This document shows positions 1 through 46,053 of a stretch of 46,053 nt of DNA, piece by piece. Below the pieces are notes generated by a model. It was not told where the DNA came from, did not search any database, and was given only the letters and a program-made list of their open reading frames with translations. How positions within the stretch are numbered: position 1 is the first letter of the stretch; each line of letters begins with the position of its first letter. Source of the stretch: Candidatus Peribacteria bacterium RIFCSPHIGHO2_02_FULL_53_20 (GTDB lineage: Bacteria; Patescibacteriota; Gracilibacteria; Peribacterales; Peribacteraceae); contig MFXW01000074.1 of the NCBI GenBank assembly GCA_001787585.1, positions 1-46,053 of the forward strand, read 5' to 3'. The position numbers and the translations under genes were made by a program.

Positions 1-778
1 CCTGTAATGCTGCATCGATATTCTCTGCGGCGATAATCGGATTGATGGCTTCCTTGCGCGTCACCAGAATGCGGTCGGGCTGGAGTACCGCAAAATGTCC
101 GCGGACGGTGCGGGCAAGACGTGAAAGACTTCCGTCGCTGATCATCACGATCGTCTGATTCGCGAGTGCCGCCTTGCGGTCCGGCGCGGATTCCAGTGCA
201 TTGCTCAGCGCCTGAATGCCGGTGAGACCGTTTGTCCACAAGATGACGCTTTCGGCTCCCGCAAGCGCATCGCTTTGCTCCGTCATGATCGCTGTCAACG
301 TCTGTTCGCTATCCAAGGGGATAGTCTCGCCCGGTTGGACAACGCGGAGATATACGCCTGCGGCGCCTGCCGCCTGTGCATGGAGTGTGAGCTTGTCTCC
401 CGAAACACCCGCATCGGCAATGAGCGCGATTTTTCTGCGATACACCGTGACAGTTTTTTCAGAGGTGATCTCATACTGCTCGCCATTGACGGTCGTATTG
501 ATGACCACCCGGAATACTGTCACTCCCGGTCGGTCGGGTGTGTACACCACTTCCACGGATCTGCTGATCGGAATGGAAATATTGTCTCTGTACCACTTGT
601 AGGTCGTTTTCTCTCCAAGTCCGCGGCTTCCGAGTGCCTCTAAAACGAGCGTACGTCCCACGGCTACATCCTCGGGTCCGGCAATCACGGCAACGGGCTC
701 TGTACCGGAAATAGGGCTCTCGGCAGCGAAGGAGGGGAAGGTTACCCATAGCAAGAGCAAGGCGAGAATTCGGTACAT
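1..778 (-). CDS. Secreted hypothetical protein, N-terminal part; the CDS runs off the left edge of the window
   Basis: Absent from the ORF track because it is open to the window edge. Hand translation of the minus strand from the ATG at 776-778 gives MYRILALLLLWVTFPSFAAESPISGTEPVAVIAGPEDVAVGRTLVLEALGSRG..., with no stop down to position 2. The N-terminus is signal-peptide-like. TYKWYRDN...VVYTPDRPGVTVFRVVI resembles a PKD/Ig-like beta-sandwich. Confidence 0.6.
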   Translation of the reverse strand, partial: MYRILALLLLWVTFPSFAAESPISGTEPVAVIAGPEDVAVGRTLVLEALGSRGLGEKTTYKWYRDNISIPISRSVEVVYTPDRPGVTVFRVVINTTVNGEQYEITSEKTVTVYRRKIALIADAGVSGDKLTLHAQAAGAAGVYLRVVQPGETIPLDSEQTLTAIMTEQSDALAGAESVILWTNGLTGIQALSNALESAPDRKAALANQTIVMISDGSLSRLARTVRGHFAVLQPDRILVTRKEAINPIIAAENIDAALQ

Positions 779-798
779 AGGAGAAGTATAGCGGAGAT

Positions 799-891
799 GA
801 AGGGCGCAAGAACCAAGGGCGCAAGGGCACAAGGAATGTTTTTTGTGTAGCGGGAATTTGCGCCCTTGCGCCCTTGGGATTTGTGCCCTTT
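799..891. repeat. Imperfect palindrome built from three direct and three inverted copies of the octamer AAGGGCRC; likely the hpf terminator
   Basis: Plus strand: gAAGGGCGCaagaaccAAGGGCGCAAGGGCACaagg, then a spacer, then tttGCGCCCTTGCGCCCTTgggatttGTGCCCTTtc. The core stem pairs ccaagggcgcaagggc with gcccttgcgcccttgg. It abuts the hpf stop codon at 892-894. Confidence 0.6.
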
Positions 892-1254
892 CTATTTCTG
901 TCTTCTTCTTGCCCTGCGATTCTTTCCGATTCCCGTTTGCATCTCCTTATACCTCTTCACCTGCGGCTCCAGTTTTTCGATGCATCGATCCACTGCTTCC
1001 ACCGGATCAGGTCTTCGGGATTCCGCGCGGAGAATCTTTTTTGGGAGTTCTATAGTGATCATCACTTTCACCTGATCGCGCTCTTTCTTTGCATCACGAC
1101 GTTGCGATTCCACGCGGATCTGAGAAGCTTCATCTTTGATCCGACCGCAATACGTTGCGAGCTTGCCGAGTTTGCGTGCAACAAGCAGAAGCTGATCTGC
1201 GGAATACTGGAATCCTTTTTCGAAGTGGGTGACGTTCATAAATGCATTCTGCAC
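892..1254 (-). CDS. hpf: Ribosome hibernation promoting factor (HPF/RaiA family)
   Basis: 120-aa ORF. The pattern ...VKVMITIELPKKILRAESRRPDPVEAVDRCIEKLEPQVKRYKE... matches the HPF/YfiA fold signature (LP..L.AE....D...A+D...+KLE.Q+.+YK). An alternative start is the MNVTHF codon at 1239. Confidence 0.7.
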   Translation of the reverse strand: MQNAFMNVTHFEKGFQYSADQLLLVARKLGKLATYCGRIKDEASQIRVESQRRDAKKERDQVKVMITIELPKKILRAESRRPDPVEAVDRCIEKLEPQVKRYKEMQTGIGKNRRARRRQK

Positions 1255-1281
1255 GGCTAGGCGTGCATTTTCAATGCATTG

Positions 1282-1310
1282 TTCAAAACGCCGTTTTCTG
1301 ATAGAATAAT
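1282..1310 (+). promoter_or_regulatory. Possible sigma70-type promoter for the 1335-8133 operon
   Basis: TTCAAA (1282-1287), 17-nt spacer, AATAAT (1305-1310), in the divergent hpf/operon intergenic region. Pattern match only. Confidence 0.25.
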
Positions 1311-1334
1311 AGTGAAATACACATCCCTCTTCTT

Positions 1335-1550
1335 ATGGTCGACCTGAGTCTTCTCCAGACGATGATTCGTGAGAGCTTACTGCTCACCGATGCCGAGCGT
1401 GCCTACTGGCTCGCCGGACTCGCGCGCATGACTCCTCCACAAGTGGATCGGCTGAAATCCATTCTCGACCGCGCACGGAATATTCCATGGAATGCGGCGC
1501 TGCAGAAAACGGTGGCGACCTTGGCAGGGGTACAAAAAACAGCAGCGTAA
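1335..1550 (+). CDS. Hypothetical small protein (71 aa), first gene of the orphan operon
   Basis: ATG-initiated ORF lying 18 nt upstream of the next ORF on the same strand. Helical-looking sequence LLLTDAERAYWLAGLARMTPPQVDRLKSIL. No family recognised. Confidence 0.5.
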   Translation: MVDLSLLQTMIRESLLLTDAERAYWLAGLARMTPPQVDRLKSILDRARNIPWNAALQKTVATLAGVQKTAA

Positions 1551-1568
1551 TTTTTTCCAAACATTTTT

Positions 1569-2735
1569 ATGGCACCCGGTGACAACATCAACAAACCAAA
1601 GAATACACCGGCGGAAATCCCGACCGATCCGATCGATCGGGCATTGTATGAGCTTCAACAGAAGAATCTCTCGCATGGGCAAATTGTCGATCAGCTTGGC
1701 AATCTCAAGCAGCAGGTAGAAAAAGGAGAAAATGGTTCGCTCAATGTGCAACGCCTACCGAAACTTAAAGAAGCTGTTCGAGAGGAAGTGGAGACTGGCG
1801 ATGAGGCTCAGGAACTTTCTAATGTTGAGAAAGAAGCTTTTCTTAAGGATCTTGATAGCCGGGTTGCTCAGATCGAACAGATTATCCAACAGCAAGCAAA
1901 CCCCGACCGCACGCCGAAGCTGGTCAAACAAGTGAAGGAAAAATTTGAGCAATCTTGGGGCAAGATCAAAGAGGGGGTGACGGCCATCGGAGAATTCATG
2001 GGAGTCACCGTACCGGAAAAAGCAGGTGATGCATGGAATTTCCTTGTGAAGCAATTCTGGAAAGTGATGGCAGCCCCGACAAGTTTCGGCATGAAGGAAA
2101 ATTTCTTTACGAAGATTGCTCAGGAGAAAGTGAACAGGATGGACATCTGGGAGGGTGTTCGTGAGTTTGGAGAACAGAATAAGCAGATAGTAATGAGCGT
2201 CTTCGAAGAGGATTGCAATAAGGCGTACAAGCAACTGGCCCCCCTTCTTGCCGGCTTTCCCGGGGCGAACATGTATGAGCGGGTTTCCGCGTATCTCCGG
2301 AAGTACGTGGCAGCGAATCCCGGAACACCAGAAAATAAAACCACCATTACCATGGAGCGATTGCTTGCAGCCAATCTCACCAATAACTTCTCCGTGCCCT
2401 CCGGCTCGCCGGAAACACAGCAGAATCTCTTTGGTATCAATGGATTGAAGCTCAATCAGAATCTTCCTCTCACTTCGCCGGTCGAGATGCAAATTGGCCA
2501 AAGTAAGATCCGTATCGCGAGCGATTCCGTGAATTTCAACAATGTGCAGTACAAGGTGAAGGTGAATGATGCACCGGCTACGGCAGCAGCTCTGACCGCC
2601 AAAGATGCCCAGAATATCGGTGCGACGGAACTACGCCACAACGGTGGAGATCTTGCCGTCAGCGTTCAGGATATTGTGAATAACCTGCAGGCAGGAAAGC
2701 TTGCGGTGAAACATCTCACGTTTGAGAAAATTTAG
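1569..2735 (+). CDS. Hypothetical protein (388 aa), charged coiled-coil-like N-terminal half
   Basis: Long ORF with protein-like composition and a 20-nt gap to the next ORF. The antisense ORFs are low-complexity. No family recognised. Confidence 0.75.
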   Translation: MAPGDNINKPKNTPAEIPTDPIDRALYELQQKNLSHGQIVDQLGNLKQQVEKGENGSLNVQRLPKLKEAVREEVETGDEAQELSNVEKEAFLKDLDSRVAQIEQIIQQQANPDRTPKLVKQVKEKFEQSWGKIKEGVTAIGEFMGVTVPEKAGDAWNFLVKQFWKVMAAPTSFGMKENFFTKIAQEKVNRMDIWEGVREFGEQNKQIVMSVFEEDCNKAYKQLAPLLAGFPGANMYERVSAYLRKYVAANPGTPENKTTITMERLLAANLTNNFSVPSGSPETQQNLFGINGLKLNQNLPLTSPVEMQIGQSKIRIASDSVNFNNVQYKVKVNDAPATAAALTAKDAQNIGATELRHNGGDLAVSVQDIVNNLQAGKLAVKHLTFEKI

Positions 2736-2755
2736 TATTCTTTTCAATTATTTTT

Positions 2756-3826
2756 ATGGGTAACAGTGATACAGCTCCGGAAAAGAAGGCAAAGTCCACG
2801 CGTGCAGAAGTACTTGGCTACGCCAAAACTGGCGTGAATAAGGAATTACTGAAGGAACAAATTGCCAAGATGGAGGGTGCAGATCGCGCCCAACTCCTGA
2901 ACGATATTAAAATGGAAAAAGACAAACTGGCGCTCGATCCGAATCTCGACCTCAGCAAGCGTCTTGTTGATCTTGAAGATGAAGTGCGGAGACAAGAGCA
3001 GAGCTTCTCACAAAGCGCGCAGGAAACCGTCGGTTCAGCTATTAACACAGGCATTGATTCACTCGCAAAAGGTGCCAAAAAGGGAACAGAGTTTGTCGGT
3101 AATCAGGTCAAAAAGGGTACGGATGCTATGGCACAAATCGGCGAGCAGGCTGTAAATATCATGAACGATCCAAATCTCTCAAAAGAGGAAAAGAGAGTGC
3201 ACGTTATTGGTCTGGCAGCCGCAGTTGCAGTTCCCGCAGGTATTCTCTATTGGGGGCTCAGTAAGCTAGCTGGCAAGGGTCTCCAATCAGGGCAAAAGCC
3301 CAGCTTGGGTCGTCGATTGCTTCAAGTGACGGGCTTCGCATTCCTTGCATCTCTGGGCGTTCGCTTTATTGCGCCGTTTGTTTCAGAGAAGCAAAAACAG
3401 TTAATTGCATCGAAGGGTTCCAGCACTGTTCCAGAAAAGAGTGTCCCTCCAAAAGATCAGCAGAAATCCCCGGAAAATCCGGCTGCGCTAGAAACTGTTC
3501 GCTTACAGGGAACTTTTCAAGGTACGGATTTGAAGGTCGTGGAAAGAGGTGGTGCACAGTTGATCAAGATCGGAGAAAAACACTTTCGCATTACGAGGGT
3601 GGGGGAGCAGCAGAATCTTGTTGGAAGTATTACAGGGATGAGAACACGAGAGCAGCCCTCACAATTAGTCTTCAATAATCTCGCTACCATTGAGGGCGAG
3701 GACTTTACAGAGGCCAAGGCAAAACTTGCTGCTGCATCTAAGGATGTAACAGTGCAAATTCCGGCTCGTGGCGGAGACCGAAGCAAGATTTTTGATTTGG
3801 AATTCACTCTCGAACAATCTGCCTAA
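2756..3826 (+). CDS. Hypothetical membrane protein (356 aa) with a two-helix hydrophobic hairpin
   Basis: K/E-rich N-terminus. Hydrophobic segments HVIGLAAAVAVPAGILYWGL and LLQVTGFAFLASLGVRFIAPFV. The C-terminal module contains VVERGGAQLIKIGEKHFRI. Confidence 0.75.
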   Translation: MGNSDTAPEKKAKSTRAEVLGYAKTGVNKELLKEQIAKMEGADRAQLLNDIKMEKDKLALDPNLDLSKRLVDLEDEVRRQEQSFSQSAQETVGSAINTGIDSLAKGAKKGTEFVGNQVKKGTDAMAQIGEQAVNIMNDPNLSKEEKRVHVIGLAAAVAVPAGILYWGLSKLAGKGLQSGQKPSLGRRLLQVTGFAFLASLGVRFIAPFVSEKQKQLIASKGSSTVPEKSVPPKDQQKSPENPAALETVRLQGTFQGTDLKVVERGGAQLIKIGEKHFRITRVGEQQNLVGSITGMRTREQPSQLVFNNLATIEGEDFTEAKAKLAAASKDVTVQIPARGGDRSKIFDLEFTLEQSA

Positions 3827-3832
3827 GTCACC

Positions 3833-4069
3833 ATGACAGAAATACCCAAATCCATCGAAGCCGGCGAATCCGAAAAAGGTCCTGTAGGGGCTGAAATTGG
3901 CTGGGTGCGTCGTGCGAGTTACGCGACGGTTAACGGTTTGAATGACGCGGTGGAATTCGCAGGTACGGCGGCTGGATACACAGTGGGACGGACATGGAGA
4001 ACGACAAGAGAAGCTGCAACGAATGTGATGAAGGGGAGACGAGGAGAAAAGTTTGGTTTGGCTGCGTGA
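3833..4069 (+). CDS. Hypothetical small protein (78 aa)
   Basis: ATG lies 6 nt after the preceding stop, on the same strand within the operon. No family recognised. Confidence 0.45.
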   Translation: MTEIPKSIEAGESEKGPVGAEIGWVRRASYATVNGLNDAVEFAGTAAGYTVGRTWRTTREAATNVMKGRRGEKFGLAA

Positions 4070-4115
4070 AACACGAGTAATTGCCCGATGGAGAATGGCG
4101 CAAATCGTGGTTTTT

Positions 4116-4124
4116 TGCTATAAT
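4116..4124 (+). promoter_or_regulatory. Possible extended -10 element (TGcTATAAT) just upstream of the giant gene
   Basis: tgctataat at 4116-4124, about 10 nt before the ATG at 4135. It would imply a very short leader. Pattern match only. Confidence 0.2.
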
Positions 4125-4134
4125 TAAGGGATTT

Positions 4135-7100
4135 ATGGCAGACAACGTCGAGATCTCTCCGGCCAATAAACTGCTCGAATTCTTCTGTGATAAAAATCAT
4201 CCCACACAGGAGTTACTCGACGAACTTCGCCGCATTACGACGACGGATCGTCCGGGAATTCTGACGACAGTACGCGAGGGACTTCAGAAGCTCGGAGCCG
4301 AGCAACAGACAATCGCTGATGACAATATGAAGCTTCTGCGTGAACGTGTTGACGCGAATGAGCAGGAAGGAGCTAAGGATCCGGAGCAACTGATATCCGA
4401 AGAAGAGGTTCTTTCTCTCAGGAGTGAACTCGATTTGCTTCGCGACAGTCTTTCGAAAGATCCTTTTGCACAAGAGGTCAAAACAAAGGAAGAATCGAAC
4501 GAAACCAATACGCCTCTGAAGCCATTAGAACAATCACGCGCACCATACGAGGAATCTGTTCCGCAGACACCTGCAAAACAGGAACAGTTGCAGAAGAAAA
4601 TTTCCGCGGCACCGGAGAAATGGTTTCCGCAATCCGCTGATCCCAGAGAGTGGACCGGCAAACAGATCGCCACTCTCTCTGCAATTACTCTAGGTGGTGT
4701 GGGGCTCTATGCGCTCTGGAAATGGATGCGTGGCGAAAAGAAGGGTGGTGCCTCAGACGAGAAACGTAGTAAGTGGAATTGGATGCTATGGGTGCCCTTT
4801 GCTGGTTTGACCGGATATCTCGGATACAAAATGTGGAACAAATACGGTCCCGGATCAAAAGAAACTGCCGATGATAAAAAAAGAAAAGATGATCGGGACT
4901 ATTTGCCTGATGCATTGCCCGATGTCATTGAAAAACCAGCAGAGGCAGTCATCGGAGGAGTAGAGCAAGGGATTGATAAGTTAGTGGAAACATTCGGCCC
5001 TGCTGCTTACGAATTGATGAATCATGAGCACACGAGTGCAGTGCTCAAGAAGAGGCAATCCGGTGAGTACAAGTCGGATGCATTGTTCTGGGCAGCAATG
5101 GTCGGAGCCATGAGTCTCGATGGTATCGATCTTGTTATTGATGAAACCGCCTGTACACTCTGGATCGGAGGCAAAGTTGTTGAATGTAACATCAAAGGCT
5201 GGAGCCAGCTTATTGAGGGGTTTGCGGATGGGCATATTGATCTTCCCGAAGGATGCGATCTGGTTGCGACGTATATCGAGGGAGTCTTTGTCTATGCGAC
5301 ATCCCTGTACGCGCTGAAGGCGGTGACCCTCAATCGTATCGGCAGAGGAGCCAATGTGATCGGGGAGGCATTCGGCTGGCCGGTCTATTCCATCACACGC
5401 GGTGCAAAAGGAACATGGCGCATTGCAAAGGGCACCGTGGAACTTGGAATTTCCAATTCTCCTACGCGCTTAGTCATTGCCCGCGAGGCAGACGCTCTTC
5501 GTCTGGAAACCAAACTGCGGCTTGGTACATTCTCCAGGCGCTTTGCTGCGGCGACTCCGGAAGGATTATGGATGCGGAAGGAATTTGTCGCAGATCAGGC
5601 CAATCGTCTTTTTCTCGCAAAGAACAGAAAGGTAAGTGAAGCTTCCATCAAGCAATTTGAAAAAGCATTTGGTCGGGCAGCTGAAGATTTCCATACATAT
5701 CTGAAACGTGTTCCTCCGGATCAATTACCAGACTGGTTTATCAAGGCCGTGAAAGCACGGTATCCCAATATTGATCCCACAAAAATCGAACTGACACACA
5801 TGGAAGGATTGATGCGCCATTTGGGAGAGGGAAGTGCAAATGTGGTCGATGCAGCACCGGATAGTGCAGATGCTCTCAATAAGGTGCCGACATCCGCTAC
5901 CGATACCTCCGCAGGCAGTCGTCTGCGTCAAGCTGCGGGTGGGGAAGTCATTGAGCCAAAACCCGAGACCGCAAAAATCACATCTTCAGCTTCGGAAAAG
6001 CCCGCATTTAATGTGGTTCGGAGAGATGGAACGGTGGTCGATGGATCGGGCAAAGTCATTGGAGAAGGAGATGTCGCCGCACAGTCTGCGAAAGCTGCTG
6101 AGCGTGCGACGGGTGCTATAGATGAAGTAACAGAGACCGCAAAAGGCGTTGCAGCCGCGGAAGTATTATCCGCAGCCGATGAAACCCGATGGAAGCAATT
6201 GCTCTCCAAATTTGGCGAAGGTGCAGAAGCACAAAATGTCCGCGCGTTCCTCGAAGCCGCTTCCGAGCAAAAACTCATCAAACTCGATGCAGAGGTATTT
6301 GCACTGATCAACGAAAGTCCCGGTGCACAAAAAATCATCACGGGTGCGGTACAAACCGGTGACGTAGCAGAAATTACCCGTGCAATGAATGCTGCGAGTG
6401 CTGCCCGCAATTTCCGAGTAGGATTGAATGCCGTCGGTGCCGCAGGCGATCTCTTTGGTGCGTACATGGCATATTGTGACTACGCTGCAAATGGCGCACG
6501 CATCGAAACAGCGATGAATTCGAAGAATGCCGCGCTTGCTGATCTTTATCGAAACGCGAATTACATTTATGGAGTTGAGGGAACGCAGAGCGCAGCCGGT
6601 CTCGCGATTGGTGGTGTTGCTATTGTGAAGGCGTATGTGGGAGGTCAAAGTCTGCTTACGGCTCTGGGTGCTTCCGGTGGACTCATCATGCTTCCGGTTG
6701 CCGCGGCTACCCTCAGTGGAGGATTCGTCTATCGCAAAGCGGAAGGAGTGACGGAGACGTGGTTGAGAACTTCCAAAGATTGGCAGAAGGCGCTTTCTCC
6801 CGGTGAGCTTTTGGAAAAGCTCAAGGAACTAGGTCCCGGCAAGCGGGGGTATTGGCAGGGGTGGGGAAAGGGCACGATTGTGGAGCAAATTATGCGAGCG
6901 AAGACGGCTGGGGAATCCGGTAATATCGGGGCGTATCAGCAATGGGAAGAGGAGGGCGAGCAGAGGATCGAGAAAGCCAATGAGAGCACGCGTTTGGAGA
7001 TTACAAAAGCGTACGTCGTCCGCACATCCTTACTTGCGAAGCAGACTGAGGAAACAGATGAGCAGTACACGCGACGCTTCGATTGCTTTGTGATGGATCA

Positions 7101-8133
7101 GATGGAATATATCGGTCGCACGACGGATGGTTCGTTCAGTTACATGCTGGGAGATACATATGCTAATGCACGTCGATACGCGGAGATGCTGGCAAAACTC
7201 CGCGACGAAGGGAAGCGTCCTGAGGAGATGCCATGGAAGAATGCATCGCAAGCGATGGATAAGCAGCGTGCGATTATAGAGTATGTCCCTGCAGAGCGCT
7301 CGCAAAAAATCCTGCAATTCAATCTGATGCAGAGAATGCCGACGCAGCTCTCTCCCGAGCAAAAGAAAACGGTTGTGAAACAAGATCTCATCCTCGCGTG
7401 CCAAGACGATTTTCTGAAGCTCGATGGTCGCATCGCATCTACGGACTTCGTTGGCACGGGAGGAACGGAAAGCGTCGGCGAAGCACAGGCGCGCTATACG
7501 GCGTCCGAATTATTCCGCGAGCGGCTCTCTGAACAGGCAGATCAATTGCTTGCGGAAGCGGCAAAACCGGAAGGACTTACTATGATTTCCTATCAGGGCA
7601 TCATCAACAAACTTGGTGTCGTGCTCGAAACAGATCCCTTGGAACTCCAGCGTATCGGTTGGAAGCGCAGATATGTACCCGATGGACGCGTCACGAATCT
7701 GGATGCAACGAAAAACCTCCTCACCGCGGAATATCAATTGCAGTCTTTGCAGGAGGAGCAAAAAACAGCGCAAACGATTGCAAAGGAAAAGACATTCTTA
7801 CCCGAAGAATTGCAGCAGGAGTGTTACGACAAGGGTAGGCTTTTGCTCCTTGAGCGGGGTGGTGCGCAGAAGGGTGATAAGTTCCAGCTGCAAATGGGAT
7901 GGATCTTCAACAAATACTTGTATGCCAGATTCGTTGACGGGCAGTGGCAGGTCGGTCTCAACCATGCGTTCATTAAGTGGGCGAATCCTGAGGGATATGC
8001 CGTGACGGGAATGGTCAATTCTTTGGGCGGAGTCGATCCCAGCACGGCTGGAAAATATAACGAAGTGATTCGCGAGCTTGCAGAAATCAATAAAAGGTAC
8101 GGTAAGAGCGTAGCCAGGAAAGAGGCCGCGTAA
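4135..8133 (+). CDS. Giant hypothetical multi-pass membrane protein (~1332 aa)
   Basis: Uninterrupted ORF; the track starts at TTG 4081 and the first ATG is at 4135 (MADNVEISPANK). Hydrophobic hairpin IATLSAITLGGVGLYALWKWM / WNWMLWVPFAGLTGYLGYKMW. A Gly/Ala-rich hydrophobic block lies around 6408-6740. The C-terminal module contains LLERGGAQKGDKFQLQMG. Confidence 0.85.
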   Translation: MADNVEISPANKLLEFFCDKNHPTQELLDELRRITTTDRPGILTTVREGLQKLGAEQQTIADDNMKLLRERVDANEQEGAKDPEQLISEEEVLSLRSELDLLRDSLSKDPFAQEVKTKEESNETNTPLKPLEQSRAPYEESVPQTPAKQEQLQKKISAAPEKWFPQSADPREWTGKQIATLSAITLGGVGLYALWKWMRGEKKGGASDEKRSKWNWMLWVPFAGLTGYLGYKMWNKYGPGSKETADDKKRKDDRDYLPDALPDVIEKPAEAVIGGVEQGIDKLVETFGPAAYELMNHEHTSAVLKKRQSGEYKSDALFWAAMVGAMSLDGIDLVIDETACTLWIGGKVVECNIKGWSQLIEGFADGHIDLPEGCDLVATYIEGVFVYATSLYALKAVTLNRIGRGANVIGEAFGWPVYSITRGAKGTWRIAKGTVELGISNSPTRLVIAREADALRLETKLRLGTFSRRFAAATPEGLWMRKEFVADQANRLFLAKNRKVSEASIKQFEKAFGRAAEDFHTYLKRVPPDQLPDWFIKAVKARYPNIDPTKIELTHMEGLMRHLGEGSANVVDAAPDSADALNKVPTSATDTSAGSRLRQAAGGEVIEPKPETAKITSSASEKPAFNVVRRDGTVVDGSGKVIGEGDVAAQSAKAAERATGAIDEVTETAKGVAAAEVLSAADETRWKQLLSKFGEGAEAQNVRAFLEAASEQKLIKLDAEVFALINESPGAQKIITGAVQTGDVAEITRAMNAASAARNFRVGLNAVGAAGDLFGAYMAYCDYAANGARIETAMNSKNAALADLYRNANYIYGVEGTQSAAGLAIGGVAIVKAYVGGQSLLTALGASGGLIMLPVAAATLSGGFVYRKAEGVTETWLRTSKDWQKALSPGELLEKLKELGPGKRGYWQGWGKGTIVEQIMRAKTAGESGNIGAYQQWEEEGEQRIEKANESTRLEITKAYVVRTSLLAKQTEETDEQYTRRFDCFVMDQMEYIGRTTDGSFSYMLGDTYANARRYAEMLAKLRDEGKRPEEMPWKNASQAMDKQRAIIEYVPAERSQKILQFNLMQRMPTQLSPEQKKTVVKQDLILACQDDFLKLDGRIASTDFVGTGGTESVGEAQARYTASELFRERLSEQADQLLAEAAKPEGLTMISYQGIINKLGVVLETDPLELQRIGWKRRYVPDGRVTNLDATKNLLTAEYQLQSLQEEQKTAQTIAKEKTFLPEELQQECYDKGRLLLLERGGAQKGDKFQLQMGWIFNKYLYARFVDGQWQVGLNHAFIKWANPEGYAVTGMVNSLGGVDPSTAGKYNEVIRELAEINKRYGKSVARKEAA

Positions 8134-8170
8134 ATGTCTCTTTCGCAGGAGAAGCGTTACGGAATACTCT

Positions 8171-8295
8171 TATGTCGTGCCCCTGAGCTTCACGCAGTTG
8201 GCTTCCTATCGCCGCTGCCCCCGTCAGTACGAGTACTGCACCATCAAAAAAATCCCGAAGGGGATTTCCCTTGGTGCAGCATTCGGTGCGCTCAT
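8171..8295 (+). pseudogene. Truncated 5-prime remnant of a second PD-(D/E)XK nuclease gene
   Basis: Codons for (M)PLSFTQLASYRRCPRQYEYCTIKKIPKGISLGAAFGA parallel the first ~40 codons of the intact gene at 9445 (MALSFTQLAAYRRCPRQYEYCYIKKIPKGVSPGEAFGA). The ATG at 8171 is out of frame with this reading, and homology stops near 8295. Confidence 0.7.
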
Positions 8296-8528
8296 GTTGT
8301 GGATCGTCTATTCATCCATGACATCACCCCTCAATCCCTTTGCAAGCTCACGGAAAAATTTCTGCACTTCCGCCGCAGTCACCGGGGTGACGAGATGTGG
8401 AACGATCGTCAGCCAGCAAAAGCATGAGAAATGCCCGGCGGTCTTCGGGAATCCGCAGTGCGGGGAGATGTTTTTTCAGTAACTCTCGGGGGAGTTTTTG
8501 GTCCGCCAAGGTCGTAGAGAATCGCACG

Positions 8529-9158
8529 CTATTTCAGTGCGGTTTTCTTTACTGCCTCCCGAAGAATCTGTTGCCATGTGCCGGCGAGCACGGTATCCAG
8601 CACCTTCGGTATTTCTCCTTCCAGATCATGGAAGGTCGTGAGCGCACGTAGGACAATCATCGGATTCCATCGGTCGCCGTATTTCTGCGGTCCGGCATCC
8701 AGGAGGGCACCGAGTCGGATCTCCCCCCGCAGAATCTGTGCGAGATCGATGTAATCTCGCAGAGCGGCGCGTTGGACAACGGCAATCAGTTTCATCAGAG
8801 CGATGTCCCAGACGGACGCGATGTCCACGTGCCCTTCCTGTAGCGGGGCGTGGAGGAGCGGTGGCGGATAGTTTGCGATGAAGCTCATTTTCACACCGTC
8901 GACGGTGCAGTAGAGTGTGTGACTATCCTCCGACATCAGTGTGAGAGCACCCATCTTCCTGAGGTGATCCGCAATGCCCTGCACTCCAGGGTTCGCTGAG
9001 AAGAAGTCGAAATCTACCGATAGACGATGACCGAGCTGCAGAGCCAGCCCCGTACCGCCGGCGAGGTACCACTTTGCTGATTGCAACCAATCTGCTTCTT
9101 CTGTGAGATGTCTCCATAGCCGCTGTTGTGCTTCAGGCAAGATCGCGGTGTGCATCAT
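8529..9158 (-). CDS. Nucleotidyltransferase, AbiEii/AbiGii toxin family (short form, ~209 aa)
   Basis: From MMHTAILPEAQQRL... the motif WYLAGGTGLALQLGHRLSVDFDFFS is typical of AbiEii-type NTases (GGTAL...R.S.D+DF). The longer N-terminal extension in the track is Arg-rich junk that overlaps the upstream ORF. Confidence 0.7.
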   Translation of the reverse strand: MMHTAILPEAQQRLWRHLTEEADWLQSAKWYLAGGTGLALQLGHRLSVDFDFFSANPGVQGIADHLRKMGALTLMSEDSHTLYCTVDGVKMSFIANYPPPLLHAPLQEGHVDIASVWDIALMKLIAVVQRAALRDYIDLAQILRGEIRLGALLDAGPQKYGDRWNPMIVLRALTTFHDLEGEIPKVLDTVLAGTWQQILREAVKKTALK

Positions 9159-9441
9159 TGGTAGCGGGGAGATACGACAGGATTGCGTTATCCGGTAGAG
9201 GAATATCGAAAAGGGTTTCCGCGAATGCCTTGCCCTGAGGAGTCCAAGAGCCCTTGAGCGGCGAGTGTACGGCATCCTCGATGGAACTCTCCGGGAAGCT
9301 CCGCCACATATCTTTCCATTCCTCCCAGGAGCCGTAGCAGAAGACCCGCGTGATGTAGACCTTTTCGGGTGTGCGTTCACCGGATACCCAACAGAGGCGT
9401 GGACTCATGTGCATGTGTATATTGTACCATATATACTCCAT
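9133..9441 (-). CDS. Small partner ORF upstream of the AbiEii-like gene (antitoxin-like; resembles DUF6922-type partners)
   Basis: The ORF overlaps the NTase start by 26 nt. ...VYITRVFCYGSWEEWKDMWRSFPESSIEDAV resembles the small proteins usually paired with short AbiEii genes. The start is uncertain (9441, 9414 or 9408). Confidence 0.5.
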   Translation of the reverse strand: MEYIWYNIHMHMSPRLCWVSGERTPEKVYITRVFCYGSWEEWKDMWRSFPESSIEDAVHSPLKGSWTPQGKAFAETLFDIPLPDNAILSYLPATNDAHRDLA

Positions 9442-9444
9442 ACT

Positions 9445-10323
9445 ATGGCGCTGAGTTTTACGCAGTTAGCGGCTTATCGCCGCTGCCCCCGTCAGTACGA
9501 GTATTGCTACATCAAGAAAATTCCAAAGGGAGTTTCTCCGGGGGAAGCATTTGGTGCGTCGGTGCACAATGCGCTGAAGAAGTGGGGGGATTTGGAGATG
9601 ATGCAATCCTCGGATGAGCAAGCGATTGGCGATAAGCGATTAGCGGTTAGCAGACAACCGAGGTTGTTTGTAGAGGAGCAGGAAGCTAATCGCCAACCGC
9701 TATCCGCTATCCGCTTACATGCCTTATGGCATGAACATTTTCCGTTGAATGCATTCCCAACGAGAGTCGAAGCAGACGCTGCGCGTATGAGAGGAGAGGA
9801 GTTAATGACATTGTTTTATGCATGGTGGAGCGAACGACCGCGGGAAGTGGTGGCGGTGGAGAAGGGATTTTCAATTGATATTGGCGATGAGCGGTTAGCG
9901 GTTAGCGATGAGCGGTTAGCCGCGAAAGCTACACGCTATCCGCTCATCGCTCATCGCTTCACTCTTACTGGCCGCTTCGATCGCATTGAGCGCACGCCGG
10001 AAGGTTTGCATGTCATCGATTTCAAGACGTCGCAGCCGCGGACGCAGGCGGAAGTGGATGCCGATTTGCAGCTTTCGATTTATGCACTGGCGGCGCGTGA
10101 GGATTTCGGAGAGCTGCCGGTCGTATTGTCCCTGCTCCACATCACCGAAGACGGGATTCTGGAGATGCGGACAACGCGCCATGCAGGACAAGTGCAGGAT
10201 GCGATCAAGCAGATCACAGCGATCCACGGACGGATCACCGAAAAAGATTTCCGACCGACGCCGGCGGCGGCTGTGTGTAAATGGTGTCCGTATAAGGGAG
10301 TGTGTGACGTGGCGGCGGTGTAG
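9445..10323 (+). CDS. PD-(D/E)XK nuclease with Cas4/AddB-type Fe-S cysteines (RecB-family exonuclease)
   Basis: N-terminal Cys in YRRCPRQYEY. Nuclease motifs GRFDRIE, VIDFKTSQ and QLSIYALA. C-terminal CKWCPYKGVC. The start is taken at the ATG at 9445; the upstream extension in the track overlaps the minus-strand genes. Confidence 0.8.
   Translation: MALSFTQLAAYRRCPRQYEYCYIKKIPKGVSPGEAFGASVHNALKKWGDLEMMQSSDEQAIGDKRLAVSRQPRLFVEEQEANRQPLSAIRLHALWHEHFPLNAFPTRVEADAARMRGEELMTLFYAWWSERPREVVAVEKGFSIDIGDERLAVSDERLAAKATRYPLIAHRFTLTGRFDRIERTPEGLHVIDFKTSQPRTQAEVDADLQLSIYALAAREDFGELPVVLSLLHITEDGILEMRTTRHAGQVQDAIKQITAIHGRITEKDFRPTPAAAVCKWCPYKGVCDVAAV
9622..9719. repeat. In-frame palindromic module 1: tandem heptamers GCGATTG GCGATAA GCGATTA GCGGTTA, spacer, inverted heptamers GCTAATC GCCAACC GCTATCC GCTATCC
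   Basis: Read directly from the sequence. The arms pair imperfectly, with purine transitions. A central mini-hairpin reads acaacc ga ggttgt. Confidence 0.8.
9884..9962. repeat. In-frame palindromic module 2: GCGATGA GCGGTTA GCGGTTA GCGATGA GCGGTTA, 14-nt loop, GCTATCC GCTCATC GCTCATC
   Basis: gcgatgagcggttagc (9905-9920) pairs with gctatccgctcatcgc (9935-9950) at 15 of 16 positions. It encodes GDERLAVSDERLAAKATRYPLIAHR. Confidence 0.85.
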
Positions 10324-10346
10324 AGACGTCCGGCCGGACGTCTCTA
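10321..10346 (+). terminator. Perfect 26-bp palindrome overlapping the nuclease stop codon
   Basis: tagagacgtccgg/ccggacgtctcta. No U-tract follows, so a terminator function is only plausible. Confidence 0.4.
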
Positions 10347-10390
10347 CGGTAGCCGTCACACGCGATCATTGTTTGTTGTATGCTTCCCCT

Positions 10391-10807
10391 ATGCAAACCC
10401 TCCACGACTACCTCTTCGCCATCCCCATGGTCGTCCTCGTTCTCACGGAGATCACCAAGATGATCGTCGAGGACTTCCGCTCAGGGCACTGGCACCTCGC
10501 GCTCTTTCGTCCGGGGGGATTTCCAAGTTCGCATTCGGCATTCGTCACGTCGCTCCTCATTATTCTCTGGTACAAACTGGGGTTGCAATCTGAGGAGTTC
10601 GCCATCGCCTTTGTTTTCGCGTGCGTCGTGTGGTACGACGCAATGAGTGTGAGACGAGCTGTAGGGGAGCAGGCTAAGGCACTCAATCAGCTTCAGCATC
10701 TGCGGCACTACGCCGAGCGGCTCGGGCATTCATTCATTGAAGTACTTGGGGGCATTGTGTTTGGGGCATTGGTGACCGCTCTGGGCATCGCCATCAGCAA
10801 GCTGTAA
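10391..10807 (+). CDS. Divergent PAP2-family membrane protein (DUF212/YuiD-like)
   Basis: GGFPSSHSAFVTSL...VVWYDAMSVRRAVGEQAKALN matches the GG.PSSHSA...YDA.GVRR..G.QA signature. The ATG at 10391 is in frame with track ORF 9986..10807. Confidence 0.8.
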   Translation: MQTLHDYLFAIPMVVLVLTEITKMIVEDFRSGHWHLALFRPGGFPSSHSAFVTSLLIILWYKLGLQSEEFAIAFVFACVVWYDAMSVRRAVGEQAKALNQLQHLRHYAERLGHSFIEVLGGIVFGALVTALGIAISKL

Positions 10808-10816
10808 ACTTTCGCC

Positions 10817-12544
10817 ATGCTCCAGTCCCAGATTTTCGCAAAGACTTCCAAATCCTCCCGCGCGGACGCCGAGAGCGTGAATGCCGATCTCCTCACGCGC
10901 GCGGGTTTCATCAACAAAACCATGGCCGGCGTTTACTCTTTTCTGCCGCTCGGATGGCGTGTACTCCGGAATATCGAAAATCTGCTCCGGGAGGAAATGG
11001 ATCCGATCGGGGCAGAAGTATTCCTCCCGTCCCTGACACCATTTGAACAGTGGGAAAAGACGGGAAGGCTCAACTCTGTCGGTATTCTGTTTCAGGCATG
11101 CGCGGCAAACGATCTCGGAAGGAAGATTCACGATGCGCATTACGTCCTCAATTCCACGCACGAGGAAGTGATCACGCCGCTCGTACAGTCCTTTGCGGTA
11201 AGCCACAAAGATTTTCCCTGTGCTGCGTACCAGATCCAGACGAAATTTCGCAACGAAGCGCGCGTGAAATCCGGATTACTCCGATGCCGCGAGTTTCGCA
11301 TGAAGGATCTCTACAGCTTTCATACATCAGAGGAAGACATGCTCGATTACTTCTTCCACAAGGCGATTCCCGCCTATACCCGGTTTTTTGATCGTGTTGG
11401 ACTCGGCGACCGCACGGTCATCGCGCTCGCCTCAGGGGGAGACTTCAGCAAGGAGTACTCGCGGGAATTCCAGACGCTCTGCCCTATGGGGGAAGATCAG
11501 CTTTTCCAGATTCCGGGAACAGATACGTACTACAACCGTGAGGTTGCGCCGAGCAAAGCAATTCTCTGGGGTGATCCCAAGGAGAAAGAGTTGCCGCGCA
11601 GGGATGTGACAGGGAAAGGGATCATTGGTGTCGCCGAACTTGCTGCATTCCTGAAAATTGAAGTAGAGCGCACGACGAAAACGCTGCTCTTCTCTTCCGA
11701 CAAGGGCTTTGTCGCAGCGATGGTGCGCGGCGGATACGACGTGAATGAGGAGAAGCTCCGAAAAGTTGTTGGTTGTTCCAACATGCAGCTGGCATCCGCT
11801 GAGGAGGTCAAAAAACTCACAAAGGCTGAAGTCGGTTACGCCGGACCCATCGGTCTCCCATCATCGGTTCATCTTGTATGGGACGAATCCACAGCTCATC
11901 GGAAGAACTTCGAGTGCGGAGCGAACGAAACCGACAAACACACGACCAATGCGAATTTCAGCCGGGATGTCGCCGTTCCGGAACAATTTTACGACATCAA
12001 AGTCGCGCGGGAAGGGGATCTGGACCCCGAAACGGGAAAGCGTTACGACGTGCACCGTGCTGCGGAGGTGGGGAATGTCTTCACGCTTTACACGAAGTTC
12101 TCTGATGCGTTCGGATTCCAGTTTACGGATAAAGATGGCAAGGAGAAGCCGGTGTACATGGGCTGCTACGGCATCGGCACATCCCGGATCATGGGAACCC
12201 TTGCAGAGGTTCTTCACGACGATGCGGGACTTCTGTGGCCTTCTGCTGTCGCACCGTTCCATGTCCATGTTCTGCCGTTTGCGAAAACCAAGGAGGAAGA
12301 ATCGTTCATCGTGGCAATGGATCTCGCCGGATCCATGGAGAAGACCGGTCACACCGTGCTTGTCGATGATCGACTGGATGTTTCCGCCGGTTCCCGCATG
12401 GCGGATAGTGATCTCATCGGCATTCCGAAGCGGATCGTTGTTTCCCAGAGGAGCCTTCAGGCGGGTGGGGCAGAAGTGAAAGATCGGCTCATCGGCACTG
12501 TCAACATTGTTCCATTGGATGTGCTGGTGCGAGAAGGTGTATAG
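10817..12544 (+). CDS. proS: Proline--tRNA ligase (bacterial type with insertion domain)
   Basis: MLQSQIFAKTSK..ADAESVNADLLTRAGFI..MAGVYSFLPLGWRVLRNIE. Class II motifs FRNEARVKSGLLRCREFRMKD and GCYGIGTSR. Confidence 0.92.
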   Translation: MLQSQIFAKTSKSSRADAESVNADLLTRAGFINKTMAGVYSFLPLGWRVLRNIENLLREEMDPIGAEVFLPSLTPFEQWEKTGRLNSVGILFQACAANDLGRKIHDAHYVLNSTHEEVITPLVQSFAVSHKDFPCAAYQIQTKFRNEARVKSGLLRCREFRMKDLYSFHTSEEDMLDYFFHKAIPAYTRFFDRVGLGDRTVIALASGGDFSKEYSREFQTLCPMGEDQLFQIPGTDTYYNREVAPSKAILWGDPKEKELPRRDVTGKGIIGVAELAAFLKIEVERTTKTLLFSSDKGFVAAMVRGGYDVNEEKLRKVVGCSNMQLASAEEVKKLTKAEVGYAGPIGLPSSVHLVWDESTAHRKNFECGANETDKHTTNANFSRDVAVPEQFYDIKVAREGDLDPETGKRYDVHRAAEVGNVFTLYTKFSDAFGFQFTDKDGKEKPVYMGCYGIGTSRIMGTLAEVLHDDAGLLWPSAVAPFHVHVLPFAKTKEEESFIVAMDLAGSMEKTGHTVLVDDRLDVSAGSRMADSDLIGIPKRIVVSQRSLQAGGAEVKDRLIGTVNIVPLDVLVREGV

Positions 12545-12554
12545 TGCAGGGACT

Positions 12555-12935
12555 ATGAAGAAACTCTCCCTCCTTGTCGGTGCCCTCGGTGGATCACTTG
12601 CCGGATATATTTTCTCCAATCAGAAACTGCGCGAGCAGCTCACAAACGCGAAAGACGCAGAAGCCGCCGCAAAGATTTTGGGCAAACACCTGAGCCACGA
12701 CGGTAAAAAGATTGCGAAGGAAGTGCAGGAATTTGTTCAGAGCGATGACGTGCAGAAGAATCTGACGAAGGCGAGAAAATTCGCGGGACAGAAATTCGAG
12801 GAAGCCAAGAAAGAAGTGGCTGCTCTCATGGAGACCGGGACGGAGCGCGCCAAGGTTGCCGCACGCAAAGGAGCGGTACAGGCCAAGCGCACCGTGAAGA
12901 AAATGAAAGTGAAGGTTCGGGCTGTCAGCAGGTAG
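12555..12935 (+). CDS. YtxH-like protein (N-terminal membrane anchor, K/A/E-rich helical tail)
   Basis: MKKLSLLVGALGGSLAGYIFSNQKLREQL... followed by a charged helical region. The ATG at 12555 lies within track ORF 12507..12935. Confidence 0.6.
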   Translation: MKKLSLLVGALGGSLAGYIFSNQKLREQLTNAKDAEAAAKILGKHLSHDGKKIAKEVQEFVQSDDVQKNLTKARKFAGQKFEEAKKEVAALMETGTERAKVAARKGAVQAKRTVKKMKVKVRAVSR

Positions 12936-13030
12936 ATTTTTAACAGGAAATAGTCTCGCGTGACATTGCACACGCGGGGTGATCGCTCTAGGCTTTTCCC
13001 GTTCCATTATTCATTTTTCCCCGCTTTCCT

Positions 13031-13462
13031 ATGCGTCCATACTTTCCTATCGCTATGGTTGCGGCGATGTCCCTGTCCTTTGTGACTCCCGGCTTTGCCT
13101 ATGTTGCTGAGGGCACGAGAACCGAGCACCAGAGCCGCCGGTTGGTGGATAGTGCCGCCCGTGGTGCCAATGATATCAGCGCCGGTCTCACGAGGACCAT
13201 GCGCACGCGCAAGCCTGCGGAGGCCCAGGAGAACGGGCTCACCAAGCTTCGCCGTGCCAGCGGACAGCATAACCGCAATGCAAACCGCAAACCCAAGGAG
13301 GGCAGCGACCGTTACCGCACGCTGCACCCCAACACCCGCAGCCTGCGCAGGGATGCAGAGGGTATCGAGTCGATGCTGCCGGGAAGACTCGTGCAGACCG
13401 GAGGGCTCTATGATCGCCCGACACGCAGGGATATCACGGGATCGCTCGAGATGTTGCACTGA
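13031..13462 (+). CDS. Small, very basic secreted hypothetical protein (143 aa)
   Basis: Signal-peptide-like MRPYFPIAMVAAMSLSFVTPGFAYVAEG, Arg-rich remainder, followed by an intrinsic terminator. Confidence 0.5.
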   Translation: MRPYFPIAMVAAMSLSFVTPGFAYVAEGTRTEHQSRRLVDSAARGANDISAGLTRTMRTRKPAEAQENGLTKLRRASGQHNRNANRKPKEGSDRYRTLHPNTRSLRRDAEGIESMLPGRLVQTGGLYDRPTRRDITGSLEMLH

Positions 13463-13482
13463 TTCTGAAGTTGTTGCTGAGA

Positions 13483-13510
13483 AACGCCGGCACCCGCCGG
13501 CGTTTTTTCT
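13483..13510. terminator. Bidirectional intrinsic terminator between convergent genes
   Basis: aacgccgg-cacccg-ccggcgtt followed by tttttt on the plus strand. An A-run precedes it, giving a U-tract for the minus-strand transcript. Confidence 0.75.
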
Positions 13511-13522
13511 TTTCCTGTTTTT

Positions 13523-14545
13523 TCATCCTACGCCGTTCTCGTGTGCATCTTCAGGAGCAGCCTTCAGCAATATTTTCGGCTGCACACGTTCACTATACGT
13601 CCGTTTTTCCGGGGGGATACCGTATGTCTCTGCGAGGATCTCGAGAGCTGAGAAATTATCACTACACATGTGGAAGAGACCGAGCTCATCTTCATTGATA
13701 GTGTCATGTTGGATGCAACTTTTGTACAGGAACTCTATGAGCGGGTCGAAGAACCCCTCATAGTTCATCATGATAATCGGCACGGTATAATTTGTGCCGA
13801 GCTTTTGCAGTTGTTTGAGCACCACATACTCCGACCATTCATCGATGGTGCCGAATCCTCCGGGGAGTACGATGATCGCCGTTCGATCCTCCTCGCTGTC
13901 GCGCATGGCGGCATCCGCTAGCCCTACCTTGCGAGGTCCGAAGTAGTTGCATTCCGCAACATTATCCCGTTCAAGTGCAGCGTTAATATTCTGCTCGAAG
14001 AACGTTTGCTCGCTTTCGAGTCGTATCTTCACGCCCGCTGTACGTCCTCCGGCTTCCCGAGCACCCACAAGAGGAGCCTCCATCATACCGGGTCCGGCAC
14101 CGGACCATGAAGTGGAACCCAAGAGCTGATGTACCTCGCGCCCGAGTTCGCGTGCCTCTTCATACATAGTCGATCCCGGTTTCAGTCGCGCGGAGCCAAG
14201 ATATACGATGCCTCGTTCTCTGCGGTTGACGACCTCGAAGCAGTTCAGTATTTCTCCCTTCATACGTTCTGCACTCTGTCGCTGGCGCTCAGCTCTCAGT
14301 GCCTCTTCGATCGCTGTTTCATTGATGCGGTCTTGAATGCGGTGGAGTGCCTGTCGTGCCCCACCCCGCACTCGTCCGGAGAGCATTTTCAACTGTGTTC
14401 GAATATGGATACAGAAGGATCCCTGCTCGTTTGTTGTCCAATCCTTCCATTGGCTCAGGAGCTCGTCACGGAGTCGTTGCACATCACTGTGACTCTTTTC
14501 CGTTTCACGCATGACGATTTGCTCGATGCGTTCAGTGGAAAGCAT
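13523..14545 (-). CDS. LOG-family (TIGR00730-type) nucleotide-monophosphate nucleosidase-like protein with an N-terminal extension of roughly 110 aa
   Basis: IVYLGSARLKPG...GGRTAGVKI...IVLPGGFGTIDEWSE contains the PGG.GT..E LOG signature. Confidence 0.8.
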   Translation of the reverse strand: MLSTERIEQIVMRETEKSHSDVQRLRDELLSQWKDWTTNEQGSFCIHIRTQLKMLSGRVRGGARQALHRIQDRINETAIEEALRAERQRQSAERMKGEILNCFEVVNRRERGIVYLGSARLKPGSTMYEEARELGREVHQLLGSTSWSGAGPGMMEAPLVGAREAGGRTAGVKIRLESEQTFFEQNINAALERDNVAECNYFGPRKVGLADAAMRDSEEDRTAIIVLPGGFGTIDEWSEYVVLKQLQKLGTNYTVPIIMMNYEGFFDPLIEFLYKSCIQHDTINEDELGLFHMCSDNFSALEILAETYGIPPEKRTYSERVQPKILLKAAPEDAHENGVG

Positions 14546-14674
14546 GTAGCAATTATAGTATATAATTAAAATTAGTCAATTTTCTTGTCTTTGGAAATGT
14601 TTTCGGTAGGATATCCAGCGGGCTCGGGAAATTCCCAAGGCATCCCCCAATAGGAGGAATGCCCGCGTTTGTCT

Positions 14675-16372
14675 ATGAATCCCAAACCCCACAGTACCGG
14701 CTCGAAAAAGAAAACCAAGCGAAGCCCTGCATTCGGTGGAGCGAAGTTTATCATTGTTACCGGAGGAGTGTGCAGCAGCTTGGGAAAGGGGATTGCCACC
14801 GCCTCCATCGGCGCGATCATGAAGGCCTGTGGATACAAAGTATTTGTGCAGAAGCTCGATCCGTATTTGAATGTGGATCCTGGAACCATGAGTCCGTTCC
14901 AGCACGGGGAAGTCTTCGTGACCGATGATGGTGCGGAGACGGATCTGGATCTTGGACACTACGAACGCTTCATTGACGAACCGATGAGCAAGCTCTCCAC
15001 GATCACGACGGGGAAAATTTACACGGATGTCATTGCTAAAGAACGGCGCGGAGATTTTCTTGGGGGCACCATCCAGGTTGTTCCGCACATCACCAATGCT
15101 ATCAAGGATTCGATCATCGGAGCGGCAAAGAAGAGCAAAGCCGAAATCATGATGGTGGAAGTCGGCGGAACAGTCGGAGACATTGAAGGGGAGCCCTATC
15201 TGGAGGCGATCCGTCAGATGAAATCCGATATGGGACCTGCGCGTATTTTCCATGTGCATCTCACACTCCTGCCATATCTTGCTGCATCCAAAGAGCTGAA
15301 GACGAAGCCCACGCAGCTTTCTGTGCGTGAACTCCGGCGCATCGGTTTGCAGCCCGATATCATCCTGACGCGCGCAGATCATAAAATCCCCACGGAACTT
15401 CTCGATAAAGTGAGCAAGTTCTGTGACGTGCCGCGCTCTGCGGTTATCCCTGCTCCCACAGTGAAATCCATCTACGATGTTCCCCTCAATCTGCAACAGT
15501 ACGATATCGCTGGGGTCATCGGCAAGAAACTGGGTCTCGGCAGACTCAGGCCTGATATGCGTGAATGGGAGGAGGGGCGCAAGCGTTATGAAGAGGCGAG
15601 CGAGCCCGTCCGTATCGCGCTTGTCGGCAAATACACGCATCTCGATGACGCGTACTTGAGCCAGATTGAATCCATCAAGTCCGCTGCCGTCTTCCACGGA
15701 CGCAAGGCTGAGATCGTCTGGGTAGACAGCGAGAAACTGGAAAAGAATGATGCGGAAATCTGGAAAGAGCTCAAGAGTGCTGCGGGCATCATCGTCTCCA
15801 GCGGATTTGGCAGTCGCGGCATCGAGGGAAAGATTGCCGCTGCGTGGTACGCTCGTACGCACAAGGTTCCGTACTTAGGTCTTTGTCTCGGATCGCAAAT
15901 CCTCGCCATCGAATTTGCCAGAAGTATGCTCAAAGACAACAAACTCACGAGTCAGGAGTTCGATGAAAAGGGATTACTCGGGCAAGAACGTTACGTCGTG
16001 CACTATCTCCCCGGTCAACACAAAGGGCGCAGCATGGGAGGCACATTGCGTCTGGGCGCATACCAATGTCGACTCAAGAAGGGGACAAAAGCGTATGCGT
16101 CGTACAAGGAAGCTGGTCAAATCGCGAAAGATGGAACCATCTCCGAGCGTCACCGTCATCGCTACGAATTCAATCAAGCATTCCGTACGCGTCTTGAGGA
16201 GAAGGGACTCGTATTCTCCGGCGAAGGACCAGAGACAGGACTTATGGAGATTGTCGAAGTGAAAGATCATCCTTTCATGGTGGGATCGCAGTTCCATCCG
16301 GAATTCAAAAGCAGACCGCATCGACCACATCCATTGTTTGAAGGATTTATGAAAGCAGTGACGGGGAAATAG
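14675..16372 (+). CDS. pyrG: CTP synthase
   Basis: KFIIVTGGVCSSLGKGIATAS, GATase catalytic GLCLGSQ, HRHRYEFN. AGGAGG at 14652-14657. The track start at TTG 14669 is an alternative. Confidence 0.95.
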   Translation: MNPKPHSTGSKKKTKRSPAFGGAKFIIVTGGVCSSLGKGIATASIGAIMKACGYKVFVQKLDPYLNVDPGTMSPFQHGEVFVTDDGAETDLDLGHYERFIDEPMSKLSTITTGKIYTDVIAKERRGDFLGGTIQVVPHITNAIKDSIIGAAKKSKAEIMMVEVGGTVGDIEGEPYLEAIRQMKSDMGPARIFHVHLTLLPYLAASKELKTKPTQLSVRELRRIGLQPDIILTRADHKIPTELLDKVSKFCDVPRSAVIPAPTVKSIYDVPLNLQQYDIAGVIGKKLGLGRLRPDMREWEEGRKRYEEASEPVRIALVGKYTHLDDAYLSQIESIKSAAVFHGRKAEIVWVDSEKLEKNDAEIWKELKSAAGIIVSSGFGSRGIEGKIAAAWYARTHKVPYLGLCLGSQILAIEFARSMLKDNKLTSQEFDEKGLLGQERYVVHYLPGQHKGRSMGGTLRLGAYQCRLKKGTKAYASYKEAGQIAKDGTISERHRHRYEFNQAFRTRLEEKGLVFSGEGPETGLMEIVEVKDHPFMVGSQFHPEFKSRPHRPHPLFEGFMKAVTGK

Positions 16373-16432
16373 GGGTTTGTTCTTTTCGGGCATGGAACCA
16401 TTTTTATCCCATACGGAAGCCATAATTTGCTC

Positions 16433-16952
16433 ATTTGGCATTTGGCAAAGAAGTTGCCCATTTCCCTGAGATCATTGGTGCGGCATGGTGTGGGCATGAC
16501 GACCACCACATCATCTGTTGCCAATACTCGTCCTCAGGGACGAATGCTGGAAGAACGGACCGAAGCTTTCGCAGGTAGTGTAAGGACATTTTTGAAAATG
16601 ATTCCTAAAACGGTCGAGCAAGAAGATGATATGGCTCAATTGCGTAGGGCAGCAGGCTCGGTCGCTGCAAATTACATAGAGGCGAATGAAGCATTGGGAA
16701 AACCAGATTTTTGTATGCGCATTCGGATTTGTCTCAAGGAATCGAAGGAAGCCAGGCTCTGGCTCAGACTACTTGATGGTTGCCGTCCAGGAACTCCTCA
16801 AGAGGAATTGCGTCAAAGTCTTATCAATGAATCACATGAGTTAGTTCGCATTTTCGGTGCAATCTTACGAACAGTAAAGAAGACCCTTCACACTCAATAA
16901 TGTGCAGCAATGGTCAATGTCTACTGGGCAACTTCTTTGCCAAATGCCAAAT
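16433..16952. other. IVS-like cassette: four-helix-bundle gene bracketed by a perfect 28-bp inverted repeat
   Basis: Left arm 16433-16460 is atttggcatttggcaaagaagttgccca. Right arm 16925-16952 is tgggcaacttctttgccaaatgccaaat, its exact reverse complement. The arms contain a tandem ATTTGGC heptamer. Imperfect pairing extends about 10 nt outward. Confidence 0.85.
16544..16900 (+). CDS. Four-helix-bundle protein (TIGR02436; 23S rRNA intervening-sequence protein family)
   Basis: MLEERTEAFAGSVRTF...QLRRAAGSVAANYIEANEALGKPDFCMRIRICLKESKEARLWLRLL matches the family pattern (QL.RSA.S+.ANI.EA......DF..K..IA.KE..ET..WL). At 118 aa it has the typical size. An alternative start is 16496. Confidence 0.8.
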   Translation: MLEERTEAFAGSVRTFLKMIPKTVEQEDDMAQLRRAAGSVAANYIEANEALGKPDFCMRIRICLKESKEARLWLRLLDGCRPGTPQEELRQSLINESHELVRIFGAILRTVKKTLHTQ

Positions 16953-16972
16953 CGGTCAATTAGGATATAACC

Positions 16973-17707
16973 ATGTCTCTCCTCTCCACTTCCCATCTCT
17001 CCCTCTCCATCGGAGAACATCGCATTCTCTCGGATATTTCCTTCTCGGTGGACTCCGGAGAAATCATTGGACTCATTGGTCCCAATGGCTCCGGGAAAAC
17101 TACGTTGTTCAATGTTCTCTCCGGATTTCTCAAGCCGAGCACCGGAACCATTCATCTCCATGGTGAAGATATCACCACTCTTTCTCCAGCGAAGCGTGCT
17201 CGCTTCGGAATTGGTCGAGTCTTCCAGAACTTCGGCATTTTCCGCGATATGACACTTTTCGAAAATGTTCTCGTGGCTCTGGAAGCTCTTTCCAAAGAAG
17301 AGCGTGCTCTTAAAGGGGATCTCCGGAAGGTCTCAATGGAGACACTCGAAATGGTTGGCTTGCAATCACATGCCCATACGAAAGCAGGATCGCTCTCCGG
17401 TGGACAGATGCGACTTCTCGAAATCGCGCGCACTCTGATGTCCGGAAAAGAATTGTTCTTGCTCGATGAACCCACAGCTGGCGTTTCCCCGAAGCTCACG
17501 CAGCAAGTTGCCGATCTTATTCTGCAATTGAAGAAGCAGGGCAAGACCGTTCTCGTGGTGGAGCACGATCTCCCGTTCATCGGTCGTATCTGTGACAGGG
17601 TCATTGTCATGGATGTAGGTAAAGTTGTTTTAACAGGAAAACCCAATGAAGTGAAACAGTCCAAAGGGCTCCGGGAATTGTATTTTGGGGCGGATCCGAC
17701 GACCTGA
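16973..17707 (+). CDS. livG: ABC transporter ATP-binding protein, LivG-like
   Basis: Walker A GPNGSGKTT, signature LSGGQMRLLEIARTL, Walker B LFLLDEPTAG. It sits beside Liv-type binding protein and permease genes. Confidence 0.85.
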   Translation: MSLLSTSHLSLSIGEHRILSDISFSVDSGEIIGLIGPNGSGKTTLFNVLSGFLKPSTGTIHLHGEDITTLSPAKRARFGIGRVFQNFGIFRDMTLFENVLVALEALSKEERALKGDLRKVSMETLEMVGLQSHAHTKAGSLSGGQMRLLEIARTLMSGKELFLLDEPTAGVSPKLTQQVADLILQLKKQGKTVLVVEHDLPFIGRICDRVIVMDVGKVVLTGKPNEVKQSKGLRELYFGADPTT

Positions 17708-17826
17708 TCGGGTTCGGGTTCGGGTTTGGTTGTTGTGGGATAACAATACTTGCCCAAAGCGTCTTCCCTAGTACCCTAGGGGTCGAGTACTCTTACCATC
17801 CTTTTTGTCTCATTCCCTCATTTTTT

Positions 17827-18945
17827 ATGCGCAAGTTCTTCGCAGGTCTTTCTCTACTGAGTATTGCCCTTGCGGCATGTTCCGGTGCTTCGAATGAAAC
17901 GATCAAACTCGGTTACATCGGACCTCTGACTGGTGATGCTGCTTCCTACGGAGCAGACACGCTCCATGGAGTGCAAATTGCCGTTGATGAGATCAATGCT
18001 GCCGGAGGGATCGATGGCAAGCAGGTGGAGTTGATCGCTGAAGATGGTAAGTGCACCGGATCCGATGCTGCAACAGCTGCCCAGAAGCTCATAAATGTTG
18101 ATAAGGTCGTCGCCATCGTCGGCGGGCAGTGTTCCGGCGAAACGCTCGCAGCAGCGCCGATTGCCGAAGCCGCAAAAGTCGTCATGATTTCTCCCGTGAG
18201 CTCCAGTCCCGATGTGACGGAAGCCGGTGCATTCATTTTCCGCGATTATCCGAGTGATGCACTGAAGACGAAGGCCATGGCGAAAGTATTTGCGGAGAAA
18301 GGCTACGGAAAAATCGCCATCATCAGCGAGAATACGGATTATGCTACGGCTCTCCGTGATTCTCTCGTTGCAGCGGTGGGGGCAGATGCGGTGATGTTCA
18401 ATGAGACGACGGAGCCCGGAACCAAGGACTTCCGTTCGCTCATGACGCGTCTCGAAGATGCGAAGTTCGATGTCTTTGTCCCGAACGGTCAGAGCGATGC
18501 TTTCATCGCCGCCGCCATGCAGCAGTACCGCGAGGCTGGTTTCACCGAGCCCGCTTTCAGTCAGGATGTCGCGGATTCCGCGAACCTCGGGCAGATCGCC
18601 GGTGAGGCAGTGGAGGGGATGGAACTGATCAACACCTCTTCGAAACTTGGTGAAGGAGGAGCAGATTCCTTTGCGGTGCACTTTCGCGCAAAGTTCGGCG
18701 AGCCGCAGAGTAATTTGAGCTTTGCGACACTTGCCTACGATGCGACCAATCTTCTTGCGAAGGTCATCGGTGAAGTGGGAACGGATGGAACCGCCGTACG
18801 CGATGGAGTCGCGAAGATCACCTATGTAGGAGCGGCAGGCACATTCCACTTCGATGAAAACGGCGACGTCATCGGCATCGGATACGCTCTCAAGAAATTC
18901 GAAGACGGCAAGATCGTGGAACTGAGCACGGTCACGCCGGACTGA
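17827..18945 (+). CDS. ABC substrate-binding lipoprotein, Leu/Ile/Val-binding (type I PBP) family, copy 1
   Basis: Lipobox LAAC. IKLGYIGPLTGDAASYGADTLHGVQIAVDEINAAGGIDGKQVELIAEDGKC is typical of LivJ/K-like binding proteins. Confidence 0.85.
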   Translation: MRKFFAGLSLLSIALAACSGASNETIKLGYIGPLTGDAASYGADTLHGVQIAVDEINAAGGIDGKQVELIAEDGKCTGSDAATAAQKLINVDKVVAIVGGQCSGETLAAAPIAEAAKVVMISPVSSSPDVTEAGAFIFRDYPSDALKTKAMAKVFAEKGYGKIAIISENTDYATALRDSLVAAVGADAVMFNETTEPGTKDFRSLMTRLEDAKFDVFVPNGQSDAFIAAAMQQYREAGFTEPAFSQDVADSANLGQIAGEAVEGMELINTSSKLGEGGADSFAVHFRAKFGEPQSNLSFATLAYDATNLLAKVIGEVGTDGTAVRDGVAKITYVGAAGTFHFDENGDVIGIGYALKKFEDGKIVELSTVTPD

Positions 18946-18976
18946 TCCGGTTGCATTGTTTCTTTCCTCCATTCCC

Positions 18977-20089
18977 ATGCGAAAATTCCTCGCCCTCTCT
19001 TCCCTTCTCGGCATCGCACTTACCGCCTGCTCGGGATCCAATACCGGTATCATCAAGATCGGTTACATCGGTCCGCTCACGGGTGATATTGCCGCCATTG
19101 GGGCGGATACCATGAACGGTGCCAAGCTTGCTATTGACGAAGTGAATACCAAAGGAGGCATTGATGGTCGTCTCGTGGAACTTATCGCGGAGGACGGCAA
19201 ATGCTCCGGATCCGACGCCGCAACGGCTGCACAGAAGCTCGTGAGCGTCGATAAGGTTTCTGGCATTGTCGGAGGACAGTGCAGCAGCGAGACACTTGCC
19301 GCAGCCCCTATTGCCGAAGCCGCACAGATTGTTCTGATCTCTCCCGTGAGCTCCAGCCCCGACGTGACGCTGGCAGGAGAGTTCGTCTTCCGTCCGTACC
19401 CCAGTGATGATCTCAAAGGGAAGGCCATGGCGAATTACTTCAGCAAGCGTGGATTCACAAAAGTAGCCGTCATTTCCGAGAACACGGATTTCTGCCAGGG
19501 CATTCTCACTTCTGTGCAGAAATATCTTCCAGCAGGTATTGAGATTGTCTTTGACGAGAAAGTGGAGCCCGGAACAAAGGATTACCGCACGCTCCTGACG
19601 CGCTTGCAAGACATCGACTTCGATGTGTTCATCGTCAATAGCCAGTCGGAAACTACCGGTAGCGTGATGCTTGCGCAGATGCGGGAACTCGGACTCACGC
19701 AGCAAGCTCTGGGAGCTGATGTTCTCGATACGCCGAAAATGGCAGAGCTTGCCGGAGAGGCTGCCGAGAAACTCCATGTGATCTCTGTTCCTTCTATGGA
19801 AGAAACCTCACCATTCAGTCAGAAATTTATTGCTGCCTACGGCAAACCCCAATTCGGTCTCGTCTATGCGGCGCATGCCTATGATGCAGCCAGCGTTCTG
19901 CTCAAGGCTCTCACAGAAAGTGAAACCCCGGCGGGAGCGCGCGACGTTCTTGCGACGATGCCGCCGTATCAGGGTGCCACGGGCACGTTTAGCTTTGATG
20001 AGAATGGCGATGTCATCGGCATTCCGTATGTGCTGAAGGAATTCCAGGGGAGTTCGATCGTAAAGCTGGAGGACATTCCTCTCAATTAA
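18977..20089 (+). CDS. ABC substrate-binding lipoprotein, Leu/Ile/Val-binding family, copy 2 (paralog)
   Basis: Lipobox LTAC. IKIGYIGPLTGDIAAIGADTMNGAKLAIDEVNTKGGIDGRLVELIAEDGKC is collinear with copy 1. The ATG at 18977 lies inside track ORF 18956..20089. Confidence 0.85.
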   Translation: MRKFLALSSLLGIALTACSGSNTGIIKIGYIGPLTGDIAAIGADTMNGAKLAIDEVNTKGGIDGRLVELIAEDGKCSGSDAATAAQKLVSVDKVSGIVGGQCSSETLAAAPIAEAAQIVLISPVSSSPDVTLAGEFVFRPYPSDDLKGKAMANYFSKRGFTKVAVISENTDFCQGILTSVQKYLPAGIEIVFDEKVEPGTKDYRTLLTRLQDIDFDVFIVNSQSETTGSVMLAQMRELGLTQQALGADVLDTPKMAELAGEAAEKLHVISVPSMEETSPFSQKFIAAYGKPQFGLVYAAHAYDAASVLLKALTESETPAGARDVLATMPPYQGATGTFSFDENGDVIGIPYVLKEFQGSSIVKLEDIPLN

Positions 20090-20235
20090 CACCATCTCCG
20101 CAGCGGAGGATAACGATCCTCCGCTGCGTTTTGTGTTACCCTTCTTTCCAATGCAGCTTCTCGCAAATGCTCTCATCCACCTTCGCGCTTGCGGCGCTAC
20201 GGTGGACAAGTCGCCGATTACATTACTCATCGCAC

Positions 20236-21114
20236 ATGCAACTCTTTGCTAATGCCCTGATCGCCGGTTCCCTTGCGGCTCTGATCGCCGGAGGTCTTGC
20301 ACTTGTCTACGGAGTACTCGGTGTATTTAACTTGGCCCTCGGACAATTGGCTCTTACTGGTGGCTACGTCACCTGGTGGCTCCATCAAGTGCTTGATCTG
20401 CCCTTGTTTCCCAGTGTCATAGGAGGATTGATCACCGGAGCGTTGATGACATGGCTCACATTTGAAGTCTTCGTGAATCCGTTTTACAAACACCATCGCT
20501 TTCTTCCTCTTGTCACGACGATCGCCTGGAGCATGATCTTGGATGGTCTCATCCTTCTTGTTTTTGAAGAGCGACCGCGGAGCATTCTCCCCGGACTCAA
20601 GAAGACATTCGAAATCTTCGGAGCCCATATCAGTGTGGAGCAGTGCGTTCTCATTGCATTGACGCTCATTGCGCTCGTCGTCTTCGCGTACGTGTTCCAC
20701 TGCACGCCGTTTGGGCGCAAGCTTCGTGCCGTCGTGCAGCACGACACCGCGGCGCTCAGTCTTGGGATCAATGCTCCGGCACTCCACCGATTCATTTTCA
20801 TTCTCAGCGGTATTTTCGCCGGAGCCGGAGGGATCTTCATCGGTATCGACCAGAATCTTTCTCCCACATTGGCGTTCTCTCTCACGATCAAGGCCTACGC
20901 GGCGATCATTGCGGGAGGGAAGGGGAACATCTGGGGGGCGATTATTTGCGCTTACCTTATTGCTACTCTCGAACAGCTTCTCGTCGGTATTCACTGGTTC
21001 GGTGTGTTCTATGTTCCTGCGGGGTACCAACAAACTGTCGCGCTTCTTTTTATTATCATTTTCCTGCTCTGCCGCCCGAGCGGCATCTTCGCCGCACGCG
21101 CTCGCGCTGCATAA
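20236..21114 (+). CDS. livH: Branched-chain amino acid ABC permease, LivH-like
   Basis: MQLFANALIAGSLAALIAGGLALVYGVLGVFNLALGQL..., multi-pass. The ATG at 20236 is in frame with track ORF 20131..21114. Confidence 0.85.
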   Translation: MQLFANALIAGSLAALIAGGLALVYGVLGVFNLALGQLALTGGYVTWWLHQVLDLPLFPSVIGGLITGALMTWLTFEVFVNPFYKHHRFLPLVTTIAWSMILDGLILLVFEERPRSILPGLKKTFEIFGAHISVEQCVLIALTLIALVVFAYVFHCTPFGRKLRAVVQHDTAALSLGINAPALHRFIFILSGIFAGAGGIFIGIDQNLSPTLAFSLTIKAYAAIIAGGKGNIWGAIICAYLIATLEQLLVGIHWFGVFYVPAGYQQTVALLFIIIFLLCRPSGIFAARARAA

Positions 21115-21125
21115 CTCGCTCTTCT

Positions 21126-21980
21126 ATGGCTTTCGTCTGGCACTTGGTCATCCTCATTGGCACGTGGCTCCCCGGAGCACTCACCTACACGATGATTTTC
21201 GGGAAGGGGAAAATCCTCCACTTCGGACCGCTCGGAGTATCACTGATGACAAGCTATGCGACGTTTCTCACACTCGGTGCAACCGGCAGTTATCCCATCG
21301 CAGTCCTCACAGGACTCGGAAGTGCCATTGCGATTTCCGCCGTCTTCGCGTGGCTCTCGCTGCGACTCGAACCGGATGGTTTTGGCATCATGTCCATTGC
21401 CGTCCATCTTTCCGTTCTTTCCGTTGTGCTCAACTGGTCTTCACTCACGCGGGGGGCCCTCGGCATTCCACGGCTTCCGCGCGCGCCGTTTCCGGCTTCC
21501 CAGGAAGGGTTTGCATTGGTCATGGTCGTGATGTGCATCGTCTGGGTTCTCGGGATGTGGCTCCTCGATCGTTCGTCGTTCGGTAGAAAAATCGCCGCGC
21601 TTGCCGAACATGAATGGCACTCTGCCGCTCTCGGTGTCAGTCGTGCACGCGTGCACTTTCTTGCATTCATGGTCGGCGCACTGGGGGCGCTCTTCGGTAC
21701 GCTTCCCTATCACCACTACATCGGCTTGCTCCATCCGAACGATTACCAATTTCCCGGATTGATTTTTTTCGTGATGCTCGTGGTTGCGGGGAAGCCTGGC
21801 AGTGTCTTTGGGGTGACGATCTCGACGATTCTCCTTGTATTGCTCAAGGAATTGCTGCGTTTTGTTCCTCTTCCTCCCGATATTCTCGGACCCGTGCGAC
21901 TCATATTGTTCGGTGTCATTTTATTTGCTGCCGTGTGGTATAGGAGAGATACGCTGTTTCCGAAACAGCGGACGGTGTAG
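21126..21980 (+). CDS. livM: Branched-chain amino acid ABC permease, LivM-like
   Basis: Multi-pass sequence ...LTRGALGIPRLP...SFGRKIAALAEHEWHSAALGVS.... The ATG at 21126 is in frame with track ORF 20643..21980, whose 5-prime part overlaps livH. Confidence 0.8.
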   Translation: MAFVWHLVILIGTWLPGALTYTMIFGKGKILHFGPLGVSLMTSYATFLTLGATGSYPIAVLTGLGSAIAISAVFAWLSLRLEPDGFGIMSIAVHLSVLSVVLNWSSLTRGALGIPRLPRAPFPASQEGFALVMVVMCIVWVLGMWLLDRSSFGRKIAALAEHEWHSAALGVSRARVHFLAFMVGALGALFGTLPYHHYIGLLHPNDYQFPGLIFFVMLVVAGKPGSVFGVTISTILLVLLKELLRFVPLPPDILGPVRLILFGVILFAAVWYRRDTLFPKQRTV

Positions 21981-22007
21981 CAGTCTGCCTGCAACTGTGC
22001 GACTCCA

Positions 22008-22156
22008 TTATCCCCCCTATCCCCCGACCCCTTCCCCCACGGGGGAAGGGGAGCTCTGTTCAAGGAGAAGTCGTGTTCCTTCACCTTATAAAGTGTTCCC
22101 CCTCCTCCCGTGGAGGAGGGGGTCAGGGGGTGGGGGAGTTCGCGGGATTAGAGGAG
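22008..22156. repeat. G/C-tract composite palindromic element, copy A (short spacer)
   Basis: Left core is cccctatcccccgaccccttcccccacgggggaaggggagctctgtt. Right core is tccccctcctcccgtggaggagggggtcagggggtgggggag. Both cores recur at 37912-38070 and 43200-43345. Confidence 0.9.
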
Positions 22157-22171
22157 GAGGCTTTCTCCTGT

Positions 22172-23167
22172 ATGATTCTTCCAATGAACCTCTCCCAAAC
22201 TCTCCTCGGCGTCACCTTCGCAAACCCAACGATTCTGGCCTCTGGCATTATGGGCATCACCGCTTCGAGTTGGCGTCTCGTTGCAGAAAACGGCGCGGGG
22301 GGAATCACCACGAAATCGCTCTGGCTCAAGGAGCATAAGGGTCACAATAATCCCACGATCATTTCGACCGAGCACTGGACGCTCAATGCTGTCGGGGTTC
22401 CCGATGCGGGACCTGAAAAAGCGCGCGAGGAGATTGGCGATTTCATGAAGAAGAAACCCGTTCCCCTCATTGCCAATATCATCGCGGAGTCCGTGGAGAA
22501 CTTTGCGGCGACGGCGGAGGCGATCTTGCCTCTAAAGCCGGATTTTTTCGAAGTGAATATCAGCTGCCCAAATGTCGAAGATGAATTCGGCAAGCCCTTC
22601 GCATGTTCCGCTCCTGCAGCTGCGGCCGTTACGAAGGCAGTGAAGAAGGTGAGCGGCAAGACGCCGGTGTTGATCAAGCTTTCGCCGAACGTGGACAGCA
22701 TTGCCGCCATTGCCGATGCCTGCGCAAGCGCCGGTGCTGATGGGTTTACCGTCATCAACACAGTAGGACCGGGCATGGCGATCGACCTGCGGAGCCGCAT
22801 GCCGATCCTCGCCAATAAAGTCGGTGGACTTTCCGGTCCCGGTATCAAGCCCATCGCCGTGAAGTGTGTTGCGGATGTCTTCGGCGTAACGAAGGGGGCA
22901 CTGCCGATCATCGGGACAGGCGGCATCTACACCGGAGAAGATGCTATTGAGATCATGCTCGCCGGTGCATCCCTCGTCGGAATCGGCACGGCTGTCGGTG
23001 ACAGGGGAGTGGATGTCTTTGCAAAAATCTGCGACGAGATGCAGCTGTGGTGTACCAACGAAGGGGTCGATGAGATCTCTTCGCTCGTTGGGGGCATGCA
23101 TCGAGAGTTATCGCAACGTAATGCACCAACTCGCAAGCCGTCCCGTTCAGGGCGAACTCGGTCATAA
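22172..23167 (+). CDS. pyrD: Dihydroorotate dehydrogenase, class 1B catalytic subunit
   Basis: FANPTILASGIMG, active-site NISCPN, IKLSPN, GGLSGPGIKPIA, IIGTGGI. GGAGGAGG at 22153-22160. The track extension from 22073 is a read-through of the repeat element. Confidence 0.9.
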   Translation: MILPMNLSQTLLGVTFANPTILASGIMGITASSWRLVAENGAGGITTKSLWLKEHKGHNNPTIISTEHWTLNAVGVPDAGPEKAREEIGDFMKKKPVPLIANIIAESVENFAATAEAILPLKPDFFEVNISCPNVEDEFGKPFACSAPAAAAVTKAVKKVSGKTPVLIKLSPNVDSIAAIADACASAGADGFTVINTVGPGMAIDLRSRMPILANKVGGLSGPGIKPIAVKCVADVFGVTKGALPIIGTGGIYTGEDAIEIMLAGASLVGIGTAVGDRGVDVFAKICDEMQLWCTNEGVDEISSLVGGMHRELSQRNAPTRKPSRSGRTRS

Positions 23168-23177
23168 CCTCATAACT

Positions 23178-24038
23178 ATGTCTTCAATCCCTCTCCAAAG
23201 CAGGCTTCCAAAAACGTACAGGATCAAAGCGATCAAGCAGGAGACGGAAATGGTCCGAACGTATACGTTCGACGGATCGCTCGGAGCGAGGCCCGGGCAA
23301 TTTGTGATGCTCTGGCTTCCGGGCATTGATGAGAAGCCGTTCAGTGTTGCATTTGATAATGGTGCTGAGACGAAGATCACCTTCTTTGCTGTAGGACCTA
23401 TGTCCGAGGAACTTTCGCAGTGTTGCGTTGGGGATCTTGTGGGATTGCGCGGTCCCTTTGGCACGTGCTACGAATGGAAGCACGGTCAACATATCGCGCT
23501 CGTTGCGGGAGGCTACGGTGCGGCTCCGATGTATTTCGTCGCCGCGGAGACCGTGCATCATGGTTGTACATTGGAAGTATTTGTGGGAGCACGGAGCAAA
23601 GAACATCTCTTGTATCTGGAAGAATTGGAATCGCTTCCGCATGTATCTTTGCATGTCGCGACCAATGACGGGTCAATGGGGTTCAAGGGATTCAATGTGC
23701 AGCATCTCGGAAAAATGCTGGAGGCAGTACAGGGGAAGAAGAGATTGAAAGGAAACAAGGGAGGGGATTTGGATCCCATAGATCAGGTATTTGCCTGTGG
23801 ACCCGAGATGATGCTCAAGGCGGTTTCGGAACTTACGGCAAAGTACAAGATTCCTTCACAGCTTTCTTTGGAGCGGTATATGAAGTGTGGGTACGGACTC
23901 TGCGGTAACTGTGTGGTCGATCCGCTTGGCATTCGCCTCTGTTGCGAAGGGCCGGTGGTGAAAAATGATGCGTGTATGAAGATTGAAGAGTTCGGGAAGT
24001 ATCACAGAGATGCGTTGGGGAAGAAGCATGCGTTTTAG
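23178..24038 (+). CDS. pyrK: Dihydroorotate dehydrogenase electron-transfer subunit (FAD/2Fe-2S)
   Basis: PGQFVMLWLPGIDEKPFSV, LVAGGYGAAPM, C-terminal cluster CGYGLCGNCV...CCEGP. The ATG at 23178 is in frame with track ORF 22941..24038. Confidence 0.85.
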   Translation: MSSIPLQSRLPKTYRIKAIKQETEMVRTYTFDGSLGARPGQFVMLWLPGIDEKPFSVAFDNGAETKITFFAVGPMSEELSQCCVGDLVGLRGPFGTCYEWKHGQHIALVAGGYGAAPMYFVAAETVHHGCTLEVFVGARSKEHLLYLEELESLPHVSLHVATNDGSMGFKGFNVQHLGKMLEAVQGKKRLKGNKGGDLDPIDQVFACGPEMMLKAVSELTAKYKIPSQLSLERYMKCGYGLCGNCVVDPLGIRLCCEGPVVKNDACMKIEEFGKYHRDALGKKHAF

Positions 24039-24075
24039 GATGAGGATTTGGTTTAGGATTTGTGGCAAGCCAAAT

Positions 24076-24100
24076 TAGCACTCTATGCATGAGAGTGCTA
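24076..24100. promoter_or_regulatory. Near-perfect 25-nt palindrome (operator-like, or the pyrK 3-prime hairpin)
   Basis: tagcactct-atgcatg-agagtgcta: 9-bp perfect arms around an ATGCAT core. It lies 38 nt after the pyrK stop and 58 nt before the micro-ORF. Confidence 0.4.
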
Positions 24101-24157
24101 GACAAACATTTATCCATCCATTACACTGTGCCTGTTCTATTTCTTCCCACCATATTT

Positions 24158-24223
24158 ATGTTCTCCTTTGGTGGCGGTGGCTGTTGCGGTCACCACGGCG
24201 GAGGATGCGGTTGCGGAAATTAA
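24158..24223 (+). CDS. Candidate micro-ORF encoding MFSFGGGGCCGHHGGGCGCGN (21 aa, Gly/Cys/His-rich)
   Basis: Hand-translated ATG...TAA, too short for the ORF track. No obvious Shine-Dalgarno sequence. An intrinsic terminator follows 22 nt downstream. Confidence 0.3.
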   Translation: MFSFGGGGCCGHHGGGCGCGN

Positions 24224-24245
24224 TTTCTGCGATGCATTCCCAAAG

Positions 24246-24274
24246 CGACCGGCAGCGATGCTGGTCGTTTTTTA
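24246..24274 (+). terminator. Intrinsic terminator
   Basis: cgaccggc-agcgat-gctggtcg (8-bp stem with one G-U pair) followed by ttttttatt. Confidence 0.65.
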
Positions 24275-24304
24275 TTGCACAGCCGCACCCGCGGAGGGAT
24301 GCGG

Positions 24305-24742
24305 CTAAAGCCTGATTTCTTGTTCTACCCAAAAGACTTCAATCGCTCTCTGCATCCTTGCCCCTCGTTCCACCGTTTCTCGCCGCCTCTCTTTCACATG
24401 CACCGGAACACTGCGTTCCGTTCCCATTCTCAGGAGCAGCAATGCATGGAGCATGAGTCCGCTCAGGATGAGAATCATGCCGAGGATGATCGTAATGCCG
24501 GCAGCGGTGCTCGTGCCCTCCAAGACCGGAGCGGCTGCATGGGGAGCGGCAGCGATCATTGCTGGGGCGATTACTCCGGCAGTTTCTTCTGCAGTCACGC
24601 TCGTGACGCTTCCTTGCCCTGTGAGGTTTCCCAAAAGGTGCCCGACTCCGCCAAGTCCAAGCATTGTAAGACCCATCAGAATCGAACCTGCGGCGATGAT
24701 CTGCAGGAGGGTGAAATCGTGGATTTTGTGTGTATTTGACAT
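24305..24742 (-). CDS. Hypothetical membrane protein (145 aa, two hydrophobic helices)
   Basis: LLQIIAAGSILMGLTMLGLGGVG and AAGITIILGMILILSGLMLHALLLL. Divergent from the ECF sigma gene. Confidence 0.55.
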   Translation of the reverse strand: MSNTHKIHDFTLLQIIAAGSILMGLTMLGLGGVGHLLGNLTGQGSVTSVTAEETAGVIAPAMIAAAPHAAAPVLEGTSTAAGITIILGMILILSGLMLHALLLLRMGTERSVPVHVKERRRETVERGARMQRAIEVFWVEQEIRL

Positions 24743-24843
24743 ATTTTAATAATATTATACAACATTCTTTACTTGTGTACAACCCCCTCAAAACGTCGCT
24801 CACGTAAGTGGAGACCCCTTCCTTCGTCACCTACAATGTTGGC

Positions 24844-25356
24844 ATGACTTCAGCTATGGAACAAGTGTTTTTACAGGCATACGACGACTATGCAGATGCG
24901 ATTTTCCGGCATCTCGCGCTGCGCCTCGGTGACAGGGAACAAGGTCGCGATCTCATGCAAGAAACCTTCCTTAAGGCATGGGAGTACGTGTCCAAGGGCA
25001 AAAAGGTCGATAACATCCGCGCGTTTCTCTACCGCGTAGCCAATAATCTCCTGATCGATCTCTGTCGCCGGAAAAAAATTCGTAAGGAAGAGTCCCTCGA
25101 AGATCTCCATGAGCAAAAGGGTTTTGATCCTCCCGCAGAAGAAGATAACAGTGCTGAGGTTCGCATCGATTCGGAACCCATCATGAAACTTCTCCACGCA
25201 ATGGAAGAGCCCCTCCGCACCGTCATTGTTCTCCGATACATCGATGGACTTCCCCCCAGTGAAATCGCCGAAATTCTCAAAGTTTCCCCCAACGTCGTTT
25301 CCGTCCGTATCCATCGTGGGATGGAAAAACTCCGTTCCCTGATCCCCACGTCATGA
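24844..25356 (+). CDS. ECF-type RNA polymerase sigma factor (sigma-70 family, regions 2 and 4), copy 1
   Basis: DLMQETFLKAWEYV, RAFLYRVANNLLIDLCRRKK (region 2), LRYIDGLPPSEIAEILKVSPNVVSVRIHRGMEKLR (region 4). The ATG at 24844 lies inside the track ORF. Confidence 0.85.
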   Translation: MTSAMEQVFLQAYDDYADAIFRHLALRLGDREQGRDLMQETFLKAWEYVSKGKKVDNIRAFLYRVANNLLIDLCRRKKIRKEESLEDLHEQKGFDPPAEEDNSAEVRIDSEPIMKLLHAMEEPLRTVIVLRYIDGLPPSEIAEILKVSPNVVSVRIHRGMEKLRSLIPTS

Positions 25357-26582
25357 CCTCCCATTTCACTCCAGAACGGCTTCTCGCGGACGCAAAGAAA
25401 TTGCGTCTTACACCCAGCGAAAAGGCTGAGGGTCGCTCCCTATTACTTGCCCGTATTGCTCTGCATGCTGCTGCTGCGATTCGGCTGAGTGCCGATGAAA
25501 AAGCGATGGGTCGCGATGCGCTGATGGCTACCATGCGTCTGCAATCCGAGAAGAACGAAGATCGCGCGCCGTGGTGGAACACATTCGTCGTTTTCCCGCT
25601 CCTCAGGATGCCTGCGCTCGCGCTCAGCGCGCTGATCGTGCTTTTGGGCAGCGGTGCAATAGCTTATGCCGCCGAGTCTGCGATTCCAGGAGACCCTCTC
25701 TATGTTCTCAAAGTGGATGTCCTGGAACCGCTGCGCGAGAGAGTGATTCGTACGCCCGAGAAGCGAGCAGCATGGCAGATTAAGAAAATCGAGCGGCGCC
25801 TTGGGGAAGCGCGCAAGCTTGCCGCTGCCGGACGCCTCACACAGGAGCACCGGCAACAGATCGAACACCAGATTTCTGAGCAGGTTGTCACCCTCAAAGA
25901 CACGCCGTCGTCTTCTCTCGAGACCCATGTGGCTGCACAGGAAGTGCTTGCGGTTGCTTTTGAGCAGTACGAAGAGTCAGTCGCTTCCGATATCGTCCCT
26001 ATGGCGTTGAGAGTATATGAAGATGTTCCTTCCTCCGCTCCTGAGGGAGCTATGGGGGGCATGCCCAAAAATACCATTGAGGCAGATCATCTGCTCAAGT
26101 TCGTGAAGGAGAGAACGGCGGCTGCCCGTGGTGAGATTACCTACGCACTCACGCAAGCGACAGGTGGTACCGATTCCCCGTCTCAGTCCATCGAAGCAGC
26201 TGCGAAGAGGGTGCTCAATGTGACCGGAACAGGTTCGGCGAAGAAAACACATTCGAAAGACTCTGCGCAGAGCTCTCCTTCGGATGATCGAGAGAGAGAG
26301 GATGATATTGAAGATCGCATCCATAGTCAGATCCCGATGTTGAAGCCGCGGGATCAGCGTTCATCCGTATCTCTACAGAGAAGTTCATCTGAAGCGCAGA
26401 GTTCTTCGGCGGTCGCATCACAGGAGATTTCCACAGGGGTGAATGCAGAAAGTGAAAGTGATGTTTATGAAGATTCTTCTGTGGAGAAAGAGGATGACAC
26501 TGCTTCGGAACACGAGAGAAAGCTTTTGAAGAGAGTGCAGGAAAAAAAGGAGCTCATTGAAGAGCAATTGCAGGGTTTCTAA
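25353..26582 (+). CDS. Anti-sigma-like membrane protein (single TM, DUF5667-like extracytoplasmic region, acidic/Ser-rich tail)
   Basis: ATGA overlap with the sigma gene. TM segment ALALSALIVLLGSGAIAYA followed by IPGDPLYVLKVDVLEPLRE, typical of DUF5667 proteins encoded next to ECF sigmas. Confidence 0.65.
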   Translation: MTSHFTPERLLADAKKLRLTPSEKAEGRSLLLARIALHAAAAIRLSADEKAMGRDALMATMRLQSEKNEDRAPWWNTFVVFPLLRMPALALSALIVLLGSGAIAYAAESAIPGDPLYVLKVDVLEPLRERVIRTPEKRAAWQIKKIERRLGEARKLAAAGRLTQEHRQQIEHQISEQVVTLKDTPSSSLETHVAAQEVLAVAFEQYEESVASDIVPMALRVYEDVPSSAPEGAMGGMPKNTIEADHLLKFVKERTAAARGEITYALTQATGGTDSPSQSIEAAAKRVLNVTGTGSAKKTHSKDSAQSSPSDDREREDDIEDRIHSQIPMLKPRDQRSSVSLQRSSSEAQSSSAVASQEISTGVNAESESDVYEDSSVEKEDDTASEHERKLLKRVQEKKELIEEQLQGF

Positions 26583-26700
26583 TCGGGGTTTCTCCTTGGA
26601 ATCTTGTGTCCGTAAGAGGGGGGATAGTGCTTCGTCTTCTCCTGTGCATGCAACGCTCTTTCTTTTTCTTCTTTCCTCTATTTTCTTACCCCTCTATCCC

Positions 26701-27240
26701 ATGGATCACTTTCATCGTATAACAGCCACTCTTGCAGCTGGCGCTATTTCCCTCGCGATCCCGGCGTCTTCGCTCGCTTTTGGACTTGGATTTGGTTTCC
26801 ACTCTCAGTCGAACACGGAAGTTTCTGCGGATAGCACGGGTTCCAGCCTGAGTGCCGATGCGGATGTCGACGCAAAGATTGCCGCTCGCTGCAAGCATCT
26901 TTCCGGCAATGACCGCACACAATGTGAGGCCAGCGTCCGGGCATATCTCGATGCCAAAGCCAATACGTCCGATGCGCGCAGCCGCATGCGCACGGTCATC
27001 AGCAATCTCCGCCACCGTGTGCATGAGGTTCGCGAGGACGGAAAATCTGCTCTCGCCCGCGTCCGCGTCTTTCTCTCGGATCTTCGGGCTCAGCTCAACG
27101 CTGCCTTGAACACCGAGACAGAACTCGCCCTCAAGGTTTGCAAAGACAAAGAAGGCGACGAGCATGACACGTGCGTTGCGGACGCCAAGGTGAAGCTCCA
27201 GAGCAAGGTCAATGCAGCCATCGAAGCAATGAAGAAATAG
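26701..27240 (+). CDS. Secreted hypothetical protein (179 aa) with paired-cysteine helical motifs
   Basis: MDHFHRITATLAAGAISLAIPASSLAFG looks like a signal peptide. CKHLSGNDRTQCEASVRAY and CKDKEGDEHDTCVADAKVK. The ATG at 26701 is in frame with the track ORF. Confidence 0.6.
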   Translation: MDHFHRITATLAAGAISLAIPASSLAFGLGFGFHSQSNTEVSADSTGSSLSADADVDAKIAARCKHLSGNDRTQCEASVRAYLDAKANTSDARSRMRTVISNLRHRVHEVREDGKSALARVRVFLSDLRAQLNAALNTETELALKVCKDKEGDEHDTCVADAKVKLQSKVNAAIEAMKK

Positions 27241-27262
27241 CAGATATCCTTCTGCGAAGCGC

Positions 27263-27290
27263 AAAGAACGGAGCAGTTGCTCCGTTCTTT
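27263..27290 (+). terminator. Hairpin terminator
   Basis: aaagaacggagc-agtt-gctccgttcttt, a 12-bp perfect stem followed by a weak T tail (tttgtt). Confidence 0.6.
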
Positions 27291-27518
27291 GTTATGTCTG
27301 TAAGAGCGACCACCCTCCTCCGTCATCTTCAGTACCAAGACCCGCCTGCGATGCTTCGGGTTGCCGTCGCCTCCATAGAGGCTATAAAGAGAATTCTCTA
27401 TTCTCTCCAGACGACATCCATAACGACACCGCGGACGGGTTTTTTCATGAAAGGAAAACCTACGCTATTGAATTGTCGGCTTGCATGATGGAGGAGATTG
27501 GGAGAAGAATATTCCCCA

Positions 27519-27962
27519 ATGCGTCGCTTCCTCGCTTCCGGGTGGTTCTCGTTCCTGATTTGCGTGATCATGGCTGGAGTGACCGCTGCGGCGTTTGCCA
27601 TACTCAAACCCACGGGCGATGCCGTCGGTAACAGCGAGATCGTGAAGTATATGAAAATCGCCGGGTGGGCGGTAGGTCCCTTCGTTGCATTACTTTCGCT
27701 GATCCTCATCGGGATCCTGAATCTCTTGCGACGACTCTTCCGCGCGCGCCGTGTTTCCGTGTTGCATCCAGTGATTGTCCTGATCGGCATCGTTCCGTGG
27801 GTCATCTTCGCCTGGCAGATCACGGGGGAACCGCCGTTTACGCCGATTGCCCGCGGAGCAGTCGAGTTTATCGGTCGACCGCTTCTGTGGGGATCGCTTG
27901 TCGCAACACTCCTGACGATCTTTTTCTCGATTCCTCTGTTCATTCCTTCTAAAAAGAAGTGA
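27519..27962 (+). CDS. Hypothetical integral membrane protein (~147 aa, 4 predicted helices)
   Basis: MRRFLASGWFSFLICVIMAGVTAAAF.... The stop overlaps the GTG start of the next gene (GTGA). The track start at TTG 27498 is an alternative. Confidence 0.6.
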   Translation: MRRFLASGWFSFLICVIMAGVTAAAFAILKPTGDAVGNSEIVKYMKIAGWAVGPFVALLSLILIGILNLLRRLFRARRVSVLHPVIVLIGIVPWVIFAWQITGEPPFTPIARGAVEFIGRPLLWGSLVATLLTIFFSIPLFIPSKKK

Positions 27963-29269
27963 AGAAGTCCGTCATTCTTCTTTTGGCTCCCCTGGCATTG
28001 CTTCTGAGCGGATGCCTCGGTGACGTGATGGAGATTTTCTGCGAAGTCGGTCCCGACTCTGATCACTGCTACCAGGCAGTTGCTATACAAGAGAGCAATC
28101 CGGACGACTGCGCCAAAGTCGAGTACACGCCGCCGCGGGACAAGTGCCACATGCTCATCGCCGGGAACACCGGCGATCCGAGTGCTTGCGAAGGCGTCGA
28201 AGGGGGAATGATGAGTTACTCGGTGGAGGATTGTCTTGCAGCCGCATTCAAGAATCATAACGTTGAGGACTGCAAAAGTGCCGAGGATGAAGCCAAATGC
28301 CGTGCCGCATGGGGGCAAAACGGCAAAGGATGCGGCAACGAATACGTATGGAATGCCGCAACCAAGGCATGTGATGTGAAGAAAGAGGAGAAGAGTGAAA
28401 CCGAGAACCCATTTGAAAACGAGAAGGTGAAGGAAGATCTGAAGAGCATCGGCGACATCGGGCAGAGCGGGTACATGAAACTTCTGGATTGGGATATCGC
28501 TCACGAAACAGATCCCGACCGCCTTGCAGGGTTACAGAATTACAAAGAGTTCCTGGAGAATGCAGGAGAGAAACTGGAAGAAGTTACGACGACCTTTGAA
28601 AAACTCCAGGATCTCAAAAAGATCTTCATCGACAGTTACGATCCCAAAGATTCCATTGAGAACATGTCCGCAAGCTCCATCCTCAGCAAAGGATTCTTTG
28701 ACCACTTGAAAGACAAGCTCACTGGTGAAGATCCGCCCACCAATCGCTCGAAGGCGGAGGACGCGCTTACGGTGTACGAAAAGATGCTGGAGCGGCAGAA
28801 GGATAATGATTTCCTCCAGCAGGGTCGCCTGGGGCGCGTTGGCGAGACCATCGTCGGCAATCTGAAGGACAAAGCGACGGAGCAGCTGAAGGAGTCGGCG
28901 GAGGATATCGCCAAGGCTGTTGCCGGAGAGGCCTTCGCTGTCGTCGGCATCGTCGACCATGCACTCTCTTCCTTCCAGGAAGCCGCCCAGAAGGAGATGT
29001 TCGTGGGTCTTGCAGCCGCTTATAACCGCCAGCGTGACGGCATTGCACAGGCGCATCCCGACTGGTCCTCCGAGCAGATCCACAAAGCGACCGTGGATAA
29101 CGTCAAAGCAAATCCCTACGAAGACGTCCCGAATAGCGGGTTTGTGAAATATGGCAATATCATCGAGAACGGCGACTGCAAGGATGCGGGCAACAATCCT
29201 TTGTGTATCGATAACAGAGTGTTTTGGGTTGCATTGGACAAAACATGGCAACACGGACACAAAAAATAA
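27959..29269 (+). CDS. Cys-rich lipoprotein (436 aa), function unknown
   Basis: Lipobox LLSGC. The N-terminal ~130 aa contains repeated C-x(7-14)-C units (DDCAKVEYTPPRDKCHMLIAG, SACEGVEGG..VEDCLAAAF, EDCKSAEDEAKCRAAWG). The rest is an acidic helical region. Confidence 0.7.
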   Translation: MKKSVILLLAPLALLLSGCLGDVMEIFCEVGPDSDHCYQAVAIQESNPDDCAKVEYTPPRDKCHMLIAGNTGDPSACEGVEGGMMSYSVEDCLAAAFKNHNVEDCKSAEDEAKCRAAWGQNGKGCGNEYVWNAATKACDVKKEEKSETENPFENEKVKEDLKSIGDIGQSGYMKLLDWDIAHETDPDRLAGLQNYKEFLENAGEKLEEVTTTFEKLQDLKKIFIDSYDPKDSIENMSASSILSKGFFDHLKDKLTGEDPPTNRSKAEDALTVYEKMLERQKDNDFLQQGRLGRVGETIVGNLKDKATEQLKESAEDIAKAVAGEAFAVVGIVDHALSSFQEAAQKEMFVGLAAAYNRQRDGIAQAHPDWSSEQIHKATVDNVKANPYEDVPNSGFVKYGNIIENGDCKDAGNNPLCIDNRVFWVALDKTWQHGHKK

Positions 29270-29386
29270 CAACGGAATGCGTAGGAGGATTGCTGTTGTG
29301 ATGGAAAAGCCGCAGGAATATCCTGAAAGGCGTTTCTTCCCCCTATTCCCATGGTCAATGACTTTCACGGTCAAACGGAGAAAAAA

Positions 29387-29827
29387 ATGGCAGCTCTCGA
29401 GGGGTTCCTGGCACCGATCTTCACGAAGACACCGCATCTTCCCGAAAACGCCCGACAGACACTGGCGAAGATCGCTCCGTGGTTCGCGCTGATCTTCGGC
29501 GTGTTGGGGATTTTTGGCATTCTCTCCGCCGGGGCGATTGGTTCCATGCTTTCCCTCTCGTTTCTTGGCGGAGGTCTGATGCAGATTTCCTGGGCGGTCA
29601 CCGTTGTTGCCGGTCTCTTCGCATCCGTTCTGGAACTTCTCGCCTACAAGCCTCTCACGAAAAGAGAGAAGAAAGGATGGAATTATCTTTTCTACGGCAC
29701 GGTACTTACGACCGCCGCCGCGATCATCAATCTTGCTCTTGGGTACGGATCCGATGCTGTGGGAACGATCATCGGCACAGTCATCGGGCTGTGGCTTCTC
29801 TTCGAAGTTCGGGCGCTGTACCGGTGA
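29387..29827 (+). CDS. Hypothetical membrane protein (~146 aa)
   Basis: GGAG lies 9 nt upstream of the ATG at 29387. Hydrophobic helices IAPWFALIFGVLGIFGILSAGAIG, WAVTVVAGLFASVLELLAY and others. The track start at 29351 is an alternative. Confidence 0.6.
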   Translation: MAALEGFLAPIFTKTPHLPENARQTLAKIAPWFALIFGVLGIFGILSAGAIGSMLSLSFLGGGLMQISWAVTVVAGLFASVLELLAYKPLTKREKKGWNYLFYGTVLTTAAAIINLALGYGSDAVGTIIGTVIGLWLLFEVRALYR

Positions 29828-29987
29828 TATTCCTTACTCGTTGGTAGAGAGGGTGTCTCATGATAAAGAGATACCCTGCTACATCTGGATATCCTGTCGA
29901 TAAGGAGTTATCCCGTCGTGCATTTGTATGATTTCACTATAAAAAGGACTACGCTGACCGCTCAAAGTCTCTCCTTTCGCCTCTACG

Positions 29988-30833
29988 ATGATCATCAATG
30001 CAGATTCCCTCCTGCCGCACCTCAAAGAGAAGGTGCGTCCAACCCAGAGTGATGCATCTCGGCATTTATTATGCCCTCATTGCGGGATTCGGACCAAGTT
30101 GAACACACTTGGAGATGGACGCAGGAAATGCACTCTGTGTGGAAAGAAGTTTCGCATCCATAAAGTGACCGAAGGGAACAAATTGCAGCAATGTGCGGAG
30201 ATATTGCTCTGCTTCTGTCTCGATTTTTCAGCGCATAGAGCGGCACAGATTACGTATCACCGCTATCGGCTGGTCGCGCTGTATTACGATCACTTTCGCA
30301 GGCTGCTGACGGAAACACATTTGTCTCCGCAAAAGTTGCAATTGCTCTCCGAGCACACAGGGGACATTCACATGCTCCATGACCGTTTCCGGTGCAGATG
30401 GTGCAAGAGTAAAAGACGCAGTGTTGGTAAGGAGCAACCACCGGTATTTGGTGTGCGGCTCGCAAGCAGCGGCGGGGTCACGATCGATCCACTGAATGAT
30501 GATGAGGTCGCGCTCCACTTCGATGCGTTTGGTTCAGCGAAAGAGGCTCTGGGCAGCGATAAGGGCTATGCGGGATTCATCTGTTGTAGCAAGTTTCACC
30601 GCACGACGAATGTTGAAGGAGTGAAGGACAGTGCCGAGAAACTGTGGTCATGGATCCGGGAGCGGGTGAGTGCCCGTCATGGTATCTGGAAACGGAATAC
30701 CGGTTTCTATCTCAAGGAGCTGGAATGGAAATACAATAACCGATCCATCGATCCCGATCTGCAGGCACAGAACATCATCAGCTTCATGCCTGCAGATTTT
30801 CTGACTGCATGGGTGGAAAAAGAAGTGCCATAG
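29988..30833 (+). CDS. IS1595-family (ISXO2-like) transposase homolog
   Basis: N-terminal zinc ribbon CPHCG...GRRKCTLCGKKF. C-terminal ...SDKGYAGF...NVEGVKDSAEKLWSWIRERV..HGIWKRNTGFYLKELEWKYNNR parallels TD..Y...N.IE.FWS.LKR....HG......YL.E.EFRYN.R. No terminal inverted repeats found. Confidence 0.65.
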   Translation: MIINADSLLPHLKEKVRPTQSDASRHLLCPHCGIRTKLNTLGDGRRKCTLCGKKFRIHKVTEGNKLQQCAEILLCFCLDFSAHRAAQITYHRYRLVALYYDHFRRLLTETHLSPQKLQLLSEHTGDIHMLHDRFRCRWCKSKRRSVGKEQPPVFGVRLASSGGVTIDPLNDDEVALHFDAFGSAKEALGSDKGYAGFICCSKFHRTTNVEGVKDSAEKLWSWIRERVSARHGIWKRNTGFYLKELEWKYNNRSIDPDLQAQNIISFMPADFLTAWVEKEVP

Positions 30834-31180
30834 GACGTGCAAAAGCTGTTTTGCGTCTCCCTGTCCAAACGAGTACCGAAGGTGTTCCAGCAGGCGACTT
30901 CGTGTATTCGGCATACTCTTGCGCAAAAATCACATGCGCCCATTGTTGCTGCTCCTTCCACCCCTATCCCTATGCATGCATACCGTTCGTACCATCCTTC
31001 CCTCTGGCCAGTCCGGCGCTTCTCCGATGTTTTACAACCATGGTTCCCCGCCATCCATCAGAAGACCTTCCCAGCAACACTTGGCACAGGAGTCCTCCCG
31101 ACCGATGTTCGGACAGCAGACCTATTCTAAAGCGCTCTTTCATTTTCTCTATTTCTTATTCCTCCCTACTCCCATTTTTT

Positions 31181-31708
31181 ATGAAGAACCGTATCTTTAC
31201 TATCAGTATGTCCGCAGCCTTGCTGGCTGCGACCACATCACCGGCACTTGCGTACACTGTCGTGACGATGAATCAGCCCGATAACGGATTTTTTGAAGGT
31301 CCGAGTCCCGAGTGGGCAACGCTGCACTCGACCGATACTCAGGGGACAGCAGTGCACCGTCAGTATCATCGCGATGGTGCAACGGCACTCGTTCTCTGGC
31401 TCACACAAAGCAGATCAGAACGTGGCACGGTCGCGTATGAAGATGCCCGGCGCATCTTTTATCAGGAGAGAAACATGTCGCATCGCCAGTTTCATACTGC
31501 TCCCGTGACGTTGGATGGTTTGGCGCAGTTAGATCCGTTTACAGACCATCAGCCACTCATCTTAAACACTACGACGATCGCATACCGTGCGCCCGTGACG
31601 ATCACCACGACTCCGGTGGTTCGTGTCGCAGCCGGAAGACTCAGCCGCCGCACGCTTATTGCCATCGTCGATGAGCAAAACAGACTGCGCGCAATGGCGC
31701 GTCTGTAG
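31181..31708 (+). CDS. Secreted hypothetical protein (175 aa)
   Basis: MKNRIFTISMSAALLAATTSPALAYT looks like a signal peptide. The ATG at 31181 is in frame with track ORF 30809..31708, whose 5-prime part has non-protein-like composition. Confidence 0.55.
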   Translation: MKNRIFTISMSAALLAATTSPALAYTVVTMNQPDNGFFEGPSPEWATLHSTDTQGTAVHRQYHRDGATALVLWLTQSRSERGTVAYEDARRIFYQERNMSHRQFHTAPVTLDGLAQLDPFTDHQPLILNTTTIAYRAPVTITTTPVVRVAAGRLSRRTLIAIVDEQNRLRAMARL

Positions 31709-31749
31709 TTTTCTTTTCCCTTTGTCCCAGCCCCCTTCCTCCTCTTCGT

Positions 31750-32295
31750 ATGATCAACGATTTCCTCGCCATTCATGACCTCTACCAAGATGCTATCTTT
31801 CGCTATTGTTCCAGGCGTTGCAGCGATCGTGAGGTGGCGAAAGACCTTACACAGGATACCTTTCTCCGCTTCTGGCTCTGTCTGGAGCGCAAAGACGAGA
31901 TCCTGCATGCGCGTGCGTTCCTGTATCGCATCGCGCACAATCTGATTATTGATCACGCGCGTAGGAAGAAAGAAGCCTCGCTCGATCAGCTTCTGGAGGC
32001 AGGATTCGAACCAGCAATCGACCCATGGCATCAAACGTATAGTCGGCTGGATGCTGCGAGACCGCTCCAGAAGCTGCGCAGGATGAAAAATCCCTACAGG
32101 CAGGTGCTGTATCGCCGGTTCATCATGGGGCTTCCTCCCGCGGAGATTGCCATCCTCACGGGCGAGACTCCGAATTCGGTTTCCGTTCGCATCACGCGGG
32201 GGCTCAAGCATCTGCGATCCCTTCTACAGGATGCGCCGCTCATGCCCCTCATGGCTCTTACCGTTCCCTCTTCCCTCCTATCCGATGACCAATGA
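31750..32295 (+). CDS. ECF-type RNA polymerase sigma factor, copy 2 (paralog of 24844-25356)
   Basis: DLTQDTFLRFWLCL, RAFLYRIAHNLIIDHARRKK, LYRRFIMGLPPAEIAILTGETPNSVSVRITRGLKHLR. Confidence 0.85.
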   Translation: MINDFLAIHDLYQDAIFRYCSRRCSDREVAKDLTQDTFLRFWLCLERKDEILHARAFLYRIAHNLIIDHARRKKEASLDQLLEAGFEPAIDPWHQTYSRLDAARPLQKLRRMKNPYRQVLYRRFIMGLPPAEIAILTGETPNSVSVRITRGLKHLRSLLQDAPLMPLMALTVPSSLLSDDQ

Positions 32296-32662
32296 CAATA
32301 TCCAGCCTCTCCAGGACCGCATCGCCAAGATCGTGGGTGATGAGGAGCGTCTCAACCGCAACCGGCTCACAGCCTTGAAGGTCAAAACAGACCGGCGTGA
32401 CAGCGAAAAGCGAACCGAGAATGCGGATCTGGAGACGCTGGATCGGAAGAAGGAGCAGCAAATAAGGGTGAATGCGGACAAGGAACGGAAGTTCCTGGAT
32501 GAGCTCAAGCGCGAGGGTGCAGAATTGGTCCATCTCTCGAAAGAACTCCAGCATGATCACACTGAGGAGACCCGGCGCCGGGGGGAGGCCAAAGAGAAGT
32601 TGCAGGCAAAAGTCACCGCCCTCGAAGCGAAGTTACGCAACGTTGCAGGAGCAAGACCATAG
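32285..32662 (+). CDS. Charged coiled-coil protein (125 aa) overlapping the sigma stop; possible sigma partner
   Basis: The ATG at 32285 overlaps the sigma gene by 11 nt. R/K/E-rich heptad-like sequence with no TM segment. No family recognised. Confidence 0.45.
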   Translation: MTNDNIQPLQDRIAKIVGDEERLNRNRLTALKVKTDRRDSEKRTENADLETLDRKKEQQIRVNADKERKFLDELKREGAELVHLSKELQHDHTEETRRRGEAKEKLQAKVTALEAKLRNVAGARP

Positions 32663-32672
32663 CGACGATGTC

Positions 32673-33044
32673 TCATTTGAGGTATTTCTCAACGACGAGC
32701 CAAAGCTCGTCATCGTCCATATCACTCTTCACGAAGTAGTCTTTCACGTTCATCCCTTTACACTTGTCTCTCGTCTTCTTGTCGCTGATATTCGATACCA
32801 CGATGACGGGGCAATCCAACTTTTTTTCTTTCATGGCCTTCATCACGCCATGACCATCCAGCACCGGCATGAGGAGATCGAGGAGTACAACATCCGGCAG
32901 TTCCTTTTCCATAGCATCAAGCGCTTCCTGCCCATTGTGGGTGATGGTGACGCGTATGCCGTGCTCCTTGATAATGTTGCCCATAATATCGGCGATGAAC
33001 TTGGCATCTTCAGCGATGAGGACGTATTTGCTCTGTGTACTCAT
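32673..33044 (-). CDS. Stand-alone response-regulator receiver protein (CheY-like), copy B
   Basis: VLIAEDAKF..., phospho-acceptor context VVLLDLLMPVLDG, CPVIVVSN, VKDYFVKS. Confidence 0.85.
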   Translation of the reverse strand: MSTQSKYVLIAEDAKFIADIMGNIIKEHGIRVTITHNGQEALDAMEKELPDVVLLDLLMPVLDGHGVMKAMKEKKLDCPVIVVSNISDKKTRDKCKGMNVKDYFVKSDMDDDELWLVVEKYLK

Positions 33045-33424
33045 GGCAGAAGGGGGGGAGAGAGATGCTTTTCGATGGCTTGCCAGAGGGAAGATTCTTC
33101 GAGATCACTCTTTACGAAGTAGGTTTTCACGTTCATATCCTTGCACTTTCTCTGTACGAGCTTATCGCTGAGATTGGACATCACGATGACGGGGCAATCC
33201 ACCTTTTTTTCTTTCATGACCCTCAGCACGCCATGGCCATCCAGTACCGGCAGGAGGATATCGAGGAGTAAGACATCTGGAACTTCCTTCTCCATCACTT
33301 CGATCGTTTTCTGTCCATTGTGGGTGATGGTGACGCGTAAGCCACGCGCGCTCAAAAATTTTCCCACGATCTCGGCGAGAAATTTGTCATCTTCGGCGAT
33401 GAGGACGTGCTTCTGTGTACTCAT
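33041..33424 (-). CDS. Stand-alone response-regulator receiver protein (CheY-like), copy A
   Basis: VLIAEDDKF..., VLLLDILLPVLDG, CPVIVMSN, VKTYFVKS. ATGA overlap with copy B. Confidence 0.85.
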   Translation of the reverse strand: MSTQKHVLIAEDDKFLAEIVGKFLSARGLRVTITHNGQKTIEVMEKEVPDVLLLDILLPVLDGHGVLRVMKEKKVDCPVIVMSNLSDKLVQRKCKDMNVKTYFVKSDLEESSLWQAIEKHLSPPLLP

Positions 33425-33430
33425 GGGGTT

Positions 33431-34936
33431 TTAGGAAGGAAAAAGAAGAGTAAATGTGGTGCCCTTGTTCTCCTCCGAGACAAAAAAGATGGTGCCTCCA
33501 ATCAAACGAACAATATTATAGACCATATATAAGCCAATGCCGGTTCCGGCCTCCTCGCGGCTTGCAATGTTTGAGGCACGGAAGAATTTCTCGGCGATGT
33601 TTCCCTGCTCAGCCCTAGGGATGCCGTAGCCAGTATCCGTAACATCGATACGGATCATTTCGTCTTCTGTTGTAGCACGTACGGTCACTTTCCCGTTCTT
33701 TGGCGTGTAGTTGTATGCATTATTGAGGAGGTTGCTGAGGATTTCGATGAGCAGCTGCTCGTCTGTGTGGGCGCGCAGATTCTGCGAGCCATGGATCACA
33801 AGTTCCAGTGCATGCCTCTCTCGATCTCCATCGAAGAGACGAGCGACCTTCTCGATGACCAACCGTACGTCCACTTGTGACCTTTTCTCCTCTATGCCGC
33901 CCATTTCGATGCGAGAGATCATCAGCATCTTATTGATGGTCGCAGCCATTTGTACGGCTGCTTCATGGGCACCGTTCACCAGATGGATTTGCTCTTTTGG
34001 AAGATGTTCTCTCTTGAGACTCGAGAGAGCCCATCGGATGGATGTGAGTGGTGTGCGCAGCTGGTGGCTGGCCAGAGACACGAATTCTGTTTTCGCTTTG
34101 TCAATATTTTTTTCTTTGGTGATATCGCGAAATGTTTCGACGATGCCGATAATTTCCCTTTCCAGAACAATGGGTGTCACGATACTGCTTGCAGGAAACC
34201 GGCTTTTATCTTTGCGGATATAATAAAAAGGTTGCGTCACGTCCGCGATCACTTTTTCTCCAGAGAGCACTTGAGACAAAATTCTCTCTTTCAGAAGCAC
34301 AACATTGCCTTTTTCATCTTCGCGGGGGACAACCTCAACCATATATTTCCCCAATACTTTTTGTGCTTTCCAGCCAACCATATCTTCAAACGTTTTGTTG
34401 ACGTATGTTATTTTTCCTTCTTTATCTGCGACAACGATTCCATCCCCAATACTTGCCAATATCGCCTCGCCTTTTACCCTGGCTTGCTCCAGATCTTTGG
34501 TGCGTTCCAGCACCTTCTTTTCAAGTGTTAAGCGCGATAGTTTGAGTTCCTTTGCCGTTATGACCAGCTTGCGTCTGATACTTTCCTTTTCCTTGGCGGT
34601 CACCGCGAGGTTTTGGGCTTTCCGTTTGAGCTCCTTTGCCGTTACTACCAGTTTGCGCTTGGTATTTTCCTTTTCCTTGGCAGTCACGGCGAGCTCAGCA
34701 GCTTTGATGCGGAGTTTTTCTGCCGTCACTACAAGCTTGCGCCGGACATCTTCCTTTTCCCTTGCGGTCACCGCGAGGTTTTTGGCTTTTCGTTTGAGTT
34801 CCTTTGCCGTTACCAGGAGCTTCCGCCGGACATCCTCCTTTTCCCTGGCAGTCACGGCGAGCTCAGCAGCTTTGATGCGAAGTTTTTTCGCCGTTACCGC
34901 GAGCTTGCGTCGGACACTTTCCGTTTTCCTGGCCAA
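33431..34936 (-). CDS. Soluble sensor histidine kinase (repeat coiled coil - PAS - HisKA - HATPase_c)
   Basis: PAS-like ILASIGDGIVVADKEGKITYVNKTFEDMVGW, H-box FVSLASHQLRTPLTSI, N-box LLNNAYNYTP, G-boxes DTGYGIP and GTGIGLYMV. No TM segment. Confidence 0.88.
   Translation of the reverse strand: MARKTESVRRKLAVTAKKLRIKAAELAVTAREKEDVRRKLLVTAKELKRKAKNLAVTAREKEDVRRKLVVTAEKLRIKAAELAVTAKEKENTKRKLVVTAKELKRKAQNLAVTAKEKESIRRKLVITAKELKLSRLTLEKKVLERTKDLEQARVKGEAILASIGDGIVVADKEGKITYVNKTFEDMVGWKAQKVLGKYMVEVVPREDEKGNVVLLKERILSQVLSGEKVIADVTQPFYYIRKDKSRFPASSIVTPIVLEREIIGIVETFRDITKEKNIDKAKTEFVSLASHQLRTPLTSIRWALSSLKREHLPKEQIHLVNGAHEAAVQMAATINKMLMISRIEMGGIEEKRSQVDVRLVIEKVARLFDGDRERHALELVIHGSQNLRAHTDEQLLIEILSNLLNNAYNYTPKNGKVTVRATTEDEMIRIDVTDTGYGIPRAEQGNIAEKFFRASNIASREEAGTGIGLYMVYNIVRLIGGTIFFVSEENKGTTFTLLFPS
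34547..34921. repeat. About 4.5 tandem copies of an 84-bp (28-codon) unit, organised as a 168-bp super-repeat, inside the kinase 5-prime region
   Basis: Protein units are ExxRRKLxVTAKxLxxKAxxLAVTAxEK. ggcagtcacggcgagctcagcagctttgatgcg recurs exactly 168 nt apart (about 34680 and 34848). Confidence 0.85.
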
Positions 34937-35107
34937 AACCTTCAGCTTGAGGGCTATGGCATCGGGCGCGGAAATACTTGTTGTATGGATGATCGGAATG
35001 CGGGAGAAGGATGGGGCTGGGGGACTCTTCTCTATGACGTTTGCCTCTCGCCTCTATTACAGCTCCTGAGGATAGAGGAGTTGGCATCCAGATGATAGAG
35101 AATACTG

Positions 35108-35368
35108 CTATCCCTTCGTCGGGTGTCTTCCTTGCGCAAGATTTTCCTTTTTCATTCTATTCCACGGTTTCACTTGCGCTTCTCGTCTACGAGCTTCGAG
35201 ATGTGTTGGAAATTTTTCGAAGTATACAATGCGAACAGGTCTTCGATGTTGTGTGTAGGCAGCACCTTTTCCTTCATTATGCCGTGCTTCTCGTGCCCTT
35301 AGATCGTTACACGATCCTGTGTAGAGTGAACCGTCCGAACAACGTGCAAGGTAAAAATAAAAGGGCAT
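35108..35368 (-). CDS. GIY-YIG nuclease family protein (UPF0213/YhbQ-like, 86 aa)
   Basis: FYFYLARCSDGSLYTGSCNDLRAREARHNEGKGAAYT..RPVRIVYFEKF carries the GIY...YIG-type motifs (YFY..LYTG) and the conserved Arg/Glu context. Confidence 0.8.
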   Translation of the reverse strand: MPFYFYLARCSDGSLYTGSCNDLRAREARHNEGKGAAYTQHRRPVRIVYFEKFPTHLEARRREAQVKPWNRMKKENLAQGRHPTKG

Positions 35369-35493
35369 AGTCTGGAAGTATAGCCCATCGGCTCACTCGC
35401 TACGCTCGTTTGCTCGGGGCACTCGCCTCGCGTGTACGTTGGCCGAAGGCCACGAGCGATCCTGAGTTCCCGCAGGAACGAGGGCGAGTCGAG

Positions 35494-35568
35494 TGGCAGC
35501 CCCACAGAGAGTCGAACTCTGGTTAACGGATTGAAAACCCGCTGTCCTAACCGTTAGACGATGGGGCC
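35494..35568 (-). tRNA. tRNA-Glu: tRNA-Glu (anticodon UUC), CCA encoded
   Basis: Minus strand: GGCCCCA TC GTCT AACGGTTA GGAC A GCGGG TTTTCAA TCCGT TAAC CAGAG TTCGACT CTCTG TGGGGCT G CCA. Hand-folded cloverleaf; 7-nt anticodon loop with U33 and A37; TTCGA T-loop. Confidence 0.9.
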
Positions 35569-35663
35569 GTAGAATGTTCAAAAAGATCGCTGCGGCAGTA
35601 TAGCAATGCGGCAAGGGTGTTGCAGCTTTTTCTCGGATTTGCCGTGGCGACGAGATTCTGTGA

Positions 35664-36239
35664 TCAGTGACCAAGCACTTTCTCAATTCTGCGATCAGGA
35701 ATGAGCCATATAATGGCTACGAGTGCGTACAGACTCAGGGAGATCCACTGATGGACAGCCGCGAGCGCAACGGCAAGCACATAGATCAGGAGGGAAATCT
35801 TCCCTTTCTTGTCACGTCCGATGGCTTTCCGCAGGAGATGGTTGGCATCACCGTGTGCGGTGATGGCCATGACCAGAAAGGAATAGCCGAGCGCGGCGAG
35901 CAGGAGAATCAAGCCATACAACGCGGTTGGGATCATGGCGAAGTGTGTCTCGGCCATCCATGCCGTCGTGAACGGTACGAGTGAAAGCCAGAAGAGGAGA
36001 TGCATGTTCGCCCAGAGAATGCGCCCATCCACGTGATCGGTCACCTGCATCAGATGGTGATGATTGTTCCAGTAGATTGCGAGGTATACGAAGCTCAGTA
36101 TGTACGCGAGAAAGAGCGGTAAGATCGGCACTAATGCTGCAAGATCATTTCCCTGAGGAATATTGAACTCCAGCACCATGATGGTGATGAGGATGGCAAT
36201 GACGCCGTCGCTGAATGCCTCCATGCGAGTACTCTTCAT
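35664..36239 (-). CDS. TMEM175-family (DUF1211) potassium channel
   Basis: MKSTRMEAFSDGVIAILITIMVLE carries the R.EAFSDGV.AI..T.+VLE signature, with 6 predicted helices. The upstream extension of track ORF 35664..36710 overlaps the next gene and is Arg/Gly junk. Confidence 0.85.
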   Translation of the reverse strand: MKSTRMEAFSDGVIAILITIMVLEFNIPQGNDLAALVPILPLFLAYILSFVYLAIYWNNHHHLMQVTDHVDGRILWANMHLLFWLSLVPFTTAWMAETHFAMIPTALYGLILLLAALGYSFLVMAITAHGDANHLLRKAIGRDKKGKISLLIYVLAVALAAVHQWISLSLYALVAIIWLIPDRRIEKVLGH

Positions 36240-36295
36240 GGAAAAATTGTACCATCTCCATAGTTTAAAAGTAGCGCCGATGAACGCACTCCACC

Positions 36296-36976
36296 CTATG
36301 CTTTCTCCTTTGTCTCTTCCTCCGTCTTCTCCCGCACGTCCTCTATTTTCTGCGCCTGATCCTGCGGCCCCTGATCGACCGGGACGCGTTGTTTTTTGAG
36401 CACGATGGCGTTCTCGATGACGCCCGCGACGACGGAGGGACGAGGGAGGTAATCGACAATGACCTCCTGACTGGAGCCCAATTCTTTTTTCTGCTCGAGC
36501 GTCAGTTGGATGGTGCCGCAGTTGCCGATGCCGAAAAACTGCGATTCGCTCCGGGTACTGATGATATTCTCGAGATGCAACGGGAAAATGTCCTGATAGA
36601 AAAACGAGCGATGCTTGATGACGACAACTTTCTCTGTCGTCACCACGAGAAAATGGTATCGCCAATGGATGACCGTGGCGGCGATCTGGTAGAGGAAGAA
36701 GAGGAGCCATGCGAGTAGGAAGAGCGATGCGAGAGGCGCTGCGACGATTCCCGTCGCGATCGCGGCGATGCCGGCACTCAGGAGGAATATCGTCAGGAGC
36801 GAACTCCAGAATATCGGTATCAGGAACGCGAAGATGTGCCGTGTGGTGCTGAGGAGCTCTTCTTCCCCCTCTGCCAGGAACTGCTTCTTGAGTTTTCCCA
36901 GGTTTGTCTCGAGCGCGAGGATATGCATAGGATGAATTGTACCGCTTTCCCGAAAAATTATCCTGAGAAACTTCAT
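36296..36976 (-). CDS. Membrane protein with a bacterial PH (YdbS/YdbT-like) domain
   Basis: Two TM helices followed by HWRYHFLVVTTEKVVVIKHRSFFYQDIFPLHLENIIS...GTIQL (bPH_2-like). The start could be the internal MHILALE. Confidence 0.6.
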   Translation of the reverse strand: MKFLRIIFRESGTIHPMHILALETNLGKLKKQFLAEGEEELLSTTRHIFAFLIPIFWSSLLTIFLLSAGIAAIATGIVAAPLASLFLLAWLLFFLYQIAATVIHWRYHFLVVTTEKVVVIKHRSFFYQDIFPLHLENIISTRSESQFFGIGNCGTIQLTLEQKKELGSSQEVIVDYLPRPSVVAGVIENAIVLKKQRVPVDQGPQDQAQKIEDVREKTEEETKEKA

Positions 36977-37029
36977 TGTGCAGGCTATCTATACCCTGCG
37001 CATTCGTGCTACGATCACTCGTCTTTTAG

Positions 37030-37305
<276 letters not shown>

Positions 37306-37345
37306 TCGCTATCAGAGAGCATCAAGCGCCATTTGAATTGGGATG

Positions 37346-37369
37346 CCTGCCTGTCGCAAGACGGGTAGG
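37346..37369 (+). terminator. Hairpin after the csp gene
   Basis: cctgcctgtc-gcaa-gacgggtagg: 10-bp stem with two G-U pairs and a GNRA-type loop. The T tract is weak. Confidence 0.35.
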
Positions 37370-37413
37370 CTTTCCCCGTACTCACCGATCTCGCCCTCGT
37401 CGGCATCGTCCTG

Positions 37414-37911
37414 ATGACCGCTCTCATTGCGGTTACCTTCATCGCGCACCTCTGGGTGCCGGTGGTCTACATTCCGACTCCCCATGCAGTGGTGAAAGAG
37501 ATGGTTGCTCTCGCACACCTCCGGCCAGGCGATTGCGTCTACGATCTCGGAGCAGGGGATGCGAGATTATTGATTGCCGCAAAGCGCGCAGAATCAAGAA
37601 TTTCGGCTATCGGCTGCGAACTGATTCCCACCGTGTGGGTGTTCGGGCGACTTTGTATCTGGAAATCCCGGCAGCAGGTGACGCTGCGTTTCCAAAATAT
37701 TCTTCGCTGTGATCTCCGCGATGCCGACTGTGTGTTTCTGTATCTCATTCCGAGTCTGATGGAGAAGCTCAAAGAAAAATTCGACAAGGAACTCCGTCCC
37801 GGCACTCGCGTCGTTGCCTATGTCTTTCGCATTCCCGGAAAGCAGCCGGAGAAGGAAGTGAAAGTGCCGTGGATGGGAGGAGAGAGGGCGGTACGGGTGT
37901 ATCGGTGGTGA
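37414..37911 (+). CDS. Class I SAM-dependent methyltransferase (small, N-terminal hydrophobic segment)
   Basis: VYDLGAGDARLL (motif I, GxGxG) and DADCVFLYLIP (motif II-like). Confidence 0.7.
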   Translation: MTALIAVTFIAHLWVPVVYIPTPHAVVKEMVALAHLRPGDCVYDLGAGDARLLIAAKRAESRISAIGCELIPTVWVFGRLCIWKSRQQVTLRFQNILRCDLRDADCVFLYLIPSLMEKLKEKFDKELRPGTRVVAYVFRIPGKQPEKEVKVPWMGGERAVRVYRW

Positions 37912-38070
37912 TTCCCCCATCCCCCGACCCCTTCCCCCACAGGGGAAGGGGAGCTCTGTTACACGAGTGAATAAGTATGATATTTCCTTGTGGCATGCAA
38001 ACAAAACACAAACATCCCCCTCCTCCCGTGGAGGAGGGGTTAGGGGTGGGGGAGATACGAGGGATAGGGG
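37912..38070. repeat. G/C-tract composite palindromic element, copy B (full length)
   Basis: ttcccccatcccccgaccccttcccccacaggggaaggggagctctgtt, ~55-nt spacer, atccccctcctcccgtggaggaggggttaggggtgggggag.. It fills the gap between the convergent methyltransferase and comEC genes. Confidence 0.9.
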
Positions 38071-38076
38071 ACGTTT

Positions 38077-39486
38077 TTACAACCCCACCACCGCATATGG
38101 CACTTTCGCCAAAATCCTCGCCGTTTCCGTTATCCATTCCGCCGCTCCGTATCCCGCGAACCCTACAAGTTGTCCCAAAGGAAACCAAACAACACTCATC
38201 ATCGTTCCGAGAAATCCCAGAAGCATCGCAATCGGAACCATCGGCGCCGCGAGGATATTGCTTAAAGGCGCGATCAGCGACACTTGACCGAAAGTGAGGA
38301 TACTCACGGGAAGCGTCGTGATTTGTGCCGCGAGCGTTGCCGCGAGACTGTCTCTTAAGCCCAGGGTTTCCGGAACTTTTGCAAATGCCCGTTGTAATCG
38401 TGGGCCGATTTCGGTTACGCCAATCACTGCAGCGAAGGAAAGTTGAAACCCTGCATCCCACCAGAGTTGTTCGGGTTTGAAGAGCGTCATGAAAAATGCC
38501 GTCCAGAGAATTGCGAGACGCGTGTCGCGGATGCGCCCGAGTTGTAAGGCGAGTACTCCGAGGATGCCCATTACGCCTGCGCGCACGACAGATGCCGAGG
38601 CTCCGACGAAGAGCGTGAAGAGGATGATTGCTATGATCTGAGGAAAAAACCGCCACTTGAGCGGGAGCCAGAAGAGGAGTCCTCCGAGGATTCCTATGAT
38701 GATCGTGACGTTCGTTCCCGAGATCGCCACAAGATGTGTGAGGCCGGTCGCAGCGAAGTCATCGAGCAGTCTCTTCGAAAATCCGCGGCGTTCGCCGGTG
38801 AGGAGCCCGGTGATCAATGCGGCTTCGGGTTCGGGGAAGAGGCGATTGATGCGGGATTCGAACCAGAGGCGGGTGGATTGGAGAGTGCGGCGGAGATGGA
38901 TGGTAGGGCGTAGGGCATTGGGCGTAGGGGCAGATGTGATTTTTGCACGTTTAAGAATCATTGTTATTCCCTGAAGTCGCAAGTAATGCGTGTAGTTGAA
39001 GTCTTCTGAATTTTTTGGAAGCTCCAGCATTCCTTCAGCGCGTATCTGATCGCCGATTCTATACTCGGGCCAGCCGCCGAAGTCTTCGATGAGGACGGAG
39101 CCGGTGACAGGGATCAGCGTTCCGGATTGATCAATGAGGTTGACTGCTAGCGGGTAGAGAGCGGATGGGGGTTTGCCGGCGGGGTCGCCTGTGACGGTGC
39201 CGAGGAGGGTGATTTTTTGGGAGGCGTAGGAGGGGATGGTTTGGGATTGGAGGCTTCGCGTTGCATGAGCGACAGTCCAAAGCGCGAGGGCGATGCTGAG
39301 AGATATCGTGAACATCATTGTGATTGGCTTGTTGTGTTTGATGGCGCCGAGGAGACCAAGGAAACCAAGGAGACCGAGGAACGTCCATATCCATATCGGG
39401 TACGCGGGCAGCTGCCACCACTGCAGGAGGAATGTTGCGAACAGAAATGTGCCGATGAAGAAAGAGGCGATGCGGGAGGGGCGCAC
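38077..39486 (-). CDS. comEC: ComEC/Rec2-family DNA internalisation channel (no metallo-beta-lactamase domain)
   Basis: ALITGLLTGERRGFSKRLLDDFAATGLTHLVAISGTNVTIIIGIL is the competence-domain signature. GTG start lies 3 nt after the rsmA stop. Confidence 0.85.
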   Translation of the reverse strand: MRPSRIASFFIGTFLFATFLLQWWQLPAYPIWIWTFLGLLGFLGLLGAIKHNKPITMMFTISLSIALALWTVAHATRSLQSQTIPSYASQKITLLGTVTGDPAGKPPSALYPLAVNLIDQSGTLIPVTGSVLIEDFGGWPEYRIGDQIRAEGMLELPKNSEDFNYTHYLRLQGITMILKRAKITSAPTPNALRPTIHLRRTLQSTRLWFESRINRLFPEPEAALITGLLTGERRGFSKRLLDDFAATGLTHLVAISGTNVTIIIGILGGLLFWLPLKWRFFPQIIAIILFTLFVGASASVVRAGVMGILGVLALQLGRIRDTRLAILWTAFFMTLFKPEQLWWDAGFQLSFAAVIGVTEIGPRLQRAFAKVPETLGLRDSLAATLAAQITTLPVSILTFGQVSLIAPLSNILAAPMVPIAMLLGFLGTMMSVVWFPLGQLVGFAGYGAAEWITETARILAKVPYAVVGL

Positions 39487-39489
39487 CTT

Positions 39490-40302
39490 TTAATTCTTTT
39501 CCTTCATCTTCGCCAGCGCGATCCACTCCTTCACACTTAAAGTCTGTGGTCTTCGTTTTTCGTCTATCTGTAGCGAAGAAAGACGTTCCATGAGCTCAGG
39601 GAACGGACCGAAGGTATTCCGGAGCATTTTGCGTTTCTGGCTGAAAGCGATCTTCACCAGGCGGAATACTTCTTCGATGGTCACAAGATTAGCCAAGGGT
39701 TTTTCAAAGCACTGGATTTGGAGCACTGCGGAGTCTACGGCTGGTGGTGGAAGGAAACATTGAGGAGAAACTGTGCGAACGATCTTCGGTGTTCCAAAAA
39801 GTCCGACGAGAATCGTGAGAAGTCCGCGGTCTTCTTTGTCGCAAATCTTTTCTGCGACTTCGCGTTGAATGAGGAGCGTCAATGACTTCGGATGCACGAT
39901 TGATTCCAGGAATACATGACGCAGAAGAGGGGAGGTGATGTGGTAGGGAATGTTGGCGACGATGCGGTACTCCTCTGAGGGCATTGGAGTGTGGAGGGCG
40001 TTGCCTTGGATAATGACGAGCTTCTCAGCTTCTTGGCTGCTCAGCTTCTCAGAAGTAAATGTTTTGAGTAAGGGAATCATGCGGTCATCGAGTTCTATTG
40101 CTGTGACGTGGTTTGCGCGTTTCAGAAGTTCTACCGTGAGCACGCCGATACCCGGACCAATTTCAACGATGCGGTCTGGGGGTTCGATACCCGCTGCTTC
40201 GATGATGCTTTGAAGCACGTCCGCATCAATAAGAAAATGTTGCCCGAGATCGGTATTGAGGCGGATGCCGCAGAGCCGGAGAAATGAAGCGACTTCAGAC
40301 AT
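39490..40302 (-). CDS. rsmA: 16S rRNA (adenine1518/1519-N6)-dimethyltransferase
   Basis: LGQHFLID, VEIGPGIGVLT, ANIPYHITSPLL. Confidence 0.92.
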   Translation of the reverse strand: MSEVASFLRLCGIRLNTDLGQHFLIDADVLQSIIEAAGIEPPDRIVEIGPGIGVLTVELLKRANHVTAIELDDRMIPLLKTFTSEKLSSQEAEKLVIIQGNALHTPMPSEEYRIVANIPYHITSPLLRHVFLESIVHPKSLTLLIQREVAEKICDKEDRGLLTILVGLFGTPKIVRTVSPQCFLPPPAVDSAVLQIQCFEKPLANLVTIEEVFRLVKIAFSQKRKMLRNTFGPFPELMERLSSLQIDEKRRPQTLSVKEWIALAKMKEKN

Positions 40303-40315
40303 AGGAGCAGTATTC

Positions 40316-40343
40316 TTGACTTTGCCCTATTTTGCACTACGAT
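40316..40343 (+). promoter_or_regulatory. Possible sigma70-type promoter
   Basis: TTGACT (40316-40321), 16-nt spacer, TACGAT (40338-40343). Pattern match only. Confidence 0.3.
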
Positions 40344-40507
40344 CGTGACGTTCATGTCCTCTATAACTCTCAGCTACGGCGCCTTCTGGTTTACGTACTT
40401 TAGTGCGGAAGGCGTTTTGCTACGTGACTGAAAGACCAAGAATCGTCACCAAGCGCCTTCCCAGCCGGAAGGTATTTTTTTTATTCTCCTTACTTCTTCC
40501 TTTACCC

Positions 40508-40714
40508 ATGGCAGACCACGACACACTACCGGCCCCAGAGATGACAGAACATGTTCCTGAGGCTCCCGTAACTGCAGCATCCCCCGATACACCTACCGTG
40601 CATGATGCATACGTCGATGTTGTTGCGAACCCTCCTCCAGATGCATCTGCTCCTTCCCCCAACATGCCGTTGCACCGTCGCACTGCGGGAGGTGGTTGGA
40701 CAGTCTGGCATTGA
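40508..40714 (+). CDS. Hypothetical Pro/Ala-rich small protein (68 aa)
   Basis: ATG-initiated portion of track ORF 40403..40714. Low complexity, so coding status is uncertain. Confidence 0.3.
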   Translation: MADHDTLPAPEMTEHVPEAPVTAASPDTPTVHDAYVDVVANPPPDASAPSPNMPLHRRTAGGGWTVWH

Positions 40715-40749
40715 TTCTTATTTCTTTTCTTCCTTTTTCCCATTTTCCT

Positions 40750-40974
40750 ATGGTAACTCTCACAGCTGAACCCGCTACAGACAATGTCGTCACGGATCTC
40801 ACAGAAGCTTGTGCTGTGCTCTTTCCAACAGGACACTCCAAAGAGGGGATCCATATTGATGGAACTCGTTTTCACACGTCCCTGGAATTACAAGGTTTCG
40901 TTCAGCGGTTGCTGAACGACGGGCGCGATGGATTTCTCAGCAAAATGCAGATTGTCGTAGGGAATCGTCGTTAG
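40750..40974 (+). CDS. Hypothetical small protein (74 aa)
   Basis: The ATG at 40750 lies inside track ORF 40696..40974. Globular-looking composition. No family recognised. Confidence 0.4.
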   Translation: MVTLTAEPATDNVVTDLTEACAVLFPTGHSKEGIHIDGTRFHTSLELQGFVQRLLNDGRDGFLSKMQIVVGNRR

Positions 40975-41180
40975 GAGCCGTTCTCGATCCTTGCATTTAC
41001 CCAATTTCCTGATACATTAGTCTCAATGATTCTTCAGGCAACACTGCCGGTGCCCTTCACCCCGCCGCGAGCGGGAAGGTGCCTGGCTGCCTGATGATCT
41101 GATAGATATCGATACGGCAGAGGTCCTTCCCCAGTAGATCGGAAGGAAGCTTTTCCATATCCCATTTTCCCTTGTGCATT

Positions 41181-41960
41181 ATGAATACTTCACATCGCAT
41201 TCCTGAACGGGCTGTCATCAAGATAGGAACAGATTCCATAACGCCAAAAGTCATCGAAGCTCTTGCCGCGCAAATGGCAGAAATTCGCCAGCAGGTCAGT
41301 GGTCTCATTCTCGTTTCATCGGGTGCTATGCAATATGGTCGTCTCGACCAAGGAGCAACAAAACATCCAGCGGAAACTGTTGCAGACAAGAAATTTTTTG
41401 CGTCAGTCGGGCAGCCTAAGTTAATGGCTGCATATGCTAAAGCATTTCAGAAGCACGGCATATCTGTTGCTCAAGGACTCGTAACGTGGGATGACTTTGA
41501 TAGTCGTAAAAGGCGTAAACAAGTAAATGAAGTATGGCAAAGAAGTTTAACAGCAAAACGAAAGACAATTCTTGTCGTGAATGAAAATGATTTTACGGCA
41601 GATGATGAAATAGCCGGTTTTAGAGATAACGACCATCTTGCTCAGGAAGTCGCTGAATTGATTCATGCAAATGAGGTGCTCTTTCTGTCCAAGACGAACG
41701 GTGTCAGGCGCAATATAAAAGATCCACGTTCTCGTATTGCAGTCGTTGAGCATGGTGACGAACAATGGAAAAATTGGGTGGGAGAGAGTACTTCAGGAAA
41801 CGGCAAGGGGGGCATGAGAAATAAATGCCAAACGGCCGCAGATCTTGCAGATCATGGGATCGATGTCGTGATTGCCGGCGCTAACATACGCAACGTGGCT
41901 TCGCGCATTCTTCTCCATGGCGAAGCGATTGGCACCCACTTCTTGCCAAAGCAACGCTAA
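41181..41960 (+). CDS. proB: Glutamate 5-kinase-like amino-acid kinase (no PUA domain)
   Basis: AVIKIGTDSIT, LILVSSGAMQYG, FASVGQPKLMAAY, LVVNENDFTADDEI.GFRDNDHLAQEVA, GKGGMRNKCQTAA..GIDVVIAGA parallel the G5K motifs. Confidence 0.75.
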   Translation: MNTSHRIPERAVIKIGTDSITPKVIEALAAQMAEIRQQVSGLILVSSGAMQYGRLDQGATKHPAETVADKKFFASVGQPKLMAAYAKAFQKHGISVAQGLVTWDDFDSRKRRKQVNEVWQRSLTAKRKTILVVNENDFTADDEIAGFRDNDHLAQEVAELIHANEVLFLSKTNGVRRNIKDPRSRIAVVEHGDEQWKNWVGESTSGNGKGGMRNKCQTAADLADHGIDVVIAGANIRNVASRILLHGEAIGTHFLPKQR

Positions 41961-42029
41961 GCATTCTCGTAAGATTTCTCCCCATCCTTCGGCCTCTCCT
42001 CTGCACCTTCCGCTATTCTGTCTCTGTCT

Positions 42030-43199
42030 ATGCCACACACGATGTTCCACCGTTTCCTCTCAATCGCGACAATTGCCGCGACCGTTCTTGCAGCTTTTCC
42101 CGCCCATGCGCGGACGGTGGATCGCGTGAATTCCGCTTATTACCGGCAGCCGCTCTATATGCGACTTTCGCGAAGGACTATTCGCGCGACCGTGCGCAAA
42201 CCTGTGCGCCCTCCTCGTATCTCCTCCGCTTCCTCTTCCGCATCGTCCGTTTCGTCCGCGTTCCCTGCCTCTTCGTACGATCCGGATAGCGATGTCTCCC
42301 TCGGTGGTCGCATTGCGCTTCTGGGGGATGCATCCCCCGTACTCGGTTCGGTAAAGGTATTTAACAATGCCGAGCCGCTCAGGATCGAGACGGTCACGGT
42401 CACACTCGAGAATGCCGTCACGTCCGTCGATCATTTGCTCATCTACGATCATGACGGTGGACTTCTGGGATCTGCTCGCCTTGATTCCAGCGTGAGCGGA
42501 GGAAAGACGTACCTTCTCAATATCAAAACCAGAAAGCTCACGATTCCACAGCGCAGCGAGTACTCCTTCTACGTGCGGGCGCAGCTCAAGAACCGCGATG
42601 CCGGTGGCGTGAGCGCAGAGCTTCTGCAGATCGACTCGATCGCCGTTGCTGGAGTCGGTGGCTGGAGTAACCGGACATACGCACAATCGCTCACCGGTAC
42701 TTTTGGCATGCACCAGACTGCACGGTCGATGATCACAGGCATCATCAATGCAGGAGCCGTCAATGAGCCACTGCTTTCAGGAAGCGACCGCGAGATCGGC
42801 AGATTCCGGTTCATCGGCGTGCGCAATGATGGGGGCGCGGATCTTCGGCTCGCGCAGCTCACATTCACGCTTTCCCATGTCGGCGGAGTGACACTCAGTG
42901 ATGTCCAGATCGTCGCGGACGGCAGCAGCGACCGGGCAAGTTGCACGATTTCCTCTTCCACGATCACGTGTCCACTTTCGGCTTCATTCGGTTCGCTCAC
43001 GAGCAGCTCCCGCATCCTTACACTTCTTGCTGATGTCACCGTGCCAAGCACTGCCCCCCGTGCGTCATTGCAACTCAGTCTCAATGAACCAGGCACGTCT
43101 TCCTCCGCAGGATCTATCCAATGGACAGACGGGACGACGACGTTTGATTGGGTGGGATTTGAGGGACCGGTAGCAAGGGGGACGTACTATTCGTATTAG
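42030..43199 (+). CDS. Secreted hypothetical protein (389 aa), two beta-rich modules
   Basis: Signal peptide-like FLSIATIAATVLAAFPAHA, a Ser-rich linker, then beta-strand-like repeats. No family recognised. Confidence 0.7.
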   Translation: MPHTMFHRFLSIATIAATVLAAFPAHARTVDRVNSAYYRQPLYMRLSRRTIRATVRKPVRPPRISSASSSASSVSSAFPASSYDPDSDVSLGGRIALLGDASPVLGSVKVFNNAEPLRIETVTVTLENAVTSVDHLLIYDHDGGLLGSARLDSSVSGGKTYLLNIKTRKLTIPQRSEYSFYVRAQLKNRDAGGVSAELLQIDSIAVAGVGGWSNRTYAQSLTGTFGMHQTARSMITGIINAGAVNEPLLSGSDREIGRFRFIGVRNDGGADLRLAQLTFTLSHVGGVTLSDVQIVADGSSDRASCTISSSTITCPLSASFGSLTSSSRILTLLADVTVPSTAPRASLQLSLNEPGTSSSAGSIQWTDGTTTFDWVGFEGPVARGTYYSY

Positions 43200-43345
43200 C
43201 TTCCCCCCATCCCCCGACCCCTTCCTCCACGGGAGGAAGGGGAGCTCTGTTTCCAGAGTGAAGAAGCAATTGTCTTTCCTTGTTGCATGCATACAAAACA
43301 CACACATCCCCCTCCTCCTGTGGAGGAGGGGTTAGGGGTGGGGGC
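43200..43345. repeat. G/C-tract composite palindromic element, copy C (full length)
   Basis: cttccccccatcccccgaccccttcctccacgggaggaaggggagctctgtt, ~55-nt spacer similar to copy B, atccccctcctcctgtggaggaggggttaggggtggggg. It lies between the convergent genes ending at 43199 and 43364. Confidence 0.9.
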
Positions 43346-43363
43346 GAAGAGGCGGAAGCGAGG

Positions 43364-45634
43364 TCACAATTTCTTCAACGGCGCAATACTCAGCGCCAGC
43401 GTCTTCTCCTGTCCCGAATCAAACCACACCGTTGCGATGTCTCCGCGCAATGCGGTAACGGTACCCGCGCCGAAGGTGGGATGGTGCACGCGGTTGCCGA
43501 TATCGAAGGCATCTTGGTTGTCATTCTCTGATGTAAAGGAAAGATCTTGATTGAACTCCACGCTCACTTCTTCCTGGCGGAATGGTTGGAGAGACGATTT
43601 CCGCGACTCTTCGCTGATCATTTTTTTCGATGCCCAGGCAAAGGCGCTCAGAATGTCGTCACTGCGGCGCTCGGTGACACTCTCCGGGAGATCATCGAGG
43701 AAACGGCTTCCGGCATTGGCGCGCGTTTCGCCCCAAAGCATGCGACTGCGAGCAAGAAGAAGCCGAAGATGTGTTTTTGCCCGCGTCATCCCGACGTACA
43801 TAATCCGACGTTCCTCTTCGAGTTGCTCCGGATCAAACATCGAAGAACTGTGGGGGAAGATTCCTTCTTCGCAGCCGGCAATGGTCACTGCTTCGAACTC
43901 GAGTCCTTTGCAGAGATGGAGCGTCATCAACGTGAGCGCGTCGTCTTTCGTGTCATTGAGTTTATCCACTTCCGAAACGAGGCTCGCTTCCTCGAGGAAG
44001 CTGAGGAGCGATGTCTGCGGATCGAGCTGGTCGTATTTGCGCATGACCGAGAGCAATTCTTCGATGTTGCCCCAGCGGTCTTCACCTTCATCCGTATCAT
44101 CACGGATCCACTTTTCCATCCCTATGGCATCGAGAAGCCAGCGCGTGAGATCAGTCACGGGCATTCTTTCTGCTTTGCGTTTGGCTTCGATGATCAAATC
44201 TGCAAACTTCTTCAGTCGAAGTCCTGTCGCTTCCGCGAGTGCCGGAATTTCTTCTGCGCGCTGCAATGCTTCCCAGAGGATGATCGATTGCGCGGAGCAA
44301 AATGCCTGCAAATGTGAGAGGGTCGTCTCACCAATTTTGCGGCTGGGGACATTGAGGATTCGCAGCAGTGATAGGGAGTCTTCAGGATTCAGAATCACGT
44401 GCAGATACGCGAGGACATCTTTGATCTCGCGGCGGAGATAGAACTTCGTCCCGCCGATGATGCGGTAGGGGATGGCTGCGCGCATGCAGGCTTCTTCAAA
44501 GAGGCGGGACTGAGCGTTCGTGCGGTACAGAATCACTTGATGATTGAGAGTCATGCCAACGCCTCGGTGCTTGAGTGCCGTGCGCACCGCATCTTCCGCT
44601 TCGCTGCGTTCGTCATGCACTTCATTGACGATCACCTTCGGGCCTTCGGTGCGGTCGGTCCACATTTTCTTCTCGGGGCGGTTGGGATTTGCCGCGATCA
44701 CGGCATCGGCCGCAGTGAGAATCATCTGGGTCGATCGATAATTCCGGTCGAGCGTGTGCTGAGTGGCATCCGGATAATCTTTCTTGAATTCCAGGATGTT
44801 TCGGATATCCGCGCCGCGGAAGGAATAGATCGACTGGTCGGGATCACCGATGACGCAGAGATTTTTATGAGCGGCTGCAAGCTGTGTCACGAAGAGATAC
44901 TGCGCATGGTTCGTGTCTTGGTACTCGTCAACATGCAGGTATTTCCACGTGCGCTGATACCGTTCCAGCACCTTCGGGATTTCATGGAAGAGTCGGACGG
45001 TTTCGAGCATCAGGTCATCAAAATCCAGCGCATTATTTGTGTGCAGCGCTTTCTCGTACCGCGCGTACACGTCGATCACGAGCTGCATCTTGGCACTGGT
45101 TGCCTGAAGTTTCGCTTCTGCCGGGCTTACCGCTTCGGATTTGAATCGCCCGATATAGCCGAGTGCGGCGCGAGCTTTCAGATCCGTTTCATCGATTTTC
45201 ATTTCCTTCAGCAATTCTTTCACCAGTTTTTCCTGATCATCTGCATCATAGATCACAAAACTCCGCTCGCGGCCGAGATGTTCAATGTCTCTGCGGAGAA
45301 TTCTCGCACACACACTGTGGAATGTTCCCATGACAGGCAATCGCGATTGCCTGTCACCCTGAGCGTAGTCGAAGGGTGCTATTTCGTCCGAAGTCGTAAT
45401 ACTGAGCAGGTTCTTTACTCGCTCCTTCATTTCATTCGCCGCTTTATTGGTGAATGTCACCGCGAGGATCTGCCATGGCTCTACACCGCGTTGTATTAAA
45501 TACGCGATGCGGTGCGTGAGGGCACGGGTTTTTCCTGATCCCGCTCCGGCTAAGATGAACAACGGACCCTCCGTTTGCAGCACGGCAGCGCGCTGCGAGT
45601 CATTGAGAGGGGAGAGGATGGGATCGGCGTTCAC
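43364..45634 (-). CDS. pcrA: ATP-dependent DNA helicase PcrA/UvrD (SF1)
   Basis: LNDSQRAAV, AGAGSGKT, GTFHSVCARILR, HVDEYQDTN, GDPDQSIYSFRGA, LDRNYRST, TLMTLHLCKGLEFEAV, YVGMTRAK. Confidence 0.95.
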   Translation of the reverse strand: MNADPILSPLNDSQRAAVLQTEGPLFILAGAGSGKTRALTHRIAYLIQRGVEPWQILAVTFTNKAANEMKERVKNLLSITTSDEIAPFDYAQGDRQSRLPVMGTFHSVCARILRRDIEHLGRERSFVIYDADDQEKLVKELLKEMKIDETDLKARAALGYIGRFKSEAVSPAEAKLQATSAKMQLVIDVYARYEKALHTNNALDFDDLMLETVRLFHEIPKVLERYQRTWKYLHVDEYQDTNHAQYLFVTQLAAAHKNLCVIGDPDQSIYSFRGADIRNILEFKKDYPDATQHTLDRNYRSTQMILTAADAVIAANPNRPEKKMWTDRTEGPKVIVNEVHDERSEAEDAVRTALKHRGVGMTLNHQVILYRTNAQSRLFEEACMRAAIPYRIIGGTKFYLRREIKDVLAYLHVILNPEDSLSLLRILNVPSRKIGETTLSHLQAFCSAQSIILWEALQRAEEIPALAEATGLRLKKFADLIIEAKRKAERMPVTDLTRWLLDAIGMEKWIRDDTDEGEDRWGNIEELLSVMRKYDQLDPQTSLLSFLEEASLVSEVDKLNDTKDDALTLMTLHLCKGLEFEAVTIAGCEEGIFPHSSSMFDPEQLEEERRIMYVGMTRAKTHLRLLLARSRMLWGETRANAGSRFLDDLPESVTERRSDDILSAFAWASKKMISEESRKSSLQPFRQEEVSVEFNQDLSFTSENDNQDAFDIGNRVHHPTFGAGTVTALRGDIATVWFDSGQEKTLALSIAPLKKL
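45332..45378. repeat. Palindromic insertion in frame inside pcrA
   Basis: A perfect 24-bp palindrome gacaggcaatcg/cgattgcctgtc (45332-45355) abuts the hairpin caccct-gagcgtagtcga-agggtg (45355-45378). Together they encode ..APFDYAQGDRQSRLPV.. just before the GTFHS motif. Confidence 0.8.
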
Positions 45635-45717
45635 TCGTGTATTCTACCGATCTTCCGCTGAGCTTTCGATGGTTTTGCTGTGATTACACATATACCATCG
45701 GTTGCTTTGCATGGTTT

Positions 45718-45744
45718 CCACTTTCTTTGGCGCAAAGAAAGTGG
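45718..45744. repeat. Perfect hairpin, 12-bp stem and 3-nt loop
   Basis: ccactttctttg-gcg-caaagaaagtgg. Confidence 0.8.
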
Positions 45745-45757
45745 AGAAAGAAACATC

Positions 45758-45902
45758 GGTCGCAGATGGAAAAGCGCCTACGCATCTGGCGCGAAGGGAG
45801 CGGAAAACGCGAACTCGCTTCTCGCTGCGGCTCGTCGCTCAAACAGCGCGTTTTCTTGCGCTCCCTTCGCTGGATGCGTCACGGCGCTTTTCCAATGCGA
45901 CC
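45758..45902. repeat. Long imperfect inverted-repeat element (~55-nt arms, ~35-nt centre)
   Basis: Left arm is ggtcgcagatggaaaagcgcctacgcatctggcgcgaagggagcggaaaacgcg. The reverse complement of the right arm is ggtcgcattggaaaagcgccgtgacgcatccagcgaagggagcgcaagaaaacgcg. Confidence 0.8.
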
Positions 45903-46053
45903 GAACCCTGTTTTATAAGAAGGCAAAAACTCTATTATCGCTTGCGCATCTAATTACCCCTTCTATGATCGTGGCTTTGGGACAAGGTTAGAATCTATTG
46001 ACGGGGTTTTGTGAGGGGAAATGAAAGCAGGATATTGATGCTGACGCATGGAG

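Follow-up and report, generated by a model that had tools for sequence, protein, structure and literature searches.

We found that the PD-(D/E)XK nuclease gene of the window (the whole 46,053-nt stretch of Peribacteria DNA analysed here) contains two modules, at 9622-9718 (module 1) and 9884-9959 (module 2), which are inverted arrays of the heptamer GCGRTKA / TMAYCGC lying in frame with the gene. With a probability of about 0.58, we read them as products of slippage and template switching that are tolerated in disordered loops of the protein, a local case of a repeat habit found throughout Peribacteria DNA. The presence of two inverted heptamer-array modules, the core of the original prediction, is borne out by the sequence, by TRF, by shuffles and by folding. 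The modules encode residues 60-92 and 147-172, and the claim that they stand in frame between the conserved nuclease motifs holds as well, with the gene at 9445-10323 and its reading frame intact. The gene and the parts of the modules are as follows.

9445-10323, + strand: PD-(D/E)XK nuclease gene, Cas4/AddB-like, 292 aa with a C-terminal Cys cluster, host of both modules.
9622-9651, + strand: module 1 left array, GCGATTG GCGATAA GCGATTA GCGGTTA GC, encoding residues 60-69 (AIGDKRLAVS); TRF period 7, 4.4 copies.
9652-9684, + strand: module 1 spacer of 33 nt, encoding RQPRLFVEEQE, with a mini-hairpin CAGACAACC/GGTTGTTTG in the MFE fold.
9685-9718, + strand: module 1 right array, GCTAATC GCCAACC GCTATCC GCTATCC GCTTAC, encoding residues 81-92 (ANRQPLSAIRLH); TRF period 7.
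9884-9920, + strand: module 2 left array, GCGATGA GCGGTTA GCGGTTA GCGATGA GCGGTTA GC, encoding DERLAVSDERLA; TRF period 7, 4.4 copies.
9921-9934, + strand: module 2 loop, with GCGAAAGC at 9922-9929 (sequence and MFE structure).
9935-9959, + strand: module 2 right array, GCTATCC GCTCATC GCTCATC GCTT, encoding residues about 164-172 (YPLIAHR); TRF period 7.

The two modules share one unit family, and the arms of module 1 are complementary to the arms of module 2 as well. TRF returned four period-7 arrays within the modules (9621-9651, 9697-9715, 9890-9920 and 9941-9958), and an inverted-repeat search found arms of 24 nt in both, 88% complementary in module 2 and 75% in module 1, with 14-40 nt between the arms. 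On the right side of module 2, the unit GCTACAC (start 9928) precedes GCTATCC. The pattern GCGRTKAGCGRTKA, allowing at most one mismatch, has nine matches in the window, all of them within the two modules, whereas 100 dinucleotide-preserving shuffles gave a chance expectation of 0.29 and none of the 100 reached nine; chance is excluded as the origin of the modules. An assembly artefact is also ruled out, because the gene is identical base for base over 879 nt in five independent assemblies, out of 18 contigs, and the sister species (an 11-kb contig, L080) carries both modules too.

The host gene matches the Pfam families PDDEXK_1 (PF12705, E 7e-33) and Cas_Cas4 (E 6.5e-5), and its best PDB matches by Foldseek are ACE1 (Cas4 family), AdnA/AdnB and AddB, with E values of 2e-9 to 3e-7. 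We collected 235 homologues, whose names are mostly Peregrinibacteria or Peribacteria, and in 100 nuclease homologues the residues D179, D192, K194, C14, C278, C281 and C287 are invariant. The PDDEXK_1 match, the D...D-x-K core and the C-terminal Cys cluster identify the gene as a PD-(D/E)XK nuclease of the Cas4/AddB-like kind. The AlphaFold2 model has a mean pLDDT of 91.4, and its only 10-residue blocks of low pLDDT lie at residues 61-80 (61 and 71) and 151-170 (63 and 65). The two modules coincide with these sole low-confidence segments, which answers the earlier proposal to check by structure prediction whether they form surface loops, and both are predicted by the model to be flexible parts of the protein. 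Their contribution would be flexible loop residues of low complexity; the modules would be dispensable for catalysis and would not work as a switch.

The arrays keep the reading frame open through specific base changes. All five phase-1 units are free of stop codons; wherever the consensus would put a TAG or TAA in frame, the unit is mutated at precisely the base concerned. In module 1, the second unit of the left array has ATAA in place of the consensus ATTA, by which an in-frame TAG is avoided, and the second unit of the right array has CAAC in place of TAAT, by which an in-frame TAA is avoided. Both phase-1 units in the left array of module 2 are GCGATGA, at a position where GCGGTTA would give an in-frame TAG, and the phase-1 unit of the right array has TATC in place of TAAC, again without the in-frame TAA. 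The heterogeneity of the units is thus explained by the need to avoid stop codons. Lag-7 identity of the arrays is only 0.76-0.83, and no more than two identical units are adjacent. In the left arm of module 2, the lag-21 identity is 1.00 compared with a lag-7 identity of 0.80, indicating a 21-nt (7-codon) duplication, so that the last visible expansion measured 21 nt.

Since 7 is not a multiple of three, the gain or loss of one unit shifts the frame, and in other bacteria phase variation through SSRs is a well-established phenomenon (PMC4679880). The modules had, therefore, been suggested to form a slippage-prone contingency locus, in which a single 7-nt step would switch the nuclease off and on. 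This suggestion did not survive the analysis, and we consider such a switch very improbable: the arrays contain no long perfect tract, their imperfect units avoid stop codons, and the last expansion preserved the frame. Among the full-length nuclease orthologs, 0 of 72 are frameshifted, and the five assemblies show no length variation of the gene and, with it, no polymorphism in unit number. Candidate phase-off alleles in P0016-P0019 and P0026, gene calls with a Met inside the array of site 1 (the linker before a conserved QLxLF motif), were rejected as start-codon annotation artefacts. In the contig DNA of these homologues (P0017, P0019 and P0026 among them), the N-terminal 50 residues are encoded in the same frame behind a GTG start; several orthologs are called with their start at an ATG within the array.

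The 72 orthologs distinguish the two modules. The module 2 segment comprises 33 aa in the window versus 10 aa in most of the orthologs, and by this comparison it is an insertion limited to the window's clade. The proposal that the modules are lineage-specific insertions consequently holds for module 2 and fails for module 1, which is no simple insertion. The site-1 linker carries a period-7 array in 29 of the 72 orthologs (40%) versus 1 of 360 control windows, such arrays are present across the whole class, each clade with its own unit, and the right array of module 1 overlaps a semi-conserved stretch with the nearly invariant L86 and the invariant L91.

The spacer of module 1 contains the conserved QLxLF(xEE) motif, with an invariant Q71 and a nearly invariant F75 across 100 homologues. 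The window's own version is QPRLF, located in a segment with low pLDDT. QLxLF is the β-clamp-binding consensus (PMC4549789), and the conserved motif is probably a β-clamp-binding peptide; its conservation suggests a widespread candidate-phyla-radiation (CPR) nuclease working on the sliding clamp. The motif is conserved between two hypervariable linkers, and the linker lengths at site 1 cluster about 7 aa apart (9-15, 19-21, 25, 29 and 33 aa, with none at 16-18 or 22-24). The left arrays across the orthologs are purine-rich and encode hydrophilic residues, and the array density is 1.06 per kb in the nuclease gene, concentrated at site 1, versus 0.21 per kb in the rest of the loci. Selection at the protein level would fit these features if the 7-aa-periodic peptides were length-adjustable tethers that present QLxLF and the repeat were kept for an evolvable linker length. 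We regard this as quite improbable, because it leaves the inverted partner and module 2 unexplained, the linkers show no sequence conservation and are modelled with low confidence, and clamp binding is itself a prediction.

An array census of 1.18 Mb, comprising 79 Peribacteria loci and the window, was carried out with TRF against a Markov-1 control. Period-7 arrays numbered 170 versus 25 in the control (about 7-fold over-represented), compared with 88 versus 28 for period 8 and 45 versus 7 for period 14, and among the non-triplet periods of Peribacteria DNA, 7 dominates. By a crude long-ORF test, which counts shadow ORFs, covers 89% of bases and serves solely for intergenic enrichment, 42% of the 303 arrays fall outside long ORFs, in a share of 11% of the bases. 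About one in five arrays (65 of 303) has an inverted partner within 150 nt. The related loci contain 39 strict pairs of array and anti-array, many of which immediately follow a stop codon, and the hairpin at L003 3661-3741 spans a gene start and an intergenic spacer. The nuclease genes hold 67 of the 303 arrays in 5.4% of bases, with 33 arrays at residues 50-59, 14 at 70-89 and 11 at 140-169, and in the orthologous loci 28 arrays begin at most 120 nt past the nuclease stop codon. The following features were found elsewhere in the window.

10320-10347, + strand: perfect 14+14 nt palindrome, 100% complementary, overlapping the nuclease stop codon in a terminator-like position.
800-890, no strand assigned: hairpin of 8-nt units between predicted genes, with the architecture of the modules, AAGGGCGC x4.5, loop, TTGCGCCC x2.4 (TRF).
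38903-38929, - strand: in-frame heptamer array in the linker that joins the DUF4131 domain to the Competence domain of a ComEC-like gene; read on the + strand, GTAGGGC x3.9 (TRF, Pfam and translation).

The hairpin at 800-890 has 33-nt arms that are 85% complementary and folds at -60.8 kcal/mol (z -8.7). Many orthologs have a heptamer or octamer array hairpin at the position of the palindrome at 10320-10347. The GGGCGTA unit family of the ComEC-like array also fills nuclease site 1 in L014, L017, L021, L025 and L069. A metagenome scan for three GCGRTNA units gave at least 120 matches, often after stop codons, with an inverted partner in at least 19 of the 120 listed; among the matches listed, none is traceable to the window's organism. 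GCGRTNA-type arrays are common in environmental bacteria. Our literature search on such repeats in Peregrinibacteria or Peribacteria found no relevant description.

The census also bears on whether the modules could be copies of a small non-autonomous mobile element, RPE- or MITE-like, sitting in frame in permissive loops, as the original prediction had considered. Such an origin would agree with the confinement of the module 2 insertion to the window's clade and with the unit family common to both modules. Moreover, loci share a unit nine times more often within a genome (11/165) than between genomes (74/9988). In L058, the same nuclease loop holds an insert of 56 aa, one copy of a dispersed palindromic element of which further copies lie at L058 8170-8297, showing that such insertions do occur in the nuclease gene. 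We nevertheless find this origin unlikely. The GCGRTKA unit itself occurs within the 46-kb window only in the nuclease gene, where the two modules account for every unit array copy found. The 170 period-7 arrays comprise 121 distinct units, which argues against any single element, and loci with a common unit differ in unit order, loop and flanks. The modules do occupy permissive in-frame sites, but the window holds no further copy of them, and no target-site duplication or flanking direct repeat is visible in the sequence at the borders of either module. The class-wide presence of arrays at site 1 indicates persistence, not repeated insertion.

Both modules fold well as RNA, module 1 at -39.5 kcal/mol (z -3.4) and module 2 at -45.4 kcal/mol (z -5.7), and in the MFE structure the right array of module 2 forms a 12-bp perfect stem with 9883-9894. 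GCGNNAGC has been described as an extraordinarily stable DNA mini-hairpin motif (PMC13037366), and the GCGNNNAGC units of the arrays may form such mini-hairpins. A role as intrinsic terminators was rejected, because neither module runs into a U tract (the sequence just downstream is CTTCACTCTTACTGG for module 2 and CATGCCTTATGG for module 1) and both modules are located mid-gene.

The strong folding would also be expected if the hairpins were selected nucleic-acid structures, such as an mRNA processing site, a translation pause around the QLxLF-coding segment or a DNA cruciform, with the heptamers being incidental. Synonymous conservation is raised in the arms: among the residues that the window and L080 have in common, codons agree in 25 of 32 cases in the arms versus 76 of 158 elsewhere (p 0.002), and several other ortholog pairs with a retained array have same-codon shares of 0.81-1.0 in the linker versus 0.54-0.80 elsewhere. 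The left array of module 1 is 90% identical to that of the sister species, compared with 64-72% elsewhere in the gene. The arms also co-vary across species, in that complementary arms of differing sequence occur at the same position (for example in L013, L021, L023, L024 and L045), and their complementarity is species-specific, at 19% versus 4% in mismatched-species controls (score at least 8, p 2e-6). The pair closing the mini-hairpin is C:G versus T:A between the window and L080.

Against selection for structure, complementary arms are found in only about 19% of the orthologs, versus 21% of all arrays with an inverted partner, and the codon-shuffle fold z of the site region, computed with a reduced number of shuffles, has a median of -0.1 over the 72 orthologs. 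In the sister species, module 1 folds with a z of only -1.6, and the 12-bp stem of module 2 is gone with no compensatory changes. There is no sense/antisense asymmetry, the antisense strands of the modules folding as well as the sense strands, and a search of the modules in Rfam 15 gave no family match, the best being miRNA-precursor models at 21-23 bits versus a gathering score of 90. The mini-hairpin in the spacer can be explained by the peptide motif, whose Gln (CAA) and Leu (TTG) codons would be mutually complementary in any case. We thus consider selected hairpins a rather unlikely explanation.

Under slippage with template switching, the explanation that we prefer, the arrays would expand and contract through replication slippage with a 7-nt register, and the inverted partner would arise and stay similar through intrastrand or fold-back template switching between nearby arms, both steps being suggested by the anatomy of the modules. 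Only frame-keeping, stop-free versions of the arrays are seen in the gene, and they occupy sites where the protein tolerates them, in the flexible linkers flanking QLxLF and at the β-hairpin tip between the catalytic motifs. If the mRNA or DNA hairpin influences expression, this would be a secondary effect. The uncompensated decay of the hairpin in the sister species and the parity of sense and antisense strands support this explanation. Other observations count against it: the excess of synonymous conservation in the arms, which neutral loops should not show; the 9-fold unit sharing within genomes, which in-place slippage cannot account for; and the species-specific arm complementarity, which is also expected from selection for pairing.

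We also considered a process, active across the genome, by which self-complementary heptamer arrays would be seeded, spread between loci and homogenised, with the QLxLF linker as a class-wide site and the array hairpin selected at the DNA or RNA level. Units are replaced wholesale between close relatives, and the surviving arrays are unusually conserved at synonymous sites. If such a process were at work, the arrays would be in stasis with conserved synonymous sites, broken by wholesale unit replacement, and they would represent an undescribed in-frame, fast-turnover repeat element, not a passive by-product of slippage. We find this doubtful.

Non-triplet repeats are usually held to be excluded from genes or to serve as on/off switches, whereas here a 7-nt repeat and its inverted copy persist in frame. 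This is made possible by changing every third unit to remove a stop codon and by expansion in three units (21 nt), which yields loop peptides with a period of 7 aa. Throughout a whole CPR class, arrays of this sort are present in the site-1 linker of the nuclease gene. The nuclease arrays, therefore, offer a tractable natural case of how heptamer families such as the cyanobacterial STRR rise, spread and stay homogeneous, and also of how simple repeats create protein linkers.

The modules belong to a kind of repeat already known from bacteria; they do not constitute a new class of element. The statement that no described class fits them has to be dropped, because heptanucleotide SSR arrays and the inverted pairs of Xanthomonas do fit (PMC4679880, PMC4692102). 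According to the first of these sources, heptanucleotide arrays are the most over-represented long SSR in prokaryotes, heptamer LSSR are mostly intergenic with slippage in a 7-nt register as the proposed cause, and coding regions avoid LSSR with units of non-triplet length (Mrazek, Guo & Shah 2007; PMC4679880). The modules resemble these LSSR in their head-to-tail 7-nt units far above chance, and the arrays of Peribacteria are mostly intergenic too. The modules themselves differ from the mainly intergenic LSSR and STRR by lying inside an ORF, where they are kept in frame with stop-avoiding variants, a 21-nt super-period and a nearby reverse-complement array.

The Xanthomonas GGGAATC heptamers form 70-75 inverted pairs per genome (Rehm et al. 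2015, PMC4692102). As in Peribacteria, about four heptamers per array are often followed by a complementary array, the repeats lie near stop codons, and related species keep the presence and the pair type but vary in length. The Xanthomonas repeats have a single G-rich unit that could form G-quadruplexes, and ORFs contain fewer of them than expected (PMC4692102), in contrast to the many units of Peribacteria and the intragenic, not G4-prone modules. RPEs are elements of about 150 bp in ten families, each with a conserved peptide and many copies (PMC10969869). Both are palindromic, lie in frame in genes that are unrelated to one another and take positions that suit the protein fold. The modules differ in being 75-100 nt long, in consisting of tandem heptamers and in having only the unit in common with other loci, and no conserved element body or ends as in RPEs were found for the modules.

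The likeness to the heptamer STRR of cyanobacteria, which had been pointed out from the start, is apt. Cyanobacterial STRR are heptamer units that are specific to a genome and recur at many of its loci, and some of them reportedly lie inside the RNase P RNA gene (Vioque, 1997). We know of no description of STRR as in-frame inverted arrays inside protein-coding genes. Like the modules, STRR can sit within a functional gene where extension is tolerated, and the two differ in host phylum and unit sequences. What is unusual about the modules is their location, in frame within a gene.

The nuclease gene carries two modules, each made of a tandem heptamer array and its reverse-complement partner (the left and right arms), whose sequence agrees exactly with the original prediction:

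9445-10323, + strand: PD-(D/E)XK nuclease gene, 292 aa, full-length Pfam PDDEXK_1 match (E 7e-33), weak Cas_Cas4 match
9622-9649, + strand: module 1 left array, four heptamers, GCGATTG GCGATAA GCGATTA GCGGTTA
9685-9712, + strand: module 1 right array, GCTAATC GCCAACC GCTATCC GCTATCC, after a 33-nt spacer
9884-9918, + strand: module 2 left array, five heptamers, GCGATGA GCGGTTA GCGGTTA GCGATGA GCGGTTA
9928-9955, + strand: module 2 right array, GCTACAC GCTATCC GCTCATC GCTCATC, after a short loop

TRF detected four period-7 arrays in the modules. Arm complementarity is 75-88% over 24 nt, and the module 1 arms match those of module 2 as well. Matches to the two-unit pattern number 9, versus 0.29 expected, and all fall within the modules; for the 46-kb window, the proposed search for other GCGRTKA arrays is thereby negative. 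The predicted folds reach -39.5 kcal/mol for module 1 (z -3.4) and -45.4 kcal/mol for module 2 (z -5.7), and the antisense strands of both fold as strongly as the sense strands. An Rfam search found no known RNA family matching the modules, and a terminator role was rejected, given the lack of a U tract and the mid-gene position of either module. The module 2 loop contains GCGAAAGC (9922-9929), a motif described in PMC13037366 as a DNA mini-hairpin (GCGNNAGC) of extraordinary stability; the junctions between heptamers (GCGNNNAGC) look similar to it.

With its 7-nt unit, a heptamer array cycles through all three frames, and the consensus units of the left arms form TAG at their junction, while those of the right arms contain TAA. 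The consensus would place an in-frame stop in each of the five phase-1 units (9629, 9884, 9905, 9692 and 9935), and in all five the stop-forming base is altered (ATTA to ATAA, GTTA to ATGA, TAAT to CAAC, TAAC to TATC). Much of the variation among units, and several mismatches in the stems, can be put down to these stop-avoiding changes. In the module 2 left arm, lag-21 identity is 1.00 versus a lag-7 identity of 0.80, indicating that the most recent expansion was a 21-nt, 7-codon duplication (DERLAVS DERLAA). The idea of a contingency locus working by unit gain or loss finds no support: no more than two identical units stand side by side in these imperfect arrays, none of the 72 full-length orthologs is frameshifted, and the gene is base-for-base the same in five independent assemblies.

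A database search returned 235 nuclease homologues, and those bearing names belong to Peregrinibacteria, Peribacteria or Patescibacteria; a protein identical to the window nuclease is on deposit from Candidatus Peribacteria MAGs. The AlphaFold2 model (100 homologues) has a mean pLDDT of 91.4, and Foldseek places its fold near Cas4-family ACE1, the AdnA/AdnB nuclease domains and AddB. The pLDDT drops below 85 only in the 10-residue blocks within 61-80 (61, 71) and 151-170 (63, 65), which correspond to the two modules; the inserts are predicted to be flexible excursions out of a well-defined nuclease core. Just upstream of the nuclease gene, two ortholog loci (L201, ~1240-1340; L205, ~860-960 and 1119-1140) carry a partial copy of the nuclease 5' end (ALSFTQLSSYKRCPRPS...) fused to CCTTCGACAGGCTCAGGA, which in L205 is also present within the linker E51-Q71. 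In the sister-species locus L080, a bAvd / 23S_rRNA_IVP-like gene of the diversity-generating-retroelement accessory protein type lies between the DUF212 gene and proS (8270-8635); the window has no ORF at the matching position.

The left arm of module 1 falls in the linker between the invariant residues E51 and Q71 (site 1), which we examined in the 72-ortholog alignment, scoring a linker as periodic when the best period was 7 and lag-7 identity was at least 0.55. Such linkers were found in 29 of the 72 orthologs; of 360 control windows of matched length, taken from the C-terminal domain, a single one qualified. The units depend on the clade (GAGAATT, GGAATGC, AAAATTG, GGGCGTA, GGAATCC, GAAGGCA, CAATTGG and others), and the arrays encode peptides with a 7-aa period, for example IENGKLKIENSEK or RASSGKSQASSG. 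Site 1 is 9-15 aa long in 59 orthologs and 19-21 aa in nine, the remainder having 25, 29, 29 and 33 aa; none of the 72 has 16-18 or 22-24 aa, which suggests that the length changes in steps of about 7 aa (21 nt). In several orthologs (P0016-P0019, P0026; L201, L204, L205), the public gene call opens at an ATG within the site-1 array and drops ~50 N-terminal residues, the true start being an upstream in-frame GTG. A phase-off reading of these homologues was discarded, as the N-terminus lies in the same frame behind the GTG.

Site 1 is separated from the next linker (site 1b) by a family-conserved QLxLF(xEE) motif, with Q71 invariant and F75 nearly so, which module 1 flanks on both sides; in the window, the motif reads QPRLF, and the segment encoding it (9652-9684, residues 70-80) falls in a low-pLDDT loop. 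The mini-hairpin previously described in the module 1 spacer is present, and its DNA is the coding sequence of this motif; the stem probably derives from the mutually complementary codons for Gln (CAA) and Leu (TTG). Binding to the bacterial beta sliding clamp has the consensus QLxLF (PMC4549789); the nuclease segment is a putative clamp-binding motif, and its match to this consensus within a low-pLDDT loop hints at clamp recruitment of this widespread CPR nuclease. Module 1 sits in an old repeat-bearing linker, its right arm overlapping the semi-conserved L86 and L91.

Module 2 lies between two strands, one coming after the invariant E139 and the other leading to GRFDR, at a loop (site 2) that is 10 aa in most orthologs and 33 aa in the window. 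Beyond the window, the loop is long only in the close relatives L001, L002 and L003 (22-29 aa, heptamer-built, partly decayed) and in a few unrelated cases, making module 2 a clade-specific insertion. Lineage-specific insertion, a test of which had been proposed for both segments, thus applies to module 2; module 1 is no simple insertion. In ortholog locus L058, the site-2 loop holds a 56-aa in-frame insert consisting of a long imperfect palindrome (5974-6120), two further partial copies of which (93-96% identical) lie 2 kb off at 8170-8297. This insert is a genuine dispersed RPE-like palindromic element, showing that the loop accepts such DNA. For the modules themselves, the proposed mobile mini-element found no backing: no second copy was seen within the window, nor any target-site duplication or shared element body.

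To place the modules in context, we ran TRF over 79 loci around nuclease orthologs from species-representative genomes, nearly all Peribacteria, plus the window (1.18 Mb). Non-overlapping period-7 arrays numbered 170 versus 25 in a first-order Markov control, period-8 arrays 88 versus 28, and period-14 arrays 45 versus 7; the remaining enriched periods are multiples of three. Of these 303 arrays, 42% lie in the ~11% of bases outside long ORFs, and for 65 an inverted partner lies no more than 150 nt away. Under strict criteria, 39 arrays had a reverse-complement-unit array following them, with units varying by genome. The 170 period-7 arrays comprise 121 distinct units and hence do not form one element family. 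Arrays cluster in the nuclease gene, at defined positions: with 5.4% of bases, nuclease genes contain 67 of the 303 (1.06 per kb vs 0.21 per kb elsewhere). Residues 50-59 account for 33 of them, residues 70-89 for 14 and residues 140-169 for 11, and 28 arrays start within 120 nt downstream of the nuclease stop codon. Related features occur elsewhere in the window:

800-890, between predicted genes: octamer-array hairpin, AAGGGCGC x4.5, loop, TTGCGCCC x2.4; -60.8 kcal/mol, z -8.7
10320-10347: perfect 14+14 nt palindrome, GTAGAGACGTCCGG/CCGGACGTCTCTAC, beginning inside the nuclease stop codon
38903-38929, in the - strand gene 38080-39486: in-frame heptamer array GTAGGGC x3.9, in the DUF4131-Competence linker of a ComEC-like protein
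40019-40052, in the - strand gene 39493-40302: in-frame octamer array AGCTTCTC x4.2, in a KsgA/RsmA-like rRNA adenine dimethylase

The hairpin at 800-890 has module-like architecture with a unit length of 8 rather than 7, the position of the palindrome holds a heptamer or octamer array hairpin in many orthologs, and the GTAGGGC unit family fills site 1 of the nuclease in five further species of Peribacteria. The window also contains short CATTTGG (16432-16447) and TGCCAAA (16938-16952) arrays, mutual reverse complements ~500 nt apart around a 157-aa ORF; an intergenic, CCCC/GGGG-rich imperfect inverted repeat (43212-43338; 39 nt, 79% complementary, 49 nt apart); and tandem repeats of 84 and 168 nt (34540-34933; 3.8 and 2.2 copies, 73-82% matches) that overlap a 501-aa - strand ORF (33431-34936) and probably encode a 28-aa protein repeat. 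In a metagenome scan (L081-L200), GCGRTNA arrays were widespread in environmental bacteria, typically starting at or just past a stop codon, and among the matches listed at least 19 of 120 form a near-perfect hairpin with a complementary downstream array (e.g. L107, L106, L117).

Could the modules be selected as DNA or RNA structures? Both are present in the sister species (L080; P0002, 67% aa identity) with the same unit family, and fold there with z -1.6 (module 1) and z -3.95 (module 2); the 12-bp stem of window module 2 is missing from L080, and the comparison shows no compensatory changes. Across 72 orthologs, the codon-shuffle z of the E48-W96 region has a median of -0.1. Species-specific arm complementarity speaks for selected structure: a site 1/site 1b complementarity score of at least 8 occurs in 19% of orthologs versus 4% for cross-species arm pairing (Mann-Whitney p 2e-6), and the complementary arms differ in sequence by clade (window, L013, L021/L041, L023, L024, L045, L052). 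Among all arrays, however, a similar share (21%) have an inverted partner, which points to a general genome tendency rather than a universally kept structure. Synonymous-site conservation in the arms also favours selection. Between the window and L080, DNA identity is 90% and 81% in the left arms versus 64-72% in the rest of the gene, and identical residues use the same codon in 25/32 cases in the arms versus 76/158 elsewhere (p 0.002). On balance, we consider selected structure unlikely.

In 28 independent ortholog pairs, those keeping the array had same-codon fractions of 0.81-1.0 in the linker versus 0.54-0.80 in the remaining gene, while in others (L004/L006, L015/L023, L001/L002) the array was wholly replaced at 85-96% identity in the remaining protein. 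Separate loci share a unit 9 times more often within a genome (11/165) than between genomes (74/9988); the sharing loci include nuclease site 1 and loci kilobases off, with unlike loops, flanks and unit order. Stasis with replacement and within-genome unit sharing are not predicted by point-mutation drift in a neutral loop, and imply some homogenising or selective force on the DNA. The most likely explanation, to which we give a probability of about 0.6, is that the arrays and their inverted partners would be products of slippage and template switching that the reading frame filters, with no switch function.

We found no description of such repeats in Peregrinibacteria or Peribacteria in the literature. 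The cyanobacterial STRR are dispersed heptamer families, and Vioque is said to have reported them in 1997 inside the RNase P RNA gene as well. According to Mrazek et al. 2007, as summarised in PMC4679880, no long SSR is more abundant than heptanucleotide repeats in most prokaryotic genomes, the proposed cause is that the polymerase slips in a 7-nt register, and coding regions avoid units that are not multiples of three. Rickettsia RPEs are the classic example of palindromes inserted in frame; each is a defined element of ~150 bp present in multiple copies (PMC10969869), in contrast to the window modules, for which no shared element body was found. Each Xanthomonas genome has 70-75 convergent inverted pairs of GGGAATC arrays, with ~four units to an array, chiefly intergenic and close to stop codons (PMC4692102). 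The finding is thus real and, contrary to the view that it could not be placed in a described class, it is a variant of a type already known, namely simple-sequence arrays of heptamers that have inverted partners. Their setting is unusual: they lie in frame within a conserved nuclease, in two of its disordered loops, and one of these loops is a linker that bears repeats across the class and surrounds a putative clamp-binding motif.

Follow-up and report, generated by a model that had tools for sequence, protein, structure and literature searches.

A four-helix-bundle gene in a proposed IVS-like hairpin cassette at the pyrG-livF junction of a Candidatus Peribacteria genome

Intervening sequences (IVSs) of rRNA genes and the S23p open reading frames (ORFs) found in them have been known for more than 30 years, and we know of no agreed origin or function for either. 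ORF-bearing IVSs of 23S rRNA are described in Coxiella burnetii, where the insertion lies in helix 45, and in Leptospira, Xanthomonas and Brucella (Warrier et al. 2016, PMC4990558). A 28-bp stem, heptamers and RNase III are reported for the Coxiella IVS (PMC4990558). Genes for the IVS protein lying inside rRNA insertions of candidate-phyla bacteria have already been noted as well (PMC11270868). Heptamer repeats are also described outside rRNA: the intergenic heptameric arrays of Xanthomonas and Nostoc typically count about four units, are enriched between co-oriented genes near stop and start codons and are often transcribed (Rehm et al. 2015, PMC4692102). A limited literature search under the names of the IVS protein family found no description of a cassette made of the gene plus its arms in operons.

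The window, that is the whole stretch of 46,053 nucleotides analysed here, is contig C74 of the source genome G000 (Candidatus Peribacteria bacterium RIFCSPHIGHO2_02_FULL_53_20; 1.13 Mb, 81 contigs, 52% G+C). Genomes of its relatives range from 0.7 to 1.5 Mb; among them G002, G003, G004, G005 and G006 are congeners, G004 being the sister species of G000. We favour, with moderate confidence, a reading in which 16423-16962 is an IVS-like hairpin cassette carrying a gene of the four-helix-bundle family (4HB; TIGR02436/PF05635, S23p or 23S rRNA IVS protein), placed together with a 44-nt upstream box region in an operon junction of about 25 nt; the arms would form a stem in read-through RNA, RNase III would cut this stem, and insertion would have proceeded without a transposase of the cassette's own. 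The features of the locus are as follows (window coordinates):

14669-16372, + strand: pyrG (CTP synthase), upstream neighbour; PF06418 393 bits, PF00117 119 bits
16379-16398, + strand: conserved box GTTCTTTTCGGGCATGGAAC, found at the same place in the sister species G004
16380-16961, + strand: segment of about 582 bp absent from the pyrG-livF spacer of G002 and G005; aligned by eye, within about 3 nt
16423-16432, + strand: outer imperfect extension of the left arm, TAATTTGCTC, corresponding to the half-loop of gene-less hairpins on contigs C51 and C62
16433-16460, + strand: perfect 28-bp inverted repeat, left arm; contains the ATTTGGC heptamer twice in tandem
16496-16900, + strand: 4HB protein gene (TIGR02436/PF05635), from profile, sequence and structure matches; stop codon at 16898-16900
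16925-16952, + strand: perfect 28-bp inverted repeat, right arm; contains the GCCAAAT heptamer twice in tandem
16937-16966, + strand: weak sigma-70-like match (TTGCCA, 18-nt spacer, TAGGAT), directed out of the right arm toward livF
16953-16962, + strand: right-arm extension on the outer side, CGGTCAATTA; homology to the hairpin on C51 stops at the right junction of the insert
16973-17707, + strand: livF-type ABC transporter ATPase gene, downstream neighbour; PF00005 120.5 bits

The sequence ATTTGGCATTTGGCAAAGAAGTTGCCCA at 16433-16460 has its exact reverse complement at 16925-16952 (28/28), and the repeat finder follows weaker pairing over 16423-16481 and 16904-16962 (59 nt, 78%), with TAATT...AATTA as its outermost part. 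A preliminary description of this DNA had announced a perfect 28-bp inverted repeat around a TIGR02436 gene, a tandem ATTTGGC heptamer in each repeat and imperfect pairing further outward. All of this holds: pairing is complete over the 28 positions, the gene matches the profiles (see below), the heptamer occurs twice within 16433-16460 and the pairing extends to 16423 and 16962. A simple calculation puts the chance expectation for a perfect inverted pair of 28-mers no more than 1.5 kb apart at about 2e-8 per 1.1-Mb genome. The stem formed by the arms appears in both the minimum-energy and the centroid RNA folds (-192 kcal/mol for 600 nt, z = -3.3). A scan of the window against Rfam returned tRNA only, with no known RNA family over the cassette.

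Signals of transcription were also sought around the arms. To the eye, TGGCAAAGAAGTTGC within the arm has a sigma-54-like look. The sigma-70-like match at 16937-16966 agrees at 9 of 12 positions, 1.3 such matches being expected by chance; no better than chance, it is no evidence of function. No intrinsic terminator, defined as a short G+C-rich stem followed by a T run, occurs on the + strand between 16200 and 17100, and the reading of the arms as a terminator was rejected, the cassette containing no terminator-like site. The structure had been said not to be ordinary gene punctuation, and this is supported.

The ORF between the arms is open from 16427 and ends at 16900 on the + strand. Two starts are conceivable, ATG 16496 and ATG 16544, and the former is more likely on alignment with relatives, since in these the conserved (Y)(D)LEERT motif is preceded by 10-16 residues. 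The ORF belongs to the TIGR02436/PF05635 family and has the four-helix-bundle fold: it scores 57.6 bits against TIGR02436 (cut-off 24) and 38.8 bits against PF05635 (cut-off 33.8), and its protein sequence matches 2RLD, a structure of the S23 family, with an E value of 7e-9. The AlphaFold2 monomer model, obtained with a six-sequence alignment, has four helices with a pLDDT of 94.1, and its top Foldseek matches are 2RLD (TM 0.76-0.82), 2GSC (Xanthomonas S23p) and then bAvd 4DWL. Both 2GSC and bAvd form a homopentameric ring, and the fold relatives bind nucleic acid and a reverse transcriptase. Related cassette proteins are under purifying selection, with pN of 0.12-0.42 against a saturated pS of 0.74-0.85. 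The identities to the window's protein follow neither site orthology nor species: 51% for the same-site copy of G004, 57% for a paralogue and 58-61% for proteins of another genus and of other phyla. This pattern is only suggestive of exchange, because the proteins have about 110 residues and their divergence is saturated.

Candidate-phyla bacteria often carry diversity-generating retroelements. Together with the similarity of fold to bAvd (4DWL, 8UB7), this could designate the gene as the Avd accessory protein of such an element, a possibility which we regard as extremely unlikely, given that the sole reverse transcriptase of the assembly lies on contig C78 with its own adjacent Avd-like ORF. 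The neighbourhood of the cassette contains no reverse transcriptase and no template or variable repeats, and the retroelement reading of the locus was ruled out. At the C78 locus itself (L123, C78:13300-16500), probably a diversity-generating retroelement, a reverse transcriptase of 424 aa with a YADD motif has a divergent Avd-like ORF of 104 aa as its neighbour.

pyrG, the 4HB gene and livF are all on the + strand. In the congeners G002 and G005, the pyrG stop is separated from the livF start by about 25 nt (TAGGGATTTGAGGTAGAATATTTCCAATG); the cassette consequently sits in an operon junction, and its first placement, between two unrelated operons, had to be abandoned. In G006 the spacer contains a small hairpin and in G003 other palindromes. 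Comparison with sister genomes had been suggested from the outset, and it finds the site filled in G000 and G004, and the unit absent from the same spacer in G002 and G005. The junctions of the insert read TAGGGGTTTG/TTCTTTT and CGGTCAATT/AGGATATAACCATG (...GGTTTG/TTCTTT... and ...CAATT/AGGATA...), with no direct repeat that would make a target-site duplication at either of them when compared with G002 and G005. ORF and profile searches found no transposase or recombinase within the unit. The extra DNA starts 53 nt outside the left arm, so that the arms do not coincide strictly with its two ends.

The sister species helps to delimit what is specific to this lineage. Its PyrG is 93.5% identical to that of G000 at the protein level, with four-fold sites 55% identical, i.e. 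near saturation. The fill of G004 shares with the window its first 40 nt or so (the box region, to about 16421, by eye), its arms at this site are of unrelated sequence (AAGAGACAAGAAACAAAT..., 25/29 paired) and its 4HB protein is the 51% identical one mentioned above. The lineage-specific part is therefore the 540-bp palindrome-ended unit 16423-16962. A 4HB gene directly follows pyrG in four other genera too, in both orientations; those next to pyrG in G009, G017 and G016 are without clear arms.

The presence of the cassette does not result from assembly, since contigs from independent public metagenome runs hold the whole region, spanning 16281-17600 or 15800-17152 unbroken and with zero differences. 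The stretch was located in nine public DNA runs, metagenomes of the same population, and in no RNA run. No empty or inverted variant was seen in contigs from four of the nine DNA runs containing the stretch and from four runs of relatives. Two apparent back-joints in metagenome contigs, 16961>16433 and 16960>16427, are the hairpins of C51 and C62, to which they were assigned because their loose ends match the flanks of these two loci. Scanning the metagenomes with a 21-mer of the arm retrieved the C51 and C62 loci of the same organism, plus two matches in unrelated contigs that are taken to be chance.

How could an insert be accommodated in so tight a junction? We suppose that, in a read-through RNA from pyrG, the arms would pair into a stem of at least 28 bp and that the RNase III of this genome would cut this stem, as it does in rRNA intervening sequences. 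Cleavage would separate the pyrG, 4HB and liv messages, and the insert would for this reason be tolerated or harmless. A complete RNase III with its dsRNA-binding domain is encoded on contig C30 of G000. The RNase III mechanism is proposed by analogy; the analogy of the cassette with IVSs, already drawn in the preliminary description, is supported by the same protein family, the long terminal stem and the tandem heptamers in the arms. No 23S rRNA gene was found in the 81-contig assembly of G000. As for its arrival, the cassette, or its arms, may insert, or may once have inserted, by a mechanism for which it need not encode a transposase.

Upstream of the gene, the 20-nt box GTTCTTTTnGnGnATGGAAC is genus-specific, with 12 matches in 7 genomes of the genus, and for 7 of these 12 copies a 4HB gene follows on the same strand at a distance of 100-160 nt. 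Copies are located as follows:

Box copies in G000: window 16379-16398; C16:2470-2489; C54:1247-1266; C29:7071-7090
Box copies in congeners: G004 contigs C28, C44, C67 and C103; G005 contig C28; G002 contig C126

The box is outside the arms in some cassettes and inside in others. On C29 of G000 and C67 of G004 it comes after a stop codon and before an ordinary terminator, with no 4HB gene nearby. Promoter, 5' leader and target site are candidate roles.

The layout is not peculiar to this site. G000 has four TIGR02436 genes, three besides that of the window: the gene on C16 stands between arms of 36-41 nt composed of GAAACCAAG-type tandem units, that on C54 between 34-nt arms of AAGGGCGC-type units, and that on C30 has an GGTTTGGTG array on its left, the contig ending before any right arm. 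Some 80 nt separate this C30 gene from the stop codon of rnc (RNase III), which lies upstream of it (C30:26722-27512 and 27590-27900). Genes of this type occur in 24 of 31 related genomes. At 32 loci of relatives, the best bracketing inverted-repeat score has a median of 18 versus 8 in controls, which were 600 random placements of the same geometry, and 26 of the 32 are above the control 99th percentile. Their arms are nearly always tandem short repeats, whose sequence varies from locus to locus.

The same holds at larger distances. A cross-phylum search, made with one genome per species and an alignment of the closest relatives of this protein, gave 562 loci. The proteins of the best 80 are 50-61% identical to the window's and come from Deltaproteobacteria, Planctomycetota, Verrucomicrobiota, Chloroflexota, Nitrospirota, several candidate phyla and the cultured Wenzhouxiangella. 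Among the 76 testable loci of these best 80, 62 have AAATCCG-type heptamer arrays upstream and the complement downstream; this AAATCCG subfamily has kept both its arms and its gene from phylum to phylum. Both in the lineage and across phyla, genes of the 4HB family as a rule lie within such a hairpin. With tandem arrays of units of about 7 nt bracketing the gene, a position wedged between genes and presence or absence at the site, the unit of the window fits a heptamer-armed 4HB cassette, and it is one more member of a widespread and largely undescribed class of insertable gene-in-hairpin cassettes.

Hairpins are abundant in this genome. G000 contains 102 non-overlapping long inverted-repeat loci, with loops mostly of 100 nt or less; 68 of them have tandem-repeat arms, 48 of these with a period of 7. 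Among the 68, purines predominate in the 5' arm of 57 and pyrimidines in that of 9, a strong handedness that the choice of strand could not produce, because a hairpin reads alike on both strands. The window itself contains two compact tandem-repeat hairpins, at 813-877 (AAGGGCGCAAGG type) and 9897-9958 (AGCGGTTAGCGATG type). Two other loci attract attention. At C30:18030-18825, the guanylate kinase gene gmk lies between complete hairpins of one heptamer/decamer family (GAAACCAAGG type), and at C26:4060-4514 a DUF559-like ORF (Vsr-type endonuclease fold, by eye) lies between two CCCCTCCTCCTTCGGAGGAGGGG palindromes, which is a second kind of small repeat-bracketed gene.

This background has to be weighed, as the arms could have nothing to do with the gene and be leftover halves of two intergenic heptamer hairpins, terminator-like or REP-like, whose long-range pairing would be incidental. 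Two independent half-deletions would be needed, and the 28/28 pairing includes TTGCCCA/TGGGCAA, which is unpaired in the C51 and C62 hairpins. It is true that some hundred such loci exist, mostly with short loops and more often than not tandem-armed, that gmk is flanked by two complete hairpins of a single family, and that each arm of the window retains about 9 nt matching the half-loop of C51/C62. The bracketing is, however, tied to 4HB genes, in the lineage (26/32) as across phyla (62/76), the empty spacers of G002 and G005 contain no hairpin, and the cassette has no terminator-like site. We therefore consider this explanation unlikely, and retain that of a cassette in which gene and arms belong together.

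The arms of the window cassette have relatives in the same genome. Their 22-nt core occurs six times, at three loci, in G000 and in none of 30 related genomes; a search for other copies of the repeat, which the preliminary description had proposed, thus finds the arm not to be unique, two more loci carrying it. These are gene-less hairpins with the arms of the cassette and loops of 17-18 nt, at C51:4637-4710, upstream of rplA, and at C62:3183-3255. The C51 hairpin is missing from the corresponding site of six congeners; in G003, this site is occupied by a hairpin of another family. On C51 and C62 the arms come in the reverse of the cassette's order: right arm, 17-18 nt, left arm. Window 16924-16961 equals C51 4636-4673 at 36 of 38 positions, a match that ends at the loop apex of C51, which is the right junction of the insert, and the 9 nt or so outside the left arm resemble the other half of the C51/C62 loop. 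Since the arm order is reversed and the homology ends at the loop apex and the junction, these hairpins look like cassette ends joined together and not like an internally deleted cassette. A right end (arm plus 9 nt) abutted to a left end (9 nt plus arm) has the geometry of a circle or dimer junction.

Gene-less hairpins of the other arm families in G000 keep the arm order of the cassettes. The polarity of the two forms can be judged in two ways: by purine content, the cassette follows the majority rule of G000, and by likeness to the cross-phylum AAATCCG arms, it is the C51/C62 hairpins and not the cassette that fit. In one more gene-less hairpin, at C64:4383-4453, the right arm is 34/34 identical to the right arm of the cassette on C44 of G004, which occupies a non-orthologous site; synonymous sites of G004 are saturated relative to G000. 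This identity and the confinement of the arm core to G000, at three loci, are signs of movement; against movement stand the missing target duplication and enzyme and the uniformity of the sampled population. A reversed arm order could come from a circular or dimeric intermediate, or arise by an ordinary route, tandem arrays followed by deletions. This is suggested by a Planctomycetota MAG (L151 1180-2200) with tandem AAATCCG-armed 4HB cassettes, one with an intact gene, one reduced to a 3' remnant and two to 5' stubs, each of them armed; the intact gene is likewise framed by one downstream-type and one upstream-type arm, in an order found again in L129. The L151 locus shows that 4HB cassettes can pile up and decay in place.

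Could the unit then be a non-autonomous element with terminal inverted repeats, MITE-like but with cargo, moved in trans by a transposase encoded elsewhere? We find this quite unlikely. The right-then-left order of the ends at C51 and C62 is not that of an internally deleted MITE, no target-site duplication is present, and the other 4HB cassettes of G000 have unrelated arms that one transposase would not serve. In its favour, the terminal inverted repeats are perfect, congeners differ in having the site filled or empty, the same ends recur at two other loci of the genome, and the arm sequence is species-specific, which suggests recent spread. The earlier proposal that the arms are the terminal inverted repeats of a small mobile cassette applies in a loose sense only: target-site duplication and transposase are lacking, the extra DNA reaches 53 nt past the left arm, and the arms of other cassettes of the family differ.

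Further indications come from cassettes at orthologous sites. At a site shared by four species, the cassettes on C44 of G004 and C28 of G005 differ at five arm positions, and in each of them the arms are perfectly complementary (38/38 and 32/32, respectively), so that every change is present on both sides. Arm pairing is thus kept while the arm sequence changes, which means either selection for pairing or conversion between the arms. Relative to the same flanks, the G004 C44 cassette is in the opposite orientation to those on C28 of G005 and C126 of G002, as is the cassette C36a of G005 to that on C4 of G006. Occasional exchange between inverted arms would explain both these flips and the perfect arms.

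Such flips, together with the occurrence of pyrG-adjacent 4HB genes on either strand, might also mean that the arms are DNA inversion sites and the unit an invertible segment that switches expression of the 4HB gene or of liv. There is no adjacent invertase, though, and in contigs from the four of nine runs containing the stretch the unit has a single orientation, with no strand-changing joint at the arms; rare RecA-type exchange between arms of 28-38 bp over evolutionary time suffices for the flips. We hold a dedicated switch to be very unlikely, and the IVS-like cassette remains our preferred reading. An old resident cassette whose arms were homogenised by gene conversion would look much like a mobile one; synonymous sites between G000 and G004 are near saturation (four-fold identity 55%).

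These elements can be assembled into a broader conjecture, which as a whole we see as rather unlikely: the 4HB hairpin cassettes would be a transposase-less mobile class passing through a joined-end form, the 4HB protein would recognise its own heptamer arms, and rRNA IVSs would be copies landed in rRNA. The layout in any case gives a concrete hypothesis for the binding target of the abundant 4HB proteins, and points to a natural means of placing a gene within an operon while the neighbouring messages stay separable. It also links the cassettes, as a class, with the heptamer repeats whose excess in the intergenic DNA of bacteria is unexplained. What the present instance contributes is a further genus with filled and empty sites, an arm common to three loci of one genome, a hairpin arm identical to a cassette arm of another species, cassettes of opposite orientation at one and the same site, changes that always affect both arms in a matching way, and an end-to-end 'junction' form of the arms.

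Compared with known systems, the cassette is not a component of a diversity-generating retroelement, nor a classical TIR transposon, nor a terminator. With bAvd (4DWL, 8UB7) it shares the four-helix-bundle fold (TM about 0.65-0.7) and a distant family relationship, whereas its locus is without reverse transcriptase and without template or variable repeat. REP/RAYT systems, MITEs and Rickettsia palindromic elements are likewise short palindromes scattered in intergenic regions in many copies, gene-less forms far outnumbering coding ones. Unlike them, the cassette encodes no HUH (RAYT) or other transposase, its arms differ from copy to copy, and the protein it carries is small and helical, without any known catalytic motif. 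The intergenic arrays of Xanthomonas and Nostoc are also composed of tandem 7-nt units; they are treated as G-quadruplex-forming, and the abstract and headings of the report link no gene family to them (PMC4692102).

The closest system is that of the 23S IVSs. In both cases, a S23p/PF05635 protein is encoded in the loop of a unit of 430-540 nt, complementary termini form a 28-bp stem with tandem heptamers in the arms, a selfish or mobile origin is proposed, and RNase III is the expected processing enzyme. The window cassette differs by its location between the protein-coding genes pyrG and livF and not in an rRNA helix, and by the conserved upstream box that stands beside the gene in its genus. 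The Coxiella ORF is decaying and apparently untranslated (PMC4990558), whereas that of the window is intact and the genes of related cassettes are under purifying selection. The same gene, stem length and heptamers in a protein-coding operon, at a site that is empty in relatives, support the notion that rRNA IVSs are one landing place of a broader class of cassettes.
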